Assembly: GCA_002779075.1 (NCBI GenBank)
Contig: PEXK01000019.1
Location: 1 to 8,681, forward strand
DNA: 8,681 bases
Source: Candidatus Diapherotrites archaeon CG08_land_8_20_14_0_20_30_16
Lineage (GTDB): Archaea; Iainarchaeota; Iainarchaeia; Iainarchaeales; 0-14-0-20-30-16
Direction of reading: 5' to 3'
Shown here: positions 1-8,681 of the stretch, piece by piece
Layout of the letters: each line of letters starts with the position of its first letter
How positions within the stretch are numbered: position 1 is the first letter of the stretch
The notes under the pieces: generated by a model
The model's database searches: none
The model's input: only the letters and a program-made list of their open reading frames with translations
What the model was told of the DNA's origin: nothing
Position numbers and translations under genes: made by a program

Positions 1-42
1 TTTTTATTATTTGTATCCTGTTACTTTGTTAACTCCAATAGG

Positions 43-52
43 TTATAATATA
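43..52 (+). promoter_or_regulatory. candidate TATA box (TTATAATATA) for the 80..832 gene
   Basis: A/T hexamer-rich TATA-like element about 30-37 nt upstream of ATG 80. GGTG at 70-73 could serve as a short Shine-Dalgarno. Such strings arise easily by chance in AT-rich DNA. Confidence 0.3.
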
Positions 53-79
53 GTTTATTTGTTAGTTTTGGTGTGGTAA

Positions 80-832
80 ATGCATTCACAGAAAAATAAA
101 AAGAAAAAAAGAAATATATTGAATCAGAAAGGGCAAGCAGCAGCAACAGATGCTTTAATATTTTTGTCAATTGTTGCAATTGTTTTTGTTTTAATATTAG
201 GATATTCAATGAATTATGGTTTGAGCATAATGGACAGTACGAAAAAATTGTACAACACAAATTATCATTATGCTGCTTTGAAAGCGTTTATGAGTGCAAG
301 CTATGGTAGAGATGGCAATGACCCTATGACTGCATCAGAACCAATTACTGATTCTGTTGCAACAATGATAAAGGAAGATTATGGTGCAAACGAAAAGGTC
401 TCTGTGCAAACTCAAATGGCGATGTTTGGTATTTTAGAGGAATTATTTCTGCCTTTGCCACAAAGAAGCTATCTTTTGCTTATAACACATGAAGCAAATC
501 CAACATCTGGAGGAACAGTTCTTACCCCTTTAATAGTTTTGGTTCGCGGTGTAGACGAAGATGGAATAAACAAAGATTTTATTTGCAATCCAACAGAAAA
601 TAGCCAGATAGAAGCGTTTTTGGCTAGCCATTCTTTAGATTTGCAAATTGTTGAAGGCCAGTTTATTTTTTACAGAAATGTTTTGAAATCAGATATCACA
701 AAAGAAGGCGGACAAATCTTTTTAGCAAGTTGGGTATCATTGTACAATGAAGGTAATGAGGAAAAAGGAAAAATATCAGAAGCTGATTTATTAACTAACT
801 TGGGTTGCTCGCCGCAACCTTTTAGCCCTTAG
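80..832 (+). CDS. secreted or surface protein with an archaeal class III (prepilin-like) signal peptide; remainder unrecognised
   Basis: ATG at 80, 250-aa ORF, TAG at 830-832. The N-terminus is a basic stretch (KNKKKKRN) followed by QKG|QAAATDALIFLSIVAIVFVLILG. That is Lys-Gly followed by a small/polar residue and a ~20-aa hydrophobic helix, the pattern processed by archaeal prepilin peptidases (PibD/FlaK type). No other motif recognised. Confidence 0.6.
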   Translation: MHSQKNKKKKRNILNQKGQAAATDALIFLSIVAIVFVLILGYSMNYGLSIMDSTKKLYNTNYHYAALKAFMSASYGRDGNDPMTASEPITDSVATMIKEDYGANEKVSVQTQMAMFGILEELFLPLPQRSYLLLITHEANPTSGGTVLTPLIVLVRGVDEDGINKDFICNPTENSQIEAFLASHSLDLQIVEGQFIFYRNVLKSDITKEGGQIFLASWVSLYNEGNEEKGKISEADLLTNLGCSPQPFSP

Positions 833-839
833 ATTCTAT

Positions 840-1460
840 TTAAGAAGTATTTTTTTTATCTATAATGTCAGACACTTTTCCCACATAATTTTGGATTGCT
901 GTTTCTATTTCGTTTATGTTAGGATAAATTATTTCCAAAATTCTGTGATTTTCTTGATACGCAGTATTTGCAGATTTTGATATTACATAAAAATAGTTAT
1001 CTTTTATTTCAACATTTGTTTTTTCGTTATTTTTCGTTTTTCCCAACATAATCTTTGGATAATTTATATTTTGCAGTTTTTCTAAACAAACTGCTTTTGT
1101 TGAGTTTGTTGTTTCCAAAGTTTTGGTGTCAGCAGTAGAACATTCTTCGTCTTTTGATATTTGAACAAGGAATATTCTTTTCTTTTGTGATGCAAAAATC
1201 TGAGTATAAAGAATTGCATTTCCTGCACTATAATCAGAGGTTTCTGTTTGATCAAGCACTATTGCAATACTGTTTGCATCTTTGATCTGATTTATTTTTT
1301 CTAAAATGTTTTCATCAGAAAAGAAAACCAAATCTGATAATTCCAATTTGTATTTGTATGTCTCCTTTGTTAAACTATTGTAAACTAGGGCAATAATTAT
1401 TAATAATACTATTATTATTAGTAAATAAGATATTATTTCTTTTATTTTTGCTTTTGTCAT
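840..1460 (-). CDS. hypothetical protein with a single N-terminal transmembrane anchor
   Basis: The ORF track starts at GTG 1463. The ATG one codon in (1460) is preferred. The N-terminal helix is IISYLLIIIVLLIIIALVY. The rest is Asn/Lys/Glu-rich with no recognised domain. It converges on the 80..832 gene with a 7-nt gap. Confidence 0.65.
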   Translation of the reverse strand: MTKAKIKEIISYLLIIIVLLIIIALVYNSLTKETYKYKLELSDLVFFSDENILEKINQIKDANSIAIVLDQTETSDYSAGNAILYTQIFASQKKRIFLVQISKDEECSTADTKTLETTNSTKAVCLEKLQNINYPKIMLGKTKNNEKTNVEIKDNYFYVISKSANTAYQENHRILEIIYPNINEIETAIQNYVGKVSDIIDKKNTS

Positions 1461-1482
1461 CACATCACAATAACAAGAAATT

Positions 1483-1490
1483 GATTTAAA
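1483..1490 (-). promoter_or_regulatory. candidate TATA box (TTTAAATC on minus strand) for the 840..1460 gene
   Basis: It starts 30 nt upstream of ATG 1460, a spacing that implies a leaderless or near-leaderless mRNA. It directly abuts the 3' end of tRNA-Asp. Confidence 0.35.
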
Positions 1491-1562
1491 CGCCTCGGCC
1501 GGGAATTGAACCCGGATCTGAACCGTGACAGGGTTCGATCATAACCATTAGACCACCGAAGC
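1491..1562 (-). tRNA. tRNA-Asp (anticodon GTC), 72 nt, no encoded CCA, no intron
   Basis: The reverse complement reads GCTTCGG TG GTCT AATGGTTA TGAT C GAACC CTGTCAC GGTTC AGAT CCGGG TTCAATT CCCGG CCGAGGC G. The acceptor stem is 7 bp with one U3:G70 wobble. The D-arm carries G10:U25, which is typical of tRNA-Asp, and GG in the loop. The anticodon stem is a perfect 5 bp and the loop is CU-GUC-AC. The T-arm is CCGGG/CCCGG with a TTCAATT loop. The discriminator is G. Confidence 0.92.
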
Positions 1563-1566
1563 CACC

Positions 1567-1713
1567 GCTTTCTTTTCAAAAAAGAAAGCCGAGTGTAGAA
1601 GATTTTCCAAATAAAATCTTTTACATCCTGTCAAAAGCTCTCTTTGCAGAGCCATTTTAACACGGGGTTTCGCAAAGAAACCCTCATAATAAATAATGTA
1701 GGATAAATCCTAC
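1567..1713. other. cluster of five consecutive stem-loops (possible structured RNA, tRNA leader, or protein-binding palindromes)
   Basis: Five stem-loops in a row. h1 is 1567-1589: GCTTTCTTTT/AAAAGAAAGC, 10 bp, 3-nt loop. h2 is 1595-1624: GTAGAAGATTTT/AAAATCTTTTAC, 12 bp including one G:T that pairs only in plus-sense RNA, 6-nt loop. h3 is 1637-1652: GCTCT/AGAGC. h4 is 1665-1683: GGGTTTC/GAAACCC. h5 is 1698-1713: GTAGGA/TCCTAC. No ORF covers the region. Confidence 0.4.
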
Positions 1714-1732
1714 TTAAAAACCTACTTAAAAA
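1709..1732. repeat. perfect tandem direct repeat, 2 x 12 nt (CCTACTTAAAAA)
   Basis: Read directly: CCTACTTAAAAA at 1709-1720 and again at 1721-1732. The first copy overlaps the 3' arm of hairpin h5. Confidence 0.85.
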
Positions 1733-1830
1733 CAGTATCACTTAAATATATATATCTTGAGGAGTAATGTTTATAAGTCTTTAGCATGTAAGGGTTTTGC
1801 ATGGAATTAGCTTTAAAGAGCACTAAAAGA

Positions 1831-1838
1831 ATATAAAT
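1831..1838 (+). promoter_or_regulatory. candidate BRE/TATA (AAAAGA-ATATAAAT) for the 1875..5657 gene block
   Basis: A purine-rich stretch followed by ATATAAAT lies about 37-44 nt upstream of ATG 1875. GGTGGTGG at 1866-1873 provides SD-like GGTG. The predicted TSS near 1860 would exclude the TTG at 1842 used by the ORF track. Confidence 0.35.
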
Positions 1839-1874
1839 ACTTTGGAGTGTTTTTGTTATGGCTTGGGTGGTGGC

Positions 1875-3104
1875 ATGGTTTTAGATTTGTCTAATCAAAA
1901 AGGTTATGAAAAAACAATAGATGCAATAATTCAAGAGTTGGAAAGAGAAAACCCAATTTCTACGAAACGAATTAGCAATGAGATTGTGGATTATTGTGTA
2001 ACTAAAAATGATACAGCTAAAATCTATATTCCTGTGATAGTTTACATAGTTTACAAATCTTTGACACAAAACCACATTGTAAATTCAAAGATTTGGAAAC
2101 GCAACAAAGGAAAATTACTGCTTTTCTTTGAAAATCTTAAAAGATCTGAAGATACTGATTTCAAAAAACAATTAAACAATTTTGTATTTTTATTTGAAAA
2201 AGATGACAAAGATTTCTTTTATTATGTGAAAAACATTTCAAGAAAAGGGAGAGTAAAAGTAGGGGCAAGATTGTATTCTATGGGGTTTTCAATAAAAAGA
2301 GTTAGTGATCTTTTAGAAGTTAGCAATTTTGATTTGCAAAGTTATTTGTCAGACACACAAATGCATAATCAGAAAGTGCCAGAAAATTTATTAGTCCCAA
2401 AAATTGAAATGCTGCTAAAAGAAAGCAAAGATGTAATTTTTGATTCTGGTGCATTGATTTCTATTGGAAATGTTGGTTTGATAAATGTTTTTGAAGAATT
2501 CAAACAAAGAAATCCTGATGTAAATTTATATATGACAGAAGCAGTGCATAACGAAACAATAGATATTCAAGAAAAAGTAATAAGGTTTGGTTGGATTGGC
2601 ATACAATATGAATATTTGATTAAAAAAGGTATTTTTACTTTAATTGCAAAAGATAAAATGCCAAAGAACGGAACATTAGAAGATTTATGCAACACTTTGT
2701 TTTACACAAGATATGGAAAATTAGAGTTATTGCAAAGAGGAGAACTAGAAAGTGTTGTTTTTGCACAAAAAAACAATTGTGTTTTGGTTATTGATGAAAT
2801 AGTAACAAGATGGCTAATAGAAGCGCCATTAAAACTTCATAAATTGATGGAATCCAGATATAAAGAAAAAGTAATGTATGATAAATCAAAATTAGATCAA
2901 GCAAATGCAATGTTAAAAGAAGTGTCAGTTATTAGAAGCGTTGATTTTATAGGTTTTGCAATAAAACAAGGCTACTTTAAAAAATATGACACTTTGAATT
3001 TTAAAAAGCCATTATTATATTCTTTAAAGTATGGCGGTTGCGCTACTACTTATGAAGAAATAGATTCTTATATTGCTAAGGGTGATGTTAATGTCAAAGA
3101 TTGA
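1875..3104 (+). CDS. fusion-like protein: N-terminal helical (possibly wHTH) region + UPF0175-like HTH + COG2405/DUF3368-type PIN-like domain
   Basis: The ORF track begins at TTG 1842. The first in-frame ATG (1875) has upstream GGTG and is preferred, giving 409 aa. Residues 137-172 in ORF-track numbering (RVKVGARLYSMGFSIKRVSDLLEVSNFDLQSYLS) resemble the UPF0175 pattern a..LY..g.lS.g.aAel.gvs..eF...L. The segment VIFDSGALISIGNVGLINVFEEF...LYMTEAVHNETI resembles the COG2405 N-terminus (DsSPLIaLakIGrLdLLk.lf..i.iP.aVyeEv). The segment LQRGELESVVFAQKNNCVLVIDEIVTRW resembles GEaEaIaLA.e.nadlLLiDe..aR. The segment VSVIRSVDFIGFAIKQGYF...KPLLYSLKYGG resembles the DUF3368 tail (kviGtlGiLl.Ak.kGli..vkplld.L...G). 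All similarity is recalled from memory, not computed. Confidence 0.6.
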   Translation: MVLDLSNQKGYEKTIDAIIQELERENPISTKRISNEIVDYCVTKNDTAKIYIPVIVYIVYKSLTQNHIVNSKIWKRNKGKLLLFFENLKRSEDTDFKKQLNNFVFLFEKDDKDFFYYVKNISRKGRVKVGARLYSMGFSIKRVSDLLEVSNFDLQSYLSDTQMHNQKVPENLLVPKIEMLLKESKDVIFDSGALISIGNVGLINVFEEFKQRNPDVNLYMTEAVHNETIDIQEKVIRFGWIGIQYEYLIKKGIFTLIAKDKMPKNGTLEDLCNTLFYTRYGKLELLQRGELESVVFAQKNNCVLVIDEIVTRWLIEAPLKLHKLMESRYKEKVMYDKSKLDQANAMLKEVSVIRSVDFIGFAIKQGYFKKYDTLNFKKPLLYSLKYGGCATTYEEIDSYIAKGDVNVKD

Positions 3105-3486
3105 ATCTGATAAAAAAACAATTTTTTTAGTTGGAGTTACTTTTGTTGTAACCTATATTCTTCTTTATTTTTTGGGTACAAATGGAATATTCAACAACAT
3201 AAATTCTCCATGGTCAAATCATTTGTTTGTAATTTGTTTTTTCTTTTTTGGGCTGTTCCTGTTTGATTATTTGCAAAAAGAATTGGAATTCAATTTTGCT
3301 GAATTTTACATAGGAATTATTTTACTGATTCTATTATATTTTGCATTTTATTTGGCATATTGGATTTATTATTCCCAGGTTCAAGGCGTGTTTTCGTATT
3401 TGATTAACTCGCCATATATACACATCGCAATAAGCTTTTTTGGCGGTTGGTTAGCATTTTTCCTTGTTAATTACAAAAACAAATAA
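3091..3486 (+). CDS. small polytopic membrane protein (about 4 TM helices), unrecognised family
   Basis: The ORF track starts at TTG 3073, and in-frame ATGs lie at 3085 and 3091. ATG 3091 sits 5 nt after GGTGA (3081-3085) and is preferred, giving 131 aa. It overlaps the upstream gene (stop 3102-3104) by 14 nt. Hydrophobic, aromatic-rich segments: IFLVGVTFVVTYILLYFLG, LFVICFFFFGLFLFDYL, FYIGIILLILLYFAFYLAYWIYY, IHIAISFFGGWLAFFLV. Confidence 0.7.
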   Translation: MSKIESDKKTIFLVGVTFVVTYILLYFLGTNGIFNNINSPWSNHLFVICFFFFGLFLFDYLQKELEFNFAEFYIGIILLILLYFAFYLAYWIYYSQVQGVFSYLINSPYIHIAISFFGGWLAFFLVNYKNK

Positions 3487-3503
3487 AATAAAAATTTGGT
3501 GAA

Positions 3504-5657
3504 ATGGTGGCAGAAAAAACAGCAATTTTGAAAGTAATGGAAGCAGACCCTAATTTAGTAGGAAAAAAAGTTGCTGCCCTGGATAATGAAACAAGGCAAC
3601 ATTTGGGTTTGAGCCACGAAGATTATATTTTAATTAAAGGAAAAAAAGATGCGTTAGCAAAAATTTGGCCTGGCAGACCATCAGATGAAGGAGAAAGCCT
3701 TATAAGAATCGATAGCTTTACGCGAAAGAATGCTGGTGTTGCAATTGGCGATACTGTTATTGTGAAAAAAGCAAGTCTGCAAACTGCAAAAAAAGTAACC
3801 TTTGCCCCAATTCAAGAAATACACACAAAATTAGGACAATATACAAGAATGGTGAAAAAAACCTTTCTTAGCAAACCTATGATTAATGGCGAAGAAGTAA
3901 TGTTTGCTGTTTTTGGCAACCCCATTTGTTTAATTGTTCAATCAACTAAACCCAAAGGTCCTGTTTTAATTTCTGATGAAACCGAAGTAGAAGTTTTGAA
4001 TGATCCTGTTGACCCCAATACAGCAAATGTTTCACGAGTGAGCTATGAGGACATAGGGGGAATAAAAAAACAATTGACTAAAATAAGAGAAATGATTGAG
4101 ATTCCCTTGAGGCATCCAGAACTCTTTAGACGTTTAGGAGTTGAGCCACCAAAAGGTGTTTTGCTTTATGGACCGCCAGGAACAGGTAAAACAATGGTTG
4201 CAAAAGCAGTTGCAACAGAATCTGGTGCACATATAATAACAATAAAAGGGCCAGAAATTATGAGCAGGTATGTTGGCGGTGCTGAACAAAAAATAAGAGA
4301 ATTGTTCAAAGAAGCACAGGATAATGCACCAAGCATAATTTTTATTGATGAAATTGATGCAATAGCGCCGATAAGAGAAGAGGTTGCAGGGGATGTTGAA
4401 AAGAGGGTTGTTGCACAGCTTTTGAGCTTAATGGACGGTATGGAAGCACGGGGAGATGTTATAGTTATAGCAGCAACGAATAGGCCCAATTCTGTTGATA
4501 TGGCTTTGCGCAGGCCTGGAAGGTTTGATAGAGAAGTGGAAATAGGACCACCAGATAGAGAAGGCAGAAAGGAAATACTTGAGATTATGACAAGAAGTAT
4601 GCCTATGGACAGAGATATTGATTTGGATAAAATAGTTTCGCAAACACATGGTTTTGTAGGTGCTGATATAAGTGCTTTAGTAAAAGAAGCAGCTATGCAA
4701 ACAATTAGAAGAGTTTTGCCAGACTTGAATTTGAGTTCTGAAGAACTTCCTTTAGAGGAATTAGAGAAAATTACACTTGAAAAAGAAGATTTTGAAAAAG
4801 CATTGCAAGAAGTAAACCCATCTGCATTAAGAGAAGTATTTGTTGAAGTTCCTAATGTGCGCTGGGAAGATGTTGGCGGTTTAGATACAATAAAAAATGA
4901 TTTGAAGAAGATGGTTGAATGGCCACTTAAATATAGTGAAAGTTTTGATAAGGCAGGGATACCACCAACAAAAGGGATTTTGCTTTATGGTCCGCCAGGA
5001 ACAGGAAAAACAATGCTTGCCAAAGCAATAGCAAATGAATGCGAGGCAAATTTTATTTCTATTAGAGGTCCTGAAATATTTAATAAATGGCTGGGAGAAA
5101 GTGAGAAAAAAATTAGAGATATATTCCAAAAAGCAAAACAGACAAGCCCATGCATTGTTTTCTTTGATGAGATTGATGCAATTTGCCCAAGACGTCCAAA
5201 TGATACGAATCAAACGACTTACAGAGTTGTAAATCAGCTTTTAGCAGAAATTGATGGAATGAGTTCATCAAAAGGCGTTGTTTTTTTAGCAGCAACAAAC
5301 AAACTTTATAATGTTGACACTGCTTTGATGCGACCCGGAAGAGTTGATATGCTTTTGTTTGTTGACAATCCTGATGAAAAAGGAAGATTGGATATTTTGA
5401 AAAAATTGTCAAAGAATATGCAATTGAAAACCCCAACAGATTTAGAAATTGTTGCTAAAGATACAAATGAATATTCTGGTGCAGATTTGAATGCTGTTTT
5501 GCGTGAAGCTGCATTTATTGCTTTGGAGAAAGGAGATATGAAACCAACAGCTATAACTCTTGATGATTTTAAAGAAGCAATAATTAAAACAAACGAATAC
5601 AAAACAAAAACAGAGAAAGAAGATAAAAACACAGACGATACAAATTATATACGATAG
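3504..5657 (+). CDS. cdc48: Cdc48/VAT/p97-type AAA+ ATPase (N domain + D1 + D2)
   Basis: 717 aa. The N-domain motif is [25 protein letters not shown]1 has Walker A GPPGTGKT (aa 223-230, nt 4170-4193), Walker [11 protein letters not shown], pore loop MSRYVGG, and [28 protein letters not shown]2 has Walker A GPPGTGKT (aa 496-503, nt 4989-5012), pore loop NKWLGESE, Walker [11 protein letters not shown], and [19 protein letters not shown]. The family signature is unambiguous. Confidence 0.97.
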
Positions 5658-5658
5658 A

Positions 5659-5666
5659 TTTATAAA
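5659..5666 (+). promoter_or_regulatory. candidate TATA box (TTTATAAA) for the RHH/PIN cassette
   Basis: A consensus-like archaeal TATA box directly after the cdc48 stop (TAG 5655-5657), 39-46 nt upstream of ATG 5705. GGTGA at 5695-5699 lies 5 nt before the ATG. Confidence 0.4.
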
Positions 5667-5671
5667 TATGA

Positions 5672-5688
5672 ACACATAATATATGTGT
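5672..5688. promoter_or_regulatory. perfect 7-3-7 inverted repeat ACACATA-ATA-TATGTGT (operator-like)
   Basis: Read directly. It sits between the TATA box and the expected TSS of the RHH antitoxin gene, where an autoregulatory TA operator would lie. Confidence 0.4.
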
Positions 5689-5704
5689 ATTATGTGGTGA
5701 TGTT

Positions 5705-5923
5705 ATGGTAAACGTGACTTTGTCAGTTCCGCAAGATTTGAAAGATAGAATGGATTTATTCTCTGAAATTAACTGGAGTGCTGTTGCTCGCGAAGCAATA
5801 GATGAAAAGATAAGGGATTTATATACTATAAAAAAATTTAAATCAAAAAGTACATTGACTGAAGAGGATGCGTTAAGATTGGGTCGGGAGCTAAATAGAA
5901 AATTAGTGGTCAGAAGGAAATAA
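5705..5923 (+). CDS. ribbon-helix-helix (CopG/VapB-like) antitoxin
   Basis: 72 aa. The N-terminus VNVTLSVPQDLKDRMDLFSEINWSAVAREAIDEKI fits a beta-strand followed by two helices, as in RHH proteins. The gene is small, and its stop TAA (5921-5923) lies 1 nt before the ATG of a PIN-type gene. Confidence 0.7.
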   Translation: MVNVTLSVPQDLKDRMDLFSEINWSAVAREAIDEKIRDLYTIKKFKSKSTLTEEDALRLGRELNRKLVVRRK

Positions 5924-5924
5924 G

Positions 5925-6279
5925 ATGGATTTAATTGTAGATGCAAATATTTTGTTTTCTGCATTAATTGTTAGTGGAAATTTTGAAGAATTTGAGAAGT
6001 ACAAAACATTGTTATTAAAAAAAAACAAATAGATCAGAATACGAATTCTATGAATTTGTATATATTTTAAAGAAAAAGATTACTCTGATAAGTAATGAAG
6101 AAACAAAACCATATCTGGAAAAAGCAAAATCAATAAGCCCAGACCCAAAAGATGTTGATTATTTTGCTTTAGCAATAAAATTAAATTGTGGTATATGGGG
6201 TAATGACAAAGAATTGAGTTTAAAACAGACTGTTGTTTTGATATATTCTACTAATGATTTAGTAAAATATTTTTTGTAG
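5925..6279 (+). pseudogene. PIN_2-type (PF10130-like) PIN-domain toxin gene interrupted by a +1 frame change in an A9 run
   Basis: The first frame from ATG 5925 reads MDLIVDANILFSALIVSGNFEEFEKYKTLLLKKNK*, with stop TAG at 6030-6032. The +1 frame is open from 6019 and reads KKTNRSEYEFYEFVYILKKKITLISNEETKPYLEKAKSISPDPKDVDYFALAIKLNCGIWGNDKELSLKQTVVLIYSTNDLVKYFL*, with stop at 6277-6279. It has no Met, so it is absent from the ORF track. The switch point is the run of nine A at 6017-6025; eight A would give one continuous 117-aa ORF. The motifs D-x-N-I-L, DP.DV.YfALAikL and W.NDK are typical of this PIN family. Confidence 0.75.
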
Positions 6280-6288
6280 GGGATAAAA

Positions 6289-6771
6289 ATGGTAGATGAA
6301 AAAGTATTGTATGAAGGAAAACCAAGTTATAAGTTGTTTTGGTCATTTTCAATAAGCTGGATTTTGATTTTTATTTTAGTATTTTTGATTTTTGTTTTGA
6401 ATCCTCTTATTATTGCATTTTCTACAGGCCTAACAAACACAGCATGGACAATTTTAATTTGTTATATTCTTATTTGTGCAATAATTCTTGTTTATTTACT
6501 GTTTTTGGTTAAAACATATAAATACAAAATAACAGACAAAGGGATTTATTTCTCTGGCGGTATATTAACAAAAAGAGAAAAGTTTGTTCCTTTTTTCAAA
6601 GTAACAAATGTTGATGTTTTGCAAACTTTTATTGACCAGCTTTTAGGAATATCTAAATTAGGGTTTCAAACAGCAGGCCAAGGAGCTGCAAATATGCCTG
6701 AAATAACCTTTCGTGGTTTAGAAAACCCAACAAAACCAAAAGAAATAGCATTAAAATGGCTCACTAAGTGA
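6289..6771 (+). CDS. membrane protein with bacterial-type PH domain (bPH_2 / YdbS-like, PF03703)
   Basis: 160 aa. The layout is the N-terminal EKVLYEGKPS motif, two TM helices, then YKYKITDKGIYFSGGILTKREKFVPFFKVTNVDVLQTFIDQLLGISKLGFQTAG. That sequence fits the bPH_2 consensus (Y.it..ri....G.l.r....ip...iq.v.v.q....r.lGl..l.i.Tag). Confidence 0.8.
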   Translation: MVDEKVLYEGKPSYKLFWSFSISWILIFILVFLIFVLNPLIIAFSTGLTNTAWTILICYILICAIILVYLLFLVKTYKYKITDKGIYFSGGILTKREKFVPFFKVTNVDVLQTFIDQLLGISKLGFQTAGQGAANMPEITFRGLENPTKPKEIALKWLTK

Positions 6772-6790
6772 GAGCTTTTAAGGACTTTTA

Positions 6791-6811
6791 GTTAAGTTTA
6801 TAAAACTTAAC
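6791..6811. terminator. perfect 9-bp hairpin GTTAAGTTT-ATA-AAACTTAAC, 20 nt after the bPH_2 gene stop
   Basis: Read directly. Its position suggests a 3'-end structure for the plus-strand operon. No strong T-run follows, so terminator function is uncertain. Confidence 0.3.
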
Positions 6812-6840
6812 GAAATGGCAATGAAATATATCGAAAAAAC

Positions 6841-6913
6841 AACACATTAAACAGAGTGTATAAGATTTCTGTCTTAGAGTATAAAACTTAGAACACAAGG
6901 TTCAAAGTTTTTT
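6841..6913 (+). repeat. unit A of a degenerate repeat: AACACAT ... AGTGT-ATAAG ... CTTA-GA-ACAC hairpin + T6
   Basis: AACACAT lies at 6841-6847. A hairpin forms from 6856-6864 (GTGT A TAAG) and 6887-6896 (CTTA GA ACAC). A T6 run lies at 6908-6913 on the plus strand. The unit aligns block by block with unit B. Confidence 0.5.
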
Positions 6914-6920
6914 ACTTATT

Positions 6921-6955
6921 GTTAGAAGCTCTTTGGAATACAAAGCCATTCTAAC
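6921..6955. other. two-tier hairpin GTTAGAA..CTTTG-GAATA-CAAAG..TTCTAAC
   Basis: The outer 7 bp pair 6921-6927 with 6949-6955. The inner 5 bp pair 6931-6935 with 6941-6945, and the loop is 5 nt. It lies between repeat units A and B. Confidence 0.45.
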
Positions 6956-7037
6956 ACATGATGTGAAATCTTTTACAAAGTGTCATAAGTTTTGTGTAAA
7001 TAAAACCTTAATGACACAATGTTTTTGTGTATTTTTT
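6953..7037 (+). repeat. unit B of the degenerate repeat: AACACAT ... AGTGTCATAAG ... CTTAATGACAC hairpin + T5/T6
   Basis: AACACAT lies at 6953-6959. A long imperfect hairpin spans 6980-7017 (GTGTCATAAGTTTT / AAAACCTTAATGACAC, 14 bp with two bulges). T5 (7022-7026) and T6 (7032-7037) follow on the plus strand. Confidence 0.5.
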
Positions 7038-7039
7038 AG

Positions 7040-7083
7040 TAGAATAAAATATAAAAATAGAAAAGGGTGATTTTTAATCACCC
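7040..7083 (-). terminator. hairpin GGGTGATT-AAA-AATCACCC followed by a T-rich tract on the minus strand (terminator and/or IS right-end hairpin)
   Basis: An 8-bp perfect stem (7065-7072 / 7076-7083) with a 3-nt loop. In minus sense it is followed by TTTTCTATTTTTATATTTTATT. It lies 196 nt downstream of the tnpB stop. Confidence 0.5.
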
Positions 7084-7310
7084 ATCTTATTTAAAACTTA
7101 GATTTACTTTTTTTTCTTTTTTACAGCCTTCTTTTTCTTAGCCATTTTTCATCCCTCACAATAAACACTAACAACTTTTTGTTAATTATCAGTAATATAT
7201 ACAGAATATATAAATACTTTTCTTTTTTGGATAAACATGTCAACTATCAATTAATGAATTAATCGGCTTGTAACTCTATTAGGCTACATTTGGGTGATTG
7301 ACTGCACCCT
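7050..7310 (-). ncRNA. candidate TnpB omega-RNA (reRNA) region; extent approximate
   Basis: In IS200/IS605 elements the omega-RNA overlaps the tnpB 3' end and runs to the right end. Here that interval holds a GGGTG/CACCC hairpin at 7292-7309, a minus-strand TTTATATA box at 7207-7214, and a related terminal hairpin at 7065-7083. No covariance or expression evidence is available. Confidence 0.3.
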
Positions 7311-8364
7311 GCACAAAATCAGATATACCAATTCTGGCGATGTTTCTACTTGCATTTAAATCTGCGTGTAATTCATAACCACACTCATTGCAATGGAATA
7401 GATTATTATTACGATTATTTTTATCTGTAAATCCACAGTGTGAACACTCTTGACTCGTATATCTGGGATTAATATATATTACAGATTTACCTAATCTTTC
7501 TGCTTTATATTCCAAGAAACTCATTAATTTTCTAAAAGACCAATTACCTATATTTTTTCTCATAGTTTTATTTAATCTTTTAGTTTTTATATGTTTTATA
7601 TTTTCCATAGCAAAAAGAGTATATGGCAAGTTAACTATTTGTTTACTTATTATATGATTTACATTTTTAACAAAACGGTTCTCTTTTCCACTAATTAATT
7701 TAAGTTTTCTTTTAGAGGACTTAGTGCCTTTAGATTGTAAATCACTTTTTTGTTTTTGGTATTTTCCTTTAATATTTCTTAACTTCTTTGAATTAAAGAA
7801 AATATTGTTTGATAATGTTGCAATATTTTTAATTCCAACATCTATACCTAATACTTTAATTTCTTTTTGCTTTTCTACTGGTGATTGCTCCATTTGTAAA
7901 TTAAGAAAATAATTTTTATATTTTCTTCTTATTAATTGAGCATTTGTATATTTCCAATCTTTATATTTTAAATAATAATCTGCAACGTTTAAAGGCAGTT
8001 TTAATCTACCAAACATAGTATTTATTGATATTTTTTTCTTATCAAACATTACAGAAAGACATCGTTTATCATATCTAATTGAAGAGTATTCTTTTTTTAT
8101 TGGTTTAACTTTAAATTTTAATGATTTCAACATATCGCTTGCATGGTCTCTTGCTGTTTGAACCATAGCACTAGAAAAACGAGGATATTTTTCTCTAATT
8201 AGTTTGTAAGTTCCATAATGTAATTTATTCTTATTAAATGTGTGATTTTCAAAACCATAATTAATAATCTCTTGACATATTTTGTTGTAAGTAGATACAG
8301 TAGAATTAAGATTGTCATTTTTTCCTAATTTTATTATTATGGTTGTAACTTGTTTATTAATCAC
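7279..8364 (-). CDS. tnpB: TnpB (IS200/IS605 OrfB-type RuvC nuclease, RNA-guided endonuclease family)
   Basis: 361 aa from GTG 8364; no in-frame ATG lies near the N-terminus. RuvC-I is LGIDVGIKN (D175). RuvC-II is FAMENI (E254). The zinc ribbon is TSQECSHCG...FHCNECG. RuvC-III is HADLNASRNIA (D335). Order and spacing are typical of TnpB. Confidence 0.93.
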   Translation of the reverse strand: MINKQVTTIIIKLGKNDNLNSTVSTYNKICQEIINYGFENHTFNKNKLHYGTYKLIREKYPRFSSAMVQTARDHASDMLKSLKFKVKPIKKEYSSIRYDKRCLSVMFDKKKISINTMFGRLKLPLNVADYYLKYKDWKYTNAQLIRRKYKNYFLNLQMEQSPVEKQKEIKVLGIDVGIKNIATLSNNIFFNSKKLRNIKGKYQKQKSDLQSKGTKSSKRKLKLISGKENRFVKNVNHIISKQIVNLPYTLFAMENIKHIKTKRLNKTMRKNIGNWSFRKLMSFLEYKAERLGKSVIYINPRYTSQECSHCGFTDKNNRNNNLFHCNECGYELHADLNASRNIARIGISDFVQGAVNHPNVA

Positions 8365-8427
8365 ATATATTATTTACCAGATTAAGTTTAAAAACATATA
8401 TATAGTATATTATTTAAGCAAATTCAT

Positions 8428-8447
8428 CCAACCATTGAAATGATTGG
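8428..8447. other. imperfect hairpin CCAACCAT-TGAA-ATGATTGG (candidate IS left-end subterminal hairpin)
   Basis: An 8-position stem with one C/A mismatch and a 4-nt loop. It contains TGATTG, which also occurs at 7295-7300 inside the tnpB-3' hairpin motif. Confidence 0.35.
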
Positions 8448-8463
8448 TTTTCTTTACACGAGA

Positions 8464-8471
8464 TTTATAAA
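8464..8471 (+). promoter_or_regulatory. candidate TATA box (TTTATAAA) for the 8493.. gene, with leaderless spacing
   Basis: It starts 29 nt upstream of ATG 8493, and no SD lies between. Confidence 0.4.
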
Positions 8472-8492
8472 GTTTAACAAATATATTATATT

Positions 8493-8681
8493 ATGGCAAG
8501 AGAACCATTACAAAGAAAAAAATTTTTGAAACCTAATTATGATCCTACTGCTAAATTGTCTAGATTAAGAAGAATACCCTCTACAAGAAATTTAGCAGAA
8601 GGGGTTAAAAATTTTATCAGAACCAATCCATTACTTGTATTAAGAGCATCTAGACGAATTGAAACATCAAAGGGCCCCAAA
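8493..8681 (+). CDS. hypothetical basic protein, 5' part only (runs off the window end)
   Basis: ATG at 8493 opens 63 codons to the window edge: MAREPLQRKKFLKPNYDPTAKLSRLRRIPSTRNLAEGVKNFIRTNPLLVLRASRRIETSKGPK. It is not in the ORF track, presumably because there is no stop. It is Arg/Lys-rich and may bind nucleic acid or the ribosome, but the family is not recognised. Confidence 0.55.
   Translation, partial: MAREPLQRKKFLKPNYDPTAKLSRLRRIPSTRNLAEGVKNFIRTNPLLVLRASRRIETSKGPK

Follow-up and report, generated by a model that had tools for sequence, protein, structure and literature searches.

UPF0175 proteins (COG2886, PF03683) are found exclusively with PIN domains of COG2405, the pair being a predicted toxin-antitoxin system (PMC5499597, PMC2701414). 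More precisely, pairs of UPF0175 with COG2405/DUF3368 proteins have been predicted to be VapBC-like type II systems (Makarova 2009, PMC2701414; Matelska 2017, PMC5499597). The searchable literature holds no biochemical data on any UPF0175-COG2405 pair or on any member of the family described here. The locus analysed lies in a window of 8,681 nucleotides (the whole stretch of DNA under study) and resembles these pairs in combining homologues of both modules in their usual order, the helix-turn-helix (HTH) upstream of the PIN domain, in the DUF3368 helical tail of its PIN and in the abutting or overlapping genes of its split relatives. However, its N-terminal part has an extra helical bundle of ~120 aa, and its PIN part has a helical insert of ~35-40 aa and a conserved R-S-x-[DE] motif. 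Also, Pfam models stay below threshold on the window's protein (P0001), which is one polypeptide. Moreover, UPF0175-COG2405 pairs are patchy and mobile, whereas the present family is found in most genomes of the phylum, mostly as a single copy, and is vertically inherited and usually in an operon with a GNAT acetyltransferase gene.

VapBC systems (FitAB, 2bsq; Rickettsia VapBC2, 3zvk; Shigella VapBC, 6sd6) share with this protein the PIN fold and the acidic site (Z 6.7-9.5), as well as a DNA-binding partner encoded upstream. Nonetheless, VapB antitoxins are small, labile and separate proteins of AbrB, RHH or Phd folds, while the partner here is an HTH plus a helical bundle, covalently attached. 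HARP (PIN_5, 7f3e), a PIN-like nuclease with a housekeeping role and a length of ~190-220 aa, likewise contains an inserted helical pair (Z 8.8), but it belongs to another PIN subfamily and is without an HTH partner, and RNase P RNA and the module co-occur in 55/58 high-quality genomes of the phylum.

Gene structure and the N-terminal domain

1830-1873, + strand: putative promoter and ribosome-binding region before the ATG at 1875 (read from the sequence)
1875-3104, + strand: whole fused gene, 409 aa, P0001 (ORF list, translation, full-length homologues, same fusion in genome G151)
1875-2234, + strand: N-terminal all-helical bundle, residues 1-120, of no specific known fold (AlphaFold model, alignment)
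2238-2399, + strand: UPF0175-like helix-turn-helix region, residues ~122-175 (hhalign; sub-threshold PF03683 matches in relatives)
2391-2435, + strand: fusion junction, residues ~173-187, …KIEMLLKE-SKD-VIFDS… (from the split genes of genome G104)

The open reading frame runs uninterrupted from the ATG at 1875 to the stop codon at 3102-3104 and translates into 409 residues. Upstream, a putative TATA-like element (AATATAAATA, 1830-1839) and a Shine-Dalgarno-like run (GGGTGGTGG, 1865-1873), with GGTGG as the putative ribosome-binding site, can be read from the sequence. An earlier note on this DNA counted from an upstream TTG at 1842, and its residue numbers correspond to the ATG numbering plus 11, its aa 137-172 being residues 126-161 and its D201 being D190. 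Full-length homologues of the fused protein come from independent metagenomes (n = 15, 401-437 aa, 47-65 % identity), and G151, another genome of the window's genus, carries the same fusion with 63 % identity and no stops. Set beside the split genes of G104, from the same genus, the junction spans what are there the C-terminal helix of N and the initial strand of PIN; in G104 the first gene ends with …MLTKEFD and its stop codon, and the second begins 1 nt later with MRNLIFDS…. The overall reading of that note, a single chain with a UPF0175-like HTH and a COG2405/DUF3368-type PIN in antitoxin-then-toxin order plus an extra N-terminal region, is borne out.

In the AlphaFold model of residues 1-183 (pLDDT 91, pTM 0.83), the N-terminal domain is helical throughout. 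Strands are absent from residues 1-186 in both this model and that of the full-length protein. Within the bundle, Y57, K61, H67 and W74 are conserved in the family alignment. A possible winged-helix signature had been read at residues ~14-37; the quoted stretch in fact lies in the first two helices of the bundle (8-23 and 27-43 in the model) and the loop between them, and a winged-helix domain is rejected because there is no β-hairpin wing in this strandless region. Searches with the N-terminal domain alone return only generic helical bundles in VIA-align (Z ≤ 7.5) and weak PCI-domain rows from proteasome lid, COP9 and eIF3 subunits in Foldseek (E ≥ 0.26, probability ≤ 0.63). A PCI or other specific relationship is not claimed.

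The model of the HTH region shows helices 112-135 (long and basic), 140-147 and 151-161 and then a low-confidence linker at residues 163-171. Conserved positions are K124, K128, Y134, G137, S139, Y157 and T161. The conserved N-tail reads T-x-I-H-D-E-E in split forms and T-Q-M-H-N-Q-K in P0001. When the upstream partners of canonical DUF3368 PINs were used as the hhalign template, the HTH region matched these UPF0175-like proteins with a probability of 94.2 % (E 1.1e-7) and the whole N domain with 89.8 % (E 1.8e-6), in 52-53 columns, against 0.5-1.3 % for the cross-controls. The comparison takes in the UPF0175 HTH core pattern (A..LY..G.lS.g.AAel.g.s..ef) and points to homology at the profile level. 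PF03683 is also the most recurrent sub-threshold Pfam match in the relatives (9/39 and 5/27, best E 1e-4). On P0001 itself PF03683 gives no match, and so does not reach its gathering score, and no model of the Pfam and NCBIfam scans is significant. This remote similarity of ~50 columns suggests that residues ~122-175 are distantly related to UPF0175. The UPF0175-like HTH proposed earlier thus holds as profile-level homology (hhalign 90-94 %), but not as a Pfam assignment at threshold.

The PIN half and its acidic residues

2424-2822, + strand: PIN core, residues 184-316 (fold matches, invariance in 113/113 relatives)
2442-2444, + strand: D190, in the PIN core
2553-2555, + strand: E227, in the PIN core
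2793-2798, + strand: D307-E308, in the PIN core
2823-2927, + strand: family-specific helical insert, residues ~317-351, with helices 318-329 and 337-347 (hhalign gap, model)
2928-3083, + strand: DUF3368-like C-terminal helical tail, residues ~352-403 (aligned to canonical tails)
2943-2945, + strand: D357, candidate fourth acidic residue (E or D in 113/113)

In the model, the C-terminal half (residues 184-409) folds as a PIN domain, with Z up to 10.4. The VIA-align matches include 1y82 (residues 181-375, Z 10.4, rmsd 3.5, 145 aligned) and 2mdt, the only solved COG2405 member (Z 9.9, rmsd 3.2, 119/119 aligned), and below them in the ranking stands a long list of VapC, Nmd4 and Nob1 PINs. All 16 matches with Z ≥ 8 are PIN domains, including 3zvk (Z 9.5), and Foldseek gives a probability of ~1.0 for 1ye5, 5h4g and 1y82. 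Also, with 20 canonical DUF3368 proteins from the phylum as the hhalign target, the probability reaches 98.6 % (E 5.1e-16) in 174 columns, tail included, compared with ~1 % for the unrelated-profile control. Judged by these profiles, the C-terminal half belongs to the COG2405/DUF3368 branch of PINs, and, of the features described in the earlier note, the PIN-like part finds support in fold and profile and the DUF3368-like tail in profile. The arrangement of the two domains in the full-length model is uncertain (pTM 0.62).

The insert is missing from canonical DUF3368 PINs, where it appears as a template-side gap of ~38 columns in hhalign (insert of ~35-40 residues), and in the tail R354, S355 and G388-C389 are conserved. 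PF11848 gives no match on P0001 at E ≤ 10, thus falling short of its gathering score, and at E ≤ 1 it is found in only 2/113 C-domain relatives. Within the ESM Atlas (Pfam 38.1), it is annotated on 59 % of the members of P0001's own cluster and on 74-77 % of those of the 224-235-aa clusters, and precomputed database annotation assigns it to P0005 and P0018. HMM profile searches of PDB sequences with two family alignments gave chance matches only (E ≥ 0.09).

Among relatives spanning a deep divergence (25-35 % identity), D190, E227, D307, E308 and R354 are invariant in 113/113, and positions 290, 316 and 357 are acidic in the same 113, with either E or D at 357; G289-E290 form part of the PIN core. 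The metal-binding site of the PIN superfamily comprises an Asp behind strand 1, a Glu in the next helix, an Asp behind the central strand and a fourth acidic residue; at the sequence level, this set would then be retained as D190, E227 and D307, with the fourth member at 357. The N-terminal Asp (D190) and the acidic pair of the IDE motif had been reported as retained, and the retention of the acidic residues is borne out. Because these acidic residues are kept in all 113 relatives, the protein is likely an active nuclease.

A two-gene family with recurrent fusions

In most relatives the two parts are separate genes. All 43 split loci inspected consist of two abutting genes, N (~185 aa) and then PIN (~225 aa), with the UPF0175-like HTH carried by the gene upstream of the PIN in 43/43; the N gene abuts or overlaps the PIN gene in 30/30 loci, to which 13 further split loci were added. 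The split N protein already has the helical region regarded as extra in the fused chain, and the split PIN already has the insert. The parent of the fusion is therefore not the ordinary small UPF0175/DUF3368 pair, as had been supposed, but a distinct and enlarged two-gene family.

This family is present in 177/214 genomes of Iainarchaeota/Diapherotrites (DPANN), usually with one match each, and in 48/58 high-quality genomes of the phylum. One family-level lineage (f10) is without the module, which is then not strictly essential. By contrast, just 25/151 genomes of the phylum have canonical small DUF3368 pairs, which are sometimes multi-copy. With 20 GTDB families as labels, the PIN tree requires 19 changes, the lowest number that could be reached (shuffled mean 35.5), and this congruence with taxonomy indicates vertical inheritance. 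The mobile, patchy and often multi-copy distribution of type II toxin-antitoxin systems is thus not what is observed, although an addiction module that became fixed at an early date could also be inherited vertically. A low-sensitivity locus search with one family alignment gave 2 genome loci and 0 viral contigs, which does not count as evidence that viruses lack the family. Taxon lines of the ESM Atlas extend outside the phylum, to Nanobdellota and Microcaldota, and serve as leads only.

Among the GTDB genomes examined, confirmed fusions are restricted to the window's genome (G000), G151 and G072. G000 and G151 are fused (support 97), while G104 of the same genus and G153 and G102 of the same family are split, and the fusion in G072 is independent. 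In addition, well-supported branches among 191 C-domains force at least nine changes between the fused and split states. The fusion is a derived state that appeared within the genus of the window and, independently, elsewhere. Fusion would be easy to reach, as the two genes lie in one frame in about 20 genomes, with just 1-2 stop codons between them. The open-frame lengths of G153, G106, G031 and G210 had made them candidates for fusion, and these were rejected as overlapping or stop-separated split genes. Since the enlarged split family is near-universal, mostly single-copy and vertical in the phylum, the repurposing predates the fusion. The proposal of a repurposed regulator or nuclease is favoured in a domesticated form, but the fusion would not be the event that brought it about.

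The fused gene overlaps the next open reading frame:

3073-3486, + strand: overlapping downstream 137-aa membrane ORF (ORF list; neighbour)

After the N-PIN genes, this ORF is conserved in the same genus (g1) only, and it holds the position that a GNAT acetyltransferase gene occupies in most other families of the phylum, where GNAT usually lies downstream. In other families, GNAT and then a convergent ProRS follow the N-PIN genes. A search of G000 with one query protein found no GNAT orthologue, and the rest of family f1 yields only weak generic GNAT matches. Cdc48 lies ~400 nt downstream in the window and is syntenic within g1 only; with synteny so limited, a functional link to Cdc48 is not supported.

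Probable domestication and alternative readings

We consider it fairly probable that the locus encodes a domesticated UPF0175-PIN complex, with N and PIN fused covalently, and not a classical mobile toxin-antitoxin system. A toxin-antitoxin-type pair would have been domesticated into a fixed cellular component whose N and PIN parts act as an obligate 1:1 complex, which would explain why repeated fusion is tolerated. The complex may be catalytically active as a Mg2+/Mn2+-dependent endonuclease, with RNA as the most likely substrate and the N part being a built-in subunit for nucleic-acid binding, targeting or gating rather than an unstable antidote. Once the two are fused, control would be conformational or substrate-driven instead of proceeding by degradation of a separate antitoxin. 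The argument that a fused chain could not work by classical differential stability is a reasonable one, as the window yields a single 409-aa polypeptide and not the two separate products of a type II system.

A more specific form of this domestication is tentative, and on balance we would not yet rely on it: the pair could have been captured early in Iainarchaeota, perhaps in DPANN more widely, and turned into a housekeeping nuclease for RNA processing or surveillance, in which the former antitoxin targets the substrate and works with the co-transcribed GNAT. If this is true, the repeated fusions, some by loss of one stop codon, would be natural experiments for an obligate complex.

Both proteins carry hypothetical annotations and are missed by Pfam models, and they are now linked to the UPF0175-COG2405 toxin-antitoxin type. 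The family's version behaves as a vertically inherited core gene set and not as a selfish element. DPANN genomes are very small, and the gene pair is likely important because it is kept as a single copy in ~80-85 % of the genomes sampled. Moreover, repeated fusion is classically taken to indicate that two proteins are coupled both physically and functionally, and the family offers a clean, testable case of toxin-antitoxin domestication. P0001 would provide a compact single-chain construct for biochemistry on this PIN subfamily, the practical impact being modest until a substrate is found.

Domestication has to be weighed against a functional single-chain toxin-antitoxin or defence switch, in which N would mask the PIN active site and be removed or unfolded under stress or infection to release a growth-arresting RNase. 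The antitoxin-then-toxin order and the homology to a predicted toxin-antitoxin pair agree with such a switch, cleavage or unfolding could start at the linker (163-171), and the PIN of a split-gene relative (L029) matches the PADLOC candidate system PDC-S70 (E 6e-10). Possible agents would be a protease or the neighbouring Cdc48/VAT unfoldase with the proteasome. However, the Cdc48 neighbourhood is not conserved outside the genus, GNAT standing there elsewhere, so the unfoldase-dependent or proteolytic activation suggested earlier lacks comparative support. Also, a near-universal, mostly single-copy and strictly vertical family is unlike mobile toxin-antitoxin or defence cassettes, truly canonical DUF3368 pairs of the same phylum are patchy, and patterns from close homologues found no relative on viral contigs in the low-sensitivity search. 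A switch of this kind is consequently unlikely.

VapBC-type complexes autoregulate their own operons, and P0001 might similarly be primarily a DNA-binding transcription regulator, with the PIN serving dimerisation, co-repression or ligand sensing and not catalysis. The conserved HTH region and the basic helix before it fit this role, and the COG2405 cluster includes members with incomplete active sites, '2-5 (+/-)' (PMC5499597). Nonetheless, all candidate catalytic acidic residues are either invariant or always acidic in 113/113 relatives of deep divergence, a pattern difficult to account for unless the domain cuts its substrate or at least binds metal, which makes a purely regulatory protein a still less likely outcome than the switch.

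Far less probable is a HARP-type protein-only RNase P, or another housekeeping PIN such as Nob1, in disguise. The fold search also retrieved Aquifex HARP (7f3e), the PIN of P0001 carries an inserted pair of helices, PIN_5 (PF08745) gives weak Pfam matches in 4/113 relatives, and RNase P RNA was not detected in the window's 81 %-complete genome. However, HARP is no more prominent than dozens of VapC-type matches, the profile comparison puts the PIN firmly with DUF3368 proteins, and the PF08745 search of the window's own genome pointed to a different locus, below the cut-off. Replacement of RNase P is rejected, given its RNA in 55/58 high-quality relatives.

Finally, that an assembly error or frameshift joined two genes, an idea invited by the two genes of most relatives and the lone stop codon between them in some, can practically be dismissed because the uninterrupted architecture recurs in the 15 independent homologues and in G151 and the junction sequence is conserved across the fused homologues.

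The fused gene and its two halves

The single-chain fusion proposed in the earlier note is borne out by 15 full-length homologues of 401-437 aa (47-65 % identity) in independent metagenomes, which can be aligned with the window's protein over its whole length and conserve its junction, and by a second genome of the same genus (G151), which carries the same uninterrupted gene with 63 % identity. Against this evidence, the chance that the gene is an assembly artefact joining two genes is practically negligible. An exhaustive phmmer search with the fused protein retrieved 555 representative clusters (E ≤ 1e-3) that fall into three sizes: proteins of about 400-440 aa match the full query; those of about 215-240 aa, which are the majority, match residues ~185-400 only; and those of about 183-188 aa match residues ~3-183 only. 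The N- and C-terminal halves are referred to as N and PIN.

The fused gene and the features around it in the window (GC about 30 %)
1491-1562, minus strand: tRNA-Asp (GTC) gene, ~310 nt ahead of the fused gene and in opposite orientation to it
1830-1839, plus strand: AATATAAATA, upstream of the fused-gene ATG, read from the sequence
1865-1873, plus strand: GGGTGGTGG, preceding the ATG of the fused gene, read from the sequence
1875 (ATG) to 3102-3104 (stop), plus strand: fused ORF, 409 aa, from the ORF list and translation
3073-3486, plus strand: 137-aa predicted multi-pass membrane ORF, sharing 32 nt with the 3' end of the fused gene

Residues are numbered here from the ATG at 1875; the earlier numbers are higher by 11 because they were counted from an in-frame upstream TTG at 1842. 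The position of the membrane ORF is kept in the genus's two other genomes (57 % and 45 % identity), with Cdc48 next.

The PIN-like nature of the C-terminal part is upheld by its fold. With the alignment-based AlphaFold model of the whole protein (pLDDT 86, pTM 0.62, called confident), a structure search matched residues 181-375 to PIN domains almost exclusively, Foldseek concurring: 1y82 (Z 10.4, rmsd 3.5, 145 aligned), 2mdt (SSO1118; Z 9.9, rmsd 3.2, 119/119 aligned) and VapC proteins (Z 8-9.5), with Nmd4, Nob1 and HARP also among the list. Matelska et al. (PMC5499597), in classifying PIN domains, list 2mdt as the only structure available for the COG2405/DUF3368 cluster. Moreover, a profile-profile comparison was made with 20 canonical DUF3368 proteins (153-171 aa, PF11848 matches in genomes of the same phylum) and their upstream genes. 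The alignment of 113 C-domains matched the canonical PINs along 174 columns with a probability of 98.6 % (E 5.1e-16); this match takes in the C-terminal DUF3368 helices, and a gap of ~38 columns marks a family-specific insert, helices 318-329 and 337-347. Controls with N and PIN profiles swapped gave 0.5-1.3 %. Also, the ESM Atlas annotates PF11848 on 59 % of the cluster to which the fused protein belongs and, among the clusters of 224-235 aa, on 74-77 %.

For the N half, comparison with the canonical upstream proteins (RHH plus UPF0175-like, 95-121 aa) gave 89.8 % (E 1.8e-6) for the whole domain and 94.2 % (E 1.1e-7) for the HTH region, aligned over residues ~122-175. PF03683 (UPF0175) is the commonest recurring sub-threshold Pfam match in relatives (9/39 and 5/27). 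The UPF0175-like HTH is supported at profile level only; Pfam and NCBIfam scans of the 409-aa protein gave no significant model. Residues 1-120 form an up-and-down helical bundle, and the N part modelled alone (pLDDT 91, pTM 0.83) contains no strand at all, so that the possible N-terminal winged helix has to be abandoned. No specific structural relative of this bundle was found (Z ≤ 7.5, Foldseek E ≥ 0.26). In split N proteins, a T-x-I-H-D-E-E motif (residues ~161-168) is conserved in a low-confidence linker ahead of the last helix; in the fused lineage of the window this stretch reads T-Q-M-H-N-Q-K and has lost the acidic residues.

Distribution, gene context and recurrence of the fusion

The window's genome belongs to a DPANN archaeon of the phylum Iainarchaeota/Diapherotrites. 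A C-domain profile search detected the family in 177 of the 214 genomes of the phylum (48 of the 58 of high quality), generally with one match per genome. In 30/30 loci from this search, a same-strand gene of 182-188 aa (once 212 aa) lies directly upstream of PIN, usually abutting it or overlapping by a few bases, and matches the N-domain profile with E 1e-40 to 1e-51; another 13 split loci show the same arrangement. A gene of ~150 aa follows PIN directly in 30/33 loci and encodes a GNAT acetyltransferase (PF00583, E 2.6e-15), beyond which a convergent prolyl-tRNA synthetase gene is present in 14 loci. A GNAT gene that follows or overlaps PIN is thus the state of most Iainarchaeota (L022-L051, L053, L056, L059, L061-L064 and L069-L073, e.g. 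L029:2168-2635). For the window's family, four loci were examined (G000, G151, G104, G153), and in none does GNAT come after the module.

The N-PIN module descends vertically in the phylum: on the maximum-likelihood PIN tree, GTDB family codes need 19 changes for 20 groups, the minimum possible, against a shuffled mean of 35.5. In contrast, ordinary small UPF0175/DUF3368 pairs are patchy in the same phylum (25/151 genomes, up to four copies). These ordinary PINs (153-171 aa; L002-L021, e.g. L002:1495-2273) come after a 95-121-aa protein with an RHH-like N-terminus and a UPF0175-like C-terminus; at L008:503-1665 and L011:201-1254, the DUF3368 PIN follows a 186-189-aa protein that is UPF0175-like at its C-terminus and whose N-terminal domain is larger and of another kind. 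The family coded f10 (G014, G038, G116, G205 and others) gave no N-PIN match except a marginal one in G028 (E 4e-6, C-domain profile); RNase P RNA is present in several f10 genomes that are >93 % complete. Outside the phylum, the distribution is given by ESM Atlas taxon hints only.

On the PIN tree, the window's gene groups with that of G151 (support 97), the next branches outward being G104, of the same genus, and then G153, of the same family, both split; G102, of the same family and outside the tree, has two separate matches (residues 5-179 and 184-402). From the split state of these three genomes, it follows that the fusion is derived and arose within the window's genus. At the junction in G104, N closes with …MLTKEFD-TAA and, after a single intervening base, PIN starts ATG-CGA-AAT-TTA-ATT-TTT-GAT (MRNLIFDS), the window's equivalent being …MLLKESKDVIFDS. 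An independent fusion of 435 aa occurs in G072, of another family; with it, the GTDB genomes inspected yield confirmed fusions in G000 (the window's genome), G151 and G072 only. Extra fusions suggested by long open frames were rejected, being overlapping separate genes on inspection. In a set of 191 C-domains of genomic and metagenomic origin, at least 9 changes between the fused and split states are required by well-supported branches, and 20 by the best FastTree tree. These counts are rough because some of the split entries may be truncated proteins. In about 20 genomes, N and PIN share one frame with one or two stop codons between them (e.g. TAA then ATG; L025:949-2172, G197). A single stop loss would thus be enough for fusion, and translational read-through of the intervening stop would likewise yield the fused protein.

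Active site and proposed role

Across the 113 C-domain sequences (25-55 % identity), D190, E227, D307, E308, R354 and G388 are invariant; positions 290, 316 and 357 are Asp or Glu in 113/113, and position 355 (S355) is Ser or Thr. D190, E227 and D307 match, in the order of the chain, acidic residues one to three of PIN nucleases, and D/E357, in an R-S-x-[DE] motif after the insert, is by its position a candidate fourth. Because the acidic positions are so conserved, they argue for a PIN half that is catalytic or at least metal-binding.

That these domains form a pair, and that the pair is predicted to be a toxin-antitoxin system, is already known, and HTH-PIN fusions are mentioned in PMC5499597. 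The UPF0175-COG2405 type is known from comparative genomics only (PMC2701414, PMC5499597), and a literature search found no experimental study of this pair. Within the searchable literature, three things appear to be undescribed: the enlarged subfamily, below Pfam thresholds; the presence of its operon, vertically inherited and for the most part single-copy, throughout most of a DPANN phylum's genomes, usually with GNAT; and the recurrent fusion of the N-PIN genes.

The tight gene coupling, together with the repeatedly tolerated covalent fusion, indicates that N and PIN form an obligate complex. The ancestor would be a toxin-antitoxin-type UPF0175-COG2405 pair, which has probably since turned into a fixed cellular component in the phylum. 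The simplest interpretation is that the complex is an endonuclease that depends on metal, probably an RNase, whose helical bundle and HTH would serve for nucleic-acid binding or, as a built-in subunit, for gating the active site. With both parts in one chain, control by selectively degrading the antitoxin cannot operate, and a core gene has no need of it.

It is unlikely that the protein is a toxin-antitoxin or defence switch in a single chain that proteolysis or Cdc48 would open. Unfoldase-dependent activation, raised in the earlier note, would find its agent in the nearby Cdc48, but the conservation test failed and the synteny is limited to the window's genus (g1). Somewhat less probable still is a pure transcription regulator, which would make use of the HTH; the invariant acidic residues of the PIN half speak against it. 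A HARP-like RNase P is very improbable: HARP is among the structural matches and a search of the window's genome (0.75 Mb, 81 % complete) did not detect archaeal RNase P RNA (RF00373), but 55 of the 58 high-quality genomes of the phylum do possess RNase P RNA, which defeats the idea.

Follow-up and report, generated by a model that had tools for sequence, protein, structure and literature searches.

A tnpA-less IS1341-type element encoding TnpB and a predicted ωRNA on an AT-rich archaeal contig

In an 8,681-nucleotide stretch of archaeal DNA (the window), we identified an insertion sequence that very probably is a non-autonomous member of the IS200/IS605 family (IS1341 type), with a left-end (LE) hairpin, a putative TATA-like promoter, tnpB and an ωRNA scaffold. 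That it is a TnpB/ωRNA insertion sequence of some kind is close to certain. Judged by comparison with its relatives, the element occupies positions 8466-7239 on the minus strand, a length of ~1228 bp (~1.23 kb). An initial annotation had described a TnpB that stands alone, keeps its catalytic set and belongs to an IS1341-like element lacking tnpA in an AT-rich archaeal genome. This identification and the LE are upheld by our analysis, whereas the position of the right end (RE) and the length are revised. The features are as follows.

8467-8471, minus strand: TTTAT, adjoining the left end on its 5' side; putative TAM and target site
8419-8466, minus strand: LE, consisting of AAATCTCGTGTAAAGAAAA, the hairpin CCAATCAT-TTCA-ATGGTTGG (8447-8428), then ATGAATTTG
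8395-8405, minus strand: TATA-like box CTATATATATG, ~35 nt before the GTG of tnpB; putative promoter
7279-8364, minus strand: tnpB coding sequence, 361 aa, GTG start
7239-7343, minus strand: ωRNA scaffold, 105 nt (minimum extent), from covariance model R1
7338-7311 (A), 7309-7292 (B), 7288-7269 (C) and 7265-7248 (D), minus strand: ωRNA stems, from covariation
7302-7297 with 7244-7239, minus strand: ωRNA pseudoknot, GUCAAU with GUUGAC (transposon end), from covariation
7239-7247, minus strand: RE terminus ATAGTTGAC, last element base C7239
7219-7238, minus strand: predicted guide ATGTTTATCCAAAAAAGAAA, flanking DNA directly 3' of the scaffold

The TnpB protein

The minus-strand open reading frame at 7279-8364 is a real TnpB with an intact catalytic set. 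The RuvC residues D175 (LGIDVG), E254 (FAMENI) and D335 (HADLNASRNIA) are found in the canonical order that the initial annotation had given, with a CxxC...CxxC zinc ribbon (C307, C310, C325 and C328) between RuvC-II and RuvC-III. All seven residues are invariant in an alignment with 18 homologues. The profile matches anticipated for such a protein lie above the Pfam cut-offs, both for Cas12f1-like_TNB (PF07282; 88.4 bits, cut-off 26.3) and for OrfB_IS605 (PF01385; 48.6 bits, cut-off 30.5), and the NCBIfam model guided_TnpB (NF040570) covers residues 25-344 with 189.3 bits (cut-off 100).

An AF2 model of moderate confidence (mean pLDDT 76) matches ternary complexes of Cas12f and TnpB in Foldseek at E 1e-19 to 1e-13, the hits to AsCas12f, ISFba1 TnpB and ISDra2 TnpB having E 8e-19 to 6e-10 and TM ~0.5, and a phmmer search of PDB sequences likewise returns TnpB and Cas12f proteins. 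ISDra2 TnpB from Deinococcus radiodurans (PMC8612924; PMC10097598) has the same RuvC D-E-D residues and zinc ribbon in the same order, but it is longer (408 versus 361 aa) and only distantly similar in sequence (phmmer 1.5e-10). At E<=1e-3, 16,039 clusters at 50% identity are related to the window protein, the nearest relatives being from methanogens, Thermoplasmata and DPANN archaea. The sequence makes nuclease activity of TnpB plausible, and the allele in the window on balance probably encodes a nuclease-competent ribonucleoprotein.

Ends of the element

The ends were read from relatives, including multi-copy ones. The conserved block starts exactly at TTTAT, both in multi-copy relatives (L006 versus L007) and in 21 distinct relatives; the base preceding TTTAT is random and the base following it is variable (C16/A3/T2/G1). 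Relatives that carry tnpA read TTTAT followed by A, as does the window. TTTAT (8471-8467) is the likely TAM and a putative target site, placed, like the exact start of the LE, by comparison with relatives. The neighbouring CDC48 gene, with matches 55-72% identical, led to no empty site; its closest relatives are 69-72% identical and not syntenic downstream. A start of the LE at TCGTG (TAM AAATC) was rejected: every relative would then have its own TAM, in contrast to the unvarying TTTAT, and L067 reads TTTAT followed by AAATCTC like the window. TTTAT has been validated experimentally as the TAM of ISGst2 TnpB2 from Geobacillus stearothermophilus, where it flanks the native element and TnpB has a role in element retention (10.1101/2023.03.14.532601). 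However, this TnpB is bacterial and unrelated, and the TAM common to both may be a coincidence.

The LE hairpin proposed initially at 8428-8447 does fold, and it is kept in place among the relatives with compensatory changes in the stem. Its loop (TTCA/TTTA) is conserved too, as are the GAAGA.../GATGAA motifs on either side, and the LE is near-identical to those of the tnpA-bearing elements L067 and L070. Further inwards, a TATATAAATA block is conserved in the relatives at the position of the TATA-like box, a putative tnpB promoter within the element.

At the other end, copies from the same genome are identical through GTAGTTGAC and unrelated beyond it (Methanocrinis L026, L028, L035 and L037; L006 and L007). 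Among 72 distinct right flanks, nearly all RE ends read GTAGTTGAC or differ from it only slightly, and the similarity of the window to all relatives ends at 7239. The RE subterminal hairpin, placed by homology and covariation, is located at 7265-7248 and coincides with ωRNA stem D. It is thermodynamically marginal in the window copy: all pairs are A-T or G-T, and as DNA it folds no better than shuffled sequences (-1 kcal/mol, z 0.2). With subterminal hairpins at both ends and without terminal inverted repeats, the element has the ends of an IS200/IS605 member. The right flank begins with ATGTT, without a direct repeat of TTTAT. A TTTATC located 3 nt into this flank was considered as a second target or a tandem-insertion scar and dismissed, since TTTAT occurs in only 6 of the 72 right flanks and at no fixed place there, as by chance.

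The initial annotation had instead placed the RE hairpin at 7065-7083, which lies at least 156 nt outside the element and misplaces the end by ~160 nt; the corresponding length of ~1.4 kb is too large. The stem at 7065-7083 is strong (z -3.3) and terminator-like, follows a 13-codon open reading frame and, by its position, is assigned to flanking DNA. The expectation that conservation among other copies would stop in accordance with the proposed hairpins is borne out on the left only, because on the right it stops at 7239, unrelated to 7065-7083.

The ωRNA scaffold and predicted guide

The region 7239-7343 is matched with 87.7 bits (E 3e-21) by R1, a covariance model derived from six relatives with the window left out. 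Among 75 distinct relatives, compensatory changes are found for 43 of the 48 ωRNA pairs, and paired cells amount to 89.5%, against 28-43% in slid controls. The pseudoknot is 98.6% paired, with covariation in three of its six pairs and one G-U wobble in the window. Folding of the single sequence yields stems A-C. The final ~65 nt of tnpB also form part of the scaffold, which stops exactly at the RE. No Rfam family, including sotRNA/ωRNA RF02656 and RF02657, matches 7239-7343 even at E<=1. The RE-hairpin part of R1 also has a weak match in the LE hairpin.

The short stem C of the window corresponds to the commonest state among the relatives. We considered a damaged ωRNA, with a ~40-nt 'deletion' in stem C and a shorter C-terminus of the protein, and discarded it: most of the 75 relatives are without the apical extension of stem C, which indicates that the closest clade carries an insertion instead.

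In characterized TnpB systems the guide lies directly 3' of the scaffold (PMC10691335; PMC8612924), and we predict that 7238-7219 is the guide segment of the ωRNA. The arrangement resembles that of ISDra2, where the 3' end of tnpB is likewise part of the ωRNA, which stops at the RE, the guide derives from the flank, a pseudoknot lies beside the guide, and the 5-nt TAM is identical to the sequence that TnpA targets beside the LE, as predicted for the window. ISDra2 differs in having its own tnpA and the TAM TTGAT, compared with the inferred TTTAT here, and the window scaffold measures ~105 nt. Also similar in organization are the archaeal, tnpA-less IS1341-type elements of Halobacterium, with sotRNA/ωRNA (RF02656/RF02657; PMC12558985), and of Sulfolobus (SisTnpB1; 10.1101/2023.03.06.531077), in which a structured sense transcript covers the 3' end of tnpB, as predicted for the window. 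An AT-rich TAM, TTTAA, has been described for SisTnpB1 (10.1101/2023.03.06.531077). In contrast to these systems, the element here has no match to RF02656/RF02657 and a mesophile-like, AT-rich host.

Based on these analogies, we propose the following mechanism. The element would reside in the chromosome of an archaeon that is AT-rich and probably DPANN-like, an assignment based on the 55-72% identical CDC48 matches. A transcript covering the 3' part of tnpB may there be processed into an ωRNA with a scaffold of at least 105 nt and a flank-encoded guide of ~16-20 nt (ATGTTTATCC...). The complex of TnpB and ωRNA would cut DNA matching the guide next to a 5'-TTTAT TAM. The cut target would be the empty or excised donor site, with a predicted junction of AAACTTTAT and ATGTTTATCC, so that cutting, followed by recombinational repair, would help the element to be retained. 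The occupied locus would be protected, because TTGAC rather than TTTAT precedes the guide match there. Transposition would require a Y1 TnpA in trans, like those beside close LE/RE relatives in DPANN metagenome-assembled genomes (MAGs).

Mobility, decay and significance

The initial annotation reported no Y1 transposase in the window, and we agree: an ORF-wise Pfam scan found no Y1 or serine transposase among the window ORFs, gene calling on the 9.8-kb contig likewise gave none, and tblastn with two family-associated TnpA proteins had no hit in the window (E<=10). At the level of the family, a transposase link does exist. A Y1 HUH tnpA adjoins tnpB in two IS605-type elements with matching ends from DPANN MAGs, L070 (Ca. 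Woesearchaeota JBAZVO010000007.1) and L067 (archaeon JAZDME010000049.1). They share with the window the LE order (TTTAT followed by A..., AAAGAAAA, hairpin, ATGAATT) and the RE terminus (GTAATTGAC/GTAGTTGAC), the same ωRNA model matches them, and their TnpB proteins are 47-48% identical to that of the window. They differ in carrying a divergent tnpA of 143-148 aa between LE and tnpB, where the window has only ~55 nt. Most OMEGA transposons are non-autonomous and lack tnpA as their normal state (PMC10691335); the absence of tnpA is therefore not a distinguishing feature of the element.

All contigs read that encode a TnpB at least 90% identical represent the same locus, so that only one insertion site is known; these are short metagenome contigs, and the absence of other sites from them is weak evidence. 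Beyond the locus, the next relative of the TnpB is 67% identical. A metagenome scan with the single TnpB protein returned the same locus and two relatives at 62%, and a scan of viral contigs gave only relatives at 35-49%. The intact allele was found with 100% identity in two independent metagenomes. A sibling population carries W137* (G7955A) and F84I at the same locus, with 136-aa products on at least four contigs, which implies that loss of TnpB is tolerated. L129, a candidate second insertion site, turned out to be the same locus with the nonsense allele. Among the short contigs read there are no copies at different sites and no sign of current mobility, and we consider it improbable that the element is currently mobile in its host genome.

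The chief competitor to a functional nuclease is a stranded fossil: the same insertion sequence, which in this lineage would have inserted once, long ago, would now be neither mobile nor functional and would evolve neutrally, its allele having been sampled before breakage. We regard this as a serious possibility, though one that falls short of probable. The single insertion site without recent sister copies, the lack of tnpA on the contig, the W137* allele in other samples and the weak RE hairpin all fit such a history, as does the observation that archaea hold many tnpB genes of which few show recent mobility (PMC10691335). However, none of the seven catalytic and zinc residues has been lost, and the pseudoknot and all ωRNA helices are intact as well, which would be unexpected if the sequence had long been drifting neutrally at 28% GC. 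The identical intact allele in two metagenomes also speaks against it, and the single-site evidence comes from short contigs only. The initial description as a 'candidate active' element is too strong in view of the single site, the W137* siblings and the marginal RE hairpin.

Domestication, in which the element would be kept for the host, for example to supply or rebuild a core promoter for the divergent neighbour or for guide-directed regulation, appears very unlikely. The idea is prompted by a palindrome, TTTATAAA (8464-8471), that spans the TAM/LE junction and lies 22-29 nt before the ATG of the divergent neighbour gene (at 8493), which would be the usual place of an archaeal TATA box for a leaderless mRNA. 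Yet a divergent gene starts this close to the LE in only 1 of 21 relatives, a frequency that leaves general targeting of archaeal TATA boxes by the element unsupported as well. The relatives' neighbours are unrelated and reveal no conserved gene partner, the catalytic triad is intact, unlike in nuclease-dead domesticated TnpBs (PMC10705468) of the TldR type, and the nonsense allele of tnpB is tolerated. A miniature type V CRISPR effector (Cas12f-like, type V-F) is suggested by the top Foldseek and PDB sequence matches, which are Cas12f structures of similar size and domain order, and by a partial match to NCBIfam Cas12f2, but the probability is negligible, as that match (151 bits) is far under the 450-bit cut-off, neither a CRISPR array nor spaced direct repeats occur in the window, its ORFs do not include cas1, cas2 or cas4, and the element has ends of the IS200/IS605 type together with an ωRNA scaffold that stops where the transposon does, with a predicted guide from the transposon flank.

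Returning to the TnpB/ωRNA insertion sequence, we tentatively suggest that the window allele may be a working, naturally minimal RNA-guided nuclease of a mesophilic DPANN-like archaeon, composed of the 361-aa TnpB and a ~105-nt scaffold with four stems and a 6-bp pseudoknot, and using a TTTAT TAM; we hold this to be possible rather than probable. If true, it would be among the smaller complete TnpB/ωRNA pairs, and its ωRNA would belong to a family common to methanogens and Thermoplasmata without a match in the Rfam release searched.

As a small archaeal transposon the element is ordinary, it belongs to a known kind that is very abundant, and it changes little for biology at large, tnpA-less TnpB/ωRNA elements being among the commonest archaeal genes. 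The practical yield consists of exact ends and a covariation-supported ωRNA model with a pseudoknot for a large archaeal TnpB clade without an Rfam match, together with predictions of the TAM (TTTAT) and of the guide used by a compact 361-aa nuclease, a candidate small editor. That tnpB occurs at the same locus within a population both as an intact and as a nonsense allele bears on how such elements decay without a transposase.

TnpB and the missing transposase

The protein of the element is encoded by one ORF:
7279-8364, minus strand: tnpB, 361 aa, GTG start

In Pfam this ORF scores 88.4 bits for Cas12f1-like_TNB (cut-off 26.3) and 48.6 bits for OrfB_IS605 (cut-off 30.5), and in NCBIfam 189.3 bits for guided_TnpB (cut-off 100, residues 25-344), whereas the NCBIfam Cas12f2 model stays far under its cut-off (151 vs 450 bits). 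The RuvC residues D175, E254 and D335 and the zinc-ribbon pairs C307/C310 and C325/C328 stand where the initial annotation placed them, and none of the seven varies when the protein is aligned with 17 homologues (45-68% identity). A PDB sequence search returned Cas12f and TnpB structures, including ISDra2 TnpB (1.5e-10), and the AlphaFold2 model (mean pLDDT 76) matches Cas12f/TnpB ternary complexes in Foldseek with E-values of 8e-19 to 6e-10. The element belongs to a well-known, very abundant kind: the family comprises 16,039 representatives of 50%-identity clusters at E<=1e-3, of which a threshold of E<=1e-30 leaves 503. The TnpB proteins most closely related to this one (65-66% identical) are encoded on contigs L090 (1-7137) and L091 (1-4433), inside long same-strand runs of small ORFs. 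Pfam matches are nearly absent from these runs, PHROG gives a single match (phrog_4264, 6e-27), and a DUF8033 is present; the two contigs could represent genomes of archaeal viruses or plasmids.

The reported lack of a neighbouring Y1 transposase gene was borne out. An ORF-wise Pfam scan gave no Y1 or serine transposase match among the real ORFs of the window or in the upstream neighbour, and neither type appears in the gene calls for the entire contig (9.8 kb). A CRISPR-like repeat array is likewise absent from the window. Typical Y1 HUH TnpA proteins occur in two of about 125 related loci, where tnpA is divergent and placed between the left end (LE) and tnpB:
2498-2941, minus strand: tnpA of L070 (Ca. 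Woesearchaeota)
1574-2002, minus strand: tnpA of L067 (archaeon)

Used as tblastn queries, these two TnpA proteins have no match in the window at E<=10. The absence of tnpA is the rule rather than an oddity, because the majority of OMEGA transposons are non-autonomous and carry the OMEGA module only (PMC10691335). L070 and L067 are autonomous relatives from DPANN MAGs with LE sequences nearly identical to that of the window, and are candidate sources of a type of transposase that could act in trans.

Ends of the element

The ends were read from related copies:
7247-7239, minus strand: right-end (RE) terminus ATAGTTGAC, last element base C7239
8447-8428, minus strand: LE hairpin CCAATCAT-TTCA-ATGGTTGG

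In an alignment of 3' flanks from the nearest relatives (60-68% identical in protein), similarity continues for ~40 nt beyond the window stop codon and ends directly after ...TTACAAGCC-hairpin-RTAGTTGAC. Four copies from Methanocrinis natronophilus and two from Methanotrichaceae are identical through GTAGTTGAC and unrelated beyond it, and among 72 distinct right flanks this end, or a close variant, is near-universal while the flanks are mutually unrelated. The same-genome copies and the 72 flanks therefore set the boundary at C7239. The hairpin at 7065-7083, initially taken as the RE hairpin, does exist and is a strong stem with a T-run on its 3' side (z -3.3), but it lies at least 156 nt outside the element, directly 3' of a 13-codon ORF (MAKKKKAVKKKKK, 7104-7145, minus strand). 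This ORF has a TATA-like box ~60 nt upstream and GAGGG 8 nt ahead of its ATG, and the region (7104-7145 with 7204-7220 and 7065-7083) resembles a very small, separate unit of transcription within the IS flank. The RE hairpin of the element is marginal (-1 kcal/mol as DNA, z 0.2). Between the hairpin at 7065-7083 and the bPH_2 gene, ~290 nt of non-coding sequence (6772-7064) contain several short, imperfect, inverted and direct repeats (e.g. 6839-6869/6965-6995; TATAAAACTTA twice) and give no Rfam match.

At the left end, the hairpin at 8428-8447 that had been proposed does fold; it lies between the conserved motifs AAAGAAAA and ATGAATTTG, and relatives have a hairpin at the equivalent place with different yet complementary stems. 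Identity between the multi-copy relatives L006 and L007 begins exactly at TTTAT. In 21 distinct relatives the base 5' of TTTAT is random and the base 3' of it variable, mostly C; TTTAT was a requirement of that search, so these counts do not bear on the motif itself. The junctions read TTTAT|ATGTTCTCGGCAAAGAAAA and TTTAT|AAATCTCTGGCGAAGAAAACC in the tnpA-bearing L070 and L067, and TTTAT|AAATCTCGTGTAAAGAAAACC in the window. On these comparisons the left end starts at 8466, and we infer that TTTAT (8471-8467) is target and TAM, following the IS200/IS605 rule that the TAM is the LE-flanking target (PMC8612924). TTTAT is the proven TAM of an unrelated bacterial TnpB (10.1101/2023.03.14.532601). 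An LE start at 8466 and an RE end at 7239 give a predicted length of 1228 bp, in place of the earlier estimate of ~1.4 kb.

A palindrome, TTTATAAA (8464-8471), spans the TAM/LE junction 22-29 nt ahead of the ATG (8493) of the divergent neighbour and could serve as its TATA box, half of which would come from the element. The arrangement is not a family trait, since in only one of the 21 relatives does a divergent gene begin equally close to LE.

The predicted ωRNA

Six relatives yielded a four-stem consensus structure, in which 21 of 48 pairs show compensatory changes. The covariance model built from them, with the window left out, has a single match in the window (7239-7343, minus strand, 87.7 bits, E 3e-21). 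It also matches the tnpB 3' end, over ~90-150 nt, in 82 of 84 related loci. Rfam has no family match at this scaffold. Among 75 distinct sequences, whose alignment was fitted to the model and whose counts are therefore biased towards the structure, 43 of the 48 pairs vary at both positions, and 89.5% of cells are paired, vs 28-43% with the partners slid by 1-3 columns. Two things speak for a real signal in these sequences: the controls with slid partners, and the first alignment, which is independent.

The stem B loop GUCAAU (7302-7297) is predicted to form a pseudoknot with GUUGAC (7244-7239), the final six bases of the transposon. In relatives the two sides co-vary (GTCAAC/GTTGAC, GTCAAT/ATTGAC, GTAAAC/GTTTAC, GTAACC/GGTTAC, GTCAGC/GCTGAC); 98.6% of cells are paired, three of six pairs covary, and no shuffle reached the observed score. 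Compared with its closest clade, the window has ~40 nt fewer at the tip of stem C, which leads to an earlier stop codon and a protein tail 12-30 aa shorter. This short form is the common one, as model helices 4 and 5 are missing in 55-67 of the 75 sequences. The guide is predicted in the flank:
7238-7219: predicted guide ATGTTTATCCAAAAAAGAAA

Neighbourhood, population and activity

The neighbouring CDC48 ATPase has best matches of 69-72% identity, and its nearest named relatives are Ca. Diapherotrites/Iainarchaeum MAGs (55-57%). GC content is 22-40%, and many ORFs of the window have no Pfam match. Taken together, these features point to a DPANN-like archaeon as the probable host. An intergenic stretch (6106-6183, minus strand) gave a weak Rfam match to the C/D-box snoRNA family SNORD51 (27 bits, E 0.26, under the gathering score), with no clear C/D boxes.

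The locus is identical on a JGI contig (L002). On L129, the same locus in a sibling population from another ENA sample (3815-4225 corresponding to window 8364-7954), the flanks are as in the window, with 215 nt of common flank identical, and three SNPs fall within the element:
G7955A: W137*
T8115A: F84I
G8377A: upstream of the start codon

At least four contigs encode the 136-aa product. A metagenome protein scan found no second insertion site, and a search via the CDC48 gene found no empty site. The upstream neighbour is one 312-aa ORF in L129 (2748-3686) and is called in three parts, of 124, 105 and 30 aa, in L002 (2-893), reflecting either strain-level disruption or an assembly error.

Of the initial annotation, the TnpB identity, the residues, the absence of tnpA and the LE hairpin hold, while the RE hairpin and the length were revised. 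That the catalytic residues and the RNA helices are all intact speaks for activity; against it stand the single copy, the lack of tnpA, the tolerated nonsense allele and the marginal RE hairpin. We consider it unlikely that the element is still mobile; the tnpB allele in the window is, by a modest balance of probability, nuclease-competent.

Follow-up and report, generated by a model that had tools for sequence, protein, structure and literature searches.

The DNA analysed here, referred to below as the window (the whole stretch of 8,681 nt), belongs to a DPANN archaeon. By exact-protein look-up, its TnpB protein is identical to one deposited as PIU22453.1 for Candidatus Diapherotrites archaeon CG08_land_8_20_14_0_20_30_16. 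The gene for this protein lies on the minus strand and starts with GTG, as opposed to ATG in relatives. Its identification as tnpB from the sequence alone was borne out on three counts: the product matches the Pfam families OrfB_IS605 and Cas12f1-like_TNB (PF01385 and PF07282, respectively), the residues D175, E254, and D335 are unchanged across all aligned relatives (protein alignment A1), and the solved-structure (PDB) relatives of the 361-aa protein are Cas12f and TnpB. No tnpA (Y1 transposase) gene was found in the window or its contig or beside the relatives, based on Pfam, ORFs, and the relatives' contigs. The element is tnpB-only (IS1341-like) and, lacking tnpA, non-autonomous. The rest of the window offers an ordinary archaeal context: a tRNA-Asp(GTC) gene at 1491-1562 (-), a Cdc48/VAT-type double AAA ATPase gene at 3504-5657 (+), and an ORF at 80-832 (+) whose product has an N-terminus like an archaeal pilin-type signal (KGQAAATDALIFL...).

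Around the 3' end of tnpB, the sequence-only reading had drawn attention to two hairpins, a TATA box, and a T-tract, all of which are present. Hairpin 1 consists of GGGTG (7292-7296), an 8-nt loop, and CACCC (7305-7309), and lies within the last tnpB codons (QGAVNHP). Hairpin 2 is a perfect 8-bp stem made of GGGTGATT (7065-7072), TTT, and AATCACCC (7076-7083), 196 nt past the tnpB stop (7279-7083). The TATA box TTTATATA is on the minus strand at 7214-7207, preceded by GAAAAGTA, and the minus-strand T-tract TTTTCTATTTTTATATTTT follows directly after hairpin 2. The features that we assigned to the element itself are listed below.

8467-8471 (-): TTTAT, the TAM / insertion-site motif, immediately 5' to the left end
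8365-8466 (-): left end, whose subterminal hairpin is CCAAUCAUU-UCA-AUGGUUGG (8447-8428), together with a GATGAAT motif and the tnpB TATA region, from alignment A5 and comparison by eye
7279-8364 (-): tnpB ORF, 361 aa, GTG start, with an intact zinc ribbon (CxxC...CxxC) and intact RuvC residues D175/E254/D335
7239-7342 (-): omega-RNA scaffold, 104 nt, a full-length covariance-model match
7311-7338 (-): stem 0 (GCCAGAAUUGG / CUGAUUUUGUGC), which precedes the core scaffold and lies within the codons ARIGISDFV, from RNAalifold on alignment A3
7292-7309 (-): stem 1, which is hairpin 1 (GGGUG, loop CAGUCAAU, CACCC), with the proposed pseudoknot loop bases GUCAAU (7302-7297)
7270-7287 (-): short stem GUAGC / GUUAC, whose 8-nt loop holds the tnpB stop codon, from alignments A2, A3, and A6
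7248-7265 (-): stem 4, the right-end hairpin of 7 bp, with a UUCA loop (7258-7255) at -20 to -17 from the scaffold end
7239-7247 (-): right-end terminus AUAGUUGAC, with the TTGAC boundary known from three element pairs and GUUGAC complementary to the stem-1 loop GUCAAU
7219-7238 (-): predicted guide AUGUUUAUCCAAAAAAGAAA, made of 16-20 nt of flanking DNA, as expected from where the right end falls and from what is known of TnpB

The loci compared with the window comprised 23 metagenome loci, extra contigs of close and distant relatives, and the same locus from other samples. A scan of a genome collection with the single TnpB protein as query returned zero relatives. With the TnpB alignment as query, it returned one full-length relative that was already in the set and two short fragments only.

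The right end of the element was located by comparison with relatives. By blastn, the DNA match of about 20 relatives to the window breaks off at 7284 on the 3' side. When read directly past this point, all relatives continue with ...TTACAAGCC, a variable hairpin, and (N)N(A/G)TTGAC, beyond which their sequences differ. In three pairs of loci, one and the same element has different flanks (L010/L013, L017/L022, and L012/L018), and in each pair the right end comes immediately after TTGAC. The window reads GAGTTACAAGCC-GATTAATTCATTAATTG-ATAGTTGAC here, with 7239 as the last base, 40 nt past the tnpB stop. The right end of this single copy is thus placed at 7239 via the relatives. A TTGAT at 7246, seven bases earlier, would be a weaker alternative right end. 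Some relatives show a different arrangement of gene and terminus: the tnpB ORF spans the entire omega-RNA and the right-end hairpin (L025 2548-2659 and L029 2215-2341), and its stop codon is the TGA within the terminal TTGAC.

At the left end, the layout TTTAT, approximately 11-15 nt, AAAGAA, hairpin, and GATGAAT is common to the window and its relatives. The TAM position in relatives is occupied by TTTAT in 15 of 16 cases and by GTTAT in one; TTTAT was found in L049 too. With the TAM at 8471-8467, the left end starting at 8466, and the right end at 7239, the predicted extent of the element is therefore 7239-8466. Excision would leave an empty site with the predicted junction GGATAAACAT joined to ATAAAGTTTAAC. 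Exact-protein look-ups with TnpB and the neighbouring bPH_2 protein yielded neither an empty site nor a second copy among the 10 places listed (of 14 contigs carrying the protein). Each of the 10 is this one locus, and the element there is either present or cut off.

The hairpins at the two ends of one element resemble each other in relatives. In the window, the left-end hairpin at 8428-8447 (CCAATCATT-TCA-ATGGTTGG) is similar to the L025 right-end hairpin, and the window's own right-end hairpin (7248-7265) has an AT-only stem, which may reflect drift of a transposase recognition site. Another TATA box, TTTATAAAG, was observed at 8464-8472 (+), about 25 nt upstream of a leaderless-looking gene at 8496. 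It is made up of the TAM (ATAAA) and the three terminal bases of the IS at its left end. As this box is partly derived from the element, the insertion appears to lie between two divergent host promoters and to supply part of one.

We assessed the RNA with a covariance model built from 17 relatives, with the window left out. Its match in the window, at 7342-7239 (-), scored 92.7 bits (E 2.9e-23), covered model positions 1-144, and had a 41-position gap in the distal stem. Under the same model, hairpin 2 scored 5 bits (E 1.7). Three distant relatives were picked up as well, from a Micrarchaeota MAG, a Euryarchaeota MAG, and Methanosarcina mazei, all ending with TTGAC. The best result of an Rfam search of 6760-7350 at permissive thresholds was MicX (24.6 bits versus a gathering score of 75), which matched the terminator hairpin only.

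Run unguided on MAFFT alignments, RNAalifold recovered the 5' stem, hairpin 1, a long stem around the distal hairpin, and the right-end hairpin. On MAFFT alignment A2, 98% of cells were paired, versus 29-45% with slid partners. Two-sided pair changes numbered 17, versus 4-7 in the slid controls, and none of 500 shuffles reached the observed values. When the three distant relatives were added (alignment A6, 21 distinct sequences), two-sided changes were seen in 28 pairs versus 7-10; A6 was fitted to the covariance model and is hence biased in its favour.

Individual stems differed in their support. Stem 0 had two-sided changes in seven of 11 pairs once distant relatives were included (model-fitted A6). 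Stem 1 was paired in 100% of cells in A2 and in 99% in the model-fitted A6, with compensatory changes in three of its five pairs (GU/GC/CG, UA/CG, and UA/GC) and covariation across 21 homologous elements. The right-end hairpin showed compensatory changes in seven of 10 pairs in relatives; this covariation could reflect recognition of single-stranded DNA by TnpA in addition to an RNA function. The stem at 7270-7287 is the base of a long stem that bears an extra distal hairpin of about 40 nt in the closest relatives. This distal hairpin is absent in the window, and the scaffold is equally short in L049 (349 aa) and L053 (366 aa), so the short scaffold is a natural compact form. A fresh 40-nt deletion had been considered as its origin, and that idea was toned down given these two short natural forms.

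The loop bases GUCAAU of stem 1 and the terminal (A/G)UUGAC were complementary in all but one of the 21 distinct sequences, which has a C-A exception (99% of cells; model-fitted A6). Three pairs of the proposed pseudoknot are invariant, and its single two-sided change, from U-A to C-G, occurs in two sequences. We infer that the last six bases and the stem-1 loop form a pseudoknot, as in ISDra2 TnpB. A conserved internal omega-RNA promoter within tnpB was not evident in the alignment of the relatives.

Taken together, we consider it highly probable that the locus holds a tnpB-only element of the IS200/IS605 type (IS1341-like) at 7239-8466 (-), with an omega-RNA at about 7342/7338-7239, and that the remaining noted features form a host unit. 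The proposal that an omega-RNA scaffold overlaps the 3' end of tnpB and includes hairpin 1 is upheld by conservation with compensatory changes. The two-hairpin module proposed along with it survives in part: hairpin 1 is scaffold stem 1, whereas the element does not include hairpin 2, the TATA box, or the T-tract. The alignment of homologues that had been suggested as a check revealed covariation in hairpin 1 but no hairpin 2 in any homologous element.

The layout of the predicted RNA resembles that of the ISDra2 omega-RNA/reRNA of Deinococcus radiodurans, known from cryo-EM (PMC10097598). The ISDra2 scaffold has 116 nt, four stems, a pseudoknot of -5..-3 with -105..-103, a UUUA tetraloop at -20..-17, and a distal stem that is disordered and dispensable (PMC10097598). 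Both RNAs overlap the tnpB 3' end, reach the right end, and take (here, would take) their guide from the flank. Both have a multi-stem scaffold, guide-proximal bases complementary to a loop near the 5' end, and a terminal-hairpin tetraloop at -20..-17 (UUUA in ISDra2; UUCA/UUUA here). In the window, the distal portion of the middle stem, which ISDra2 can do without, is missing. The two RNAs differ in that no similarity is detectable between their sequences and no Rfam family matches, in TAM (TTTAT here versus TTGAT), in the right end (UUGAC here), and in scaffold size (about 100 nt here and 144 in the closest relatives versus 116). Unlike ISDra2, the element has no tnpA and a DPANN archaeal host, and the ISDra2 TnpB protein is only distantly related (E 1.5e-10).

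Two archaeal systems were also compared. The reRNA of the Sulfolobus islandicus IS605 TnpB7 goes with the TAM TTTAA, its guide starts directly after a conserved terminal UUCAC, approximately 113 nt of coding-derived RNA are required, and a terminator after the guide raises activity (PMC11043419). An archaeal TnpB, a T-rich 5-nt TAM, and a right end in a conserved pentamer are found in both cases (PMC11043419), whereas the TAM (TTTAT), the pentamer (UUGAC), and the lineage are different here, and the present family is known from sequence alone. Haloarchaeal IS200/IS605 omega-RNAs / sense-overlapping transposase RNAs (PMC12558985) are likewise archaeal and derive from tnpB 3' ends. They were seen in transcriptomes of cultured haloarchaea (PMC12558985), whereas the evidence here comes from sequence comparison.

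By analogy with characterised TnpB systems, transcription would run out of the element through its right end, and the first 16-20 flank bases, from 7238 to about 7219, would become the guide. RNA-loaded TnpB would then cut DNA in which the TAM TTTAT is followed by the guide sequence. Such a target of TAM and guide is the empty site that remains after excision, so cutting would favour retention of the element. The expression and processing of the omega-RNA, the length of its guide, and cleavage are all predicted on the same analogy.

We then considered whether the copy in the window is still functional. It could have the same identity and be a decaying relic, with a recognisable scaffold but no longer capable of either moving or RNA-guided cutting. 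Variants of the same locus in other samples bear on this: 7641 G>A introduces a nonsense codon into tnpB (Q242*, in L030), and 7329 C>A replaces an invariant glycine (G346C, in L033, L034, and L037) and breaks a stem-0 pair. Given these population variants, the copy may be decaying. The single copy seen, the lack of tnpA both in this contig and beside relatives, the GTG start, and a right-end hairpin that has drifted to an AT-only stem and is no longer like the left-end hairpin all point the same way. However, the window's own ORF is unbroken and retains every catalytic and zinc residue, every stem still pairs, and the covariance-model match is full length. The short scaffold also occurs in the widespread relatives L049 and L053 and is thus not damage in itself. 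Moreover, a further variant of this locus, 7297 A>G, is synonymous and turns a U.G pair of the proposed pseudoknot into C-G. We regard decay as quite possible, although we would stop short of calling it probable.

A minimised yet active system is a more tentative proposal, which we consider rather doubtful. It would combine a TnpB of 361 aa, a scaffold of about 100 nt (about 71 if stem 0 can be spared) that lacks the 40-nt distal hairpin and keeps all core helices, and the TAM TTTAT, in an omega-RNA family common to DPANN archaea, the Euryarchaeota MAG, and Methanosarcina mazei and outside curated RNA libraries. A by-product of the analysis is an alignment and a covariance model of this archaeal omega-RNA family, which is missing from curated libraries, and its compact natural variants may be of use in mining small TnpB editors. 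Overall, this is an ordinary TnpB element that raises no new biological question.

The region that holds hairpin 1 is coding, its peptide motif (...IARIGRTDFLQGxVNxPNV) is highly conserved, and subterminal DNA hairpins are recognised by IS200/IS605 transposases. Hairpin 1 and the adjacent stems might accordingly be conserved merely as peptide code or as transposase DNA hairpins and not as RNA, which we judge very unlikely. In stem 1, covariation links the third base of a Gly codon (GGU/GGC/GGG) to the second base of the variable codon that it faces. The change at the Gly third base is synonymous, and protein selection therefore neither predicts nor explains it. In addition, five separate helices covary, non-coding ones included, TnpA-type recognition is limited to subterminal hairpins, and the layout reproduces that of the solved ISDra2 omega-RNA.

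The TATA box, hairpin 2, and the T-tract span 25-190 nt outside the right end: the TATA box lies 25 nt beyond the element, and hairpin 2 is 156 nt beyond 7239. As the transposon ends at 7239, these features would belong to a neighbouring host gene. We compared the flank with all fetched loci (blastn) and obtained a match to a related archaeon (L040) with 74% identity over 118 nt (E 2e-7). The match covers the promoter and the start of a gene for a 53-aa Lys-rich protein (MVVKKKAKKAAVKK...), with no tnpB nearby. The homology of the cassette is based on this one other locus (L040 4530-4860 (-) versus window 7040-7223 (-)). The corresponding features in the window are as follows.

7207-7223 (-): putative host promoter, BRE/TATA AGAAAAGTATTTATAT(A), with an identical 16-mer upstream of the L040 gene for the 53-aa Lys-rich protein
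7104-7145 (-): putative host mini-ORF MAKKKKAVKKKKK, 13 codons, Lys-rich, preceded by GAGG, the positional homologue of the 53-aa ORF in L040
7046-7083 (-): hairpin 2 (7083-7065) and T-tract UUUUCUAUUUUUAUAUUUU, which would terminate the host mini-gene; the homologous sequence downstream of the L040 gene is GGGTGGAGAAATTCACC-TTTTTTTCTATTTTTT

The window and L040 have in common the 16-mer AGAAAAGTATTTATAT, a 5'UTR hairpin (TAACAAA...TTGTTA), a Shine-Dalgarno site, the ATG, the stop context AAGTAAAT, and a GGGTG...CACC hairpin followed by TTTTCTATTTTT. The alignment from promoter to ATG scored 104 versus 60.7 +/- 5.3 for shuffles, and that of stop, hairpin, and T-tract scored 76 versus 42.8 +/- 5.6. 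In order, the cassette consists of a promoter, a 5'UTR hairpin, a Shine-Dalgarno site (GAGG), a 13-codon Lys-rich ORF, hairpin 2, and oligo-T, and the homology indicates that these parts form one small host transcription unit. The untranslated parts were better conserved than the length of the ORF (13 codons in the window versus 53 in L040). For the 53-aa Lys-rich protein, zero homologues were detected, and Pfam gave only a sub-threshold HC2 (histone H1-like) match.

Hairpin 2 resembles archaeal hairpin-plus-oligo-T terminators in having a G+C-containing stem followed by runs of 4-5 T, and in lying past a short ORF that has a BRE/TATA promoter and a Shine-Dalgarno site of its own. It differs in that its function is predicted, with an ORF of 13 codons here versus 53 at one homologous locus. 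Hairpin 2 is terminator-like on both strands, with three such sites versus 0.4 expected. The predicted terminator provides the first good oligo-T signal for read-through from tnpB and probably stops that transcript as well. Among the fetched loci, the hairpin 2 pattern GGGTGATTNNNAATCACCC is confined to contigs of this one locus, and the GGGTG...CACC core appears, from the L040 comparison, to be inherited from the host terminator.

The sequence-only reading had instead proposed a module at 7310-7040, with hairpin 2 as its terminal stem-loop, the TATA box as an internal promoter, and the guide beyond 7050. Apart from the existence of the features, it could draw on the 8-mer GGGTGATT in both hairpins and on the T-tract after hairpin 2. 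Hairpin 2 had been taken as the right end, but the scaffold and the element stop at TTGAC (7239); the element copies end before 7083, at a TTGAC that aligns to 7239 in all relatives. Nothing like 7238-7040 was found in any of more than 20 homologous elements, the covariance model stops at 7239 and ignores hairpin 2, and the unit at 7223-7040 is homologous to a host gene cassette without tnpB. Rather than being internal to the omega-RNA, the TATA box would be a signal of the host mini-gene. No RNA made of scaffold and guide can arise from a promoter that lies downstream of the scaffold. An RNA of 7185-7050 is plausibly real, but given the homology of the cassette to the L040 host unit it would be the mRNA of the mini-gene and not an omega-RNA.

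The two hairpins had also been tied together as a duplicated motif. This tie does not extend to relatives, whose hairpin 1 carries GGGTT, GGGCT, or GGCTT. The 8-mer GGGTGATT occurs three times versus 0.16 expected from shuffles; however, two of these copies are the arms of one palindrome, so there is a single independent recurrence (P about 0.15), and we regard the 8-mer common to both hairpins as coincidence. TTTATATA occurs three times versus 1.66 expected, a count matched by 45 of 200 shuffles and so not significant alone. On this evidence the proposed module is extremely improbable. The main value of the analysis lies in the correction: predicted boundaries at 7239-8466, a predicted guide from 7238 to about 7219, and a TAM TTTAT. 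A conspicuous hairpin, TATA box, and T-tract beside tnpB can be host signals and not a guide RNA.

It is hardly credible that hairpin 2, with the sequence around it, is what remains of a different IS200/IS605 end or of a miniature derivative element: perfect palindromes are typical of such ends and the 8-mer is shared with hairpin 1, but neither TTGAC nor a TAM-like motif lies beside hairpin 2, which is unlike any left or right end of the family and, with the following TTTTCTATTTTT, is homologous to the L040 host-gene terminator.

Two further candidates were dropped. A direct repeat (7068-7093 / 8351-8376, 81%) was judged to be chance. The region 6772-7238 was considered as a decayed tRNA-Thr-ED gene, which occupies that slot in relatives; tblastn was empty and synteny stops right after bPH_2.

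Finally, the plus strand at 6797-7040 has neither an Rfam match nor an ORF. It carries, in this order, a TATA-like TTTATAAA at 6797, approximately 215 nt of strongly folding sequence, and a T-tract (7023-7038). Three copies of the motif TAAAACTTA(GA) are present (at 6801, 6882, and 7092). The approximately 215 nt after 6797 fold much better than shuffles, with z of -5.8 on the plus strand and -4.9 on the minus strand, and 6797-7040 (+) is possibly an unannotated structured RNA.
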